From an uncultured Verrucomicrobiae bacterium (GTDB taxonomy: Bacteria; Verrucomicrobiota; Verrucomicrobiia; Limisphaerales; UBA11358), in NCBI GenBank assembly GCA_963769285.1, contig CAVYLE010000010.1, positions 426,069 to 490,068 of the forward strand: 64,000 bases of DNA, written 5' to 3'. The notes under the pieces are model-generated. The model was given only the letters and a program-made list of their open reading frames with translations. It was not told the origin of the DNA and did not search any database. How positions within the stretch are numbered: position 1 is the stretch's first letter; each line of letters starts with the position of its first letter. The position numbers and the translations under genes are program-made. Of this stretch, positions 1 to 64,000 are shown piece by piece.

Positions 1-323
1 GGCGGGCGCGATGCGCCGGCCATTGCTGATGGCAGAGGCTTCCGCCGATTGGCGAATGCCCTACCCCTTCAAATCAAGTCATTTAAGCGCATCGGGAACG
101 AGGTTTTTATCATGTTCCAGCGGTTAACGCGAAGGTGAGTAACCCTCAACTTATTCACAAGGCGGTAAAGGTAGCTGTAACCGGTTCGTAACAGGGATGA
201 AACACCCACTTTAGCCGGTTTAGCGGCTGGTTGAACGATAAAGTAAACCAAACCGGCTTTGACCCGGCCGGCAGTAAATCGTCTGTACCAAGTCCAACGC
301 CGCGCTAACAACTCATTAACGAA

Positions 324-401
324 GTAACAGCCGACGTAAAGAGGCTCTAAACGAATGATTGTTTTCAGGGAAATTTGAGTCTCGTTACCTCGGCTGCTAC
401 G
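324..401. repeat. REP/REPIN-like palindromic element, family A (GTAxCAGCCGACGTAAxGAGGCT ... AGTCTCGTTACCTCGGCTGCTAC)
   Basis: Imperfect inverted arms. Related copies at 26157-26224 (inside aroA), 31951-31978 (inside the RM gene) and 45973-45998. Confidence 0.8.
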
Positions 402-426
402 AAAGAAGACGCTTTTAGCGGGCCGC

Positions 427-966
427 TTATCCGGTTTCCACCTTCATTTCCACCCAGCGCGCGAACAGCCATAGCAAATCGCTCAACCGATTGAGGTAAA
501 CCACAATCTCCGCGTTTTTTAATTCGCCGGTTTCCTTCAATGCGCACACCCGCCGTTCCGCCCGGCGGCAAATCGTCCGCGCCAGGTCCAAGGCCGCGCC
601 TGGCGGAGTCGCTCCCGGCGTCGCCCAACTCTTGGGACTCACGTTCTGTGCCTCGATTTCGCGCACCAGCGCATTGAGCGTTGCCGTCATCACTGGTGTG
701 ACCAGCGAATGGCCGTCCTTGACGTAACGCGGCAAATCCTCCGGCTGGACGCACAGTTCACCCATCAACACAATCAGGTCCTTCTGTATCACCAGCAGGT
801 TGTTGCGCACGAAATCGTGCTTCGCCGACGGTCGTGCCACCCCCAGCGCGGCGTTCAACTCGTCCACCGCGCCGCATGCCTCGATGCGCGGATGCGTTTT
901 CGGCACCCGCCGGTCATACATCAACGCCGTCGTGCCGTCATCGCCGTTTTTGGTCGCAATGCTCAC
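427..966 (-). CDS. ATP:cob(I)alamin adenosyltransferase (PduO/MMAB type)
   Basis: SIATKNGDDGTT, GAVDELNA, RTICRRAER and YLNRLSDLLWLFAR motifs. The GTG at 966 is the likely start; the ORF track starts at 975. Confidence 0.9.
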   Translation of the reverse strand: MSIATKNGDDGTTALMYDRRVPKTHPRIEACGAVDELNAALGVARPSAKHDFVRNNLLVIQKDLIVLMGELCVQPEDLPRYVKDGHSLVTPVMTATLNALVREIEAQNVSPKSWATPGATPPGAALDLARTICRRAERRVCALKETGELKNAEIVVYLNRLSDLLWLFARWVEMKVETG

Positions 967-973
967 TTGAAAC

Positions 974-1063
974 AAAGGCTAAAGGCTGAAGGCTGAAGGC
1001 TAAAGGCTAAAGTTGCTTTGGATTTCGGCCGCATTTTGTTTTGTTTCAGCCTTTAGCCTTTAG
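974..1063. repeat. Heptamer tandem repeat (AAGGCTG/AAGGCTA)n with an inverted partner
   Basis: aaaggctaaaggctgaaggctgaaggctaaaggctaaag at 974-1012 and ttcagcctttagcctttagcc at about 1045-1065. The same unit occurs at 8306-8336 and 10199. Confidence 0.85.
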
Positions 1064-2081
1064 CCTTGGTGGCCGGCTTTGCCGGCACCACCGGCGGCGG
1101 CGGCGAAACCAATCTTTGATAGGCCAGAATGCCCTTCACCATCGCCTGCGCCATCTCGTGCCGATACGCGGCATCGTAAATTTTTTTGCGTTCAACCGGA
1201 TGCGTCATGTATCCGCCTTCAATCAAAATCGCCGGCATCGTGGCGTCGCGCAAAACCGCGTAACGCGCCCGGCGCACGCCGCGGTCTTTCGCAATAAGAA
1301 TTCTCACCAGCGACTTCTGCATTTGATACGCCAGCAGCAGACTCTTTTGCTCGACGCGATTTGCCGTGGTCGAACCGTAATTGGCGCCCTCGCCCTGCGC
1401 GTCGGTGGAACTGGCGCCGACAGGCGTGATGCAATACGTCTGCGGCCCTTCAACTTCGTCTTTCCCGGTGGGCGTCGCGTTGAAATGCAGGCTCACAAAT
1501 AAATCCGCGCCGCGCCGGTTCGCCAGCGCCGGCCGATCGGGCAAATCAACATAGACGTCCTTGCTGCGCGTCAGGATGACATTGAAGCCGGCCTTTTGGA
1601 GCTGATCGCGCAATTCCAGCGCCAGCGCCAGCGTGTAGGTTTTCTCACTGTGCCAGAACGTGTGGTTGCCCGTGTCCTTGCCGCCGTGGCCGGGGTCGAG
1701 GCAGATGGTCGTGATGCGTTTGGGGTCGGCGACCCGGGGCGGAAACAACAACGGCCGGATGGCCGTGTTGAAATCCATTTGGGCGACGAGCAGCGCGCCG
1801 TGGTCCGCGGCCACCGGGAAGGACAGCGCCACATTGATGCCGTTGACCTCCGCCATGCGTGAATCCCTGTCAAAAACCAGCCGCGTGGTGCGGTTGGTGG
1901 CCACGATTTCGTCCCCGCGCTTGAGCCAGTAACATTTCAAACCGTTCGCCCGCGCCCAATCCACCAGCGGCACGTAGTTTTGTCCGTTGATGGAGGCGGC
2001 GTGCGCGGGCAACAGGCCGGACGCCAGGCACAACGTGATCAACCACGTGAAATTTTTCAGCGGAGCGAACCGTTTACTCAT
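1053..2081 (-). CDS. N-acetylmuramoyl-L-alanine amidase (Amidase_3, AmiC-like) with signal peptide
   Basis: ICLDPGHGGKDTG, LFVSLHFNA and PAILIEGGYM motifs. Start MSKRF at 2081; the upstream ORF extension reads through repeats. Confidence 0.9.
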   Translation of the reverse strand: MSKRFAPLKNFTWLITLCLASGLLPAHAASINGQNYVPLVDWARANGLKCYWLKRGDEIVATNRTTRLVFDRDSRMAEVNGINVALSFPVAADHGALLVAQMDFNTAIRPLLFPPRVADPKRITTICLDPGHGGKDTGNHTFWHSEKTYTLALALELRDQLQKAGFNVILTRSKDVYVDLPDRPALANRRGADLFVSLHFNATPTGKDEVEGPQTYCITPVGASSTDAQGEGANYGSTTANRVEQKSLLLAYQMQKSLVRILIAKDRGVRRARYAVLRDATMPAILIEGGYMTHPVERKKIYDAAYRHEMAQAMVKGILAYQRLVSPPPPVVPAKPATKAKG

Positions 2082-2457
2082 TGGCCGGTCAACTTGCCCG
2101 CCCCTCGCCAGCGATACAAGGGAAATGGTTGCAACTCCTGTCGTCCCTCGTCTCTTGGCGCGGCAAAGTGTAATGAAGACGGCTCGTTCTCGTCCTCGCC
2201 CTCGAAAAGGTCTAACGCAGCGACACAGCGCGGCGGAGCCGCAACCAAACCGAAACACCTTCAATGCAGAGACCTGAGGACTCAGAGCGCCGCAGAGCTT
2301 TTCTTTAACCACGGACGGGCAACTGAACCGCTGTGTACCAGAGGAGCATGTTGAATTTCGGCCGTCCCTGCGGGACTCAGGTGTTTTCCCAACCTGTCCC
2401 GGCATTGAATGCCGGGCTGTTTTCAGTGGTTCCTTCGGAACTTTAAAGCTGACGCGG

Positions 2458-3810
2458 TCAAAAGAGCCGGGGCGAAAACTTGTAATCCTTCGCCAGAAGT
2501 TCACGAACGATTTCCACCGACCATTCTTCCACAAGCTTTCCATCATCCACGTCCCGGGCCAGGTCCTTGAGCGGGACAAAAGTGCCGCTTACAGCAGCGC
2601 CCCGTCCGTCGAAAAATTCCCCACCGCTCAAAGCGATGGCCGCGTCGTCGGTTTTTGCCTTCCATTCATAGACGATGACGGCGCGCTTGGGAGTGCCTTC
2701 GCCACTGCGTCCGGAATAAACCGCTCCCCGCAGTTTCAGTTCGTGAGGCTCAAGGCCAAGCCGCAATCCCTCTTGAATCTCTCTCAAGGCGCATTGTGTA
2801 ATTGCATCTCCGCCGGTTTTATCATCCTTTCGCACGCGTCCGCCGGACCAAATGACCAGCTCCTCGTTCGCGGGGTTTTCGTCGGTCCATTCCTTCCTGC
2901 GGAGGCGCAACACCCGGCCACTTTTATCGCGGACGACAACCACGGGCAATGCTTGAACACGGGTTTTGTCCGCCTCCACCTCTTCCCTGGGCATATAATT
3001 GCCTGATTTGACAAACAACCCAACCAGGGCGGCGGCTTCCGATAAATTCAAACATTTCCTGCCGGCAAACATCCGGCTGACGTCCTCTGCCGGCAGGGTG
3101 AGAACATCCTCGCGAAGGTGTTCCTCAATGACATTCAGCGCCAGATTCGCCACGGCTTCGGCAATTTGTTTGACACCGCCCTTTCGTTCGGCCGAGGTGT
3201 CAATTTCGAAAATCCGAAATTCGTTCTTCAAGCTTTGGGATGTCTTTCGGGTCATGTTTAACATCCGGGCCAGTACTTTTTTATTCATGATCGCGCCTTC
3301 CTGGCGTTCGACCGGCAAAAGGCCCTTTTCCCGCTGCATGGCATCTTCGGGTGATGCCGTCATTACGAAGACTGCCGAAAGGCGTTTGCGCCAATCCGCC
3401 AGCCTCAAAAAACTCTCGATCACTTTGCGTTCCTCGGGGCGAATCCGTTCCAGATGCTCCATCAGTCTGAGCCAGCAAAGGGCATCAAACAGGCCCTGGT
3501 CCAAAATCAATATGTCCGGGCCGTCAAATCCCGGCGGGTTTTGTGTCTTTTCCAGAATTTGCGCCAGCGTGGTGCAACCAGCCCGAACATTGAAATTTGA
3601 GCGCGTCTGGTCCCGGAACGGGAACGGGGAAGATTGTCCACTGACGGTTTCGACCCGGAATCCGCACCGCTTCAAAAAAACCTGAAGCGCGTTCGACGTC
3701 GATGTTTTGCCGGCTTTGGGAAGTCCGGCAAATTCAAATATGACCGGTTTGCGGGCGCCATGGAAGCGTTCGGCGGCGTCCTCTGCACGAATTTGCAATT
3801 CTGTTTTCAT
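2458..3810 (-). CDS. P-loop (thymidylate kinase-like) domain fused to a Nudix-like domain
   Basis: Walker A EFAGLPKAGKT and ILILDQGLFD; C-terminal GGRVRKDD...CALREIQEGL resembles a degenerate Nudix box. Confidence 0.7.
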   Translation of the reverse strand: MKTELQIRAEDAAERFHGARKPVIFEFAGLPKAGKTSTSNALQVFLKRCGFRVETVSGQSSPFPFRDQTRSNFNVRAGCTTLAQILEKTQNPPGFDGPDILILDQGLFDALCWLRLMEHLERIRPEERKVIESFLRLADWRKRLSAVFVMTASPEDAMQREKGLLPVERQEGAIMNKKVLARMLNMTRKTSQSLKNEFRIFEIDTSAERKGGVKQIAEAVANLALNVIEEHLREDVLTLPAEDVSRMFAGRKCLNLSEAAALVGLFVKSGNYMPREEVEADKTRVQALPVVVVRDKSGRVLRLRRKEWTDENPANEELVIWSGGRVRKDDKTGGDAITQCALREIQEGLRLGLEPHELKLRGAVYSGRSGEGTPKRAVIVYEWKAKTDDAAIALSGGEFFDGRGAAVSGTFVPLKDLARDVDDGKLVEEWSVEIVRELLAKDYKFSPRLF

Positions 3811-4007
3811 CGGGGAAAATCCTTGTGCGGAGCAGCCTGACGATTTCAGTCATGGATGTCAATGGACAGATAATGTTTCAGACGCCCCGGCGCGGCTGCG
3901 CCATAGGTTTCCGTCTTCGCACTGCTCCCGTCTTCACTGAGTTACGCCGCGGCAAGTCGCCGAGACAAGTCGCCGCGGCGAGCGGTGCGTCCCTGCCTTG
4001 CGTGTGA

Positions 4008-4216
4008 TGACCGTGGTGCGAGCTCCCGGACTGGCGCTGGAATGGCCGACCAACGCCGACGGTTACCACGAGCAATACGCCACCAACCTCCTGTCGCCAG
4101 TCATCTGGCAAAGATTCAGCGGCAACCCGGCCACCAACGCAGGAAACTTTCACCAAGCCATCGGACAACCCGTCGGCAGCGATGCATTTTTCCGGCTGTC
4201 AACCGGCAGTCCTTGA
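4008..4216 (+). pseudogene. Orphan 3' fragment encoding the C-terminal domain of a secreted protein (copy 1)
   Basis: LALEWPTNADGYHEQYATNLLSPVIWQ...FFRL. Near-identical copy at 5790-6050 and a partial copy at 7858-7900. No upstream gene body. Confidence 0.6.
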
Positions 4217-4228
4217 ACGATTCAATTA

Positions 4229-4350
4229 AACCACGGATGGACACGGATGAACACGGATTCGGAACAGGAACTTGAGCCTTTAGTCTTCAGCCCTCAACCT
4301 TGATTTCAGGTAGGGCGCGTCACTTCCGCCGTCGCGCTGCTATGGCAGGA
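4229..4350. repeat. Intergenic repeat cluster: AACCACGGATGGACACGGAT family plus GGTAGGGCGCGTCAC family
   Basis: The first unit also occurs at 6064, 7321, 26734, 26866 (inverted) and 55437. The second also occurs at 6136, 7908, 26811-26838 (inverted) and 29768. Confidence 0.8.
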
Positions 4351-4625
4351 CAGGCCGTGCGCGCCGCTCCGGCACCCAGTTTGGTGGGGCGGTACTGCCG
4401 CGCCGCCGGCTTGAGTTCAAATTTGGCATTCCATGTTTCCCGCCTTGATCCACGCGTCACTTGTCACCTGTCACCCGCCAGACCGACTGCAAGGGCCGAA
4501 CGAGCGGGCGCGACTGAGTCATTGGAATTAAAGGTGAGGCGTCGAATTTCTCTGATGACGAATGGACAAATGGTTTGCAGAAGCGGCGATTCATGATATT
4601 ATCTGCCAGCCTAATGGAATCAGAG

Positions 4626-5783
4626 ATGAAAGCGCCATTTTTCATCGCATTTTGGAGCGTCTTGTTTGCCGCAATTTCTGCGTTCAGCCAGACTTGGACG
4701 CAAACCCTCGCGCCGATGAATACCTGGCGGGCGATTGCGTCTTCGGCGGACGGAACCAAGCTCGTGGCGGTGGCCGGGACGGGCGGGCTGTTCGTTTCGA
4801 CTGATTCAGGAGCGGGTTGGACGTCAATTAGCGTGCCGGCCAACAGCAGGAATTGCGTCGCGGGGGCAGCCGACGGAACCAAATTCGCCGTGGTGAAAGG
4901 CAACAGCATCAACACCTCAACTAACACCGGGTCAACCTGGACCTCCCATGCAAATCTGGGCTCCGATTTGAACTCCGTGGCCTCTTCCGCGGACGGGAAC
5001 AAGCTGGTGACCGTTAATCCGATCGGGAACGGCGGCTTTATTTATAGTTCTGTCAATGCGGGGATGACCTGGACGACGAACAATCTTTCCGGGAAGAATT
5101 GGTCCGGGGTCGCTTCGTCGGCCGACGGCGTCAAACTGGTGGCCGCCGTCAACAATGGCGGGATTTATACATTGACGAATGCAGGAGCGACCTGGACATC
5201 CAACAACCCTGGCGCTCCTTTTCCCAACTGGGCTTGCGTGGCTTCATCGGCCGATGGCGTCAAACTGGCCGCGGTCATCGGCGGGAACGGTGGTTCGATT
5301 TACACCTCCACCAATTCGGGAGCGACCTGGACATCCAACAACGTGACCCGGCAGGTTTGGACGGCCATCGCCTCGTCGGCGAATGGAACGAAGCTGGCGG
5401 CGGTCGGCTATCCGGCCATTTATACCTCCACCGATTCGGGTTTGACCTGGACCTCGAACAACGCGCCCCGTCTCAGTTGGACCACGATCGCCTCTTCATC
5501 CGACGGCAACCAATTGGTGGCCGCGGCCAGTGGCAGTGGCCACATTTATGTCCTGCAAACCACTCCCACGCCCCGGATGAACCTGGCGTTCACGAACGGC
5601 GGCCTCACTTTTTCGTGGATCGTGGCTTCAACGAATTTCGTGTTGCAGCAGAATCCGGATTTGAGCCCGGCGGCCTGGGTGACGTTGACGAATACGCCCA
5701 CGTTGGACCTCACCAATCTGCAAAACCAGATCACCCTGCCACTTTCTGGCAATAGCGGCTTTTATCGGCTCCAGTCACAATAG
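4626..5783 (+). CDS. Secreted BNR/Asp-box repeat beta-propeller protein with a C-terminal FYRL-type domain
   Basis: Signal peptide MKAPFFIAFW; repeated WxxVASSADGxKLxA and IYTSTxSGxTW units. Confidence 0.85.
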   Translation: MKAPFFIAFWSVLFAAISAFSQTWTQTLAPMNTWRAIASSADGTKLVAVAGTGGLFVSTDSGAGWTSISVPANSRNCVAGAADGTKFAVVKGNSINTSTNTGSTWTSHANLGSDLNSVASSADGNKLVTVNPIGNGGFIYSSVNAGMTWTTNNLSGKNWSGVASSADGVKLVAAVNNGGIYTLTNAGATWTSNNPGAPFPNWACVASSADGVKLAAVIGGNGGSIYTSTNSGATWTSNNVTRQVWTAIASSANGTKLAAVGYPAIYTSTDSGLTWTSNNAPRLSWTTIASSSDGNQLVAAASGSGHIYVLQTTPTPRMNLAFTNGGLTFSWIVASTNFVLQQNPDLSPAAWVTLTNTPTLDLTNLQNQITLPLSGNSGFYRLQSQ

Positions 5784-5789
5784 GCTGAA

Positions 5790-6050
5790 GACCGTGGTGC
5801 GAACTCCCGGACTGGCGCTGGAATGGCCGACCAACGCCGACGGCTACCACTTGCAATACACCACCAACCTCCTATCGCCAATCATCTGGCAAAGATTCAG
5901 CGGCAACCCGGCCATCAACGAGGGAAACTTCCACCAAACCATCGGACCACCTGTCGGCCGCACGGTGAGGCCGAAAGCCTTTTACGTGGCCTGCTGCGTG
6001 AGGCGGAGCCTTTTACGCGGCATTTTCCCGTCTGTCAACCGGCAGTCCTT
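5790..6050 (+). pseudogene. Orphan C-terminal-domain fragment (copy 2), interrupted by a short repeat insertion
   Basis: Direct repeat of 4010-4215, with an added gtgaggc...agccttttacg duplication at about 5960-6020. Confidence 0.6.
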
Positions 6051-6156
6051 AAGAGCCTGTTTCAACCACGGATGGACACGGATCCCGCAATGCGGGACGG
6101 ATTGAAACCACGAACCATATGGACCACATGAAAGGCAGGGCGCGTCACTTCCGCCG

Positions 6157-7158
6157 TCACTTCAACTTGGGAATCTTCACTTCAAATGTGCCGGCGATGT
6201 AGCTTTTTGAATCATCAGGAAGGCACAAATAAATTTTCCCGGATACTTTCCGGTTTGCGACCTGCGCGAATTGCAGCTTCATTCCATAGCCTTTGCCATA
6301 GGTCGCGGCCTGAATCACATCCCCTTCGTTCCAGGTCAACTTGACACGAGGATTGGCACCGATGTCAGTCGTTCGGATTTCATAACTTTTGCCGCCAACG
6401 GGTTGATCCAGACCGAGGATCTCCAGCGACGGCCCGTTTTCAGAATTTAATCTGAGGTTGGCGCCTCTGAGGGTCGCCGTCTTGAGCGCGAAATACATGC
6501 CATGCACTTTCCCAACGACCGGATGGTCTGGAAACGCCGCTTTGCTGATGTCGGATATCCAGCCGGATACGGGAGATGCCATTGGCTGCTGGTTGGTGAA
6601 AGCGGCAACGGTCTGGACGGGCTCCATCTGTTGGGTGGCGTTGGATACAGTTGCGGATTGAGTCCGGGCGATGATTATATTGTTGGTCGCCAGGTTCTGC
6701 CGGACATTTGCAATTCCCTGTTTCACAGCGTTTGAAAAAGACCAGATACGATATCCAGCGGTTCCCGCTTCCAGCATCATAATCAAATAACCGATGGTGA
6801 GGCCGGCCGTGGCCAGACCATTTCCTTTGAGCGACGAATCCCGGCGGATGCGTGATTTGGCCAGATGCCCGCAGATGATGCCCGGAATCCATCCGATACA
6901 CGTGACCAACGATGCCAGGGAGCAGACCAGCGAAGCGATGGCCAGCCGGGAGGTCCGCGGAGCAGTGGTGGTTGCGTTGTAGCCCGTCCATGCCGGTGTG
7001 GTTTCGGTCTGGGGAGAAACCCCGGCGGGTTCGGCAAATGCTGTCGGCACACCGATGGTGTTATTGCAATGCGGACAGATGTGTTGTGTTCCCTCAAGAA
7101 CCGTGTCACACAAAACATTTTGGCCACAGATAGGGCAAGAAAAATTGAATTCACCCAT
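6157..7158 (-). CDS. Zinc-ribbon plus DUF4190-type membrane protein with a C-terminal soluble domain
   Basis: CPICGQ...CPHC; LAIASLVCS...GIICGHLAKSRI...GNGLATAGLTIGY. Confidence 0.8.
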   Translation of the reverse strand: MGEFNFSCPICGQNVLCDTVLEGTQHICPHCNNTIGVPTAFAEPAGVSPQTETTPAWTGYNATTTAPRTSRLAIASLVCSLASLVTCIGWIPGIICGHLAKSRIRRDSSLKGNGLATAGLTIGYLIMMLEAGTAGYRIWSFSNAVKQGIANVRQNLATNNIIIARTQSATVSNATQQMEPVQTVAAFTNQQPMASPVSGWISDISKAAFPDHPVVGKVHGMYFALKTATLRGANLRLNSENGPSLEILGLDQPVGGKSYEIRTTDIGANPRVKLTWNEGDVIQAATYGKGYGMKLQFAQVANRKVSGKIYLCLPDDSKSYIAGTFEVKIPKLK

Positions 7159-7499
7159 GGAATTTATCCTTATGCATGTACATCAATGCTGTCTGACGTC
7201 CAGAACATAAAATTCGATGTTCAGCGTTCGATGTCTTGCCGGGGCGAAGCATAGCGAAGACTGGTGGATGTTGGATGTTCACTCCCCATCTCCGATCTCC
7301 GAGACGCCAGACCTGAAATTAACCACGGATAAACACGGATCCCGCGATGCGGACGGATAGAAACCGCGAAATACGCGAAAACTTCCGTTTCAATCGTAAA
7401 TCGGCAATCGTAAATCGCAAATCCTGACGCCCTGCCGGCCGGCATCGCCTCTGGGTCCTGCGCCAAAAATCCTCTGTGATGGAGAAACCAGATCAGGTG

Positions 7500-7730
7500 T
7501 CAGGTGACAACCGTTGAAAGTCTTCTGTAACGTACGAAATTGGTGGCCGATTTGGCCGCGGTGCAATCACCGGCTGCATCCACATAGATGCCCTCGATCC
7601 TGGAAGAGCCATCTTCCTCTTGAAACAGGGCCCAGCAGTTCAGAGGCATGGACAATTCCGCTCCGTCATCCATCTTAAACACAGCAAACCAATCATCGGC
7701 GGGAATGATTTGTACAATTTTTTCGTTCAT
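7500..7730 (-). CDS. Small hypothetical protein
   Basis: 76-aa acidic ORF with an ATG start and protein-like composition (IVQIIPADDWFAVF). Confidence 0.6.
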   Translation of the reverse strand: MNEKIVQIIPADDWFAVFKMDDGAELSMPLNCWALFQEEDGSSRIEGIYVDAAGDCTAAKSATNFVRYRRLSTVVT

Positions 7731-8170
7731 TTTTATGTATGATCACAGAAACAAATGGCTTCCCTGGTGCAATTCCGTGCATCGCAAACATCATAATGCG
7801 GCTTCTGTGACTGTCAAATGCGAGGTGCCAATGAGATGTCCTCTGGCTTCATCCGCTCCCGGCCACCAACGCGGGAAACTTCCCCCAAACCATCGGACCA
7901 CATGAAAGGTAGGGCGCGTCACTTCCGCCGTCGCGGTGCTGTGGCGGGACAGGCCGTGCGCGCCGGCTCCTTTGATTCGATGTTCAGCGTTGAATGCCTG
8001 TCCTGCATAGCCTTGGCGACGCGGGATTCGATGTTCCCCGTTTTCCAAATCCTGTCACCCGCCACATGTCACCCGTCACCCGCGCGGCCTGCCGCGTGAG
8101 GCGGCTTGGAAACGGAAACGTCGGAAACGGGAAACGGGTCGGTTCCTAGTATTGTAGTATTTCGGTGAAC

Positions 8171-8224
8171 CGTGAAGGCGTCAGTCGGCATGTTGAACCA
8201 TGTTCGCTCTTGCCGGGCGGCAGC
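8171..8224 (+). repeat. Direct repeat (CGTGAAGG.GTCAG...TTCGCTCTTGCCGGGCGGCAGC), copy 1
   Basis: Pairs with 10139-10192 on the other side of the GH1 gene; partial copy at 10849-10879. Confidence 0.8.
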
Positions 8225-8546
8225 CGCGTAAAAACGGCGTCAAAGCCCATCCCGGAAATCACCTTTATGGAACAGCTTGGCGAGATTGGCCAGCGGGTGG
8301 AAGGAAAGGCTGAAGGCTAAAGGCTAAAGGCTGAAGTTTACAGGGAACATTCAACATTCAACTCCGATGGATCGCGAGCAGGCATTCAACGCTCAACGTC
8401 CAAGGCAACATAAAGGCTGAAGCGCCGGTACTGAAAATCACTTTAGCATTTAGCGTTTCCAGCCAGTCGCGTTCCCTTGTGTCTCAGTTGCTTCGCTTCA
8501 GTCGCCACACCAAGCCGGGCCGTTTCCGGACGGTTGCCGGAATTGG

Positions 8547-9968
8547 CTAAAGTAACCGGTTGGCTTCAATGACCTTTTGATACCAGCGGAAGCTCTGTTT
8601 GGGCGTGCGTTGCTGCGTTGAATAGTCAACGCGCGTGATGCCAAACCGCCGCGTGTAGCCATAATTCCATTCGAAATTGTCCAGCAGGCTCCAGACGAAA
8701 TAACCTTTCAACGGATAGCCTTCGCTGATGGCGCGATGCGCGTTTCGCAAATAAGAACGCAGATACATCACGCGAGCCAGGTCCAAAATCTCTCCTTTGG
8801 CTGTCACGTTATCCTCGGTGGCGCAGCCGTTTTCGGTAATTAAAATCGGCAGGTTCTTTTTGCCGAGCGCATCAGTGATCATCCGGACGCCCCAGTAAAG
8901 CGATTCGGGCGCGAAGTTGAGCCAGGGCATGTGCATCTGCGGATATCCGCGCGGCAGGGGCAGAATTTCATAACCGAGCGCGTTGCCAGCCGTGCGCACA
9001 TAGGAACCGGTATAAATGTTAAGGCAGAGCACATCGAGCGGCTGCCCGATAATTTTCATGTCGCCGGGTTGAATGTCCGGCGCATTGTTGCCGAGCGTTT
9101 CGAGCGTCTGCGCATGGTAGGCGCCCGTGAGCGCCGGCACGAGCACGGTGCCGTTGCCTTCCTCGGCCACAAATGCACGTTTGGCGGCCTCAATGTTCTC
9201 CGGCGTCTCGATGACGGGGAGGTAAGATTCGCAATTCACGACCAACGATACGCTGGCGGGTTTCGGGGACGCGGCACGGATGGCCTGGCAGCCCATCCCG
9301 TGCGCGAGCAATGCGTGATGAACCGTTTGAAGCACTTCCTTCCGCGTTTTCACTACGGTGCCGGGTGCCAGGGACGGTATTTGGCCCACGTCGTAGCCCA
9401 TGTAGGTGAAACAATAGATTTCGTTGATCGTCATCCAATTCGTGATGCGGTCGCCGAGCCGCTGGACCGTTTGGTGACAATACTCCGCGAAATCCCTGGC
9501 CATTTCACGGCTGCGCCACGAACCGTAAAGGTCTTCCAATGCCTGCGGGCTGTCAAAATGAAGCAACGTGGCGTGCGGCGTGATGCCGTTTTCGAGCAGC
9601 GTGTCGGTGAGTCGGCGATAAAAATCCACGCCTTTTTCGTTCACCGCGCCGCGGCCATCCGGAATGATGCGCGGCCAGGCAATACTGAAGCGATAATGTT
9701 TGATACCGAGTTCAACCATGAGCTTTATGTCATCCTTAAACCGGTGATAGTGGTCGCACGCCACATCGCCGGTGTCGCCATTTTCCGTGCGGCCGGGAAT
9801 CCGGCTGAAGGTGTCCCAGACGCTCGGTTTCCGGCCATCCTCGTTCGCCGCGCCTTCAATCTGATACGCAGCGGTTGCCGCGCCCCAGAAAAAATCCCGC
9901 GGAAAGGTTGAACTGTCCGGCGACATCTTCAATTTGGCCGGCGCCGCCTCCGCGATTGAAGCGGGCAT
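8547..9968 (-). CDS. GH1 beta-glucosidase; its upstream Tat signal is out of frame by 1 nt
   Basis: FFWGAATAAYQIEG, TINE acid/base, ITENG nucleophile and WSLLDNFEW. Confidence 0.92.
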   Translation of the reverse strand: MPASIAEAAPAKLKMSPDSSTFPRDFFWGAATAAYQIEGAANEDGRKPSVWDTFSRIPGRTENGDTGDVACDHYHRFKDDIKLMVELGIKHYRFSIAWPRIIPDGRGAVNEKGVDFYRRLTDTLLENGITPHATLLHFDSPQALEDLYGSWRSREMARDFAEYCHQTVQRLGDRITNWMTINEIYCFTYMGYDVGQIPSLAPGTVVKTRKEVLQTVHHALLAHGMGCQAIRAASPKPASVSLVVNCESYLPVIETPENIEAAKRAFVAEEGNGTVLVPALTGAYHAQTLETLGNNAPDIQPGDMKIIGQPLDVLCLNIYTGSYVRTAGNALGYEILPLPRGYPQMHMPWLNFAPESLYWGVRMITDALGKKNLPILITENGCATEDNVTAKGEILDLARVMYLRSYLRNAHRAISEGYPLKGYFVWSLLDNFEWNYGYTRRFGITRVDYSTQQRTPKQSFRWYQKVIEANRLL

Positions 9969-10138
9969 GCCCGCAGCTGCGACGGTGGCCGCCAGCCCGG
10001 CGGTTTGGGCCAGAAAATGACGCCGGCTGGTGACAAAGGTTCTGGTTGGCTTTGAAGTTTTTCATTGAATTTTTGCGTGATGGATTTGTTGGGACATGTT
10101 ATTCTCGCCGACGCGATTGTCACGCGGTTACCGTGAAA

Positions 10139-10192
10139 CGTGAAGGGTCAGTTCCGCATTTTGAACAACCTTCGCTCTTGCCGGGCGGCAGC
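10139..10192 (+). repeat. Direct repeat copy 2, resembling the Y1 transposase end motif
   Basis: cgtgaagggtcagttccgcattttgaacaaccttcgctcttgccgggcggcagc. Confidence 0.8.
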
Positions 10193-10315
10193 AGAAGAAA
10201 GGCTGAATTCTGAAGGCTTCCACCGTCGCCGAGGCTATGGTGGACAAGGAAGGCAGCGGCGGCCCTGAAAATCACTTTGGCGTTTGGCATTTATCCTCTA
10301 GCCTTTCCCGACGTT

Positions 10316-10834
10316 ATGAACCGGAATTGGACACCGGAGAGCCATGTGACTGTCACCGAGGCCGGCATGGTCATCGAGATCAAGTTGAGTGCGGCTCAGG
10401 CCGGCCGCGTGGAAATGTTTGTCGATGCGGGCCAGTTATGTGTTCGCGGACAGCATGACAACTTTGGCCCGTTCGAGGCCCGGTTTGACATCACGCTCAA
10501 TCACAACCCGGCGGCCGCCAAGGCAAGTTTTATGAAAGGCATCCTGCGGATTGAAGTGCCGACGATAGATAAATCATCCGGCTTCCAGCCGATGACGGTC
10601 AGCATGCTAACCTCAGAATCGCTCCTGGCTTACTTCCTCAAAGAGCCACGCGCCATGATGATTTACTGCAACGGGTGCGGGAAGCATTTTGACATCGTGG
10701 TTACCGGCAAAGGTTCCGAGGATTATCATTGTCCGGCCTGCGGGAAGGTTCAGGCTTTTGATCTGGGGGCTCTCGTGAAGAAGGCGATTGAGCAGGGCAA
10801 GAAGATGTCGAAGAAAAAGCGCGGCCGACGATAG
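10316..10834 (+). CDS. Hsp20/alpha-crystallin-like domain fused to a C-terminal zinc ribbon
   Basis: GQLCVRGQ...FGPFEARFDI...AKASFMKGILRIEVP, followed by CNGC...CPAC. Confidence 0.65.
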   Translation: MNRNWTPESHVTVTEAGMVIEIKLSAAQAGRVEMFVDAGQLCVRGQHDNFGPFEARFDITLNHNPAAAKASFMKGILRIEVPTIDKSSGFQPMTVSMLTSESLLAYFLKEPRAMMIYCNGCGKHFDIVVTGKGSEDYHCPACGKVQAFDLGALVKKAIEQGKKMSKKKRGRR

Positions 10835-10888
10835 ATTTTTTCATGAAGGTGAAAGGGCACAGTCCCGCATTTTGAACCATCATTTTAT

Positions 10889-11281
10889 ATGCACACCGAA
10901 AAATTGATCACCGAAGCCAGGGCGAAAATCATTTGGGGCGAGCCCGCGGAGTCAGTCCGTTATTTCCTGACCTCGAACGGCATGTCCGGAGCGGAAGCTG
11001 ACGAGCAGATCAAGGCCTTCAATCTGGAGAGAAACCGGGAGATTCGAAAAAAGGGCATCAAATATACCCTGATTGGCGCCGCGCTCACGGGCGTCAGCGG
11101 CGGCCTGATCTACCTTTTGCTGGCAAAATCCGAGAATTATCATTGGAGCAGCCGTAGCGGCAGAGGTTTGGGAGTATTGATGCTGGCCGGAGGCTATGGT
11201 TTATGGAAACTGGTGAACGGAATCATTTACCTGGTTCGTCCGCAATCCGAACATCAATCCATTTCCGATCTGTCGGACTGA
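10889..11281 (+). CDS. Hypothetical membrane protein with two TM segments
   Basis: Two hydrophobic stretches; ATG directly after the repeat motif. Confidence 0.7.
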   Translation: MHTEKLITEARAKIIWGEPAESVRYFLTSNGMSGAEADEQIKAFNLERNREIRKKGIKYTLIGAALTGVSGGLIYLLLAKSENYHWSSRSGRGLGVLMLAGGYGLWKLVNGIIYLVRPQSEHQSISDLSD

Positions 11282-11495
11282 AAACACAAGGCTTTTTGTT
11301 GGTGGTGGGGACGGCGCGCTGCGCCGTCCGCGCCACTTGCAGCGGTGCAACGCCCGGGGTGGTTCGTCTGTCACAGCCAATTCATTTCGCCCGCCGTACG
11401 CGGGCGAGGACATCGCAGCGCGATATCCCTACCACAATGGATCGAATCTCCCGGCCTTGCGCAATGACCATATCCGGTTGAGAGTTGAAAGTTGA

Positions 11496-13145
11496 ATGTT
11501 GATGGTTAACGAAAGAAACCCGGCGGATGCGGAGGCGGTGGATGCTATCATCGCCTATCACGACCGGACGAAGCATCATCCCGAGCGCTATGCCCGTGGA
11601 CCGGGCGGTCTCGACTGGGCGACTCAGCCGGATCCGTTTCGCCGTTTCGCTGGTTCACCCGTGCTCAAACTGCCGTTGGCCGTCTGTGACGACACGCCGC
11701 CAGCGGCCATCCTGTTCGGCATCGGCGCAACGCCGCCGCGGCCGTTCACCCTCGATGCGTTGGGGTTGTTCTTCGAGTTGTCCATGGGCCTTTCCGCACG
11801 CAAGGAGATTCCCGGCATGAGCTGGTATTTGCGGATGAATCCTTCCAGCGGCAATCTGCATCCGACCGAAGCCTATGCCGTCCTGCCCGCGCGGGAATGG
11901 TTGCCGGGCGGCGCGGGAGTTTATCATTACGCACCGCTGGCTCATGCCCTGGAACGACGGGCGCGCCGGGCGCCGGGCGCCGGACCGGACGCAGCCGGAT
12001 TTTGTGTGGGGCTGACTTCCATCACCTGGCGCGAGGCATGGAAATACGGTGAACGGGCCTTTCGCTATTGCCAGCACGACGTGGGTCACGCCCTCGCCGC
12101 GCTTCGTTATGCGGCCGCCGTACTGGGCTGGCGTGTGGAACTATTGCCGGAGTGGGATGATGCGCAACTCGCCCGGCTGCTCGGCCTGGACCGCCCGGAA
12201 GATTTTGCCGATGCCGAACGCGAAACGCCGGAACTGCTCGTGAGGGTGATGGTGAACGCAACGGCGGAGCCGGTTCCGTCACCGGTTGCCGAAGCCTCGA
12301 TAAAATGGTTCGGACGCGCCAACCGGTTGAGCCGTTCCCATGTCGGGTGGCCGGTGATTGATGAAGCCATTGCAGCCTCGGAGCGAAAAGGTCCGACGAT
12401 GGACCAGTCCATCATCCACAAATCCATCAATCCAGCCTGTTGGCCGTCGCCCGCGCCACCCGCCTGCGCCCACTCGTCCGGTCAACTGATCCGTCAACGC
12501 CGCAGCGCGGTGGATTTTGACGGCGCCACCAGCATCACGCGCGAAAAGTTTCTGGCCATTCTGGATGCCACGCTGCCGCGGGCATCCGCGCCGCCGTTCG
12601 ATGCGTGGCCATTTCCGCCGCGGTTGCACCTGGTTTTGTTCGTGCATCGGGTCACGGGACTGGAACCCGGCATGTACCTCTGGTCGCGCGCGCCGGCGGA
12701 TGAGGAAGCCTTGCGGCACGCCTTTCGCGCCATTCCCGATTGGGAAATCCTGGCGGACTTGGAACCCACGGTGCCGCTCCGGCGGTTGGGACGGGGGGAC
12801 CTGCGCGATTTTGCGCGGACCTTGTCCTGCCAGCAGGACATCGCCGCCGACGGGGCGTTCAGCCTCGGCATGCTGGCGTGGTTCGAACCGGTTTTGCGGG
12901 AACGCGGCGCGGCGGCCTGGCGCGAGTTGTTCTGGGAGGCTGGAATGATCGGACAGGCGCTGTACCTGGCCGCCGAGGCTGCCGGGGTGCGCGGCACGGG
13001 CATTGGTTGTTACTTCGATGATGTGTTGCATCGCGCGCTCGGTTTGACGGGGCGCGATTGGCAGAGTCTTTATCACTTCACCATCGGCGCTCACGTCGAG
13101 GACCTGCGGCTGCGCACCGCACCGCCGTACGCGCATCGGGAGTGA
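11496..13145 (+). CDS. SagB/ThcOx-family double nitroreductase-domain protein
   Basis: YHDRTKH...LDWATQPDPFR, LRMNPSSGNLHPTEAY, WKYGERAFRYC and GTGIGCYFDD. Confidence 0.88.
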   Translation: MLMVNERNPADAEAVDAIIAYHDRTKHHPERYARGPGGLDWATQPDPFRRFAGSPVLKLPLAVCDDTPPAAILFGIGATPPRPFTLDALGLFFELSMGLSARKEIPGMSWYLRMNPSSGNLHPTEAYAVLPAREWLPGGAGVYHYAPLAHALERRARRAPGAGPDAAGFCVGLTSITWREAWKYGERAFRYCQHDVGHALAALRYAAAVLGWRVELLPEWDDAQLARLLGLDRPEDFADAERETPELLVRVMVNATAEPVPSPVAEASIKWFGRANRLSRSHVGWPVIDEAIAASERKGPTMDQSIIHKSINPACWPSPAPPACAHSSGQLIRQRRSAVDFDGATSITREKFLAILDATLPRASAPPFDAWPFPPRLHLVLFVHRVTGLEPGMYLWSRAPADEEALRHAFRAIPDWEILADLEPTVPLRRLGRGDLRDFARTLSCQQDIAADGAFSLGMLAWFEPVLRERGAAAWRELFWEAGMIGQALYLAAEAAGVRGTGIGCYFDDVLHRALGLTGRDWQSLYHFTIGAHVEDLRLRTAPPYAHRE

Positions 13146-13220
13146 GATGGGAATTGACCTGATGGCCGGCTTCGCGGATTCTCCGCACGTCACAGATTAA
13201 TCCCTGCAACTGGCAAACAT

Positions 13221-13703
13221 ATGAAATTATTTTTTATCCTGACGCTCGCGCTCGGCCTGGTCGCCGGTTGTGGCGCCAAAAACGACCAGGCAACGATGGA
13301 AGCAAATCTCAAGGCGGAATCCGGCCCCGGCGCAGCCTTTCTCGCGGAGAACGCCAAAAAGGAAGGTGTCACCACCACGGCCAGCGGTCTGCAATACAAG
13401 GTCATCAAGTCCGGCACGGGCGAGTCCCCCAAACTGTCCGACCGGGTGAAGGTACATTACCACGGCACATTGATTGATGGGACGGTCTTTGATAGCTCGG
13501 TGCAACGCGGCCAGCCCATCTCCTTTCCGGTCGGGCGCGTCATCCCGGGATGGGTCGAGGCCTTGCAACTGATGAAGGTCGGCGACAAATGGCAGTTGTT
13601 CATCCCGTCCAGACTGGCCTACGGCGACCAGAGCCCCAGCCAGGCGATTCCCCCCAAAAGCGTATTGATCTTCGAGGTGGAATTGCTCGGTATTGAGAAA
13701 TAG
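13221..13703 (+). CDS. FKBP-type peptidyl-prolyl isomerase, lipoprotein
   Basis: LVAGC lipobox; [21 protein letters not shown] and LIFEVELL. Confidence 0.95.
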
Positions 13704-13762
13704 CCGCATCTCACGCTAAAGCGTGTACACCGAACGTCGAGCTCGGCCTTTAGCATTTCCTT

Positions 13763-14803
13763 ATGGATACGAGCAAGGTCAGCCCGCTGTTGGATTGGTT
13801 GCTGCGGAAGCATCCCGACACGCCGAAGAGCCGCGCCAAACAATGGATTCTGGCGGGACGGGTCAGCGTCAACGGCGTCATCATCCGCAAACCCCATCAA
13901 ACCATCCCGGACCCGGGCGACACCCTGGAACTGCGCGATCGTCAGGCCAGCACCCTGGCGTGCGGTTCCGGCTGGCAGATTCATCCGCGCGTTTCGTTGC
14001 TTTACCTGGATTCCGCCCTCGCCATCGTCAACAAGGGGCCCGGCCTCATCTCCGTGCCGGCGCCGAATTGCGATCTTTCCGCGCTCAGCATCCTCGCCGA
14101 TTTCCTGGCGGGAAAATTGAAGGCGCAGAACCGCGGCGTCGCCGGAAAGTCATTGCCGCCCGCCTATCGCCGGCTGCAACCTTTGCCGGTTCATCGCCTC
14201 GACCAATATACCAGCGGCGTCTTTTGCATGGCCACCAACCCCGCCGCGCGTCACCACCTCATCGAGCAATTAAAGGCGCACTCCATGAAGCGGGAGTATG
14301 TGGCGTTCATGGAAGGACGTCCGCGCACGCCCGCCGGCACCTGGCGGCAATGGCTGCAATTGAGCCGGGACGAACTGCGCCAGCATGTGCTTTCTGAAAC
14401 GCAACTCAAAGACCCAAGCTCCGAAGCCCGCGAGGCCGTCACGCATTACGAAGTTATCGAGGAATTTCCGCTCGCCGGCGGCAAAGGCTTCGTCACCAAA
14501 TTGCGGCTCCGGCTGGAGACGGGGCGGAAGCATCAAATCCGCGCCCAGGCGGCCCACGCCGGACTCCCCTTGATCGGCGACCGCACGTATAACCCGGCGT
14601 ATCGCGGACGGGACGCCAACCCGCCCATAGATTTTCCGCGTCAAGCCCTGCATGCCGAAGTCCTCAGCCTCGAACACCCGGACCAGCCCGGCGAGCGCAT
14701 GACCTGGACGGCAGAATTGCCCAAAGACCTTCGCCAACTCGAAGCCGCCCTGCGTGCCTCACGATTCCAAAAAAAGCCAGCTGTGAAAGTCCCGGGAAAG
14801 TGA
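13763..14803 (+). CDS. RluA/RluD-family pseudouridine synthase with S4 domain
   Basis: VHRLDQYTSG, LETGRKHQIR and QALHA. Confidence 0.92.
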   Translation: MDTSKVSPLLDWLLRKHPDTPKSRAKQWILAGRVSVNGVIIRKPHQTIPDPGDTLELRDRQASTLACGSGWQIHPRVSLLYLDSALAIVNKGPGLISVPAPNCDLSALSILADFLAGKLKAQNRGVAGKSLPPAYRRLQPLPVHRLDQYTSGVFCMATNPAARHHLIEQLKAHSMKREYVAFMEGRPRTPAGTWRQWLQLSRDELRQHVLSETQLKDPSSEAREAVTHYEVIEEFPLAGGKGFVTKLRLRLETGRKHQIRAQAAHAGLPLIGDRTYNPAYRGRDANPPIDFPRQALHAEVLSLEHPDQPGERMTWTAELPKDLRQLEAALRASRFQKKPAVKVPGK

Positions 14804-15117
14804 CGCTGTTCTCCGGCCTGAAATCGACGCCGCCCTTGAATGGTTCACCACCATCACTGAAGACTTGAAGCAATAATCCAATTTCGCAGGAATCTGTCTC
14901 CGGAAGCCTGGACAGAGGAGTTTTCCACAGGGGAATTATCTGGGTCTGATTCCTTTGTCCCCATTCCCTTGTCAACTCCATCTGGAATCGGCTGCCAGAC
15001 GATCTCGTGGCTCGAACCCATCGGCGCACAGCGCCGACGTTACACCACAACTTTGCTGGTGTTAAAAGTTTGATTTCCGGTCACAATCGTTTTTAATGCG
15101 CCGGGTCAAATTTTGAG

Positions 15118-15276
15118 ATGAACATTCACGAATTTCAGGCCAGGCAACTGCTCGCCCAATATGGCGTCGCCGTCCCGCTGGAAATCCCCGCCAGCAAGAT
15201 TGCCGTCGCTCTCGGACTCAAAGGCGATTCCATGGCCGACGCGGCGCAGGCGGTGGGGAAGGCGGCGGGGAAATAA
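15118..15276 (+). pseudogene. sucC: Mini-sucC: 52-aa ORF joining the N- and C-termini of succinyl-CoA synthetase beta
   Basis: MNIHEFQARQLLAQYGVAVP matches the SucC N-terminus; DSMADAAQAVGKAAGK resembles the SucC C-terminus. Too short for the ORF track. Confidence 0.65.
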
Positions 15277-15300
15277 GATCGTTTTGACGAATTAAGGCAC

Positions 15301-15609
15301 ATGGCCCGGCATGGGAACGACAAGGCGGAAGCGAAAACGGTCGGCGACGACCTGGCGCCTTATCGTCGGCTGGTGGAATTGCAGAAGCAGATGATTGAAC
15401 TGGCGCAACAACACGAGCAATCGAAACGCCAGCACGAAGTCCTGCGCGAACAGATGATGCGTGAGATCATCGGCCGGCGGCCCCGCCGCCGCGGTTTGCG
15501 GCACCAGCTGCACCGGTCGGCGGCGAAACTTTTGAAACGGGTGCCGGGGTTTGCGGCGGAAAAACCAGCCTTGGGTGCGCTCAACCACAAACAACCGTTA
15601 TCATGTTGA
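15301..15609 (+). CDS. Hypothetical coiled-coil protein
   Basis: ATG start, helical composition, overlaps the start of the next gene. Confidence 0.55.
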   Translation: MARHGNDKAEAKTVGDDLAPYRRLVELQKQMIELAQQHEQSKRQHEVLREQMMREIIGRRPRRRGLRHQLHRSAAKLLKRVPGFAAEKPALGALNHKQPLSC

Positions 15610-15977
15610 AAGTCATCGAAATCGCGTTCAGTTGTTACCCGGTCACCGACATGGCGCGGGCGCGCAAGTTCTACGAGGGCGTGCTCGGCCTGAAACCCAC
15701 CGGCACCGTCGGCGAACCCGGCGGGATGCAGTGGACCGAGTATGACATCGCCAGCGGCACACTTTCCCTGGGCTGCGGCGCGCCGGATTGGAAGCCGCGG
15801 CCGGACGGCTGCTCCGTTGGTCTGGAAGTGGAAGATTTCGACGCGGCCATCGCCCACCTGCGCGTGTCCGGCGTGAAGTTCCGGATGGAGCCGTTTACCA
15901 CCCCCGTTTGTCGCATGGCATTCATTTCCGACCCGGACGGCAACACGATTTGCATTCACAAACGGAAGGCGAAATGA
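15603..15977 (+). CDS. VOC/glyoxalase family protein
   Basis: YPVTDMARARKFYEGVLGL and AFISDPDGNTI. Confidence 0.9.
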   Translation: MLKVIEIAFSCYPVTDMARARKFYEGVLGLKPTGTVGEPGGMQWTEYDIASGTLSLGCGAPDWKPRPDGCSVGLEVEDFDAAIAHLRVSGVKFRMEPFTTPVCRMAFISDPDGNTICIHKRKAK

Positions 15978-16088
15978 CTGCGGACGAAACAAAACGACAA
16001 GGTTTCGCGTCCGCAGAATTGGATCCGTGAATCAACGAGCGATCCTTGCTTGACGAAACACGCCACACGTAATACGCATCAAGTTTTC

Positions 16089-16955
16089 ATGGGCCTGATT
16101 GACTTCATTCTGAACCTGGCGGCCTTGTTGCTGTGGCTGAACTGGCGTTCGGTCCGCTTCGATCCGCTCGGCAAACGGATGCCCGCGACGTTGATTGGCA
16201 CACTGCGGCGGGCCGAGCCGCGGCGTTTGCGGAGATGGCATTTGCTCGCGGCGCTGGGCGGGCTGTTGCTGCTGCGCGCGTTGTTCTACTGGCAGATCGG
16301 TTCGGCGGCACACTGGACGGGCACCTTGAATTTGAGCGTCATTACGCTTTCGTTCCGCAGCGATTATTTTGTGCGTATGTTGTTGTTTTCCATTCTCAGT
16401 TTCGGGCTGACGCTCGGTGTGTTTTATCTCTGGCTGCTGCTGCTTTCCATTCTGGCCGGGCCGGAACCCCTGCCTTTTCATCGTCTGGTGCGAATGCCCC
16501 TGGGCGGAATTGATCGCTGGACGCGCGGGATGAAATTTCTTTTGCCGCTGATGGTCATGGCGACGTTGTGGTGGCTGGCCAGCTGGCTGCTGGCCTGGCT
16601 GCAAGTCATTCCCCAACACGTCTCGCCGGCGCATCGCATCGAAGAGGCGCTGGTCATCGGGCTGGGCAGTTACCTGGCCTGGAAATATCTCATCGGCGCG
16701 CTGCTCGTCCTGCATCTGTTGAACAGCTACATTTACTTCGGCAAACATCCATTCTGGGGTTATGTGAACGCCGAAGCGCGAACCTTGTTGTCGCCATTAC
16801 AACGTTTCCATTTGCGGCTGGATAAAGTGGATTTTGCGCCCGTCGTTGGAATCGCCCTGGTTTTCCTGCTCGCCCATTTTGCCCAGAATGGCATCCCGTT
16901 ACCCTGGTTTAAAATTCCGGGTTTGGTGGACATTTACGGGAAACTGCCGTTCTGA
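16089..16955 (+). CDS. YggT-like integral membrane protein
   Basis: Multiple TM segments; C-terminal LLSPLQR...KVDFAPVV resembles YggT. Confidence 0.7.
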   Translation: MGLIDFILNLAALLLWLNWRSVRFDPLGKRMPATLIGTLRRAEPRRLRRWHLLAALGGLLLLRALFYWQIGSAAHWTGTLNLSVITLSFRSDYFVRMLLFSILSFGLTLGVFYLWLLLLSILAGPEPLPFHRLVRMPLGGIDRWTRGMKFLLPLMVMATLWWLASWLLAWLQVIPQHVSPAHRIEEALVIGLGSYLAWKYLIGALLVLHLLNSYIYFGKHPFWGYVNAEARTLLSPLQRFHLRLDKVDFAPVVGIALVFLLAHFAQNGIPLPWFKIPGLVDIYGKLPF

Positions 16956-16970
16956 AGTTTTACCGTCCCA

Positions 16971-18080
16971 TCACACAGGCACCTCGGTCTTCGCCTTGGG
17001 GAATCTGGCCGAGATGACCGCGCCCATGCCCGGCTCACTCACAATGGAAAGGGTGCCGCCGTGCAGGGCAACGAGCCGCTTGGCGATGACCAGGCCGAGC
17101 CCCAATCCCTGCTGCTCCTGCATCGTGCGGTCGAATTGCATATAAGCGCCAACGCGCGTGATTTGCTCGCCGGTAAATCCGCGGCCCTGATCACTGATGG
17201 CCAGGGTAATGATGTTGAACGCCTCGCTCAGGGACAGGCGAACGGACGAACCGGGTTCGGAAAACTTGAAGGCGTTTTGCGTGAGTTCATCCACCACCTT
17301 GCTGAGATATTCCTCGGCCATCGGCACGGTAATGTCCGCCGCCTCCAGGGACAAATCCGCGGAACGGTTCACGATCGCGGCCTGCGCGGCAGCATGCTTC
17401 TCCAGCAGCGCCGCGGGATGCTCCGTCCGGCCGAGACGCAGGGCGTTGACGTTCTTCGGATCGGCGGCAATCAATTCAAGCTGCGCGTAAATCAAAAAGT
17501 TTTCGATGAGCCGTTCCAGCCGCTTGCCGGACTGGTGAACGACGTGGCCCATTTCGGCAATTTCGGCGGGTTTGAGTTTGGCGGCGTCGGCGGCGAGAAT
17601 TTCGCCGTAGGCGAGAATGCCGTTGAGCGGCGTGCGCAACTCGTGCGGCAGCATCAGGCTGATGTTGTCACGCAGATGAGCGAGCTTGCGCTCGGCTTCA
17701 TCGCGCACGGTCTGGGCTTTTTTCAGGCGCGCATCCACGGCGGCGTAAAGCGCATCGGTGGTGAAAGGTTTCGGCAGGTAATCGTCGGCTCCCAATTCCA
17801 TGCCGTGCCGCATGCCCGCATTGTCGGCGAGGCCGGTCATCAGAATGAACGGGATGGAGGCCGTGGGCGCTTCCGTGCGCAACGAGGACAGGCACAGGTA
17901 GCCGTCCACCTTTTCCATGTTCACGTCACAGAGGATGAGGTCGGGCAATTCCTTGCGCGCTTTCTCGATGCCATCCGCGCCATTGACTGCTTCGATGACT
18001 TCAAAGCCCTTTTGCTTCAGCGCCAGGTAAATCATCTCGCGCAGCCACTCCTCGTCGTCTATGACCAAAATTTTCTTCAT
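16971..18080 (-). CDS. Hybrid response regulator-histidine kinase
   Basis: REC domain (VIDDE, LILCD, KPF), HELRTPL H-box, NAFKF, DQGRG and GLGLGL. Confidence 0.92.
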   Translation of the reverse strand: MKKILVIDDEEWLREMIYLALKQKGFEVIEAVNGADGIEKARKELPDLILCDVNMEKVDGYLCLSSLRTEAPTASIPFILMTGLADNAGMRHGMELGADDYLPKPFTTDALYAAVDARLKKAQTVRDEAERKLAHLRDNISLMLPHELRTPLNGILAYGEILAADAAKLKPAEIAEMGHVVHQSGKRLERLIENFLIYAQLELIAADPKNVNALRLGRTEHPAALLEKHAAAQAAIVNRSADLSLEAADITVPMAEEYLSKVVDELTQNAFKFSEPGSSVRLSLSEAFNIITLAISDQGRGFTGEQITRVGAYMQFDRTMQEQQGLGLGLVIAKRLVALHGGTLSIVSEPGMGAVISARFPKAKTEVPV

Positions 18081-18184
18081 GGCATTTTTGCCCTGAAATG
18101 AGCAGGATTTATGCCTTTCTCAAGCGATTCTGCCTCCAAATCCTGGAGACAAAATCATAAAATACAACGCTATTTGCACGGCTT

Positions 18185-19504
18185 TTACTTGCGTTCCGCC
18201 GGGGGCACATAATGGTTGAGCGTGCGCCCGGTGTAAATCTGCCGCGGCCGGTAGATGCGGCTTTTCGTCTCATCCATGATTTCCCTGTAATTCGCAATCC
18301 AGCCGGGCATCCGCCCAATCCCAAAAATCACGGGAAACATTTCCCCCGGAATGCCGAGCGCGCGCATGATGATGCCGCTGTAAAAATCCACGTTCGGATA
18401 CAGCTTCCGTTCGATGAAATACGGATCCTTGAGCGCCACCGTCTCCAAATTCTTGGCGATGTCCAACAACGGGTCATTAAAGTTCAATTTGGACAAAACG
18501 TCGTCGCAGGCTTTTTTGATGATTTTGGCGCGCGGGTCGTAATTCTTATAAACGCGGTGGCCGAAGCCCATGAGTCTTTTGCCGCTGTTTTTGTCCTTCG
18601 CCGCGTTGATGAATTTTGAGCCGTCGTCTTTCTCGCGATGAATTTCCTCCAGCATCTCGATCACCGCCTGGTTCGCGCCGCCGTGCAACGGCCCCCACAA
18701 CGCGCACACACCCGCCGCGCAACTGGCGAACAGATTCGCCTGGCTCGACGCCACCATGCGCACGGTGGAGGTGGAGCAATTCTGCTCGTGGTCCGCATGC
18801 AGCAGGAAAATCAAGTCGAGCGCCTTGACGACTTCCGGTTTCAATTCAAAATCCTCGTACGGCATCGAAAACAGCATGTGCAGGAAATTCGCCGTGTATT
18901 TGTAGGCCTTCTTCGGATAAATCAACGGCAACCCGCGCGATTTGCGATAGGAATACGCCGCAATCGTCCGCACCTGCGAAATCAGCCGGGCCACATACAG
19001 GTCAAAATCCCCGCTCTCGCCCCATTTCCAGGACATCAGGCGCTCGTCGAAACAGCTTGCCGCGTTGATCATTGCCGAAAGAATCGCCATCGGATGCGCC
19101 CCCGTCGGAAAACCCTCGAAATGAAACTTCATGTCCTCGTGCAGAAACTGGTTGTCGGTGAGCAAATCCGAAAACCGTTTCATTTGCGGCCGGCTGGGCA
19201 GGTCGCCGTAAATGATGAGATACGCCGTCTCGATGAAATTGGATTTTTCCGCCAGTTCTTCGATGGGAATGCCGCGATAGCGCAGGATGCCCTTGTCGCC
19301 ATCAATGTACGTGATTTTGCTGACGCACGAACCCGTGTTGCCGTAGCCGTCGTCCAGCGTGATGTAGCCCGTGCTCGCGCGCAGCGATGAAATATCCACC
19401 GCCTTTTCACCCTCGCTGCCTTCGACCGTCGGCAGCGCATATACTTTTCCGTCCAACTCCAGCTTTGCCTCTTTGCTCATGTGCTCCTTTTTCGATTCCG
19501 GCAT
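18185..19504 (-). CDS. gltA: Citrate synthase
   Basis: HADHEQNCST, GPLHGGAN, LMGFGHRVYK and YPNVDFYSG. Alternative start at 19480. Confidence 0.97.
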   Translation of the reverse strand: MPESKKEHMSKEAKLELDGKVYALPTVEGSEGEKAVDISSLRASTGYITLDDGYGNTGSCVSKITYIDGDKGILRYRGIPIEELAEKSNFIETAYLIIYGDLPSRPQMKRFSDLLTDNQFLHEDMKFHFEGFPTGAHPMAILSAMINAASCFDERLMSWKWGESGDFDLYVARLISQVRTIAAYSYRKSRGLPLIYPKKAYKYTANFLHMLFSMPYEDFELKPEVVKALDLIFLLHADHEQNCSTSTVRMVASSQANLFASCAAGVCALWGPLHGGANQAVIEMLEEIHREKDDGSKFINAAKDKNSGKRLMGFGHRVYKNYDPRAKIIKKACDDVLSKLNFNDPLLDIAKNLETVALKDPYFIERKLYPNVDFYSGIIMRALGIPGEMFPVIFGIGRMPGWIANYREIMDETKSRIYRPRQIYTGRTLNHYVPPAERK

Positions 19505-19636
19505 TTATTGCCCGTTTTGGAAAGTTTGCTGGGAAATGAAAATGTTGGCAAGACACGAAAACAACATTTCACAAAAATTTGACGCGCCGATTTCACTGGC
19601 GTGGCGTTGGACTTGGTGGCTGAATTCAGCCGTCAC

Positions 19637-20398
19637 ATGAAACGCTGGGCCGCACTCACTGTCCTGCTTTACACCGTCGCACTGCTGATGCTGACCGTTC
19701 CCGCCATTTGGATTGCCTTCAACAGCTGGTCGGGAAAAGGTGTCAGCCTGCCCTTTGCGCTGAGGATATACCGGCATGGGAGCTACTGGCTCTGGTTGAC
19801 CATGCTCGTCGCCGGCCAGGCGCTGCTGCTTTTGTTGCCCATCCATATCGCCGAACGCCGGCTGCCCGCACGCCGTCCGCTCAAAACACCCGTCATCGTC
19901 AGCGCGTTCTTTCTGGCGAATCTCTGCTTCGCCGGGCTGGTCTCGATTCTTTGCCTCTACTTCCAGGAGGATGGCGTTAATTTTTTCGGTTACTTCCTGC
20001 CGTTCAAGCCCAACCAGGTGTCGCCCTCCGACTTTTCAACCGGATTGGGAGCCGTCATCACCGGAATTGCTTTCTGGATAATTTGGGCCGTCATCTTTCG
20101 CGGCTTCGCCAAATCCGACGGCCCGGACGCGCTGCTCAAACGCATTGTCCGCTGGCTGCTGCGCGGCAGCATCCTCGAACTCCTCGTCGCCGTTCCCAGC
20201 CACATCATCGTCCGCCGCCGCGGCGACTGTTGCGCGCCCCTCGGCACGTTCTGGGGCATCGCCACCGGCATCTCCGTCATGCTGCTCTGCTTCGGCCCCG
20301 GCGTGTTTTTCCTGTTCGTCGAACGGTTCGGGCGGCTGAAACCAAAACCGCAGAGCGACGACAAAGATTCAGCCCCGTCAGAGGCGAAATCTTTGTAG
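19637..20398 (+). CDS. Hypothetical multi-pass membrane protein
   Basis: About six TM segments; RRRGDCCAP motif. Confidence 0.7.
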   Translation: MKRWAALTVLLYTVALLMLTVPAIWIAFNSWSGKGVSLPFALRIYRHGSYWLWLTMLVAGQALLLLLPIHIAERRLPARRPLKTPVIVSAFFLANLCFAGLVSILCLYFQEDGVNFFGYFLPFKPNQVSPSDFSTGLGAVITGIAFWIIWAVIFRGFAKSDGPDALLKRIVRWLLRGSILELLVAVPSHIIVRRRGDCCAPLGTFWGIATGISVMLLCFGPGVFFLFVERFGRLKPKPQSDDKDSAPSEAKSL

Positions 20399-20489
20399 AA
20401 AATTTCCAACATACTTTAAGCTCCAGCGGAGCGACAAACGGCAGTCAAGTTGACATGGGCATACAAATAATCTCGCAGAGTGCATTCTG

Positions 20490-20720
20490 CCCATCGTAAA
20501 GCGCCAGAGGGCTGGCGCACTCCAGGACGCTTCGCGTATTTAAGGAATCAACGTATTGCGCATGGCGTCTTGGACTGCGGCGGCCCTCCGCCGCTTTTCC
20601 CAAAGCCGCACCCAATTGTGCCAATGTTACCACAATCAACATGGAATATGCCGCTCCTGACGGAGCTTTTTATCTTGTTTGGGCAAAACTACAAAGATAC
20701 CGCGCTTACGGCGCTTAATG
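20490..20720. repeat. Palindromic repeat cluster (GACTGCGG...CCGCTTT / AAGCGCCAG...GCACTCCA family)
   Basis: Related elements at 24410-24510, 56501-56632 and 59917-60015. Confidence 0.75.
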
Positions 20721-20900
20721 CAGCGTTCTTGGACTTGAGAACTTGGATTCAAGAACGCGCTGGACAGCAACTTGAACGCGAAATACAGTCGCAACGATTA
20801 AACGAGACAGGTTATAAACTGCCGTCGCCAATTTCGCGTCATTCACACAACAAAATTTCTTTTGCTTTTACACGCCGCGCCTTAACTTGCGCAGACGCAA

Positions 20901-22388
20901 ATGGGCTTGAAACTATTCAACACACTGTCCCGCTCAATTCAGGACTTCGCGCCGCTCGACCCGGCGGGCAAAAAAGTCGGCATGTATTGCTGCGGGCCGA
21001 CCGTCTATGACTTCGCCCACATCGGCAACTGGCGCACGTTCGTTTTCGGCGACCTCGTCCGGCGCACCCTCGAATTCAAGGGCTACGCCGTCACGCACGT
21101 GATGAACATCACCGACGTCGAGGACAAAATCATCAAGCGCGTCTGCTTGTCGCGCCAAAGCGCAGCGACGGCGGAGGAATCCAAAACCTCGCTTCGCGAA
21201 TTCACCGGCAAATATGAAGCCGCGTTCTTTGAGGACTTGAAAACGCTGAATTGCCTTCTGCCCCACCACACGCCGCACGCGACGGAACACATTCCCGATA
21301 TCATTTCGCTCATCGAAAAACTCATCGCCCGCGGCATTGCCTATAAAGCCGCCGACGGCTCGGTTTATTTCAGCATCGAAAAATATCGCGGCTGCGGCTG
21401 CACCTACGGCCAGTTGCTCAAGCTCAATTTCGACGAAATGAAGACAGGCGAACGCGTCAAGAGCGATGAATACGCCAAGGAATCCGTCGCCGACTTCGCG
21501 CTCTGGAAGGCGCGCGTGCCAGAGGACGGCGACGTTTTCTGGCCCAGCCCGTTCGGCGAAGGCCGCCCCGGCTGGCACATCGAGTGCAGCGCCATGAGCA
21601 CAAAAATTCTCGGCCCGAGCTTTGATTTGCATCTGGGCGGCGAGGACCTGATTTTTCCGCATCACGAGGACGAAATCGCCCAAAGCGAAGGCGCGACCGG
21701 AAAACCGTTCGTCAAACACTGGTTGCACGGCGCGCATTTGCTGGTTGAGGGCAAAAAAATGAGCAAATCGCTCGGCAATTTTTTCACGCTGCGCGATTTG
21801 CTGGCGAAAGGTTTCACCGGCCGCGAAATTCGTTATTCGCTGTTCACCGCGCATTACCGCGAGACGTTCAACTTCACGCTCGAAGGTCTGTCGAGCGCGC
21901 GCGCGGCGCTGGCGCGAATTGACGAATGCGTTAGCAAGCTGCGCGAAGCGGCCGGAGCGCCGGGCACCGCCCCGGCCAGTTCCAAGGTTAACACCGGGCA
22001 ACAACCTGCCGAGACAGTGCTCGGCGCTCCAAATGATCTGGTCGCGCGCTTCACCGGTGCCCTCGACGATGATTTGAACATTTCCGCCGCTTGGGCTGCT
22101 GTGTTTGAATGGGTGCGCGAAACCAATCGCCGGCTGGCCGAAAACTCTCTCGGCACAACCGACGCCGCCTTCGCGCTGGCCGCGTGGGATAAGGTTGATT
22201 CCGTCCTCGGTATCGGCACAAAATCAGACGCGGAAATTACCGCTGAAATTATGGCGCTGGCCGAAGCGCGGACCGCCGCGAAGAAAGCGAAGGATTTCAA
22301 ACGCGCCGACGCCATCCGCGATGAATTGAAGGCCAAAGGCTGGGTCATCGAAGACACGGCGAAAGGGCCAAAGCTGAAAAAGATTTGA
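20901..22388 (+). CDS. cysS: Cysteine--tRNA ligase with two in-frame repeat-derived insertions
   Basis: [23 protein letters not shown] and KMSKS. Confidence 0.97.
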
Positions 22389-22398
22389 TCCAGTGGGA

Positions 22399-22476
22399 AA
22401 ACATTCAACATTCAACGCCGAACTTCCAACATCGAATGTTGGGAAAAAATGGATGTTGAATGTTGAGCGTTGAATG
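22399..22476. repeat. Heptamer (TTCAACA)n inverted pair
   Basis: acattcaacattcaacg ... tgttgaatgttgagcgttgaatgt; the same unit occurs at 8346-8400. Confidence 0.75.
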
Positions 22477-22490
22477 TTTCCAATTCTTAC

Positions 22491-23144
22491 ATGAAAAGCC
22501 TGTTCATCACCTTTGAAGGCACGGAAGGTTGCGGCAAATCCACGCAGATCGAGCTGCTGGCCGAACGGCTGCGCGCCCTGGGACATCGCGTGCGCGTGTT
22601 GCGCGAACCGGGTGGCACCCCCATTGGCGAGGAAATCCGCCACACGCTCAAGCACAGCAAGGTGAACGAGACCATGACCCATGAAACCGAATTGCTTTTG
22701 ATGAATGCCAGCCGGGCGCAACTCGTCCGCGAAACCATCCGCCCCGCCCTGGCCGCCGGCGAAATTGTTTTGTGCGACCGCTTTTACGATTCGACGACGG
22801 CGTATCAGGGATACGGACGCGGATTGGATTTGGCGCTGGTCAAGAGCGTGATTGATTTTGCCGTCGGCGACACGCGACCGGACCTGACCCTGCTGCTGCA
22901 CGTGCCGTCGGAAGTCAGCGCCGAACGCCTGCAGTCGCGTCAATCCACCCTGCCCTTTGTCCGCGACCGGATTGAGGAGGGGGACAGATATTTCTTTGAG
23001 CGCGTGGCCCGGGGTTACGAGGCCATCGCCGCCGCCGAACCGGACCGTGTGCGCGTGCTGAGCGGCACGGGTGCAGTTGAAGTGGTCTGCGAAAACATCT
23101 GGGAACTCGTCCGGCCAATTTTACCGCCCGTCGGACGGTGGTGA
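22491..23144 (+). CDS. tmk: dTMP kinase
   Basis: FITFEGTEGCGKST, REPGGT and DRFYDSTTAYQG. Confidence 0.96.
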   Translation: MKSLFITFEGTEGCGKSTQIELLAERLRALGHRVRVLREPGGTPIGEEIRHTLKHSKVNETMTHETELLLMNASRAQLVRETIRPALAAGEIVLCDRFYDSTTAYQGYGRGLDLALVKSVIDFAVGDTRPDLTLLLHVPSEVSAERLQSRQSTLPFVRDRIEEGDRYFFERVARGYEAIAAAEPDRVRVLSGTGAVEVVCENIWELVRPILPPVGRW

Positions 23145-23191
23145 ATATCACGGTTTGGAGTTCCGGCTTCAGCTGGTTTTCCCGAAATGTG

Positions 23192-23270
23192 GGTGGGGCG
23201 AGGCTACTGACGAGCCGTTGTTGTACGCTTGAATGTGCTGAAGCCGGCTCGCGAGTACGCTCGCCCCACC
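23192..23270. repeat. Palindromic element (GGTGGGGCGAG...CTCGCCCCACC family)
   Basis: Also at 29118-29194, 41583-41663 and 59801-59850. Confidence 0.8.
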
Positions 23271-23341
23271 ACATCATTCACCGGTGAAGTTTCTGTGCTC
23301 TTGCCGAATTCGCGGCAAGGGTTAATCTTGGGACGGAAACC

Positions 23342-23674
23342 ATGATCGAAAAAACCATTGGCGAAATTGAGGCGAAAATCCGCGGCACGGACGCCGTGAA
23401 CGAAGAGCGCAAACGGGAATTGCTCCAATTGCTCGGCACGCTCAAGTCCGAGGTCGGCACGCTGGCGAAAACGCACGATGAACAGGCCAAAAGCATCGCG
23501 GGCTTCGCGCAGGTTTCCGCGCACGAAGCCACGCGCACAAAGCAAAATCCGCAATCACTTCACCATTCGCTTCAGGGTTTGCGCTCATCGGTGGCCGGCT
23601 TCGAGAAATCGAATCCCCGGCTCGTCCAAATCGTCAATGCCATCAGCAATATCCTGTCAAATTTGGGGATTTAG
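23342..23674 (+). CDS. DUF4404 family protein
   Basis: C-terminal FEKSNPRLVQIVNAISNILSNLGI. Confidence 0.75.
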   Translation: MIEKTIGEIEAKIRGTDAVNEERKRELLQLLGTLKSEVGTLAKTHDEQAKSIAGFAQVSAHEATRTKQNPQSLHHSLQGLRSSVAGFEKSNPRLVQIVNAISNILSNLGI

Positions 23675-23758
23675 GCCGAATTTATGATCTATGATTTATG
23701 ATTGATGATTGTTACGGCGTCTGCCGAATCACTATACAAATCATAAATCATAAATGAT

Positions 23759-24397
23759 TTAATCCTCCCTCGGCTCCAGCTTTGCAATCGCCGCCATGAT
23801 TTCGTTGGCGATTTCCTGGTAGATTTCCTTGAGCCGCGCCTTGGAACAATTTTTTGCCTCGGCCCGCAATTGGTCAAACTTCATCGGCCGGCCATATTTT
23901 ACGGCCACCGGTTTTGGCCGGGGAACCCTGACGTGCCGTCCATAAGCCTCGAACGTTCCAAAGGTTCGCACCGGAATCACAATGGCATCCGATTTGATGA
24001 CCGTCAGCCCGATGCCCGAGCGCGCGGGTTGCAACCGCCCATCGCGCGTCCGCGTGCCTTCGGGAAACAAAATAATCGCGCCGCCGGCGAGCAACCGGCC
24101 GAGAATGGCTTTCAATCCCGCCGCGCCGCCACCGTCGCGGTCCACCGGTACGGCCTGCCACGAACGCAACAATGCGCCCATCCCGGGAAACCGGAACAAA
24201 CTTTCGCGGGCCAGATAGTTGATGCCCCGATGCAGGCCGGACCCGACCAGCGGCGGATCCAGAAAGCTCGCGTGGTTGGAGGCCAGAATGACCGCGCCGG
24301 TCAACGGCACCCGCTCCGCATTGAACACGCGCCAGCGGAAATAAAACCGGTACAGCGCGCGAAAACCGATCCAGGCGAAGCGATAGGACAGGTTCAT
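23759..24397 (-). CDS. plsC: 1-acyl-sn-glycerol-3-phosphate acyltransferase
   Basis: NHASFLD and FPEGTR; start MNLSY at 24397. Confidence 0.9.
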   Translation of the reverse strand: MNLSYRFAWIGFRALYRFYFRWRVFNAERVPLTGAVILASNHASFLDPPLVGSGLHRGINYLARESLFRFPGMGALLRSWQAVPVDRDGGGAAGLKAILGRLLAGGAIILFPEGTRTRDGRLQPARSGIGLTVIKSDAIVIPVRTFGTFEAYGRHVRVPRPKPVAVKYGRPMKFDQLRAEAKNCSKARLKEIYQEIANEIMAAIAKLEPRED

Positions 24398-24584
24398 GCG
24401 GACAATGAAAAGCGGTGGAGGGCCACCGCAGTCCAAGACGCTGCCGCGAATTTTGATTGAACGAGAACAACGCGAAGCGTCTTGGAGTGCGCCAGCCCCC
24501 TGGCGCTGTTTGGCCCACACCTCAAAGAATCTGCCGGCAAGTGCTTGAGATCTTGGAATTCTTCAGTCATGGGGCAAACGTTCC

Positions 24585-25235
24585 TCATTTCACCGCCGCC
24601 AGCCGGCGGCGGATCTCCGCCAGAATCAAACCGCTCGTCTGTTCGGACGTCATGCTCGAATTATTAATGACCTTGGCGCCCAGCCCGATCATCAACGGCG
24701 CCGTTGCCCGCTGGCTGTCGCGCTGGTCGCGCGCCGCGAGATTTTCCCGGACCCCGTCGGCGGCGCGGCGGCGCGAGCGTTCCTCCAGCTTTGCGTCGAG
24801 ATAAAATTTGAAATCGGTTTCGGGAAAAACATTCGTCCCGATGTCGCGTCCTTCCATCACCAGATTGCCGAACTGGATGCACTCGCGCTGGCGTTTGACC
24901 ATCCATTTGCGCACCTGGGAAATTGCCGCAACGTGCGGCACGGCGGCGCTGGTTTCATCGCTGCGGACTTCCTTTTCGGGATAATAACCGTCCACGAGCA
25001 GCCGCACGCGGCCATCCACGCACACCAGCGACGTTTTCCATTTGCGGCAGGCGGCGGCGACGGCTTTGGCGTCGTGCACATCAATCCGCTTCCGCAGGCA
25101 ATGCCACGCCAGCGTGCGGTACATCGCGCCGGTGTCCACATAAACATAGCCAAGCGCTTTGGCCACGAGCTTGGCGTTCGTGCTCTTGCCGCTCGCACTC
25201 GTGCCGTCAATCGCGATGATAATCGGTTGTTTCAA
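24585..25235 (-). CDS. cmk: Cytidylate kinase
   Basis: IAIDGTSASGKST, VDTGAMYR and EGRDIGT. Confidence 0.95.
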   Translation of the reverse strand: MKQPIIIAIDGTSASGKSTNAKLVAKALGYVYVDTGAMYRTLAWHCLRKRIDVHDAKAVAAACRKWKTSLVCVDGRVRLLVDGYYPEKEVRSDETSAAVPHVAAISQVRKWMVKRQRECIQFGNLVMEGRDIGTNVFPETDFKFYLDAKLEERSRRRAADGVRENLAARDQRDSQRATAPLMIGLGAKVINNSSMTSEQTSGLILAEIRRRLAAVK

Positions 25236-25319
25236 TTTGGTTCTCCAGTGGCCGCGTCTCGTAAGAGCGCGGCAATATAAATTCTTTGGTCAGCCGCGTT
25301 CTCACGAACGCAGCCACAG

Positions 25320-26729
25320 TCAATCCGCAAATAATTCCTCTTCTTTCAGCTTCCGCCCTGTCTTCACATCCAGAATGGTCGCGCCCAGCCCTTTCGGCGG
25401 CGGCGCGGCCAGCTTCTGGAAAAAATTCGGAAACGTCTTCTTCACGCACGCGGGATTCTTGATTTTGATGCCCGGCACTTTCAATCCCAAAACCGCAAAA
25501 CACATCGCCATGCGATGGTCATTATAAGTCTCAATCTCCGCGCCGTGAAGCTTCGACGGATAAACCGTCAGCGTATCGCCCTCCTCCACCACCTTCGCGC
25601 CGCACCTGGTTAGCTCCGTCCGCAACGCCACCACGCGCTCGGTTTCCTGAACGCGGAGACGGCCAAGGTCGGTGAATTTTGTTGGGGATTTACCAAATGG
25701 AGCAACCATTATTGCGGTCATAATGCTATCTCCAAGACTTTTCTCGCGAGATACGAGCTTAGACATTTGCCACATTGGAAACCGTTCATCTATCTGCCAA
25801 GTTGAAGCTGGCCAGCTTAAGACACGCACTACAAACCAAGTGGTTTTGTAGAGAAGATTCAAGTCCATCGGTTGTTGCGGGCCAACCGGCAGCGAATTCA
25901 ACCGTGGTTTCCACGTTGACAACCAGTCAAACATCAACACCGCCCAAAAATAACTCCCGCTCGACGCATCCGGCTCGATTTTAAATTTCCCACCACGATG
26001 GGGAAATACTTCAATCAGCTTTGATGTCATCGCCACATAAGGCGATTCTTCCGCGTTCTCGCCGATAATTTTAACCTTCCAGCCGCCACGTTTTTCGCAG
26101 AGCAGCAGCGCCGACGCAAACTGCGAGCTTTCCTCGATGCTGACTTTTACTTTGCTCGTAGGAGACGACGTAAGGAGTCTCTGACTTTCTTTTGAAGAAT
26201 GAGTCTCGTCACCTTGACTCCTACTACCACCGCCAAAAATGGTCGCCGGCAATTTATCATTCGGCGAATCCACGCGATAACCCAGCTCGCGCAGCGCCTG
26301 GAACAACGCCGCCTGCGGACGCTCGTGCATCCGCGGCACGCCGTGCAACCGGTAAACGCCCTTGCCCAGACACACCAACGCAGCCAGAAACCGCGCCGCC
26401 GTGCCCGCGTTGCCCACAAACAGTTCCAGCGGATTTTCCATCGTGCCACCGCCGGGGACTTTTCCGCCTTGCCCATAAACCGTGATGGTGCGATTGCAAA
26501 TTTCGTCCGGGTCGGGCGCGACATTCACCATGAAGCCAAGTTCCTGCAAACACTCGACCATGATTTGCGTGTCCTCGCTCCACAGCGCGCCTTGGAGGGT
26601 CACTTCGCCGTCCGCCAGCGCCGCGAGAATGAGAGCGCGGTTGGTAATGCTCTTCGACCCCGGCACGGTAATTTCCGCACGCACCGGTTTGTCCAGCGGT
26701 ACGATTTCGATCAAATCAGGTAGAGCCAT
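25320..26729 (-). CDS. aroA: 3-phosphoshikimate 1-carboxyvinyltransferase (EPSP synthase)
   Basis: PGSKSITNR, GNAGTAARF, SSQF, RVQETER and DHRMAM. Confidence 0.93.
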   Translation of the reverse strand: MALPDLIEIVPLDKPVRAEITVPGSKSITNRALILAALADGEVTLQGALWSEDTQIMVECLQELGFMVNVAPDPDEICNRTITVYGQGGKVPGGGTMENPLELFVGNAGTAARFLAALVCLGKGVYRLHGVPRMHERPQAALFQALRELGYRVDSPNDKLPATIFGGGSRSQGDETHSSKESQRLLTSSPTSKVKVSIEESSQFASALLLCEKRGGWKVKIIGENAEESPYVAMTSKLIEVFPHRGGKFKIEPDASSGSYFWAVLMFDWLSTWKPRLNSLPVGPQQPMDLNLLYKTTWFVVRVLSWPASTWQIDERFPMWQMSKLVSREKSLGDSIMTAIMVAPFGKSPTKFTDLGRLRVQETERVVALRTELTRCGAKVVEEGDTLTVYPSKLHGAEIETYNDHRMAMCFAVLGLKVPGIKIKNPACVKKTFPNFFQKLAAPPPKGLGATILDVKTGRKLKEEELFAD

Positions 26730-26900
26730 TTTAACCACGGATGGATACGGATGGACACGGATCGGTAGGGCGGGCAGTCCCCTGCCCGCCGTTCGTACGA
26801 ACACAAGCTGCGGCGCGCACGGAGTGACGCGCCCTACCTGTAAACAAGCTGCCGTTTCTGTTTTCCAATCCGTGTTTATCCGTGTTCATCCGTGGTTGAT

Positions 26901-27785
26901 TCATTCGGGTGATGGTGAAGCGCAGCCGGCGCACCAGTTGTCCCGGCGTTTTTTGGCCGTTTCAAAAAATTTCGCCAGGGCCTCCGCGTCGGCTTTTTTC
27001 AGCACGCGCCGGAATTTTTGCAAATCGGCGATGAAAGCATCCAGCGACTTCGCCAGATTCCTGCGATTGGCCAGGGCGATGTCGCGCCACATTTCGGGCG
27101 AGCCGGACGCGATGCGCGTCGTGTCGCGAAAACCGTTCGCACACAGCGCGGCCTGATGTCTGGGATGCGCCGGATTCAAAACATGGCTGGCCAAAGTCGC
27201 CGCAACCACGTGCGGCAGATGGCTTGACCGGCTGACGAGAACATCATGGACCTCCGGCTTCAATTCCAGCACACATGAACCAACGGCATTCCAAAACTGT
27301 TTTACCTTCTTCAGCGCCGCCCGGTTTGTTTTCCTCGTGGGCGTGACCACACAAACGGTTTGCTCGAACAAATCCGCGCGCGCGGCGCTGACGCCGGTTT
27401 TTTCCGCGCCGGCCATCGGATGACTGCCGACAAAATGCGCGCCCGCTTTGGCCACCAGCGATTCGAGTTCGCGCACGACGCTGGCTTTCACGCTGCCGAC
27501 GTCGGTGACCATGGCGCCGCGCTTCAAGGCCGGGAGCATTTCCCGGACGCGCAAACGCATTTGCGACAACGGAGTGCACAGGATGACGAGGTCGGCATCC
27601 CATACCGCCGCCAGCAAATCGGTGGTGGCGAAATCAGTTGCCCCCGCCCGCTCACAGTCTTTCAGGCTGGCGGCACGGCGGACGAAGCCCGCGGTCTGGC
27701 GCGCGAGTTTCCGGCGTCGGACGGCCAGTCCGATGGAACCGCCGAGCAGGCCGACGCCGATGATGGTGATCTTCCGGAAATGCAC
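26901..27785 (-). CDS. tyrA: Prephenate dehydrogenase
   Basis: GVGLLGGS, DVGSVK, HPMAG, SHLPH and FRDTTRIA. Confidence 0.93.
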   Translation of the reverse strand: MHFRKITIIGVGLLGGSIGLAVRRRKLARQTAGFVRRAASLKDCERAGATDFATTDLLAAVWDADLVILCTPLSQMRLRVREMLPALKRGAMVTDVGSVKASVVRELESLVAKAGAHFVGSHPMAGAEKTGVSAARADLFEQTVCVVTPTRKTNRAALKKVKQFWNAVGSCVLELKPEVHDVLVSRSSHLPHVVAATLASHVLNPAHPRHQAALCANGFRDTTRIASGSPEMWRDIALANRRNLAKSLDAFIADLQKFRRVLKKADAEALAKFFETAKKRRDNWCAGCASPSPE

Positions 27786-27900
27786 GGCGGAAGCATAGAG
27801 GATGGAGGCTGGCGGATGGAAGATGGAAATGTTTCAAACCACGAAATACACGAACCACACGAAACGGTTTCTTTCGTGTCATTTAGTGTATTTCGTGGTT

Positions 27901-28986
27901 TCAGAAAGTTCTTACCGGCTTTCCAGCTTCCTGCGCCGACTCGAAGCACGCATCCATCACCTGCTGCGTTTTCAGCGTCCACATCGGCCAGTCGTCGTTG
28001 AGTTTGCCCGAGAACACCTGGTTGGCGAAGTTGCGGAACATCCTGGTGTCCTGCGCCGTCGGATGGCCTTGGATCGCGGAGTCCACGCCGGGCGGACATT
28101 TTGCCCCTCCGTCCGCAACGCGAATTTCGTTCCGGTTGACCTCAAAGGCCGGTTCGTAACTGTCAAAGGGGTGGACGAAATCAGGCAGATGCAACCAGCC
28201 ATTCATGCCGCCGATATTGACCCATTGCTGCAACGACGCCACGAATGAACAGTAAAAACCCATGGACACGTTGCCGTCGAAAATCAGTTCGCTGGAAAAT
28301 TCCGTGGGCGTAGGCATACGCCCGTTCACAGCAGTGGATTGCGACAGGATGCGGCCGGTGACTTCGCGGGGCAGTTGCCAGTTCATCGTCCACAGCGCAA
28401 ACCGGATGCTGTACCAGCCGAGGTCGCCCAGGCAGCCGGTCGGTTCCAGCCGGCCGTCCACCCGGATGTTGTCGCGGAAAAATTCGTCACCGAAGTAAAA
28501 ACTGAAGCCGGAGGAAATCCGCCGCACCGGGCCAATGCTTTTGCCATCGTCGAGCACTTCCCGGACGCGCGCCAGGCGCGGGCTGTGCATGAACATGACG
28601 CCGTCCATGAATTGCACGCGGCTTTTTTTGCAGGCCCCGGTCATTTCCCGAACGTCGGCAAAACTGACGCCGCAGGGTTTTTCGCAAATGACGTGCTTGC
28701 CTGCTGCCGCCGCGCGCAGGACCCATTCCTTGCGCAAGCCGGTCGGCAGCGGAAGGTAAATCGCATCCACATTTTTGGACGCGATCAATTCCTCGTAACT
28801 GCCGAAAGGTGCCGGCGGAGTTTCAAACGGCGTTTCCCGCTGGCACTCCGCGATGAATTGGCGGCTGCGCTTCACATCGCGGCTGGCCACGGCGGTGACG
28901 ACGCAATTGCCGGAACTGCAAATTGCCTTCCAGTTTTTCCGGGCGATGCCCGCTGTGCTTAATATTCCAATTCGTAGTTTGTTCAT
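27901..28986 (-). CDS. Gfo/Idh/MocA oxidoreductase
   Basis: LRIGILSTAGIA, HVICEKP and GCLGDLGWY. Confidence 0.9.
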   Translation of the reverse strand: MNKLRIGILSTAGIARKNWKAICSSGNCVVTAVASRDVKRSRQFIAECQRETPFETPPAPFGSYEELIASKNVDAIYLPLPTGLRKEWVLRAAAAGKHVICEKPCGVSFADVREMTGACKKSRVQFMDGVMFMHSPRLARVREVLDDGKSIGPVRRISSGFSFYFGDEFFRDNIRVDGRLEPTGCLGDLGWYSIRFALWTMNWQLPREVTGRILSQSTAVNGRMPTPTEFSSELIFDGNVSMGFYCSFVASLQQWVNIGGMNGWLHLPDFVHPFDSYEPAFEVNRNEIRVADGGAKCPPGVDSAIQGHPTAQDTRMFRNFANQVFSGKLNDDWPMWTLKTQQVMDACFESAQEAGKPVRTF

Positions 28987-29288
28987 AAAATTTTTGCTGC
29001 TTCACGCACACTTTTCAGAATCACAAGAACCGTTATCGTTCACACGAGAAGGTTGGCGCAACGAACCGCCATCGGCAAGCCTCGCTTCGGAACCGGCTAT
29101 TGGTAGCTGGTTGGTTTGGTGGGGCGAGCGTACTCGCGAGCCGGAAACCGAATGAAAAATGACATATCCCGGCTCGCCGGGAGTCTCGCCCCACCAGTCG
29201 CTGTGAAATCGATCCGCTACCTTTATTTGAAACCTTTTGACACCACGACCGTTCTGAGTTCAAATTGTCCGGGAAACCAACTGAACCC

Positions 29289-29708
29289 ATGAAAATAACG
29301 AATTCGACCAAACTCACCATTGCATTGGCGGCCATCTTCGGGTCGGTGTTGGCCGCCGTTGCCGCCGATACTGCTCAACTGCCGCCCGCTTCAACGAAAA
29401 CCGGCGTGACTTTTGCCGCCGACATCAAACCCGTTTTCGATGTCTCCTGCATCAAGTGCCACAGCGGCGACAAGCCGAAGGCCCACCTGAAGCTCGACAC
29501 GCTGGATGGTGTGCTCAAAGGCACGAAGGACGGCAAGATCGTGACAGCCGGCGACAGCGCCAAGAGCCTGCTCATCCAGAGCGTTGCCCATCTCACCGCC
29601 GACCACGATACCTGGATGCCGCCGTTGCACAACAAGGCGAACATCGGCCCGCTCACGCCCGCGCAAATCGGTCTGATCCGCGCGTGGATTGACCAGGGAG
29701 CCAAGTGA
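29289..29708 (+). CDS. Planctomycete-type monoheme cytochrome c
   Basis: Signal peptide; IKPVF..SCIKCH, WMPP and IRAWIDQGA. Confidence 0.9.
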   Translation: MKITNSTKLTIALAAIFGSVLAAVAADTAQLPPASTKTGVTFAADIKPVFDVSCIKCHSGDKPKAHLKLDTLDGVLKGTKDGKIVTAGDSAKSLLIQSVAHLTADHDTWMPPLHNKANIGPLTPAQIGLIRAWIDQGAK

Positions 29709-29821
29709 ATTGGCCGCCAAGAAGCTCAAAAGGCACAAAACTTTAATTCACGGGCCGGACCCAAACGGTAGGGCGCGTCACTCCGTGCGCGCCGTGCTTC
29801 TGTGCCACGCCACCCGTCACT

Positions 29822-30220
29822 TCATTCGTTGCAACGATCCGGCAGGTCGCAACCAGTGCTGTAAGAAGCCGGAAGCCGGGCAAAAAGCTGAGGGCTGCGT
29901 CTCCGAATCATTGCGGCCAGCCAGTGACGGGTGAAAATCCACAGCCAATCACGACCCGTGCTGCCTTGGCCGCGGATTTTTCGGCGGAAACGCGGATTGT
30001 GGTGGTAAATCACGTCCGCCCGGATGGCGAGCCGGCGAATCCATTCGCGCGGCAACTCTTCATCCAACCACGCGCACGCCTCGGCCCAAACACTCACGGC
30101 AACCGCGCGCGGGACGATGGGTGTGTCAGCTTCAATTTGCACACGGCGCTTCCGTCCGCGCCCGGGATGCACGCAGCCCGGCATCGCTGCCGATGTTCCC
30201 AAATCAAATAGTAATCCCAT
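29822..30220 (-). CDS. Hypothetical protein
   Basis: Trp-rich, protein-like ORF (EADTPIV...RHWLAAM); start uncertain. Confidence 0.55.
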   Translation of the reverse strand: MGLLFDLGTSAAMPGCVHPGRGRKRRVQIEADTPIVPRAVAVSVWAEACAWLDEELPREWIRRLAIRADVIYHHNPRFRRKIRGQGSTGRDWLWIFTRHWLAAMIRRRSPQLFARLPASYSTGCDLPDRCNE

Positions 30221-30487
30221 AACGCCCGTGATTCTGACTGACCGGGTGGGACAAATGCCGTCCCAGCAAAACTTTCCATGGCGCAATGGCAGCCTCGGAG
30301 AGGCGGAAGAAAATAGCCCACGGCGCGAGCCGTGGGTTTACGGATTGAAGGAAACAAGCCCCGGCAGGGGCGAAAGAATTTTTCACATCGGTCCTGTCTG
30401 CCGTCCCTACCGGGGCTTGGATGGTTTTTGTGGACTTGAACCCACGGTTAAAACCGTGGGCTATTATCGGACGCTGCTCCGCAGCGT

Positions 30488-33400
30488 TCATTTTGTTCCT
30501 TCGACGATGGCAATCTCTTCCGCCGTCAGACCGTAAAGCGCATAAACCAGCGCGTCAATTTGCGCGTCGGTGGCGGCAATCTGGCGCTCCAGCGCGGTCT
30601 TCTCCTGCGGCGTCCGCGCCCCGGCCAGCTTCGGGTGCAACTCCAGCATCTGTTCCACCAGCTTCACCATCCGGTCGTGCGCGGATTTGTCACAAATTTC
30701 AGGCATCGGAAAACGAGCCAAGTATTGCTGACGAAGTTCAAGTCTGCCGCCTTTGTTGACATCGCCCAAACACGAGCACATCAATTTCAGAATCTCCCAA
30801 GCGAGCCGCGAGTTTAAAATACCGAGAAGTAATCGTGAGGTGCAGTCCGTGAAAAAACATTTGTTGTTGAGATAGATTCCCGGACCTACAACAGTGAAAC
30901 GCGGCTCTTTTGCTATCTCGGGCCAGACAATCTTTTCCACCTCGAACATTTCACCGTATTTAGGCTGTGGCTGTTGAAGTTCATACCAAGGGTGTGTTCC
31001 AGCTGTGGCGCGTTTGGCCAACGGGCCTCTGAATGAACATAAATGTTCTTTGACATGAGCGAAACCATCCAAATTAAAACCTCGGCTAGCATAGATTAGG
31101 TATTGGTCGGGTGAAACCGTGCTGTAGCGACGAACCTCGTCACCAATTAATAGCGGCTTCACAACTTCGCGTAACTTCGGTGTGGCCTTCAGCCATTTCT
31201 TCGCTTCGGATTCTGACAACACGAATGCCTCGTTGAGGCCGGTCTTAATACCCCACCCAATCAGTGATTTGCCGAGCCACCTTTCCAAAGCGACAAACCC
31301 TTTCGGGTATGTTAGCAGTCTCGTGAGAACAGTTTCGTGAGCGAGTCGCCAGCTTTCTTCAAGATGCTTTGGGCCTTCTTTGACTATGAATCCATCCCTT
31401 GCGACCTGCTTTGAAAGTTCCGTGGGCTCCAATTCTTGAATCGGAACATAGCGAAATTTGACCGGCTGAGACTTTGTCTTCTGAGGACTTTTGTCGGCGG
31501 TGAGAATGCACGGAAATGTGCTGGCAGAGGTAAAGACCCGAAGTTCTCCAAAATCAATCAACTCTCGAATCTCCAGGTTCTCCGCAATAAATTTTCGGAG
31601 CGGCCCGCCATATCTCGCCTTCATCCACTTGTTGCTCACGATCATTCCAAATTTTCCGTCCACATGAAGGAGATTCGTTTCTTGCTCGATAAAATACGTG
31701 TAGAGGTCGGCGCGCGGTTCAAATGATTCATACTTTCGCAGGTAATCTTTGACCTGCTTGAGTTCTTCCATTCGCACATACGGTGGATTCCCAATCACCG
31801 CATCAAATCCGCCCTCCCATTCGGGTTCAATCGGCGCTGGTGGCACGGTTTTTTCCTTTATTTTCCGGGTGCTGTATTTGCCGTGCAGCGGCACGCCGGG
31901 TACGGTGTAGTCCAACGGCGGGGGTGCGTCGCGCAATTCGCCTGAAGAAGTTTGAGACTCGTTACCTCGTCTCCTACGAAAGATTTGGGGGAACTCCTTG
32001 TGCCAGTCGAAGACGTTGATGCGGTATTTCTCGTCGTCGGTCAGCAGCGGGAGTTCGCCCTGCTGGTAAAAATCCGGGCCGATGAGCGAGTTGCCGCATT
32101 TGATGTTGTCGCCGAGGTCGGGCAGCGCGCGTTCCTGAAACAGCCGGAAGATGGTCTGGAGCGTCTGGCCGGTCTCGCCCTCCAGCACCTTGAGCAGCAG
32201 CGAGAGCTTGGTCACTTCCACCGCCTGCGTGTCAATGTCCACGCCATAAATGTTGGCCAGCAGAATCCGTTTGCGTTCGGCGATGGTGAGTTTCCAGCCC
32301 TTGCCGGATTGGACGAGAGCCGGTTTGCCGCCTTTGGCCCACCGGGCCGGGTTGTTGGCCAGGTAGAATTGCAGATGCCAGTCCAGCAGGAATTGATACG
32401 CGCCGATGAGAAATGAGCCGGAGCCGCAGGCCGGGTCGAGGATGCGGAGTTTGGCGACGCGGCTGAGGACGGCGGTGGCGGCGCGGGAAGAAAGGGGAGC
32501 ACACGCACCCCGCGTGTCGGGTTGCGCGCCCTCGCGCAATCCTTTTGGCGCAACCGGTGAAGAGCCGTCGGCGGGGGCGCCGCCGGCAGCAGGCGAGGCG
32601 CCTGCGCTCCCCATTGCTTCATCCAAGAGCTTGCCCACCGTTTGCCGGACGATGTAGTCCACAATGTAGGTGGGCGTGTAATAGACGCCGCCGGCTTTTC
32701 GGACTTCAGGTTTTAATTCAGGAACCGCGTGATGTCCGTCGGTGAGCCGGATGACCGTGCCGAGAAACTGTTCATAGACCTGCCCGAGGATGTCGGCGGA
32801 GAGGACGGAAAATTGATACGGACATTCGGGATAGTACAGGCCGCGCAGAATTTCACGGAGCAGTTTGTCGTCCAGGTCGAGTGCCAGTGTGAGTTCGTCG
32901 GGGTCTTCATGACGCCCCGGCTCTTTCTTGAAGTGGAAGAGGCCTGAGTTGTAGCGGGCATCGGCGTCCTCAAACAGTTTGGTCAGGCGCGGATAAATGC
33001 GTTCACCATTGACGAGGGCGCGCAGGCGTCCGTAATCCTCAATGCCACGGTCTTCACAAATACGAAGAAAGATAATGCGGTCAATAATCCGCTGGACGGC
33101 AAAGTTTAGCTCGCGTTGCGTGAGCTTGGGATTGCGGAGCGCGAGATTCTGGGCGATTTCCTTGCGCCAGCCTTCAATTTCAGCCAGAAAGGCTGCGTCC
33201 ACTTCGGTGGTGCCGCGCTTGCCCCTGCCGGATTCGGCAAATTTATCAAACGAGCCTTTGAGGACGGCATCGCGGGAAAAGATGGAAACAAGCCAGTCCC
33301 ATTTCCCGGCATACTCGCGAAAGGTGCAGTAGAAGATGCGCCCGAGGGAAGCCTTGTCGTCTTTGTGTGGTTTGATCCGGCAATCATAGACGGCAAGCTC

Positions 33401-33778
33401 CTCGAAATCGCTCAGGATGCTCAGCGGCAGTTTGGCCGACCATCCATAACTGCGCAGTTGGTGCGCGGGGCTGATGTCCTGCTTGATGTCAACGGACGGT
33501 TTCTTGGCTTCGAGGAAAAACTTGCGCGTGCCGCCAATGCGAAAACAGTAATCCGGCGCCTTCGTCGCGCTGCCCATGCGGATGGCATCTTCATGAATGA
33601 CGTCCTTGTAGGCTTCGGCGTAGCCTTGCTCGTTGTCAATGTCCCAGCCCAGCGCCTTGAAAAAAGGATCAAGGAATTCGCGGCGCAACTGGGTTTCGTT
33701 GTATTGGCCGGATTTGTAAGCGTCGAGTTGTTGTTCGAAGCGTGCGACCAGATCCAAAATTTCCCGGGGCGCGGGCAC
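30488..33778 (-). CDS. Type IIG (Eco57I-like) restriction-modification fusion enzyme
   Basis: PD...EAK nuclease motif, YYTP, LDPACGSG, NPPY and a C-terminal TRD/TaqI-C-like region. Confidence 0.92.
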   Translation of the reverse strand: MPAPREILDLVARFEQQLDAYKSGQYNETQLRREFLDPFFKALGWDIDNEQGYAEAYKDVIHEDAIRMGSATKAPDYCFRIGGTRKFFLEAKKPSVDIKQDISPAHQLRSYGWSAKLPLSILSDFEELAVYDCRIKPHKDDKASLGRIFYCTFREYAGKWDWLVSIFSRDAVLKGSFDKFAESGRGKRGTTEVDAAFLAEIEGWRKEIAQNLALRNPKLTQRELNFAVQRIIDRIIFLRICEDRGIEDYGRLRALVNGERIYPRLTKLFEDADARYNSGLFHFKKEPGRHEDPDELTLALDLDDKLLREILRGLYYPECPYQFSVLSADILGQVYEQFLGTVIRLTDGHHAVPELKPEVRKAGGVYYTPTYIVDYIVRQTVGKLLDEAMGSAGASPAAGGAPADGSSPVAPKGLREGAQPDTRGACAPLSSRAATAVLSRVAKLRILDPACGSGSFLIGAYQFLLDWHLQFYLANNPARWAKGGKPALVQSGKGWKLTIAERKRILLANIYGVDIDTQAVEVTKLSLLLKVLEGETGQTLQTIFRLFQERALPDLGDNIKCGNSLIGPDFYQQGELPLLTDDEKYRINVFDWHKEFPQIFRRRRGNESQTSSGELRDAPPPLDYTVPGVPLHGKYSTRKIKEKTVPPAPIEPEWEGGFDAVIGNPPYVRMEELKQVKDYLRKYESFEPRADLYTYFIEQETNLLHVDGKFGMIVSNKWMKARYGGPLRKFIAENLEIRELIDFGELRVFTSASTFPCILTADKSPQKTKSQPVKFRYVPIQELEPTELSKQVARDGFIVKEGPKHLEESWRLAHETVLTRLLTYPKGFVALERWLGKSLIGWGIKTGLNEAFVLSESEAKKWLKATPKLREVVKPLLIGDEVRRYSTVSPDQYLIYASRGFNLDGFAHVKEHLCSFRGPLAKRATAGTHPWYELQQPQPKYGEMFEVEKIVWPEIAKEPRFTVVGPGIYLNNKCFFTDCTSRLLLGILNSRLAWEILKLMCSCLGDVNKGGRLELRQQYLARFPMPEICDKSAHDRMVKLVEQMLELHPKLAGARTPQEKTALERQIAATDAQIDALVYALYGLTAEEIAIVEGTK

Positions 33779-33915
33779 GGAAAGACGTTAGCAGCCAGGC
33801 GGTGGGTGGACAAGCGCAGGAATTAATCTGGCGGCTTGACGGGCAACAAATAACGAGTGCCAAATGCTGGACGCGGGGCGCGTCCAGCGACACCCGGAGC
33901 GGGTGTGCTCCCCGG

Positions 33916-35715
33916 TCATTTCAACGGTGCGCGTTTTTGCTGCCGCAACTCCTGCTGCTGGCGCAACAACTCCATGCGGTCGGCCTCGGAAGTTTCCGGC
34001 TGGCTCGCGCGCTGGATGGACGCGGCAATCTGGCGGTCCAGAAATTGATTGCGCAATTTCAGCGTCACGTCGCTCAGTTGCTGGTCGGGATTGGGAATTT
34101 TGCGGTCTTCGGCCACGGCTTCGGTGATGAGGCCCCGCATTCCAGGCGATTCGCACTCATCCAGAAACGCGGCCAGGCTTCGCCAGGTTTCATTGGTCTG
34201 CGCCGTCAGCCGTCGTTCGACAATTTGCCGCACGAACGGATGGGAAATCCAATTGACGTCCAGATGCAACGCCACCCAGCCCACCAAGTCGTCGTGCAGC
34301 AACAAAAGTTTCAGCAGCCAGAATTCTTGAGTGGACGGACGCGGCGATTCGGTTTCCGACTCAACTGACACGGATTCGGCATCGTCCGGACTGCGGACGA
34401 CAGACTGCGGACTGCGGACTTTCGAAAATTCAGCGCGCACGGCTTCGGGAGAAACGCCCAGGCGCAACGCGGTTTTCTGCGCGTATTTGTCAACCAGCAC
34501 GTCATTGCCGGTCTTGTGGACGGCTTCGGCCATGTCGCGCAAAATGGCGTTTCGGCCTTTGTCGCTGTTCACATCGTCCAGCTTGCAGAGCCGGTTTAAA
34601 TAATAATCAAAAAATCCCTCGGCACCTTCCACCAACTGGCGGAAAGCTTCGCCGCCTTTGGCCTTGATGAAACTGTCCGGGTCGTGCGGCGCGGGCATCA
34701 CCGCCACGCGCACGGCCAGCCCGGACGCCAGCAGATGGTCGAGCGAACGCACGGCGGCGTTTTGTCCGGCTTCATCGGAATCGAAACAGAGCACCACCTC
34801 GTCCACGTAACGTTTGATGATGCGCGCATGGTCGGCGGTGAAGGCCGTGCCTTGCGGCGCGATGATGTTCTGCACGCCGGCCATGAAACACGCAATCAAA
34901 TCAAGCTGGCCTTCGCAGACGACGGCAAATCCGGCATCGAGGATGGCGCGTTTGGATTTGTCGAGGCCGAAGAACACTTTGCTCTTGGTGAAGATGGGCG
35001 TTTCGGGCGAGTTGACGTATTTGGCGGTTTTTTCGTCGCCGGACAGGACCCGTCCGCTGAAGCCAATCACCCGGCCCTGTTCGTCGCAGATCGGAAACAT
35101 AAGCCGTCCGCGGAAACGATCGTAATAATGCTCACCGCCTTCCTTGCGCAGAATCAGCCCGGCCTTTTCGACGAGGGTGAGGTCGTGGTTCTTGTTTTTG
35201 GCCCAGTTGACGGTGTCGTCCCAGAGATCGGGCGCGCAACCGAGCCGAAAGAGTTTCACGGCTTCCGGCGACACGCCGCGTTTCGTCAGATAATCGCGGG
35301 CAATCTGGCCGCCAGCTTCATTGAGCAGGCAACTTTGCCAGCGCTGGGTGATTTGCTCATGAATTTCCAGCAACTGGTCCTTGATGTGGCGCGATTGCTG
35401 TTCGCCGGGGGTCTGATCGAATTCCAGGGGAATTTTCGCGCGTTCGGCCAGCCGGCGAATGGCATCCATGAACCCGATGTTTTCGTATTCCTTGACGAAG
35501 GTGAACACGTCGCCGCCTTTGTGGCAGCCGAAGCAGTGAAAAATCTGGCGGTGCGGATTGACGTTGAAGCTGGGCGTCTTTTCCTTGTGAAACGGGCAGA
35601 GGGCGACAAAGTTTGCGCCCGCCTTTTTCAGCGGCAGATACGAGCCGATGATGTCCACGATGTCGCTGGCGGCGCGGATGCGTTCGCGGGTTGCGGGGGA
35701 AAGCGTGCCGGCCAT
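33916..35715 (-). CDS. dnaG: DNA primase
   Basis: CPFH...CFGC zinc finger, KYVNSPET and TOPRIM (CEGQLD, CFDSD). Confidence 0.97.
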   Translation of the reverse strand: MAGTLSPATRERIRAASDIVDIIGSYLPLKKAGANFVALCPFHKEKTPSFNVNPHRQIFHCFGCHKGGDVFTFVKEYENIGFMDAIRRLAERAKIPLEFDQTPGEQQSRHIKDQLLEIHEQITQRWQSCLLNEAGGQIARDYLTKRGVSPEAVKLFRLGCAPDLWDDTVNWAKNKNHDLTLVEKAGLILRKEGGEHYYDRFRGRLMFPICDEQGRVIGFSGRVLSGDEKTAKYVNSPETPIFTKSKVFFGLDKSKRAILDAGFAVVCEGQLDLIACFMAGVQNIIAPQGTAFTADHARIIKRYVDEVVLCFDSDEAGQNAAVRSLDHLLASGLAVRVAVMPAPHDPDSFIKAKGGEAFRQLVEGAEGFFDYYLNRLCKLDDVNSDKGRNAILRDMAEAVHKTGNDVLVDKYAQKTALRLGVSPEAVRAEFSKVRSPQSVVRSPDDAESVSVESETESPRPSTQEFWLLKLLLLHDDLVGWVALHLDVNWISHPFVRQIVERRLTAQTNETWRSLAAFLDECESPGMRGLITEAVAEDRKIPNPDQQLSDVTLKLRNQFLDRQIAASIQRASQPETSEADRMELLRQQQELRQQKRAPLK

Positions 35716-35735
35716 GCTGTTTGGCGACGCGATGA

Positions 35736-36419
35736 TTACTTCTTAATGTTAACCACCGCCGGTTTTGGCGCCGGCTTGGCTTTCGGCGGCGGACCGGTTT
35801 CGATCAGCAGCGGGCTCAGGTAATCTTTGATGTAAGGCCCGGTGAAGGATCTGGTGAAGACCTCGTCCTGAATGGTCTGCAAACTGGGAAAAAAGTCGCC
35901 GCTATACGTTCCGCCGCCGAACCAACGTTTCACGTAGGCGTCGTGTTGTTTAATATCCGCCGCCGTGTAGAAAGGCGCGTTCAGGAAAGCCAGCACGGCC
36001 AGCAGCAGGCAGGCAAACTGAATCATGCCTGACACCATCCCCAAATAGTATTCGCCACTGCCGAATAAATTGTTCTCGGCCAGGCGAGAAACCATGAGCC
36101 GTCTGATAATCACAAACACGATGGAAACCGCGAACGCCAGAAGCAGATAACCAAAAATGCAACTGGGCAACTTGCTCAATCCAGCGGTGTTGACCAACAG
36201 TTGGGCCGCCTTCGGATACCAGAGCCCGCACACCACAACCAGCGACACCCATTTCAACAACGGCAGGACTTCCTTGGACATGCCGAGCTTGCGCCCGCGG
36301 AACAATCCGATGATCAACATTCCCAGAACCACCCCGTCGAACCAATTGACCGGCAGATTATTAAGAGCCAGCTTTGGTATGGCCGCACCAATCATAATCG
36401 TAAGATTAATTCCTCCCAT
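35736..36419 (-). CDS. CvpA (colicin V production) family membrane protein
   Basis: NWFD...GLFRGRKLGMSKE and four TM segments. Confidence 0.75.
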   Translation of the reverse strand: MGGINLTIMIGAAIPKLALNNLPVNWFDGVVLGMLIIGLFRGRKLGMSKEVLPLLKWVSLVVVCGLWYPKAAQLLVNTAGLSKLPSCIFGYLLLAFAVSIVFVIIRRLMVSRLAENNLFGSGEYYLGMVSGMIQFACLLLAVLAFLNAPFYTAADIKQHDAYVKRWFGGGTYSGDFFPSLQTIQDEVFTRSFTGPYIKDYLSPLLIETGPPPKAKPAPKPAVVNIKK

Positions 36420-36704
36420 TTAGAATGCCAATGAAATTTTATTTGAATCTCCTGTAAAATGCCCGCCATCCCACCCGCCCCCGAAAAAGCGCCCGTTTGC
36501 TTCCCGGTCATCAATCAAATACTTCCCATCACCCAAGGAGTAAACCGAGCAACCCGGATAAAAATCCACGGGCAATGGTGGCCAGTTGGGTTCTGACATC
36601 AGGTAGAATGTCCCAACGCGCGGCGGAGTAGAAACAATGGCGAGATTTTGGGCAAAGGTTGTGGTGGCGATGCAAAAGCTGGTTAAAAGGATTTTGGCGC
36701 GCAT
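36420..36704 (-). CDS. Small secreted hypothetical protein, possibly a truncated N-terminus
   Basis: Signal peptide MRAKILLTSF..AQ; WPPLP and YLIDDR, then degenerate sequence. Confidence 0.45.
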   Translation of the reverse strand: MRAKILLTSFCIATTTFAQNLAIVSTPPRVGTFYLMSEPNWPPLPVDFYPGCSVYSLGDGKYLIDDREANGRFFGGGWDGGHFTGDSNKISLAF

Positions 36705-37369
36705 TTTGTTTCCTCTGATTGTGGGTTGCTGTTCGATTTCCGACGTAGAATTTGACTTGCAAGAATACTGAACATAACTAACGACACAGATGAAGGTTCG
36801 GGCACATCTATCACTCCTTCGCGAAACCATAAATCGTGATTATTTATGTCGGGCGCGCCATTGAAATAGGCTGTTCCATTTGCATAATTGAATACTTCAG
36901 ACCCAATCACGGTCCATGGATCATCGCTGCCGGGTTGAACAACGACAGGTTGAATGTAATAAGTTGTCTCAGGCGTTACTGACACCGGTGTTGAAAAGTA
37001 AAAATTCGTTGGAGTTAAAAAACCAAAACCACCAGAACCACTGCCAAAACCATTCGGCATGAAAACCGGATCGGTCGAACCCAGCAATGTTCCATTACTA
37101 ATCGAATTTGACCACAGGTTCACAAACACTGTCGCGCCCAAACCGTTTCCCGGGCGAGGGTCATCAAACTCCAATTGAACAAATCCTATGGAAGATAAGA
37201 TTGGAATGAAGGACTGGCCCATAGGCTGGTCTTCAGCAATTGGAAAACCAGCTCCACCGGCACCCGCATTGGTCGAGGACTGCTGGTCGTAAATAAAAGT
37301 TCCCTGGCCCTGTGCGTTGCAAACGGCCAACGCCACCGCTGTTAATTGCAGAAGAAGTTTAGGTTTCAA
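36683..37369 (-). CDS. PEP-CTERM sorting-domain protein
   Basis: Signal peptide; C-terminal VPEPSS, hydrophobic stretch and RRK; AT-rich relative to its neighbours. Confidence 0.85.
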   Translation of the reverse strand: MKPKLLLQLTAVALAVCNAQGQGTFIYDQQSSTNAGAGGAGFPIAEDQPMGQSFIPILSSIGFVQLEFDDPRPGNGLGATVFVNLWSNSISNGTLLGSTDPVFMPNGFGSGSGGFGFLTPTNFYFSTPVSVTPETTYYIQPVVVQPGSDDPWTVIGSEVFNYANGTAYFNGAPDINNHDLWFREGVIDVPEPSSVSLVMFSILASQILRRKSNSNPQSEETKCAPKSF

Positions 37370-37371
37370 CC

Positions 37372-39195
37372 TCAGGGTGGATTCGATGAAAGCCAGAACT
37401 GAATGTCCTGCGCCTGCGGATTGCGCGGATCCAGCGCCAAAACCTTCGAATAATGCTGCCGCGCCAGCGCCGGGTCGTACAATTGCTGCGCGTAGAGATA
37501 TCCCAGCGCCAGATGCGCCCGCACCTCGTCCGGACTTGCCGCCAGAATCTTTTTCAATTCATTCACCGCGTCGGTCACATAACCCGCCGCCTTGAGCGTC
37601 AGCGCGAAATTATAACGCGCATCCACCGATTCCGGCTGGATCGCCAGCGCCAGCTCGTAAGCGGCGAGCGATTGATTGAAGTCCCGCAGCCGAAAGGCGA
37701 TCACGCCGTAATTGTATTGCGCCTCGAACCAGCCCGGATCCAGTTCCGTCGCCTGGCGATAGGATTGCAACGCGTCCGGCCAGCGCGAATCCTTTTCCAA
37801 CTCCCGTGCCCGGGTGAACGCACTTGATGCCGTCCGCCGGTCGCCCGCCTTCGGTTTGCGCGGTGAAAGATACAGGTAACGCGGAAACACCGGCGGCGCG
37901 GGCTGAACAATCTTGACCGGCTTCGGCGCAACAGCCGGCGCCGGCGCGGATGCCGTTGGCGCCGGGGTGCCGGAATTTGCCGGCGACAACGCCGTTGAAC
38001 CGGCGTGGGGGTTGTTCGAAGCCGGTGGCGGCAGGGGCGCCAGTTCCGTTTCGTCGCTTTTTTCCGGCGCGGAAGAACGAAACCAGTTCAGCGGATTCAG
38101 CTTGTGGATAACGCCCGTCTTCCCGGTCGCCGGTTCCGGCGGCGTTTCTGTCACGGGCGTCCCGATAATCACCGGCGGCGGCTGGACCTTCACCATCTGC
38201 GCCGAATTTGTTACCCGCGGCGGATTTGAACTGGCGCGGACAACCGCCTGTGTCCGGGGCAACCCGTTCGTGCGAACCGCGCTGACGGCCGCCGGCGTTT
38301 TGTTTTCAGTGGTGGCGGCGGCAGCTTGATTTTGATTCACCGGTGGCGGGTTCGCCGCCGCGACCGCCGCCGGCTGTTCCAGACTGTTCACGATGTCGTT
38401 TACCGCGTCCCAATTTGCCGGGCGCGGCTTCAGCGCCAGATACGCGCGATATTTTTGCAGCGCCAGCGCGTTGTCGTGCAAATGCTGCTGCGCCACCGTT
38501 GCCAGGTTCAGCCAGGCCGGCGCGTAATCCGGCTGTTCCTTTGTCGCCGCCGCAAAAAATTGCGCCGCTTCGCGCGGACGACCGCGTTCGACCCGCGCGA
38601 GGCCCAAACCGTTCAAGGCCTCGGCGTTGTTCGGACTCAGATAAAGCGCGGTGCTGAAACTTTTTTCCGCCGTCGTGACATCATGCGACTGGAGTTGCGC
38701 GAGGCCGAGTTTGAGCCAGCCTTCCGGCGCCTTGGGCCGGCGCAACGTGTAGGCGGTAAACTCGCCTTCGGCCGCGTCGGGCTTGTTTTGCTCCAGCCAC
38801 AAACAGCCGAGATTGTAATGCACCTCCATCAAATCGCGGTCGAAATCCAGGGCGCGTTTATACGCCGTCACCGCGTTGGTCGGCTGGCCGGCATACTGGC
38901 ACGCCACCCCGAGATAATTCCATGCCTGCGCATTCGTGGCCAGCAGCAACGTGGCGGTCTTGAACTGCGCCACCGCGCCGTCGTAATCGCCGCGCTCCAG
39001 AAGTTTTTTGCCCTTGAGCAACGCGCGCGGACCGGACGGCGTGCAGCCCGCCAGGAACAGGGCCAGCGCCAGGAAAAGCAAAAAACGAAGATGGAAGATG
39101 GAAGATGGAAGATGAAAAACGGCGCGCCGCCCAAAAACTCCGTTCTCCATCTTCCATCCTCCATGCTCGCTTTGCGCATTTTTTATGGCCAGCAT
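37372..39195 (-). CDS. TPR-repeat lipoprotein with a Pro-rich linker
   Basis: LAGC lipobox and multiple TPRs (AWNYLG, YNLG); start uncertain (39195 or 39213). Confidence 0.88.
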   Translation of the reverse strand: MLAIKNAQSEHGGWKMENGVFGRRAVFHLPSSIFHLRFLLFLALALFLAGCTPSGPRALLKGKKLLERGDYDGAVAQFKTATLLLATNAQAWNYLGVACQYAGQPTNAVTAYKRALDFDRDLMEVHYNLGCLWLEQNKPDAAEGEFTAYTLRRPKAPEGWLKLGLAQLQSHDVTTAEKSFSTALYLSPNNAEALNGLGLARVERGRPREAAQFFAAATKEQPDYAPAWLNLATVAQQHLHDNALALQKYRAYLALKPRPANWDAVNDIVNSLEQPAAVAAANPPPVNQNQAAAATTENKTPAAVSAVRTNGLPRTQAVVRASSNPPRVTNSAQMVKVQPPPVIIGTPVTETPPEPATGKTGVIHKLNPLNWFRSSAPEKSDETELAPLPPPASNNPHAGSTALSPANSGTPAPTASAPAPAVAPKPVKIVQPAPPVFPRYLYLSPRKPKAGDRRTASSAFTRARELEKDSRWPDALQSYRQATELDPGWFEAQYNYGVIAFRLRDFNQSLAAYELALAIQPESVDARYNFALTLKAAGYVTDAVNELKKILAASPDEVRAHLALGYLYAQQLYDPALARQHYSKVLALDPRNPQAQDIQFWLSSNPP

Positions 39196-39252
39196 CGGTG
39201 CTCGTGGTAGCATCCACGCCCAAAAGTGTCAAGAAACGCGCAAACTCAATTC

Positions 39253-40296
39253 ATGCCCGCGGTCCGGCGGCTGGCCATGGCAGCGGCTGTTGGACTGGCA
39301 TGTTTGCCCGTCCGGGCTGCCGATTCGTTTGCCGGTCATCCCACCAACGCCAGCGCACGGGTCGTCACCGTTGAAAATGCAAACGCCATCTCCGATTTTC
39401 AGCCCGATACCGCCCAGGTGCAGGCCATGCTGAATTGCGGCCTTACGAATTTCACCGGCGAAGCCACGGTCGCCGCCGCCTGGCGCAGCCTCGTCTCGAC
39501 CCAGGACGTCATCGGCATCAAGGTTTTCTCCACCGCCGGCATGCTCAGCGGCACGCGGCCTGCCGTCGTGGCGGCGGTGATTCACGGATTGTTGGACGCG
39601 GGCGTACCAGCGCAGCACATCGTCATCTGGGACAAACACGAGGACAATTTGCGCGCCGCCGGGTACTTCAAGCTCGGCGCGCAACTCGGGGTGCGTGTGG
39701 CTGGCGGTGCGGAAACCGGTTACGATCCGACGAATTTTTATCAGCCCGACACCGCCATCATCGGCAATCTCGTCTGGGGCGACTTGGAATTCGGCAAAAA
39801 AGGCGAAGACGTCGGGCGAAAATCCTTCGTGTCCATGCTGGTCAGCCGGCAGATCACCAAAATCATCAGCATCGCGCCGCTGCTGAACCAGGAATATGCC
39901 GGTGTTTGCGGACATCTTTACGGCCTGGCGATGGGCAGCGTGGACAACACGCGGCGTTTCGTGGACGACCCCGGGCGGCTGGCAATTGCCGTGCCGGAAA
40001 TTTACGCCCTGCCCGTGCTGGGTGACCGCGTGGTGCTGAACATCACCGATGCGCTCATCGTCCAATACGAAGGCGGTTTGCACGGTCTGCTGCATTATTC
40101 CTCGGTGCTGAATCAACTTTGGTTCAGCCGCGACCCCGTTGCGCTCGACACACTGGCCATCAAGGAACTCGACCGCGAACGGCGCGCGCTCGAGGCGCCG
40201 GAATTCAAACCGAATCTAATGCTTTACGCCAACGCCGCCCTGCTCCAGCTCGGCGTGAACGACCCCGCGAAAATCCAGGTGGAAAAGCTGCGCTGA
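39253..40296 (+). CDS. DUF362 domain protein
   Basis: Signal peptide; DVIGIKV, IVIWDK, LNITDALI and DPVALD. Confidence 0.7.
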   Translation: MPAVRRLAMAAAVGLACLPVRAADSFAGHPTNASARVVTVENANAISDFQPDTAQVQAMLNCGLTNFTGEATVAAAWRSLVSTQDVIGIKVFSTAGMLSGTRPAVVAAVIHGLLDAGVPAQHIVIWDKHEDNLRAAGYFKLGAQLGVRVAGGAETGYDPTNFYQPDTAIIGNLVWGDLEFGKKGEDVGRKSFVSMLVSRQITKIISIAPLLNQEYAGVCGHLYGLAMGSVDNTRRFVDDPGRLAIAVPEIYALPVLGDRVVLNITDALIVQYEGGLHGLLHYSSVLNQLWFSRDPVALDTLAIKELDRERRALEAPEFKPNLMLYANAALLQLGVNDPAKIQVEKLR

Positions 40297-40412
40297 AAAA
40301 ACGACCGGAAAGTATCCATGCAAATTCAACTGGACAAAGTGCTTTCCTGGTCAAGATTGGTCTTGCCAATGAATGATGATCCCCATTTCAAATCCGAATC
40401 CAGGAAATTGAC

Positions 40413-41501
40413 ATGAAAAACTCTTTATGGTTGCGGGCTTCGACCCTGCTGACCGGCGTCGCTCTTGCGGTCGCCGCACGCACGGCGGAGGCGAAATTGA
40501 CGGTCGGCGATCCGGCGCCAGAACTCCAGTCCGGCAAATGGGTGCAGGGTGAGCCGGTGGAGGCATTCGCCACAAACCGGGTCTATATCGTGGAATTCTG
40601 GGCCACCTGGTGCGTCCCCTGCCGGGTTTCCATGCCGCATCTCAACGAATTATCGCTGAAATTCAAAGACCAGGGGCTCGTGGTCATCGGACAAGACGTA
40701 TGGGAGGAAAATGAGGATGGTGTGGCGCCGTTCGTGAAAAAAATGGGCGACCAGATGACCTATCGCGTCGCGCTGGACAACAAAAGCCGGGAAACCAGCG
40801 GCGCGATGGCGGTCACCTGGATGAAAGCCGCGGAACGGAACAGTATTCCCACCGCGTTCATCATCAATCACCAGGGCCGCATTGCCTGGATCGGCCATCC
40901 CATGGAAATCAGTGAAAAACTGCTGAACGACATCCTGGCGGACAATTACGACCCGGCCAAAGCCGCCGCGGAATATGAACAACAGCAACAAGGCCCGCAA
41001 AAATTCAATGCCCTGCTCAATCAATTCGCCACGAATCTCAAGGACAAGAACTGGGGCGACGCCGAAGCAACGGTGGCGGAAATCGAGAAGTTGTTGCCTG
41101 ATGACCAGCGCGACAGGATTGGTCTGATGCGTCTGGAAATTCTTCTGGGCCGGAAGGATTACGCCGGTTTCTATAAGCTGACCAGATCTCTCAGCGACGC
41201 GCACCCGGATGACGCGGCTCTGCAAATCATCATCGCCTGGAAGATTGCCACGGAACCGGATTTGCCGCAACGCGACCTCGCGCTCGCCACCAAGTGCGCC
41301 GAACGCGCCAACCAGTCCACCCAGGGAAAAGAGATTGGAATCCTCGATGCGCTGGCCCGCATCCAATTCATGAGCGGAAAAACCAACGAAGCCGTGGCCA
41401 CCGAACAGAAGGCCGTCAACCTGGTTGAAGGCCCCGGCAAAGAACAGCTCGAGCAACATTTGACGAGTTACCAGCAGGGCAAATTGCCGGAGATAAAGTA
41501 G
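40413..41501 (+). CDS. TlpA/redoxin-family thiol-disulfide protein with a C-terminal TPR-like region
   Basis: VEFWATWCVPC, IPTAFII and LDALARIQF. Confidence 0.88.
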   Translation: MKNSLWLRASTLLTGVALAVAARTAEAKLTVGDPAPELQSGKWVQGEPVEAFATNRVYIVEFWATWCVPCRVSMPHLNELSLKFKDQGLVVIGQDVWEENEDGVAPFVKKMGDQMTYRVALDNKSRETSGAMAVTWMKAAERNSIPTAFIINHQGRIAWIGHPMEISEKLLNDILADNYDPAKAAAEYEQQQQGPQKFNALLNQFATNLKDKNWGDAEATVAEIEKLLPDDQRDRIGLMRLEILLGRKDYAGFYKLTRSLSDAHPDDAALQIIIAWKIATEPDLPQRDLALATKCAERANQSTQGKEIGILDALARIQFMSGKTNEAVATEQKAVNLVEGPGKEQLEQHLTSYQQGKLPEIK

Positions 41502-41725
41502 TAATTGCTTTTTCTTAAACCTCTGCTCCCGGTCCCGCGCTGACCCGGCTGCGCCTTTTTTCTCCAGGCCATGGCATTTTTCGGTGGGGCGAGCGTCCCC
41601 GCGAGCCGGCCTTGGCGCGGCGAAGCGAAACGGAAACGGCTCGCCGGGAGTCTCGCCCCACCGAGCAGGACCACTTGCCTGTTTCTGCTTCTCAATCGCA
41701 ACCGGCTCCGGCAACCTGCACGCCA

Positions 41726-42958
41726 ATGCGCATCCTGATTGCCACCGTCACCGCCGGAGGCGGGCACATTGCCGCCGCCGCCGCCCTGGAGGAAGCCTGG
41801 CGCGCCTTGCGCCCGGACGACGACGTCGAACGGCTCGACCTCATCAAGTTTTTCTCCCCGCTCCACAAAAAAATCCACGCGGACGGCTACGTGCAACTGG
41901 TCGAGCACGCCCCGGAACTTTGGGGCATGCTGTTCGGCAAAACCGACAGTCCCAAGGTCGCCCGCCGGTTGGGCAAATTGCGCCGCGTGTTTCCGAGCAA
42001 CTCGCGCAAGAAGTTCGCCCGCCACCTGAAACAGTTCAAACCCGACGCCGTGCTCTGCACCCATTATCTCCCGCTCGAAACGCTCGGCTTGCTCCGGGCA
42101 AAAGGAGCGCGGCTGTGGCGAAGCCCAGCCGCAGAAGGTCCGAGTGGTACAGTGTCTGGGAAAATTCCAACTTTTTCTCGTAGCATGGCTGCTGCGGCTG
42201 CCCCGATGAATCGGGGACAGCCGGACAAACCACATCCCTTCGTCGTCAGCATCGTGACCGATTTCGAAGCGCACGCATTGTGGATGGACGCGTGCGTGGA
42301 TTTGTATTGCGTCGCCGCCGAGGAAACGAAGGCGCGGCTGGTCGCGCGCGGCGCCACGGCGGCAAATGCCGTCGCCACGGGCATTCCCATCGCTGCGAAA
42401 TTTTCATCGAAGCCCGATCCGCGGGCGGTCCGCAAACAATACGGTCTGCGCGATGATCAGCCGGTGCTGCTCGTGCTCGGCGGCGGCTTCGGCATGGGGC
42501 CGGTCGCGGAAATCCTCGCCGAACTCGATAAGGTGCCGGGCCAGTTCCAAACGGTGGCTGTCACCGGCCGCAACGAGCAATTGCGACGCAAGCTCGCCAC
42601 CCAAACCCGCAAGCATCCGACGCACGTGCTGGGTTATTCGACCAACATGCACGAGCTGATGGCCGTCGCCGACCTCATCATCACCAAGCCCGGCGGGCTG
42701 ACCACCTCCGAGGCCTTGGCGCTGGGCAAACCACTGTTCATTCTGAACCCGATACCCGGACAGGAAGCGGCCAACAGCGATTTCCTACTCGAACGCGGCG
42801 CGGCGGCCAAGGTCAATCGCGTCGAGGATCTGCCGTTCCGCATCGAAAAACTGCTCGGCTCGAAGAAACTGGCTGAAATGGCCAAAGCGGCAAAGTTATT
42901 GGGCCGCCCGCAAGCGGCCACCGCCGTCTGCCAGGAAGTTTTGAAACGGCTCCTGTGA
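41726..42958 (+). CDS. MGDG synthase/UgtP-like glycosyltransferase (GT28)
   Basis: TAGGGH, IVTDF..H..W, KPGGLTTSE and PIPGQE. Confidence 0.9.
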   Translation: MRILIATVTAGGGHIAAAAALEEAWRALRPDDDVERLDLIKFFSPLHKKIHADGYVQLVEHAPELWGMLFGKTDSPKVARRLGKLRRVFPSNSRKKFARHLKQFKPDAVLCTHYLPLETLGLLRAKGARLWRSPAAEGPSGTVSGKIPTFSRSMAAAAAPMNRGQPDKPHPFVVSIVTDFEAHALWMDACVDLYCVAAEETKARLVARGATAANAVATGIPIAAKFSSKPDPRAVRKQYGLRDDQPVLLVLGGGFGMGPVAEILAELDKVPGQFQTVAVTGRNEQLRRKLATQTRKHPTHVLGYSTNMHELMAVADLIITKPGGLTTSEALALGKPLFILNPIPGQEAANSDFLLERGAAAKVNRVEDLPFRIEKLLGSKKLAEMAKAAKLLGRPQAATAVCQEVLKRLL

Positions 42959-43244
42959 TGATCGCCGGGATCGCAAAGTCGTCGGTCGATAATTCCCCCT
43001 CTCCGCTCCATCGGATGGAGGGGAGAGGGCCGGGGTGAGGTGAGGTTTGCCCTGATCGTCTGTTGCAACTTTCCATTATTCACGGCCTGACCCCTTCACG
43101 TGGGGCGCTTGGGGCGGCACAAGCATAAAGTTTTCGCTTCTTTTGGGGCTCTTTGTGGAGGAACCCGACGTGCCGGCAGGAAGCTTGACGCGATTCTCTA
43201 AAGAGGTCATCTTATTAAGGGCTTATCACAAACTGAGTAAAAAC

Positions 43245-43607
43245 ATGCCCAACGACGCGAAAATTACGACACAGCAACCTGAAATTGCGATGAGCGAAAT
43301 ACCTGTTTATTACGTCAAAAGCAATTTTTACCGCGTTATACACGCCGATGGAGTGTACGGTGGAGGGACGCCAACGCCAGGGAACATAATGATGACTATT
43401 TTTAGCCATCGAATTGCATTTCCAGAGAAGATTGTAAACGATTCTTTTGGCAATGAAATCCCCGGGAAAAGAGTTGTGAAATCAGGATTTGAAAACGAGC
43501 TTGAAGTTTCTGTAGTTATGGATTTGGCAACAGCAAAAGTCATGTACCAGTGGCTTGATAACGTTATCAAGAACACTGAAGCCATATTGCGACAACCACA
43601 AAAATAA
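43245..43607 (+). CDS. Hypothetical protein, first gene of an AT-rich cassette
   Basis: YYVKSNFYRVIHADGVYGG; preceded by a TTGACG -35-like hexamer at about 43185. Confidence 0.7.
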   Translation: MPNDAKITTQQPEIAMSEIPVYYVKSNFYRVIHADGVYGGGTPTPGNIMMTIFSHRIAFPEKIVNDSFGNEIPGKRVVKSGFENELEVSVVMDLATAKVMYQWLDNVIKNTEAILRQPQK

Positions 43608-43613
43608 ACAGTT

Positions 43614-44009
43614 ATGACCCTTGTAAACGCAATTCAATCTGTCTCGCGTAACAGTGCGACTGCTGCGTGTATTTTTGCATTACAGAACACGACCACTTTC
43701 GCCGCAGCCTCATATTTAGCCAAACTACCAGTTCAAACGGCAACAGTCAGTGCGCCAGTTTTGTTCGATGGACAAACAGTTACGGTTGCCGCCGAACCAC
43801 AACTATGGTTGTTTGACAGGCATCTGACGGTTTCTGAAATGACAGCCCCACTATGGCTAATACAACGCATGGAAGCCTTGCGGCAGATGCTGCCGCCCAC
43901 CTTAGAAGAAGTGGACACACAATTAAAGGCGTCGGCGGAAATACGGATGAGATTGACCGACAGGCGGTTTGCCTCCTTGAATGGGCACGAAACAGGAACG
44001 TCATCTTAA
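43614..44009 (+). CDS. Hypothetical protein overlapping the kinase gene
   Basis: ATG 6 nt after the previous stop; the last 157 nt overlap the next ORF. Confidence 0.55.
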   Translation: MTLVNAIQSVSRNSATAACIFALQNTTTFAAASYLAKLPVQTATVSAPVLFDGQTVTVAAEPQLWLFDRHLTVSEMTAPLWLIQRMEALRQMLPPTLEEVDTQLKASAEIRMRLTDRRFASLNGHETGTSS

Positions 44010-44521
44010 CCGCCGTTCACACGGCGGGACTAAAAAAACATAACAGCACAACAGCGGAACACGAGGTCTTCTATCGTGCTTCCGACAATCGTGTCGTTAA
44101 ACTCACTTACCCTGGAACATTTGGAGTTACACCTGACCCCAAAGGGCTACAGCAGGCAGCTACGCCTTTATTTTATTTACTCCGGCTCGAACTGATGAAT
44201 CGTGTGTTCGATTCAGATTTTAAGCTGGAGGGCATTGCCCTAGGGAAATCACTCCTGATTGGGGTAAAAGGGGAACAACCGAGAATGGTAGTTTCACAAC
44301 CGTGGATTCGTGCAGAGAACCCAACCTTTCCTCATCCGTCCACAACAGAGCTTTCGCAGTTCATGGAGTCATTAGGCTTTGTTTCATTAAAAGGTTCTTA
44401 CTATGGATGGCACCACAAAGAAAATAATATCACAATACTTGACGCTCGCCCTGATAATTTCATCAAATCCCACCAAGGTGTTGTTCCGATTGATTTGGTA
44501 ATCAGCAAAAACGACCATTAA
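43853..44521 (+). CDS. Kinase-PolyVal-like Ser/Thr/Tyr kinase domain protein
   Basis: EHEVF...RVVKLTYPG, TPLFYLLRL, VVSQPWI, DARPDNF and PIDLVI (catalytic DxxxxN, then D). Confidence 0.7.
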   Translation: MANTTHGSLAADAAAHLRRSGHTIKGVGGNTDEIDRQAVCLLEWARNRNVILTAVHTAGLKKHNSTTAEHEVFYRASDNRVVKLTYPGTFGVTPDPKGLQQAATPLFYLLRLELMNRVFDSDFKLEGIALGKSLLIGVKGEQPRMVVSQPWIRAENPTFPHPSTTELSQFMESLGFVSLKGSYYGWHHKENNITILDARPDNFIKSHQGVVPIDLVISKNDH

Positions 44522-44572
44522 CAGCGGAATTTACCTGACAAAAAAGGGTAATAATATACTAAAAGGGGTCTA

Positions 44573-45607
44573 AAAGGGGTCGAACCATAACTTTTCACTT
44601 TTTCTCTTGACCATGCGCCGACGTCCGGGCACAGTGACCGCTGATGCCGCGCAAACTTAGAATCGAGTATCCTGGGGCCATCTACCACGTCATGAGCCGT
44701 GCCGACGGCAAAGGCGACATCTTTCTGGATGACGTGGACCGCCAGGACTTTCTCAAAACGCTTGCCGAAGCGTGCGTGAAGACCGGTTTCCAGGTGCATG
44801 CCCACTGCTTGATGCGGAACCATTTCCATCTGGTGGTGGAAACGCCCAATGCCAATCTGGTGGCGGGGATGCGCTGGCTTTTGAGCACTTACACCATCCG
44901 GCTCAATCACCGGCACAAGCTCTTTGGCCATGTCTTTAGTGGCCGCTACAAGGCTTTGGTGGTGGATGGAAGCGGCAACGGGTATTTGCGGACGGTGTGT
45001 GATTATGTGCATTTGAATCCGGTGCGGGCCAAGCTGTTGGGTCCGGAGCAGCGGCTGCTGGAATACCCTTGGAGCAGCTTCGGCTTGTATCTGGCGGGGC
45101 GGGCACACCGGCCGCAATGGCTTCGGGTGGACCGGTTGCTGGGGGAGCACGGGATAGAGGAGGACACGGCGGCGGGACGGCGGCTCTTTGAGCAGCAGAT
45201 GGAAGCGCGTCGGGCCGAGGGAGACGACCCAGCGGAGTGGAAACCGATTCGCCGGGGGTGGTGCTTTGGGCCGGCCGCGTTTAAGGCCAAACTTCTGGAG
45301 CAGATCGAAGGCAAGTTGGGCGAGCACCATTCCGGGGAGATGCGCCGGGAGAGTGCCCAAGCCAAAGGCGAGCGGATCATCGGGGAAGAATTGAAGCGGC
45401 TGAGGTGGAGCGAGCAGGATCTACAACAGCGGCTCAAGAGCGACGCGGCGAAACTGAATCTGGCGGCGCGGTTGCGGCGGGAAACGACGCTAACCATCCG
45501 GCAGATAGCCGAGCGCCTGCACTTGGGCAGTTGGAAGAGCTTAAACAACAAGCTGTATCTGCGCAGCAAAAGCAAACATAAGTGTAAAGTTATGGTTTGA
45601 CCCCTTT
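44573..45607 (+). mobile_element. Y1/RAYT-like transposase element bounded by 28-bp terminal inverted repeats
   Basis: Left end AAAGGGGTCGAACCATAACTTTTCACTT (44573-44600); right end 45580-45607 reverse-complements to AAAGGGGTCAAACCATAACTTTACACTT (26/28 match). Confidence 0.85.
44644..45600 (+). CDS. Y1_Tnp (REP-associated tyrosine transposase-like) with C-terminal HTH
   Basis: MPRKLRIEYPGAIYHV, LMRNHFHL (HUH), YVHLNPVRA and YPWSS. Confidence 0.9.
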   Translation: MPRKLRIEYPGAIYHVMSRADGKGDIFLDDVDRQDFLKTLAEACVKTGFQVHAHCLMRNHFHLVVETPNANLVAGMRWLLSTYTIRLNHRHKLFGHVFSGRYKALVVDGSGNGYLRTVCDYVHLNPVRAKLLGPEQRLLEYPWSSFGLYLAGRAHRPQWLRVDRLLGEHGIEEDTAAGRRLFEQQMEARRAEGDDPAEWKPIRRGWCFGPAAFKAKLLEQIEGKLGEHHSGEMRRESAQAKGERIIGEELKRLRWSEQDLQQRLKSDAAKLNLAARLRRETTLTIRQIAERLHLGSWKSLNNKLYLRSKSKHKCKVMV

Positions 45608-45688
45608 ACGCCGCGAAGGCGCGAGCCGGCGCTTTGGTGTGTCAAAAGAAAAACGGCACAGTGGCAGCCGTCACCTCAAAAGAACGAT

Positions 45689-45934
45689 GAACGGATCATC
45701 CAGGCCAGACTTGCCAAAGCCGGCTGGCGGGAAGAGGATTTGGCCCGACGGCGCAAGAGTGATCCACTGAAACTGCGCTGGGCAGCGCAGTTGCGCCGGG
45801 AGACGCCTATGACGCTGAAGTACATTACGGCGCGGTTGAAAATGGGGACATGGAAACACCTGAACCGGCAGCTGCATGAAGACGCCAAACCAAGAAAAAG
45901 GTAAAAGTGCCAAAGTTAGGAACCGACCCCTTTT
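45689..45934 (+). pseudogene. 3' remnant of a second, divergent Y1 transposase with its own end repeat
   Basis: Translates ERIIQARLAKAGWREEDLARRRKSDPLKLRWAAQLRRETPMTLKYITARLKMGTWKHLN (stop 45902-45904), paralogous to the intact C-terminus; followed by AAGTGCCAAAGTTAGGAACCGACCCCTTTT. Confidence 0.8.
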
Positions 45935-46023
45935 CGTCAACCCCTTTTTCGTATATCGTAAATCGAAAATAATGAGCCTCGTTACCTCGGCTGCTACGAG
46001 AGAAAACGTTTTTAAACGGGGTG

Positions 46024-46797
<774 letters not shown>

Positions 46798-46809
46798 GCC
46801 TTTGCCAGG

Positions 46810-46891
46810 ATAGACACCGGCAACGCCCAATTTGTATGGAAACGTGCCGGATTCACTTTCATATAGACACCGCCGGCAACGAATCGTTTCG
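46810..46891 (-). promoter_or_regulatory. Two tandem ECF-type promoter-like motifs upstream of the prepilin gene
   Basis: On the minus strand, GAAAC-N16-TGTCTA and CATAC-N17-TGTCTA, sharing a GTTGCCGG...TGTCTAT direct repeat. Confidence 0.4.
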
Positions 46892-47251
46892 CGGTTTTGG
46901 CTGCGAAATTCGCCGTCAGGCCCAATGGCCTTGTTCCTGCCCCATCCTTCACTCAATTCCTGGTTACCGAACAGCTCAAGGAACGACATTTTTCGCCGTG
47001 ATGTCATGGTCTTACCTTTTACTTAGGTTTTTGGGCGGATTGGTTACAGTAAATGTGACATTTGAGCGGATTCGGCAATGGTGGTTGGTCATCTACTCAA
47101 GATGTGTCCGCTGAACGCGAAAAGGTGACAATTTATTTTTTAATTCCTTCAACCCACTTCTTTCAAAAGGCCGGTGGAAGAGGATTGCCACCCGGCGAGA
47201 AACCATGATGTCCATTCCCGAGACACGCCGGGGAACGAAATTTGTCCGGGG

Positions 47252-48736
47252 TTAATTTGTCTTTTCCATCACCAGCATCTCGATGGGTTCGCGGCCGGGC
47301 GCCAGTTGGAGGCCGAGTTGATTGAGCAGGGCCTGCTTCAAGGCGTTGTGGTTGGGATCTTGCTCGCCCCGTTCATTCCAGGTGAGTTCAAAACTATATT
47401 GGTCGGTGAGACCGGTTTGATCCTTGACCGGCAGGTTGAACATCTGTTCCAAAACGGCGGCGACGGTGGAAAGCGGTTGATTTTCACACTTGATGCTCCC
47501 ATGGCCGCCATCGGTGGTGGCCGAGAGGTTGCCCGGCTGGCCCGTTGAGGGCTTGAGTTGCGGAGCGTTTGGATTTCTGACTTTGAGCAGCAAAACGTCC
47601 AGGTCCTTCATTTCCCGCCGGCCGACCAGGCCGAATTTACTTTTTAGTTCTTGCTGCAAGGCTTCCGAAGCTCCGTGCGGCAGCGTCGCGATAAAGTCAT
47701 ACCGGCCCGGCGGTTGCACGGTGGCAAAGCGTATCTTTTTGGAAGGCCAAGGCAGCCCCTCGCCGCGATAGGCAAACCCGGCGATGTCAGCGACCGACAC
47801 ATTGATCCCGACGAATTTATCAAAGGCCGCGTTTGCCCTGACCAGTTCGGAACCGGAAGGAAATTTCGTGGGCAGAATCCTGACCTGCGGCGCTGCGTTA
47901 TCCACCATTTCAGAACTGATATTTTGTACCCGCCATGATTCGTGGGCTTTGATGTGGTTGACGGTCACGACGGTGGTTCCGGCGGCGAGCAGGATGCCCA
48001 CGGTGGTGACGACGGTGGTTTTTGCCTTTGTCCAGGCCATAATTTTCAATGCTCCTTTGATGAGGGTTAAAGTTGAACCGCTGGCTGCCGCGCCTTTGGC
48101 CATCGCCACGGCAGTCACAGATTTTGCCAGCGCCACGGGCGCGGCCTGAACGGAGTTTGCCGTGATCGCCGTGGTCACGACCGCCGCCGGCAGGGCCACG
48201 CCGCGTTTGAAAAAAAAGTGGCGCAGTTTTTCCAGCGCGCGGTCCACGCGCTTGTGCGCCGCCGCTTCACTCAGCCTCAGCGCCGCCGCCACTTGCCGCG
48301 CGGTTTTGTTTTCAAAGAACCGCAGCACCACGGCATTGCGGTCGGTTTCGCCCAGACAGCCCATGGCTTCATCCAGCAACGGCGCGATTTGTTCCCAGGC
48401 CGCCGGGTCCGATTCGGTCAAAGTGGATTGCATAAAAGCCTCCTGCTCGCGTTTTTGCCGGCGGATTTCGCCTTTCACAAAGTTGGCCGCCGTCAGCCGC
48501 GCGGTTTGATACAGCCAGCCGGACAACACCGTGCCGCGCCGCAGACCGCCGGCCTTGCGCGCCAGAATGACGAAGACCGCCTGCGTAATTTCCTCGGCGT
48601 GGTGGGGATTGCCGGTAAAACGCCAGGCGGCGGAATGGACGAGGTTCACATACCGCGCGACGAGCGTGGCAAACGCCGCCTCGGATTCCGTGCGGGCGTA
48701 TTCCGCGAGCAATTCATGGTCATCCAGTTCGGTCAT
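47252..48736 (-). CDS. ECF sigma factor-TM-TIGR03435/DUF3738-type sensor fusion (A)
   Basis: Sigma r2 (AEEITQAVF..GWL), r4 (KRVDRALEKLR), [16 protein letters not shown] linker, TM segment and DQTGL...LGLQL. Confidence 0.9.
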   Translation of the reverse strand: MTELDDHELLAEYARTESEAAFATLVARYVNLVHSAAWRFTGNPHHAEEITQAVFVILARKAGGLRRGTVLSGWLYQTARLTAANFVKGEIRRQKREQEAFMQSTLTESDPAAWEQIAPLLDEAMGCLGETDRNAVVLRFFENKTARQVAAALRLSEAAAHKRVDRALEKLRHFFFKRGVALPAAVVTTAITANSVQAAPVALAKSVTAVAMAKGAAASGSTLTLIKGALKIMAWTKAKTTVVTTVGILLAAGTTVVTVNHIKAHESWRVQNISSEMVDNAAPQVRILPTKFPSGSELVRANAAFDKFVGINVSVADIAGFAYRGEGLPWPSKKIRFATVQPPGRYDFIATLPHGASEALQQELKSKFGLVGRREMKDLDVLLLKVRNPNAPQLKPSTGQPGNLSATTDGGHGSIKCENQPLSTVAAVLEQMFNLPVKDQTGLTDQYSFELTWNERGEQDPNHNALKQALLNQLGLQLAPGREPIEMLVMEKTN

Positions 48737-48775
48737 CTGCCGATAAGATGTCCACGAACCGCGAAACTGGACAAA

Positions 48776-50248
48776 CTATTTCACTTTTTCCACCACCAGC
48801 ATCTCGATGGACTCGCGGCCGGGCACCAGTTCGAGGCCGAGTTGGTCCAGCAGGGCCTGTTTTAAGGCGTCATGGTTGGGATCTTGTCCCCACCGTTCAT
48901 TCCATTTCAGGTCAATATGATAATTTTGCGTGAGACCCGTTTGGTCAATGACTGGCATCTCGAAGTACTCTTCTAAAAAGCGTGCGATGCCGGGATACCA
49001 ACCATGCTCGCTGGAAATAGGCGAATTGTCACAAAAGTAATGACCACGGCTGCACCCGTCGTTGTGTCCGAAGAAGGCGGTGGCCTTGAGCCCGGGCGCA
49101 TTTGATCTTCGAACTTTAAGCACCAAAGCGTCCATGTCCCTCATCTCCTTGTGTCCGACGAAGCCCAGTTTCTTTTTAAGTTCTGCTTGCAGAGCGATAC
49201 CGGAACCTTGCGGTAGAGTCGAAATAAAATCATATCGCTCCTTGGGTTGAGTGCCTGCAAAGAGAATTCGTCCCGGGCGCCAGCCATAGGCGACTCGGGC
49301 TATATCCCTCACCCGCCGTCCGATCCCTATCCAATTATCACCCCGGTTGCCTACATTCATATCGTCTACGGAACTGTATTTTGTGGGGAGAATCTCGACC
49401 AGCAACGGCGCGCGATCCGGTTGTGGATTGGGAACCCGCCAGGATGCCTCCGCCTTGCGCGCGGCGATTTCGCTAATGGTCACGGTGACGGTTCCGGTGG
49501 CGAGCAACGCGCTCGCGCCCACCACAATTGCCGTTTTCATTTTTGTCCAGGCCATAATTTTCAATGCTCCTTTGATGAGGGTTAAGGTTGAACCGCTGGC
49601 CGCCGCGCCTTTCGCCATCGCCACCGCGGCCACGGATTTGGCCAGCACCACGGGCGCGGCCTGGACGGAATTCGCGGAAATCGCCCCGGCGATGATGGCC
49701 GTCGTCGAAATCACGCCGCGTTTGGAAAAATAACGATGCAGCTTTTCCAGCGCGCGGCTCACGCGTTTTTTGGCAGCCTCCTCGCTCACGCCCACGGCGG
49801 CCCCTACTTCATTCAAACTGCGCCCTTCAAAAAATCGCAGTACCAGCGCGTCACGATCGGTTCGACCCAGCCGCGCCATCGCTTCATCCAGCAGCGGCGC
49901 CAGTTGTTCCCAACTGGAATCGGTTCGGGCCTCGATTGTGGATTGCATATAAGCCTCCTGTTCCCGCCGTTGACGGCGGAATTCCTGTTTCAGCATGGCC
50001 AGCGCGGCATAACGGGTGGTGCGATAAAGCCAGCCCGAAAGAATGGTCTTCGCCCCGAGCGAACCGGCTTTCCGGGCAAGAATGATGAAAACGGCCTGGG
50101 TCACTTCCTCCGCCAGATGCGGATCGCGGACCTGCCGCAACGCGGCGGAATAAACGAGATTGGTCTGACGCGAAACGAGCGTCTCAAACGCGCGCTCGGA
50201 CTGGTGCAAGGCATACTCCCGCACCAATTGCATGTCGTCGGCTGTCAT
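48776..50248 (-). CDS. ECF sigma factor-TM-TIGR03435-type fusion (B)
   Basis: Same architecture as A; C-terminus PVIDQTGL...[20 protein letters not shown]. Confidence 0.9.
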
Positions 50249-50376
50249 TCACCCTATTGATGCACGCCCAAGGCCAAAAAGGGGACAAAGAATTTTAAAT
50301 TTTTCCGCCAGCCGCATCACGACGTATTCGCAGCGGGGCGCCCGATTCGAGGGGTTGTGCCCTTGAATTCAGCGGA

Positions 50377-52314
50377 TCATTCGGCGGAATCAATATTTGA
50401 AAGCTGCCAGGGCTTGTCAATGACTCTGGATTTCGGATAAAGCGGTTTGCCTTTGGGCCCCCAAAAATCTTTCGGTGAAAGTTCGCCGATGACCCTTCCC
50501 CAGGTCCAGACCTCGCCATCACGTGTCAAAATCACACCGATGTTATCTCCTCCGGCAGTAAAGGCGACAATGTCTTTGGGCAGATCGAGTTTGCGCAGTT
50601 TCACCGGTTTGTATTCCGCGGCGGGTTTGACCTGGCGATGTTCAGAGGCGTCCAGCGCCCAGAACGACCCGTCCTTTTTCTTCAGAAGATGATAAAAGCC
50701 TCCGGGTGAAGAAGCGCATGATTGCCAATCGTCTTCCGTTCCCACCTGCTGGGGCACCGCATTCAAACTCGTGTCCGATGCCCGAGTATAAAAATTTGCC
50801 TCCCGCCCCCAACTCCACAGTGTTCCGTCTGACTTGATGGCTAACACCGTAAAATAGCCAAAACAGGCATCCACCCAATTTGTGTCCGGCGACATGCGTG
50901 TCGGAATAAGAATTGAATTTGTGTTCTGGCCATCACCGGTCATTGATCCCCAAAACCAAAGGCTGCCATCCGATTGCAAACCGACCGTTTGAATATCTCC
51001 AGCCCAGATTTTTTGCCAATGTGTTGAGGTGCCCACTTGCACGGCGTTGGTATTCTCTTTTATGCCTCTGATTCCCGACCGGCCAGTCCAGATACTACCC
51101 CAGGTCCACAAGGTGCCGTCATTTTTAATGGCAATACTGGTCTGATCACTTACTGCCACCTTTTTCCAATCATTTCCGGGAATCGACGGCACAGGTGTGG
51201 GACGCGTGGTCTTTGTACCGTCTCCCAACTGGTAACTGAAGTTTCCACCCCATGCCCACAACGTACCATCTGACTTAATAGCCAGACAATGATAGGGACC
51301 CACAGCGACATCCGTCCAATCGTTTTCATTCCCGATACGCAGCAGGGAAACCGTGTTTTGGGTGTTCGTGTTTTTCAAACCCAGTACCGGCCAGCCCAGC
51401 CGTTCTTCGCCCCAACACCAAAGACTGCCGTCCGAAGCCAGAATAATTGCACAACGACTGAAACTGTAACCAATCATTGGCGTGACGTTACCGGTCGGCA
51501 ATTTCAGTCTGCCGGTTTGAGCCGGAGGAGCGTGTCGAAAATGACTCGTCACCGTAATTGTGCTGACCGTCGCCAGCACGATTGCTGTGCTGGTGATGAT
51601 CGCCATCTTCGCTTTGGTCCAGGCCATAATTTTCAATGCTCCTTTGATCAGGGTTAAGGTTGAACCGCCGGCCGCCGCGCCTTTCGCCACCGCCACCGCC
51701 GCCACAGCCTTTGCCAGTGCCACCGGCGCGGCTTGGACGGAATTTGCGGAAATCGCCCCGGCGATGATCACCGTGGTCGAACTCACGCCGCGTTTGGCAA
51801 AAAATATTCGCAACTTCTCCAACGCCCGGCTCACACGCTTCTGCGCGGCATCGGCGTCCACACCCAAAGCATTCCCGACTTCCCCGAATGATTTTTGTTG
51901 GTAGAAACGCAGGACGATGGCGCTGCGATCCTTGTCGTTGAGCTGGGCCACGACTTCGTCGAGCAAGGGCGCGATTTGCATCCAGTCCGTGTCGCTGGTG
52001 TTTTCCATCCGGGCGGCGGCCTGTTCGCGGTGCTGGCGCCGGCGCTCGGCCCGCAACGCGTCGCGCGACACGAAATGCGCCACGCGGCAGAGCCAGCCGG
52101 AAAGCGTCGCGTGACGGCTCACCGCCCGCGCCTTTCGCGCCAGAATGATGAACACCGCCTGGGTGACTTCCTCCGCCAGTGGCGGTTCGCGAACCTGCCG
52201 CAGCGCGGCGGAATAGACCAGCGCGACGTGGCGTCCCACCAATTCCGTAAAAGCCTCTTCCGAGTGGCGGATCGCGTAGGCGGTGAGCAGTTCGGCATCA
52301 TCCGGCGGTTGCAT
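50377..52314 (-). CDS. ECF sigma factor-TM-RCC1-repeat fusion (C)
   Basis: Same N-terminus and linker; repeated AIKSDGTLWxWG. Confidence 0.9.
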   Translation of the reverse strand: MQPPDDAELLTAYAIRHSEEAFTELVGRHVALVYSAALRQVREPPLAEEVTQAVFIILARKARAVSRHATLSGWLCRVAHFVSRDALRAERRRQHREQAAARMENTSDTDWMQIAPLLDEVVAQLNDKDRSAIVLRFYQQKSFGEVGNALGVDADAAQKRVSRALEKLRIFFAKRGVSSTTVIIAGAISANSVQAAPVALAKAVAAVAVAKGAAAGGSTLTLIKGALKIMAWTKAKMAIITSTAIVLATVSTITVTSHFRHAPPAQTGRLKLPTGNVTPMIGYSFSRCAIILASDGSLWCWGEERLGWPVLGLKNTNTQNTVSLLRIGNENDWTDVAVGPYHCLAIKSDGTLWAWGGNFSYQLGDGTKTTRPTPVPSIPGNDWKKVAVSDQTSIAIKNDGTLWTWGSIWTGRSGIRGIKENTNAVQVGTSTHWQKIWAGDIQTVGLQSDGSLWFWGSMTGDGQNTNSILIPTRMSPDTNWVDACFGYFTVLAIKSDGTLWSWGREANFYTRASDTSLNAVPQQVGTEDDWQSCASSPGGFYHLLKKKDGSFWALDASEHRQVKPAAEYKPVKLRKLDLPKDIVAFTAGGDNIGVILTRDGEVWTWGRVIGELSPKDFWGPKGKPLYPKSRVIDKPWQLSNIDSAE

Positions 52315-52402
52315 TTACCTATTAAATGGCCGCCCGGACAAAAATCCGACATTTTTCGAGCGAAAAACCGGCGTCTGACTGTGGGTGGGCGCGCCGGCTA
52401 TT

Positions 52403-53857
52403 TCACTTTTTCTCCACCACCAGCATCTCGATGGGTTCGCGGCTGGGCACCAGTTCGAGGCCGGCTTGAGCAAGTTCATTGGACAAAGCTTGTCGCTGAT
52501 CTTGCGCATCCTCCCATTGGAAGGTGATGTCGTAGTTCCCGGATAATCCAGATTGCACAATGACCGGCTTGCCAAAAACGCCTTCCAAATAGTCTGACAC
52601 AAAGGATATCGGGAAATTGGTCCAGGCCCATAGGTTCTCGTCGTGCTTGAAATCCATTTTGCTTCCACGTTTGCTGGTATGCAACGCCAGCAATCCGGCG
52701 TCTTTGACTTTCAACAGGAGCACATCGGTTTCCCTGGTTTCGCGTCGGGCGTTGATGCCAAACTTCCGTTGGATGGCTTCTTGTAGCGCTTCCTTTGGCC
52801 GGTGCGGTAGCGTCAGCATGAGATCAAAATGGTTTGTCGGGTGATCGGTCGGGAGAATCATCCTCGGCTGACTGAACGAGTACGCGGTTTGGAGAAGGCC
52901 GACAAAGCTGGTGTTATGGGCCATTACTTTTTGAAAGGTTTTGCCGTCGCCGACGGTTAACATCGAACTCGAGGTCGGACTATAGTATCGCGTGGGCCGG
53001 ATGATCAGAACCGGAGGCACTTTGTTAAAATTTGTGGTTTCCCAAAACGACTCGTCCATGGTGGGCGAGACGACCTTTTCAACGACGATCACGGTGGTGC
53101 CAGTCGCGAATAATACCGCGGCACTCGCCACCACAACGGTTTTTGCTTTTGTCCAGGCCATAATTTTCAATGCTCCTTTGATGAGAGTTAAGGTTGAGGT
53201 CGAAGCTGCCGCGCCTTTGGCCAACGCCACAGCAGTTGCCGTTTTCGCCAGCGCCGCCGGTGCGACTGTTACCGAATTGATAGAAATCGTCTCACCGATG
53301 GCCGCCGTTGTGGAATTCACTCCGCGTTTGAGGAAGAATCGCCGCAGTTTTACCAGCGCCCGGTTCACCCGTTTCTTGACGGCTTCTTCGCTGGCACCCA
53401 GCGCGGAGCCGATTTCATTCAGCCTACGGCCCTCAAAAAAGCGGAGCACCAGCGCGTCTCGGTCGGTCCGATTGAGACGCAGCATGGCTTCGTCCAGCAG
53501 CGGCGAAATCTGCTCCCACGCCACGGCATCCGGTTCATTCAAGGTGGATTGCTGCATATAAGCCTCCTGTTCGCGCTGTTGGCGGCGGCGTTCCCGTTTG
53601 AGCACGGCACCCGAAACGTAGCCGGCGGCGTGATACAGCCAGCCGGAAAGTATGGTCCCGGTGCCGAGTGAAGCTGCCTTGCGCGCAAGGAGGAAAAACA
53701 CCGCCTGGGTGACCTCTTCCGCCAATTGCGAATCGTGCACCTGTCGCAAGGCCGCCGAATAAACCAGGTTCGTGTGACGGGAAACGAGCGTGGCAAAAGC
53801 GCTCTCGGATTGCTGCGAGACGTATTCCCGCACCAATCGCATGTCATCGGTTGTCAT
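52403..53857 (-). CDS. ECF sigma factor-TM-TIGR03435-type fusion (D)
   Basis: Same architecture as A and B. Confidence 0.9.
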   Translation of the reverse strand: MTTDDMRLVREYVSQQSESAFATLVSRHTNLVYSAALRQVHDSQLAEEVTQAVFFLLARKAASLGTGTILSGWLYHAAGYVSGAVLKRERRRQQREQEAYMQQSTLNEPDAVAWEQISPLLDEAMLRLNRTDRDALVLRFFEGRRLNEIGSALGASEEAVKKRVNRALVKLRRFFLKRGVNSTTAAIGETISINSVTVAPAALAKTATAVALAKGAAASTSTLTLIKGALKIMAWTKAKTVVVASAAVLFATGTTVIVVEKVVSPTMDESFWETTNFNKVPPVLIIRPTRYYSPTSSSMLTVGDGKTFQKVMAHNTSFVGLLQTAYSFSQPRMILPTDHPTNHFDLMLTLPHRPKEALQEAIQRKFGINARRETRETDVLLLKVKDAGLLALHTSKRGSKMDFKHDENLWAWTNFPISFVSDYLEGVFGKPVIVQSGLSGNYDITFQWEDAQDQRQALSNELAQAGLELVPSREPIEMLVVEKK

Positions 53858-53938
53858 CCACCTTATTCATGCACACCGGAAGATAAAAGGGGACAATTAA
53901 TTTTGCCCGTTCCGCTTCCCGTGTTTCGGTTGCGCCAG

Positions 53939-55366
53939 TTACTTCATCAGCCCCGACTTCCCGGTTGTCATGGCCAGGATGCAGCCTGCGCTGTTGGTCT
54001 TGCAGGAATACAAATCAATGGAGGTGACTGTGAGGAGCGGATTGGGATTGGGCAAGGCGGTGAGACTGAAGCGCAAGTGGGTCGTCTTACCGTCCGCAAG
54101 ATAATCGCCGTGCCAGGCCAGCTTGGAATTATGACTGGCGGGAGGTGGAATCCGGCCGCGTCTGTCGGGGGTGGCATACCAGTCCAGAATATCGGCGCCG
54201 TAGCGAATGGTGTTGGTGACGGATTCTCCGTTGTCGTAACGGAACACCAATTGATAAATGGGCGCATTGTTGGGCGACCAGAAAATGGCCGTGTGATAAA
54301 GGTAGAGGGTTTCAAAACGCCGGTTCACGGGAATGCCTTCAATCTGTTCCGTGCCGCTGCCGCCGCCATAGGCCGGAAAACCCGCGCCCCATAATTGCAG
54401 TGAGCCATCCGCCTGAAAGGGCACATGATAAAAGGTTTGAAACCCGCTGGGCACAATCGCCCATTCTTTGTCAAAATTGTCCGCCCGCTTGTCGTAATAA
54501 GCGCTTAAATCCACTGGCTCAGCCAGGCGATTGGCCATGGCGTGCCGGCCGGCGGAGAGTTCCAGCCGGTGAGGGATGTCCAGATGCGCCACCACCCCGG
54601 TGGTGGCGCCCACGGCTAGCACAATCGCCGCACTCGTTGCCGCTGTTTTTGCTTTTGTCCAGGCCATAATTTTCAAGGCTCCTTTGATGAGGGTTAAAGT
54701 TGAACCGCTGGCCGCCGCGCCCTTGGCCAGCGCCACCGCCGTCACGGATTTTACCAGCGCCGCCGGCGCGGCTTGAATGGAATGGGTGGAAATCGCCCCG
54801 GCGATGACGGCTGTCGTCGAACTCACGCCGCGTCTGGCAAAATAGCGGTGCAGCTTTTCCAGCGCGTAACTGACCCGTTTCTTCGCCGCATTTTCACTGA
54901 CGCCGGCGGCCGTGGCCACCTCGGCGAAACTTTTGCCGCCGAAAAACCGCAGCACCACCGCCGCGCGGTCCTGGTCGCCCAATTGCCCCATCGCATCCTC
55001 CAAGAGCGGCGCGAGCTGTTCCCAGGTTTCATCGGGTGGAATGGTGTATGGCTCGGTCTGCATAAAGGCCTCCTGTTCACGGCGGACGCGGCGGATTTCA
55101 CGCCGCAGGAAACTCGACGCCGTCAGCCGCGCGGTTTGATACAGCCAGCCGGGCAGGATGGTTTTGTCCAGGATGCGCCCGGCTTTTTGCGCGAGGATGA
55201 TGAACACCGCCTGCGTGATCTCCTCGGCGGCGTGGGGATTGCCGGTCTTGCGCAGGGCGGCGGAATAAACCAGGTTCACGTAGCGCGCAACCAGGGCGGC
55301 AAAGGCGGCGTCGGAATTCCCGACGGCATATTGCCGCAACAAATCCATGTCCGTCGCGTCGTGCAT
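53939..55366 (-). CDS. ECF sigma factor-TM fusion with an uncharacterised beta-rich extracytoplasmic domain (E)
   Basis: Same N-terminus and linker; C-terminal VPFQADG...IPVNRRFETLYLYH...IRYGADILDW. Confidence 0.88.
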   Translation of the reverse strand: MHDATDMDLLRQYAVGNSDAAFAALVARYVNLVYSAALRKTGNPHAAEEITQAVFIILAQKAGRILDKTILPGWLYQTARLTASSFLRREIRRVRREQEAFMQTEPYTIPPDETWEQLAPLLEDAMGQLGDQDRAAVVLRFFGGKSFAEVATAAGVSENAAKKRVSYALEKLHRYFARRGVSSTTAVIAGAISTHSIQAAPAALVKSVTAVALAKGAAASGSTLTLIKGALKIMAWTKAKTAATSAAIVLAVGATTGVVAHLDIPHRLELSAGRHAMANRLAEPVDLSAYYDKRADNFDKEWAIVPSGFQTFYHVPFQADGSLQLWGAGFPAYGGGSGTEQIEGIPVNRRFETLYLYHTAIFWSPNNAPIYQLVFRYDNGESVTNTIRYGADILDWYATPDRRGRIPPPASHNSKLAWHGDYLADGKTTHLRFSLTALPNPNPLLTVTSIDLYSCKTNSAGCILAMTTGKSGLMK

Positions 55367-55514
55367 CCATTAATTAGTGGCCGCCGCCGGCAAAAAGAGC
55401 CAACCAATTTTGAATTCATCCCCGAGACTGCCATTTTAACCACGGATGAACACGGATTCGGAAACTGGCATTGGGAAATATCAAGCTGGCTCACACCAAT
55501 TCGTTCCGCCCACC

Positions 55515-56300
55515 CTATTTTGGCAGCCAGCCGCCGACGGCTTGCAATGGCTCAAGCTTTCCAGCGCGCGTGACCCAAACGGCCAGTGCCAAACGGCCCA
55601 CGGTTCCTTTTGGATTGGGGTCAAGCGTGAACCAGCCTTGGAATCCGCCGTCCTTGCCGGTCAGCGGCTGCTTCACCAGGGTGAGCACGGCAAAATCGTG
55701 ATTCAAACTGCGGCCCTTGTTTTCTCCGGCCTTCACTTCGGAATTTAATTCGCAATCCAAAAGCGCGGCATTCACCTCGCAACCTATCGCCCCGATTGCC
55801 GCGGGAACAAAACTGACATGCCAGTGATTGGTGCCTTCCAAGCTGACCTTGAGTACGCCGGCTTTGGCACCCGACAAACCGGGAGCGCCTTTCAATCCTG
55901 ACCCGTTGCGCCATTCCTTGCCATTGAGAACAAATTCAGGGGTGTGAATGGTATCGCTGCCCCGCTGTCCGGCGTAATCGCGCTGGCGTTCGGAGAATTG
56001 TTTGCCCGCCCATTGATCGCGCCAGCCGAGATGATCCCAGTAGTCAACATGAAAGGCAACGGGCACAAAGTCGCTCCATAAGCCGGGCGCCTTTTTCAAC
56101 CCGCTCAACCATGATTCAGCCGGCGGGCAACTGCTGCAACCCTCGGAAGTGTAAAGCTCCAGCAACGCCGTTTGGCGTTCGGAACTCTGAAACACGGTGG
56201 GCGCGGCCTGGGCGGAAACACACGCCAGCATTCCCAAAAGACAGAAACATTTCACCTGGTTTAAGGTGAAGTTTGACGCCGGGCATTGCTCCATTTTCAT
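55515..56300 (-). CDS. DUF1223 thioredoxin-like secreted protein
   Basis: ELYTSEGCSSCPPAE, FHVDYWD and GENKGR.L.H. Confidence 0.85.
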   Translation of the reverse strand: MKMEQCPASNFTLNQVKCFCLLGMLACVSAQAAPTVFQSSERQTALLELYTSEGCSSCPPAESWLSGLKKAPGLWSDFVPVAFHVDYWDHLGWRDQWAGKQFSERQRDYAGQRGSDTIHTPEFVLNGKEWRNGSGLKGAPGLSGAKAGVLKVSLEGTNHWHVSFVPAAIGAIGCEVNAALLDCELNSEVKAGENKGRSLNHDFAVLTLVKQPLTGKDGGFQGWFTLDPNPKGTVGRLALAVWVTRAGKLEPLQAVGGWLPK

Positions 56301-56695
56301 TTGTTGGACTGCCAAACAAGGTTCCCGTTCATCGCAAAGTCAAATTGAAGCCCCAGCCGGGGATCAAAAACCTTCAATATGTGGTTATGTCCGCCGCCGG
56401 TCAAAATTGCCAACCAATTTTGAATCCATCCCCGAGGCAACTTTTCGACCACACCAGGACACGAAATGAACCTGACGCGGCTGATGCCGCAATCACCTGT
56501 TTTGGACTGCGGCGGGAAAGCGAAGCGCCACGCCGCTTTTGGAACCAGCCCGGCAGCACGGAAAGCGGTGTTGCCGCTGCGCTCCAGTCTTCGCTGCGCT
56601 TCGCCTTGGCAGGCTGACACCGCAGTCCAAAATCCTCACGCCGGCCGTGCTTCCCCGGCGGAAATGGAAAAATTTAGGCTTGCCCTTTTTATCTC

Positions 56696-56719
56696 AATGT
56701 ATTAATTGTTTAATACATT
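56696..56719. promoter_or_regulatory. GntR/YtrA-type operator palindrome
   Basis: AATGTATTAA-TTGT-TTAATACATT perfect inverted repeat downstream of a TTGCCC -35-like hexamer, 43 nt before the GntR start. Confidence 0.8.
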
Positions 56720-56762
56720 CATCGGACAGTCCCGGTTCGGGCGGCCCGGTGATTAAAATATC

Positions 56763-57155
56763 ATGCAACTCCGAATCTCCGTGCAGGATGGCGCGCCGAT
56801 CTATCAACAGATCGTCGAGCAGGTGAAGTATCTGGTCGCCGCCGGGCGGCTGAAGCCCGGCGACGATGTCCCCCCGATCCGCGTGCTGGCGGAACAATTG
56901 CGCATCAATCCCAACACCGTGGCGCGCGCCTATCTCGAACTCGAACGCGAAGGGATCGTTACCATGCGGCAGGGTTTCGGCACCACGGTGGCCCAGGTGA
57001 AGACGCTCCTGCCCCGGCGGGAAAAGCTCCGGCTCCTGGCCGAGCCGGCCGACGTGCTGCTGACCAATGCGCGCCACCTGAACGTGGGGTTGGACGATGT
57101 CGTCACCCTTCTCCACGAGCGGGATGCCGCCATGCAACCGGAATCATCCAAATGA
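56763..57155 (+). CDS. GntR family regulator (YtrA subfamily)
   Basis: PIYQQI and PPIRVLAEQLRINPNTVARAY; short C-terminus; precedes an ABC ATPase. Confidence 0.92.
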   Translation: MQLRISVQDGAPIYQQIVEQVKYLVAAGRLKPGDDVPPIRVLAEQLRINPNTVARAYLELEREGIVTMRQGFGTTVAQVKTLLPRREKLRLLAEPADVLLTNARHLNVGLDDVVTLLHERDAAMQPESSK

Positions 57156-58063
57156 AATTCCCTTCTCCTTCATCGGCCGAGGCAATCATCGCCATCAGTG
57201 GCCTGTCGCGCCATTTCGGGTCCAAGGCGGCGCTGGACGATGTGTCGGTGTTCGTCCCGCGCGGCAGCGTGCTGGGATTGGTGGGCGAAAATGGCGCCGG
57301 CAAGACCACCCTGATCAAGCATCTGCTGGGCGCACTCAAGGCCCAGACGGGGAGCGTCCGGGTTTTTGGCCTCGATCCGGTGCGGGATCCGGTGGGCGTG
57401 CTGGGCCGCGTGGGTTATTTGTCGGAGCGGCGCGATTTGCCCGGCTGGATGCGGGTGGACGAGTTCATGCGCTATACCCAGGCGTTTTATCCGGGATGGG
57501 ATGAACTATATGCCGGGCAGCTCTTGGAACAATTCCAACTGGACCCGGCCCAAAAGATCAAAACCCTGTCGCAAGGACAGCAGGCCAAGATCGGTTTGCT
57601 GACGTCGCTGGCGTACCGTCCAGAGCTGTTGATTCTGGATGAACCCAGTTCGGGTCTGGACCCCGTGGTGCGGCGGGACATTCTGGAGGCGATCATTCGC
57701 ATCGTGGCCGAGGAAGGGCGGACCGTTCTGTTCTCGTCCCATCTGCTCGACGAAGTCGAACGGGTGGCGGATCACGTCGTCATGCTCCAGCAGGGACGCG
57801 TGGTGTTGAACGGACGGACTGAAGAGGTGCGAGGCGAACACATTTCGGCGGTGCTGGCGTTTGCGGAACCGCCGGCGAAGGCCCCGGTTCTGGCCGGGGC
57901 GCACGCGGTCGCGGGATACGGTTCGGAATGGCGGGTGTTGTTTGGCGGCTCGCATCTCGAACTGGAAACGGCGGCCGCCTTGATTGGCGCCCGCGTGGTC
58001 GAGGAACGAACCCCGACACTGGATGAGATCCTGGTGGCACGGGCCGGCGGAAAAGGGAGTTGA
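57152..58063 (+). CDS. ABC transporter ATP-binding protein
   Basis: GENGAGKTT, LSQGQ, LILDEP and SSH. Confidence 0.95.
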   Translation: MKFPSPSSAEAIIAISGLSRHFGSKAALDDVSVFVPRGSVLGLVGENGAGKTTLIKHLLGALKAQTGSVRVFGLDPVRDPVGVLGRVGYLSERRDLPGWMRVDEFMRYTQAFYPGWDELYAGQLLEQFQLDPAQKIKTLSQGQQAKIGLLTSLAYRPELLILDEPSSGLDPVVRRDILEAIIRIVAEEGRTVLFSSHLLDEVERVADHVVMLQQGRVVLNGRTEEVRGEHISAVLAFAEPPAKAPVLAGAHAVAGYGSEWRVLFGGSHLELETAAALIGARVVEERTPTLDEILVARAGGKGS

Positions 58064-58066
58064 TTT

Positions 58067-59734
58067 ATGAGTGTTGGCAGACTGGCATGGCGAACCCCCA
58101 CCGGCGCGATGCTCTGGGAAATTTGGGCCCGGAACAAAGCGAGTTATCTGTGGCACGGCGTGGCTCTGGGAGCAGGTCTTTGCTTCGTCCAGTGGAAACG
58201 GCAGGGCGTGTCTGAAATTCTCGCGGCGTTGCTGGCCCTGGCCTCGCTGGCAGGCTTCGTTGGCGGCTACCTTCAACTGCTGTCCTGTTTTGCCCATGTC
58301 GAGGTGGACTCGGCCAAGGTGAAAGCCGGCTATCCCGGCCCCCTGCTGTTGAAACCGCTGCGCACTTTCCATTTGGTCATGGTGCCAATGCTGGTGGGCG
58401 GACTGGTTACGACCACGATGCTTGATATCTGGGTGGCGTTCGTTCTGAAACCGCTGGGCTTGCTTCCCGTTTATAATCTATCTTGGATCAGCATCGTGGC
58501 GTTGTCCTTTTTTTGGTGGATGCAGGCTCTTGCCTGGGGCCTCCCGTTGGTGAGGTTCAGGTCGTTTGTAATGGTTGCGGTGGCCCTGGTGCATCTGACT
58601 GTTGGAGTGATGCCGCAGTTGCCCTTTTACATTTCACCGGGGTGGCAATGGGGAATTGTGGCCACCTTGCTCATGTCAGCCGTGCCATCCGCATGGGTTG
58701 GACTGAAACTGATGAGAGAGGGACGATGGGACGGCCCATCCCGGATTTCCATCCTATGGAGCCGCTGGTTCCGGACTCGCGCGCACGGCCGGCGCGCCAG
58801 GTTCCGCTCCGCGTTTGGCGCGCAATTCTGGCTGGAATGGCAAAGGCAGGGATGGTTGCTCCCCGGTTTCTCAGGCGCGATGTCGTTGCTGGTTATGCCA
58901 TCCGCATTACTTGTCGGAGTCAAATGGTCGGATGTGGGCGCTCCTCCGCCGGAGGCGATTCTGGCTCTGATGTTGTTCGGGCCACTCGTGCTTTCCGGTG
59001 TGATGGGATCCGCGATGGCAAAGTTTGATCTGCTCGGTTCCACGCGCGAACTGCCGGGCTACATTTCCGTTCGTCCCATGACGAATGGCGGATTTGTCGT
59101 GGCGAAACTGGCGATGGCTTTGGCATCGAGCGCCTTGACCCTTTTGATCAGCGTGGCTGGAATTTGTCTCTGCCTGGCGATCACAGGCAAGTGGACCCTG
59201 TTTTCCAAAGCTGGATTGGTCACCCCTTTCGGGCCGATTTCATACCTGACCGGATGCCCGCCAGCCTTGTTGCTGCTGGTGATTATGGTTTGGAAAAATC
59301 TGCTGGCCGGGATTGGGTCGGGTTTGACTGGACGCCCTTGGATCGCCAATCTGGGCATCGCGTGGCGAGGCGCTGCCTATATGGGGCTGATCGCACTGGT
59401 CATGGCCGCCAACCTTTACGAGGATTTCAGGGAAACACTGCTGCATTGGTTGACTGCAATTCTGATTGCGTGTCTGGCGGCGAAGATCGCCGTTTCGATT
59501 GCCACTTTTGTCTGGGGATTGCGTCGAAACGCCATCACGGCCCGCGCGGTCGGCTGGATCGCCGGCGGCTGGCTGGTATGCGGCCTGTTCGTGGCCGGCT
59601 ACGCGAGCCATGTTTGCAACGCGATCAACCAACCCGGCCTGCGGATTTGGGTCACGCTCGGCGGATTCCTCATCCTTCCGCTGGCGGATCTGGCCATCGC
59701 CCCATTGGCGCTGGCCTGGAATCGTCACCGTTGA
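58067..59734 (+). CDS. ABC transporter permease-like membrane protein
   Basis: About 12 TM segments in two internal halves; operonic with the ATPase. Confidence 0.75.
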   Translation: MSVGRLAWRTPTGAMLWEIWARNKASYLWHGVALGAGLCFVQWKRQGVSEILAALLALASLAGFVGGYLQLLSCFAHVEVDSAKVKAGYPGPLLLKPLRTFHLVMVPMLVGGLVTTTMLDIWVAFVLKPLGLLPVYNLSWISIVALSFFWWMQALAWGLPLVRFRSFVMVAVALVHLTVGVMPQLPFYISPGWQWGIVATLLMSAVPSAWVGLKLMREGRWDGPSRISILWSRWFRTRAHGRRARFRSAFGAQFWLEWQRQGWLLPGFSGAMSLLVMPSALLVGVKWSDVGAPPPEAILALMLFGPLVLSGVMGSAMAKFDLLGSTRELPGYISVRPMTNGGFVVAKLAMALASSALTLLISVAGICLCLAITGKWTLFSKAGLVTPFGPISYLTGCPPALLLLVIMVWKNLLAGIGSGLTGRPWIANLGIAWRGAAYMGLIALVMAANLYEDFRETLLHWLTAILIACLAAKIAVSIATFVWGLRRNAITARAVGWIAGGWLVCGLFVAGYASHVCNAINQPGLRIWVTLGGFLILPLADLAIAPLALAWNRHR

Positions 59735-60018
59735 ACCCCAAAATGGCCGTGCCGGAAAAAAGTGCCAACCAATTTTGATAGTAGGTCGGTTTGCAATTGC
59801 GGTAGGGCGAGCGTCCTCGCGAGCCGACTCGTCAGCAGTCTCGCCCCACCCAAACTGACACACTATACGCGGATAAACACAGATTCATTTCAACGCCAAG
59901 GCGCAACGGAATCATTTTGGACTGCGGCGGGAAGCGAAGCGCCACGCCGCTTTGGGATTTAAGTCTACGGTCGAAAAGCGGTGTCGCCGCTGCGCTCTGC
60001 CACCGCACTCCAAAATCC

Positions 60019-60837
60019 TCACCCGCGCTGCCGGGTCGCTTCGTAAAGGAATATTCCCGTGGCGACGGCCACGTTCAGTGAATTCATGTAAGATGGCATC
60101 GGGATTTCCACCATGTCGTCGCACGCCGTCAGCACGGCCGTCGTCAGGCCCGGTCCTTCCGCGCCAAACACCAGGCAGCAATCGCCCCGCAAATCCACCG
60201 CGGTCAGCTTCCTGGACCCGGGCCGGGGATGCGCGGCCAGACATCGCACGCCCCGCGCACGCAGTGACGTCAGTTTTTCCACCAGGTTGTCCACGTGGAT
60301 CAATGGTTGCTCGAAGGTGGTGCCCATGGCACCGGACACCGCGCGGCGCTGGAACGGGCTGCCGCAAGTCTCGCCCACAATCAGAAAATGCGCGCCAAAA
60401 GCCGCGCAGTTTCGGACCACCGCGCCCAGATTTTCCGCGCTGGCAATGCCTTCCACGGCGGCGAGCAGCAACGGCCGTGGTGAATTTTTCAGGAGCGTTT
60501 CAAAATCCGGCTGCGGCGGGATTTTGGCCACGGCCAGCGCGCCCTGATGCAACTGGTAGCCGGTGATGGTTTCCAGCAGCTTCCGTTCGCCGACATAGAC
60601 GCAGATTTCTTCCTCCGGCCGGGCGCGCAATTGCGGTTCGAGCTGTTCCAGCCACGCGGGCGTGAGCAGGGCGGAGACGACGGTGTACCGGCTCGCCAGC
60701 AACCGTTTGACCACCTTGATATTGGTGGCCACCAACACGCCGGCCCGCTCGTGTTCCTCGACGCGGCGGAGGGTGCAATACAGTGCCAGTTCCGGCGCGT
60801 CGAGAGATTGAACCGGTTGGATGCGCAGGATTGCCAC
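60019..60837 (-). CDS. TrmH/SpoU family RNA methyltransferase
   Basis: ENLGAVVRN, FGAEGPGL and IPM...SLNVAVA. Confidence 0.92.
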   Translation of the reverse strand: MAILRIQPVQSLDAPELALYCTLRRVEEHERAGVLVATNIKVVKRLLASRYTVVSALLTPAWLEQLEPQLRARPEEEICVYVGERKLLETITGYQLHQGALAVAKIPPQPDFETLLKNSPRPLLLAAVEGIASAENLGAVVRNCAAFGAHFLIVGETCGSPFQRRAVSGAMGTTFEQPLIHVDNLVEKLTSLRARGVRCLAAHPRPGSRKLTAVDLRGDCCLVFGAEGPGLTTAVLTACDDMVEIPMPSYMNSLNVAVATGIFLYEATRQRG

Positions 60838-60961
60838 GCCGGAATTAAAGCGCGTGGCGGCAGCAATGAAAAGCGCGAAGAAAAACCAGGTCTGGTGGAC
60901 TCATTACTGGCAATTGCTCAAACGATTTTTGGAAAAATGATTTTACCATATCTCCGGACCG

Positions 60962-63900
60962 TCAGCGCACTTCAAGCAGATAGAACATTTGTGCGGCATT
61001 TGAGCCTGGGACGTTCGTGAACAGGAAATGGCCGTTGGCATCGAAGGGGTTCGTGTCAACGACCGGCCATTGCGCCATCGGCAGAGTGAGATTCGTCGAA
61101 GCCAGCACGTTGAAAAGGCCATTCGTTACGCCACCGCTTCCGCTCATGACAAAAGCCCCGCCGCCACCTGGTGCGACCTGGATGTTTCCAAAGCTCGGCG
61201 GCGGAGGCGCAGCAACAACCAGGTTGACCTGGCCCGGGGTGTTCGTATCGAGGGCGTAATTGTAAGAGTGAACCGTCGGAGTGGCGCCGAGCACGGGGAT
61301 GCCGCCGAGGCTGCCGCTGTAGCGGAACAGGGTGTAGTTGGTGGGCGTGAAACCGCTGCCTGCGCTGACGTTGATGGTTCCGTTCAGGACCAGATTGCCT
61401 GCCACCACCAGGCAGGTGGTGTTGGTGCCGAGGACAAAGTTCAGCGACGAGGCCCCGCCAAGGTTCAAACTGTTGCTGACAATGAGTGTGCTGCCGCCCA
61501 AGGTGATGGCCGGACTGGCGGCTAAGAGATTAGTGTTTTTCACGATGGCCCGGGTGTTGTAGAGCAGCAGGGTGTTGCCGATGCCGTTGGTGGAGAAGCC
61601 ATCCAGGCTGACAGGCGTGGACCCGGGCGCGGAATTGCTGAGGGTCAATTCGGCGTTGTAGAGCTCGAAATTGTAGAGGCCGGCCAGCGTGGTGATGGGC
61701 GAATCCACGAACCGGACGCCTCGGGCGTTGAGGACGTAAAACGATTTGGCGGCAGAGATGGACACGCCGGTAAAGGTCACGTTGGACACCAGCATCTCCG
61801 GCAGGCCCCAGATCGTGCCGGCCCGGTCGGTCGTCGTGGCGATGATGTTGCTGAAAGTGATGTCACGCCAGATGGGTGTCGTGGCGGTGACGGGCTGTCC
61901 CGGGTCCAGCGCGGCGCTGGCGGGGGTCACGGTGTCCGTGTAGCCATAGAGGAGGTTGGTGTAATAGCTGTAAATCATAAACGGCATTTGCGATATGTTG
62001 GTCATTACCAGGTTGGCGTAAGTGAAATTCTGCATGAGATTGCCCCGGTCGCGGTCGCTCTTGAGGTAAATGGCGTCAACGCTGTTGGTCACGAGGCAAT
62101 TGACGACGTAGAGATTTGTGGCGCCGCCGTTGGCCAACGTGCTGCCGACGGCCAGGCCGAGATCGCATGCCAATGTTACAGTCGGCAATAGTCACATTGT
62201 AAGCCGGGCCTTTGAGCACCGGGCCATCGTCGCCATCGTTAATAAAGCAATATTGAACGAGGCAATTGTTGGCGGAGATGTCAATGCCGTCGGTGTTGTG
62301 AGCGCCGGAAGCGGGCGGCTGATTGAGCGTATTGACGGTGATATGCCGGACGTTCACATTCTGACAAAGGCTGTTGAGGTCGAAGTGAAACATCGGCGGA
62401 TTCTGGAGGGTGACGTTTTGCACCAGCACGTTGGTGCAGACGATACATCAGAATCATGTCGTGCGGTCGGAACGCGTTGGTATTGGTTTCGAACACCCAC
62501 CACCAGGGAGCGCCCTGGCCGTCAATGGTCCCCGAGCCGCTGATTTCAACGTCGTGCAGGCGCGAGCCGGTGATGAAATTGGAAAAGTTCGTTGGCCAAC
62601 TGCCATAGGGCAGCATTTGCAGCATCGCGCCGGCGTCAATTTGCAGGTTGATACTGTTGCTGAGATTGAGCGGGCCGGACAGATAAACGCCGGGAGTAAC
62701 GCGAACCGTGCCGCCGCCGGCGAGCGAGGCGGCGTTAATGGTGTTTTGAATCGCCGTCGTATTGGTCACCACGCCGTCGCCCTTCGCGCCGTAGTTGGTG
62801 ACATAAAACGTCTGGTTGGGAATCACCGGCAGGGGAATTGACGGCAGGATGACCAGCAGCCGGCTGGTCGTGGCTGGCAAACCAATGGCGCTGGCGGCCA
62901 GTTGTTTGGTGCCGGTCAGGTTGATGGTGAGGTCGGTGAATGTGGCCAGTCCAGTGGGATCGGTATTGACGGTGTTGATGCCGTCGAATGTTCCGCTTCC
63001 GCTGGTCATGGCAAGATAGACGGTGATTCCGTTGCTCGGGGAATTGTTGCCATAACAGTCAACCAATTGCACGGTGACGTTCGGGGTGATGATCTGACCG
63101 GCGACGGTGTCACTGGGTTGTTGAGCAAACGCGAGGCTTGCCGGTGGCGCGGCCAGAACGTTGAACCCGGCGCTGTTGACCGTTTTCCCGCCCGCCGCCG
63201 CGCGCAAAATTTTCGGGCCGGCGACGGTCAAATTCAAATCGGTGAAGGTCGCAATGCCGTTGGCGTCGGTCGTCCGGCTCAAGGTGCCGTTGAGAATCCC
63301 CGTGCCGCTAAAGAGTGAAATGAAAACCGGCACGTTGGTGGCGAATGTGCCGTCGGAATTGGTCGCGGCCACCTTCACCGCCGGCGAGATGGACGAGCCG
63401 GCGACGGTATCGCCGGGTTGCTGCAGGAATGACAATCCACCGACCGTTGGCGTCGGTCCGCTGGTCAGCAACAGGTCAACGGACTGGTTGGCGGAATTGT
63501 TTACCAGGTAGGCGCCGGGCGCGGACGCGGACGAATTGGCCAGGCCAAAATTAAATGAATCCAGCGTGGTGTATTTGATGAGCACGACCTGCGTCGGATA
63601 GGTCGGGAAAATCGGGACCGACGCCAGACCGATGCAGTTGGACGTTCCACCGGTTTGCAGGGCCGTGACAACCACGCCCGGCACGGCATTGCTGTTCACA
63701 CTCATCCAAATAGTCGCATTGGATAACGTCAGCGTGGTGAGCGGCTGGCTGACGGCGCCCACGGTGTTGGTGACGATGAGAGTGCCGCCCAGCAGGTTGA
63801 TGGTGTTGTTCGTGCTGAAGGCACCGGCGGTAATCGTGTTCGCCCGGACGATGCCCTGACTGACGTTGAGGGTGCCGGACGTAAGCTGGGCGGTGACGCT

Positions 63901-64000
63901 GTTGGTGACCGTCCGGCCGAGCACCAGATTGCTGTTGACCACCAGGGTGGCATTCGCGCCGTTGACGTTCACGATGCCGATGCACGCGTTGTAATTGCCG
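60962..64000 (-). CDS. Large secreted GH28 (polygalacturonase-like) protein with Ig-like and beta-helical repeats; 5' end outside the window; two frameshifts
   Basis: YGAKGDG, GTIDGQG..WW, NTDGID, GDD and LKSDRDRG spread over ORFs 62281..63972, 62076..62429 and 60962..62188. Confidence 0.75.

Follow-up and report, generated by a model that had tools for sequence, protein, structure and literature searches.

Within the 64,000-nucleotide window (the whole stretch of DNA analysed), five genes each join an ECF sigma factor to a membrane-anchored sensor, and the question raised by this locus is whether such a gene may yield two proteins rather than one. A first-pass annotation proposed that a nearly invariant internal stretch, having the form of a Shine-Dalgarno (SD) word followed by an in-frame ATG, could give rise to a sensor-only product beside the full-length protein, and offered a crossover site for domain shuffling as an alternative. 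A sensor-only protein from each fusion, if made, would come from a start site frozen at the DNA level. The present analysis partly supports that overall interpretation, and suggests that the two readings may be combined.

Architecture of the five fusions

All five genes lie on the minus strand. Gene 1 (47252..48736, 494 aa) encodes ECF sigma regions 2 and 4, a linker, the conserved block, a transmembrane (TM) helix and a C-terminal DUF3738/TIGR03435 domain, and this architecture recurs in gene 2 (48776..50248, 490 aa) and gene 4 (52403..53857, 484 aa), the DUF3738 domains of genes 1, 2 and 4 scoring 78.4, 59.3 and 57.5 bits in Pfam (cut-off 22 bits) and that of gene 2, which was scanned against NCBIfam, 56.9 bits for TIGR03435 (cut-off 40 bits). 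Genes 3 (50377..52314, 645 aa) and 5 (53939..55366, 475 aa) share the N-terminal module and fall outside DUF3738 membership in Pfam, gene 3 ending in RCC1 repeats (a beta-propeller) and gene 5 in a domain with no Pfam match. Each of the five has Sigma70_r2 together with Sigma70_r4 or r4_2, and regions 1.1 and 3 are absent, the domain composition of ECF (group 4) sigma-70 factors; the TIGR02937 cut-off of 42.9 bits is exceeded by genes 2, 3 and 5, the three scanned against NCBIfam. An AlphaFold2 model of residues 1-278 of gene 2 predicts two helical domains, sigma2 and sigma4, separated by a disordered linker at residues 102-110, then two short helices of unknown role in the 60-aa linker between sigma4 and the TM helix, and finally a single long helix (residues 224-268) that spans the hydrophobic stretch. 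Sigma core, predicted TM helix and extracytoplasmic domain are accordingly placed in one open reading frame of 475-645 aa.

A junction block conserved at the DNA level

The pattern AAAGGAG-N11-ATGGCCTGGAC occurs five times in the window, always on the minus strand and with 0 mismatches, against a chance expectation of 0.04 matches. By pattern match and codon alignment the junction blocks were placed at 48026..48076 (gene 1), 49541..49591 (gene 2), 51613..51663 (gene 3), 53147..53197 (gene 4) and 54653..54703 (gene 5), all on the minus strand, with the A of the ATG at 48040, 49555, 51627, 53161 and 54667, exactly where the first-pass annotation had put it. The block reads TCA ACx TTA ACx CTx ATC AAA GGA GCx TTG AAA ATT ATG GCC TGG ACx AAR in the five-gene codon alignment (closing with ATG GCC TGG ACA AAG in gene 1), and it varies only at four-fold or two-fold third positions. 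It lies in the reading frame of the fusions, where it is translated as 13 residues, and in the model of gene 2 it begins in the loop formed by residues 219-223, ahead of helix 224-268; the peptide downstream of the block Met is MAWTKAK, followed by the hydrophobic stretch. Were initiation to occur at this ATG within the fusions, the putative internal reading frames would be, on the minus strand, 47252..48040 in gene 1 (262 aa, comprising MAWTKAK, the TM helix and DUF3738) and 48776-49555, 50377-51627, 52403-53161 and 53939-54667 in genes 2-5.

Constraint on synonymous codons extends far beyond the window. Protein-level searches seeded outside the block recovered first 93 and later 175 non-redundant relatives from Verrucomicrobiota of soil and peat, and among the 175 the block forms the strongest peak of synonymous conservation over the first 265 codons. 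In 3000 pairs with less than 65% amino acid identity, the block window reaches a synonymous codon identity of 0.77 against a median of 0.49 for 263 windows, and the top-ranked windows fall in the block. The codons are nearly fixed, rare and A/T-rich, with TCA used in 83% of cases (11% in the family at large), TTA in 81% (5%), GGA in 96% (19%), GCA in 88% (13%) and TTG in 85% (23%). The block column is Met in 169 of the 175 relatives; the other six have ATG 2-4 codons away (four relatives), GTG (one) or TTG (one), and a start-capable codon is thus retained in 175 of 175. Across 163 genomes, in a search covering neighbours of the Met codon other than AVG (Lys, Thr or Arg), substitutions amounted to GTG four times (at least two loci), CTG once (an ATG standing one codon 5' of it) and ATT once, too few for a start-codon rule to be established from them.

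It could be supposed that the block has no function, its identity stemming either from duplication in the recent past or from conservation of the peptide combined with chance in the choice of codons. The peptide is indeed conserved, and two relatives (L064 and L143) encode it with ordinary GC-rich codons, from which it follows that selection also acts on the peptide itself. However, the residues AVA-AKGAAA just 5' of the block are equally conserved in protein while their third positions vary freely among the five genes, no other window exceeds the block in synonymous identity even at the protein divergence given above, and its codons make up only 5-19% of family usage for their amino acid. Such a reading is already contradicted and is extremely improbable.

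Resemblance to translation starts

Scored with the genome's own start model (a PWM), the 12 copies in genome G000 rank between the 93rd and 99.9th percentile when set against 16,679 internal in-frame ATGs, and close to the median when set against 452 confident starts. The folding energy from -30 to +21 has a median of about -4.2 to -4.7 kcal/mol at these blocks against -12.5 at internal ATGs, only about 2-3% of whose windows are as open, and the 100-nt contexts fold no better than shuffled sequences (z +0.3 to +1.7). By the genome's own start model, then, the block looks like a true start that is unusually unstructured. A conserved in-frame start and a selected ribosome-loading context, two of the attributes of genes with internal initiation, are both present, and we infer that a short protein may be made from the long gene via the block ATG.

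The way in which ribosomes would be loaded is less certain. The host 16S 3' end is GGATCACCTCCTTTCT, to which AAAGGAG is a 7-nt perfect complement. However, the first-pass argument from a strong SD is not supported, as GGAG is not enriched before starts, preceding 4.2% of 452 confident starts just as in the coding control; in the block it stands at -15 (11 nt to the ATG), a long spacing compared with the weak mode of the genome at -12 to -10; and it is missing in 41 of 169 Met-bearing relatives, which remain A-rich and retain the ATG. Nor are SD-like words depleted within genes (AGGAGG 1.2x, GGAG 0.82x). A related order is reported to make no global use of SD sequences (PMC10798248). Because the genome is SD-scarce, its genes are not depleted of SD words and a related order is described as lacking SD use, the block GGAG may not act as an SD, and such a role is doubtful. 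The further claim that the annotated starts have no equally strong SD fails for two or three of the five genes, in which an AGGTG-type complement of the 16S tail directly precedes the ATG, although it stands for the rest.

Probable sensor exchange and sigma-less genes

The C-termini of 155 full-length members fall into 51 clusters, and of 114 pairs whose N-terminal parts share at least 80% nucleotide identity, 98 have unrelated C-termini. Among discordant pairs the change point lies +15 to +29 nt past the ATG in 20 of 31 and near -52 in 3 of 31, a mapping that lends direct support to the crossover site offered as an alternative in the first-pass annotation. By these comparisons, the block is the junction between modules at which sensors appear to be swapped; as in cassette exchange, close relatives mostly lose homology at the junction, which orphan modules retain. 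Since a start-like block sits at this swap point, a protein consisting of the sensor alone may be made from each gene as well, and since the block is constant in every copy, it may also furnish the shared homology for swaps of sensor modules between sigma modules.

Sensors without a sigma factor exist naturally. Six of 65 block copies (3 of 14 in G000 and 3 of 20 in G011) are sigma-less, with homology or an open frame that starts at the block or slightly upstream of it. Two of the G011 copies lack an upstream ATG, their reading frame being closed by a stop 16-17 codons upstream, and GTG occupies the Met position in one of the two. Public gene calls start exactly at MAWTK on two contigs, 177 kb and 6.9 kb long; in sigma-less genes A and B an in-frame ATG, GTG or TTG upstream could be the start instead. 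Ortholog pairs give dN/dS values of 0.23, 0.34 and 0.45, and the sigma-less sensors are under purifying selection. The idea of two products is strengthened by natural sigma-less genes that start at the block. However, the anti-sigma partner suggested earlier is an unlikely role for the short product, which would expose only about 7 residues to the cytoplasm; moreover, Pfam searches of all five genes revealed no anti-sigma family at E <= 0.01.

These observations could be accommodated by a block that serves recombination and nothing else, providing homology for cassette exchange between sigma modules and stand-alone sensor genes, with start-likeness mattering only when the sensor stands alone and with no short product from the fusions. 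The frequent pairing of close N-terminal parts with unrelated C-termini, change points concentrated at the block's 3' edge and orphans that start with the block would all be expected, as would the position of sensor C, which follows a decayed sigma module in G000 but, in G011, the element that precedes sigma-less gene A. Genome-specific block variants (GTT before the ATG in 5 of 5 G015 copies, GCA after it in 8 of 8 G012 copies) likewise suggest homogenisation by gene conversion within genomes, by which apparent within-genome conservation could be inflated. However, exchange requires copies to be identical within one genome and does not require species from many metagenome-derived genomes to share the same rare A/T-rich codons; with stand-alone copies at 6 of 65, conversion would have to carry selection to the other 91%; and, by established population-genetic reasoning, selection for evolvability is expected to be weak. 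This explanation is possible but on the unlikely side, and a second conserved site also bears on it.

A second start-like site

Another SD-like word with an ATG, CAGGAGGCNTWTATGCA, is conserved on the minus strand in the sigma2-sigma4 linker at 48429..48445 in gene 1 and at 49944-49960, 53553-53569 and 55059-55075 in genes 2, 4 and 5, and is absent in gene 3. Its Met101 is placed by the gene 2 model where the last sigma2 helix ends, immediately ahead of the low-confidence linker 102-110. The site corresponds to a second peak of synonymous constraint, with AGGAGG-N5-ATG in 130 of 163 Met-bearing copies, yet it is an infrequent recombination junction (1 discordant against 22 concordant pairs); the peak therefore points to a translation-related signal and not to recombination alone.

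Two conserved SD-like words at predicted domain boundaries (the sigma2-sigma4 linker and the loop before the TM helix), both complementary to the 16S tail, might instead act as programmed pauses that slow elongation for domain folding or for membrane targeting of the nascent chain. However, pausing would leave unexplained the near-invariant in-frame ATG after each word, the A-rich variants that have no GGAG and the low structure of the block, and the fact that SD-like words are not avoided in this genome's coding sequence speaks against strong engagement of the anti-SD while ribosomes elongate. Pausing is accordingly considered highly improbable.

Proposed model

Taken together, the explanation considered best, with about an even chance of being correct, is an internal translation start that doubles as a crossover site. 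Each gene would consist of two modules joined in frame, a conserved ECF sigma factor with its linker and an exchangeable TM-sensor, the roughly 50-nt block forming the 5' end of the latter: a region for translation initiation that is unstructured and rich in A/T, with its start codon and, usually, GGAG at -15. Inside the fusion mRNA the block would still load ribosomes, so that two products could arise from one gene, a membrane-tethered sigma-TM-sensor and a sigma-less TM-sensor composed of MAWTKAK, a signal anchor and the sensor. The short form may set the ratio of sensor to tethered sigma factor, for instance by acting as partner or competitor within oligomers of the sensor or towards the sigma-releasing proteases, and the constant block would double as the stretch of homology for sensor-module swaps.

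A bolder version, which must be regarded as quite unlikely, would have each fusion encode three nested proteins (the full protein, a sigma2-less form from AGGAGG-N5-ATG and the TM-sensor), with SD-led starts read only in particular ribosome states, the ratio of tethered sigma to free sensor set at translation and the start region serving as the socket for sensor swaps. One such state would be a freed anti-SD tail, which has been proposed for special genes in Bacteroidia. If this version were true, rare conserved SD-led starts would be used in a lineage whose ribosomes normally ignore the SD.

Comparison with known systems

In-frame internal starts are known from ClpB, IF2, CheA and the Tn5 inhibitor. 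They are reported to have been mapped genome-wide in E. coli (bioRxiv 10.1101/520783). As in those cases, a conserved in-frame start with its own ribosome-loading context lies within a longer reading frame and is predicted here to give a shorter protein with a different role. However, the present block is conserved in about 10-25 paralogues per genome and in many species, sits exactly at a module boundary, would part a transcription factor from its own sensor, and belongs to an SD-scarce lineage. The Rhs and CdiA polymorphic toxins combine a conserved N-terminus, a short junction motif and variable C-terminal "orphan" modules. There, too, truncated orphans consist of the junction and the variable part, and homology between relatives ends at the junction; however, the modules here are signalling sensors rather than toxins paired with immunity genes, the junction is composed like a translation start, and exchange is deduced from comparisons.

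A structural parallel is found in IutY of Pseudomonas putida and the ECF48, ECF52 and ECF53 hybrids, which likewise carry a sigma2-sigma4 core, a membrane anchor and an extracytoplasmic domain in one polypeptide, the accepted model for IutY being release by regulated proteolysis (PMC8999054). However, in the five genes no FecR, zinc-finger or RskA domain was detected in the stretch from sigma4 to the TM helix, the family has undergone a huge expansion (up to 26 matches per genome), and its sensors are interchangeable. The literature consulted describes neither an internal start nor a nucleotide-conserved junction for the known hybrid ECF groups; the supplements of the ECF classification (PMC7826278) may cover Verrucomicrobial groups. 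Stand-alone TIGR03435/DUF3738 proteins of about 250-270 aa with an N-terminal anchor also exist, whereas here the domain is one of many alternative sensors behind a sigma factor; neither DUF3738 nor TIGR03435 is named in any paper of the searched literature.

Upstream motif and other possible signals

A conserved promoter-like motif of putative function lies upstream of gene 2 (50249..50300, minus strand), AAAA..TTGTCC..TTTT..GCGTGCAT..TAGGGTGA-ATG, and comparable motifs precede genes 1, 3, 4 and 5 at distances of up to about 50 nt. It is relevant to the proposal that the block is some other RNA or DNA signal, such as a site for RNase processing, for small RNA or protein binding, for an internal or antisense promoter or for a site-specific recombinase. 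Nucleotide constraint over some 50 nt does exceed a minimal ribosome-binding site, and the reverse complement of ...TGGACAAAA contains, in a by-eye comparison, the word TTTGTCC common to the upstream motif. However, that antisense match amounts to a -35-like word with no GCGT part, a sigma-70-type promoter is matched at none of the five blocks, an Rfam search of the block gave no match at E <= 1, no stable or shared fold was found there, and no CsrA gene was found in the 90%-complete genome, so that a signal of this sort is very unlikely. Upstream of the family genes, TGTC stands at a fixed distance (-36 or -37) in 91 of 172 sequences, and this conserved promoter-like motif is the one hint that the five sigma fusions may bind core RNA polymerase and transcribe from their own promoters.

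Gene array and distribution of the family

An ECF sigma factor fused to its own membrane sensor amounts to a one-protein signalling system, the control of which is barely understood. Five such fusions (genes 1-5) lie in tandem on the minus strand at 47252-55366 of the window, as open reading frames of 475-645 amino acids. Pfam places ECF sigma regions 2 and 4 at the N-terminus of each, TIGR02937 scored above cut-off in all three of the five genes scanned against it, and the sigma part is followed in every gene by a linker of ~60 residues, a conserved peptide of 19 residues, a hydrophobic helix and, at the C-terminus, a variable domain, here called the sensor. The sensors of genes 1, 2 and 4 match DUF3738/TIGR03435, gene 3 has RCC1 repeats, and the sensor of gene 5 matches no entry. 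The junction is encoded by a stretch of ~50 nt, hereafter the block, that reads AAAGGAG-N11-ATG, with the A of the ATG at 48040, 49555, 51627, 53161 and 54667 in genes 1 to 5. An AlphaFold2 model of residues 1-278 of gene 2 (91 aligned relatives, mean pLDDT 83) predicts that sigma2 extends to residue 100 and is separated from sigma4 (112-176) by a disordered linker (102-110). Two short helices (183-193 and 200-218) and a loop (219-223) then lead to a single long helix (224-268) linking the block motif to the membrane span. The array is flanked by genes for an IS200-like Y1 transposase domain protein (PF01797; 44644-45600, plus strand), a protein with a prepilin-type N-terminal methylation motif (PF07963; 46024-47007, minus strand) and a DUF1223 protein (55515-56315, minus strand), and no link of these three to the array was seen.

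In soil and peat Verrucomicrobiota this family ranks with the largest expansions of paralogues. When 40 relatives were searched at the protein level, 22 of 24 genomes belonging to the same genus-level group carried it, as did 11 of 17 genera, and a single genome has up to 26 matches. Public record titles place it in metagenome-assembled genomes of Verrucomicrobiota (Limisphaerales or Pedosphaera-like).

Nucleotide-level constraint on the block

The motif AAAGGAG-N11-ATGGCCTGGAC reported by the first-pass annotation is present in all five genes with 0 mismatches (0.04 matches expected), within 14 copies in the source genome, G000. The near-invariance claimed for its DNA was likewise borne out, as the codon alignment of the five genes differs at few third positions within the block and neighbouring conserved residues vary freely there. 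Constraint across the family was assessed on a DNA set comprising the protein-level matches and 80 more loci retrieved with sigma2 peptides rather than the block as seed. Among 93 non-redundant members, the block is written in codons otherwise uncommon in the family, namely TCA (83% vs 11% in family use), TTA (81% vs 5%), GGA (96% vs 19%), GCA (88% vs 13%) and TTG (85% vs 23%). The other block codons before the ATG are ACC (88%), CTC (70%), ATC (98%), AAA (94%, and 95% at its later occurrence) and ATT (92%); the third position of the GCN codon directly after the ATG is free. In 3000 pairs below 65% amino-acid identity drawn from 175 members, synonymous codon identity was 0.50 overall vs 0.375 expected from codon usage, and was highest at LIKGALKIM, where it reached 0.77 against a median of 0.49 over 263 windows; every top-ranked window lies inside the block. 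The block is under nucleotide-level selection and is start-like in its make-up.

Sensor exchange and stand-alone sensor genes

An alternative offered by the first-pass annotation, that the block is a crossover site for domain shuffling, is supported by the mapping of change points. The 155 full-length members carry 51 C-terminal clusters, and of 114 pairs with at least 80% DNA identity over the N-terminal 285 alignment columns only 16 share a C-terminal cluster. In 31 pairs that have at least 85% identity from -240 to -40 and unrelated C-termini (sequences recur among the pairs, so that the events number fewer than 31), the change points cluster at the 3' side of the block: they fall at +15 to +29 relative to the ATG in 20, at +3 or +9 in 2, further downstream in 6 and near -52 in 3. 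In these last three pairs a variant block moves with the downstream module, which assigns the block to the sensor module. Sequence comparison thus places the block at the junction where sensors are exchanged, a socket for unrelated sensor domains behind near-identical sigma modules, and this accounts for the diversification of such families whether or not translation starts there. Some variants of the block are peculiar to one genome, which suggests homogenisation within genomes: all 5 copies in G015 have GTT ahead of the ATG, and all 8 in G012 have GCA behind it.

Three of the 14 block copies of G000 lack an intact sigma part: one shows homology from the block itself onwards, another has lost its sigma domain, and the third lacks sigma4 and carries a frameshift. 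A pattern search of five other genomes returned 51 block copies, of which all 31 in four genomes lie within family sigma matches; in the fifth, G011, 3 of 20 lie outside such matches and are orthologues of the G000 trio. Two of the three G011 copies have a stop 16-17 codons upstream with no ATG between, and one of these two has GTG in place of the Met. Between G000 and G011, similarity of the orthologous pairs stops just 5' of the block, and their dN/dS values are 0.23, 0.34 and 0.45 (dS 0.14-0.58). MAWTK is likewise the exact start of public gene calls of 256-264 amino acids, two of which come from contigs of 177 kb and 6.9 kb. These orthologues and gene calls indicate that the TM-sensor module is a working stand-alone gene with the block as its 5' end; in two of the trios, initiation may instead occur at an in-frame ATG, GTG or TTG further upstream. 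Just 5' of the block of one sigma-less gene (gene A) lies an element of ~34 nt (GCGTGAGCAG..TGTGCCTTGTCT.AAT.G), found by sequence match in two species (minus strand of G000 contig C7, motif at strand position 2881; relatives' loci L152 and L154), with no further copy elsewhere in G000 or in the fetched loci. Another sensor, sensor C, is preceded by a decayed sigma module in G000 and by this same gene A element in G011. The stand-alone form may have its promoter in this element.

The block as a putative translation start

The in-frame Met is conserved, filling its column in 169 of 175 members. The remaining six comprise four with an ATG at a distance of 2-4 codons and one each with GTG and TTG. 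Substitutions of the Met codon in a pattern search of 163 genomes comprised five BTG matches and one ATH, too few independent events to establish a start-codon rule. GGAG stands at -15 in 127 Met-bearing copies and at another offset in 1, GGAA replaces it in 20, and 21 show no GGAG in the scanned upstream window; the copies without GGAG remain A-rich (e.g., ATCGAAACAACACTTAAAATTATG). Nine distant homologues from other families of the order retain an ATG just before the TM helix without a well-placed GGAG, in a context that is mostly A-rich (GC-rich in locus L030).

One argument of the first-pass annotation was a strong Shine-Dalgarno (SD) sequence. The 3' end of the host 16S rRNA (GGATCACCTCCTTTCT) carries a canonical anti-SD to which AAAGGAG is fully complementary. 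The argument is weakened at the level of the genome, which is SD-scarce: among 452 confident starts, 4.2% have GGAG within -20 to -4, the same share as in the coding control, and the weak positional mode of GGAG at -12 to -10 differs from the -15 of the block. AAGGAG alone is enriched before confident starts (1.5% vs 0.17%), and the starts of G000 are A/T-rich. Coding sequence of G000 showed no clear depletion of SD-like words, hexamers included, so there is no case for internal SDs being generally harmful in this genome. Verrucomicrobiales, a related order, are reported to be without SD use globally (PMC10798248; see also PMC10783764). Since the SD evidence is weak, the block is better described as an A-rich, open start region in which GGAG is usual but not constant, and the conservation of SD-like words where SD use is scarce gives a way into start selection by the ribosomes of this lineage.

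A start position weight matrix (PWM) trained on the 452 confident starts vs 16,679 internal in-frame ATGs of G000 scored the block ATGs at the 93rd to 99.9th percentile of internal ATGs, about the median of true starts. The region from -30 to +21 is likewise predicted to fold weakly at the block (about -4.2 to -4.7 kcal/mol, vs -12.5 for internal ATGs and -6.7 for true starts). Within the same genes the block has the best values (PWM 6.9, MFE -4.2 kcal/mol), ahead of the second-site ATG described next (3.5, -10.0), and the annotated start comes last (0.3, -13.0) as a poor predicted ribosome-loading site.

This second site coincides with the second-highest synonymous peak (0.68) at REQEAYMQ in the sigma2-sigma4 linker, where GAA CAG GAG GCN TWT ATG CAA contains AGGAGG-N5-ATG. 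Its Met is present in 163 of 175 members, 130 of these 163 with AGGAGG, and four of the five window genes carry it on the minus strand as CAGGAGGCNTWTATGCA (48429-48445, 49944-49960, 53553-53569 and 55059-55075). Mosaicism between sigma2 and sigma4 was considered as its main cause; discordant pairs numbered 1 vs 22 concordant, so that recombination, which rarely separates the two regions, does not explain the peak. Many public gene calls of 385-395 amino acids ('MQS...') begin here, including one from a contig of 216 kb. Through frequent calls at one of the two internal Mets (385-395 or ~260 amino acids), domain architecture is mis-stated, and probably understated, in databases. Examples of calls beginning at an internal Met are the public matches P0016, P0014, P0028, P0010, P0042, P0099 and P0025.

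Directly before the annotated ATG, the ~50-nt upstream region holds a promoter-like motif, AAAA..TTGTCC..TTTT..GCGTGCAT..TAGGTGA (minus strand; e.g., 50249-50300 for gene 2 and 53858-53909 for gene 4). Of 172 upstream regions from the family, 91 have TGTC at -36 or -37, and this constant spacing suggests that the leader is very short or missing. The spacer between the gene 2 stop and the gene 1 start is 39 nt (48737-48775), the others being 81-128 nt, and the gene 1 motif therefore overlaps the 3' end of gene 2.

Other roles for the block found little favour. As a structured RNA it is unlikely, since its five 100-nt contexts fold no better than shuffles and Rfam gave no match at E <= 1 across 46500-56000. 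An internal sigma-70 promoter was rejected, as none of 6 promoter-like matches in 47000-55600 falls at any block, and CsrA-type regulation was set aside because PF02599 was not found in the 90%-complete genome.

Proposed internal initiation within the fusions

The reading favoured here is that ribosomes start at the block inside the fusions too, because the specific rare codons shared across species cannot arise by within-genome conversion alone, because only ~9% of block copies are stand-alone, and because the same genes hold a second constrained SD and ATG without a junction role. Should the block function as an internal start, one mRNA would yield both a tethered transcription factor and a free sensor. 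To our knowledge, such a translational layer is undescribed for sigma factors. The short product cannot be a classical anti-sigma factor, and the anti-sigma partner suggested earlier is unlikely, since it would have only ~7 cytoplasmic residues; conceivably, it acts as a partner or competitor of the tethered sigma form. Literature searches found nothing on internal starts or conserved junctions of ECF fusions, on Verrucomicrobial ECF fusions or on TIGR03435/DUF3738; the supplements of PMC7826278 may describe these ECF groups. The nearest systems described are hybrid sigma/anti-sigma ECFs such as IutY, freed by regulated proteolysis (PMC8999054), and in-frame internal starts generally (10.1101/520783).

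In two relatives' loci, L064 and L143, the junction peptide is written with ordinary GC-rich codons (e.g., ATCCAGGGCGCGCTCAAGGCCATGGCGTGG), which argues that the peptide itself has value, and these loci are possible natural controls for the nucleotide constraint on the block.
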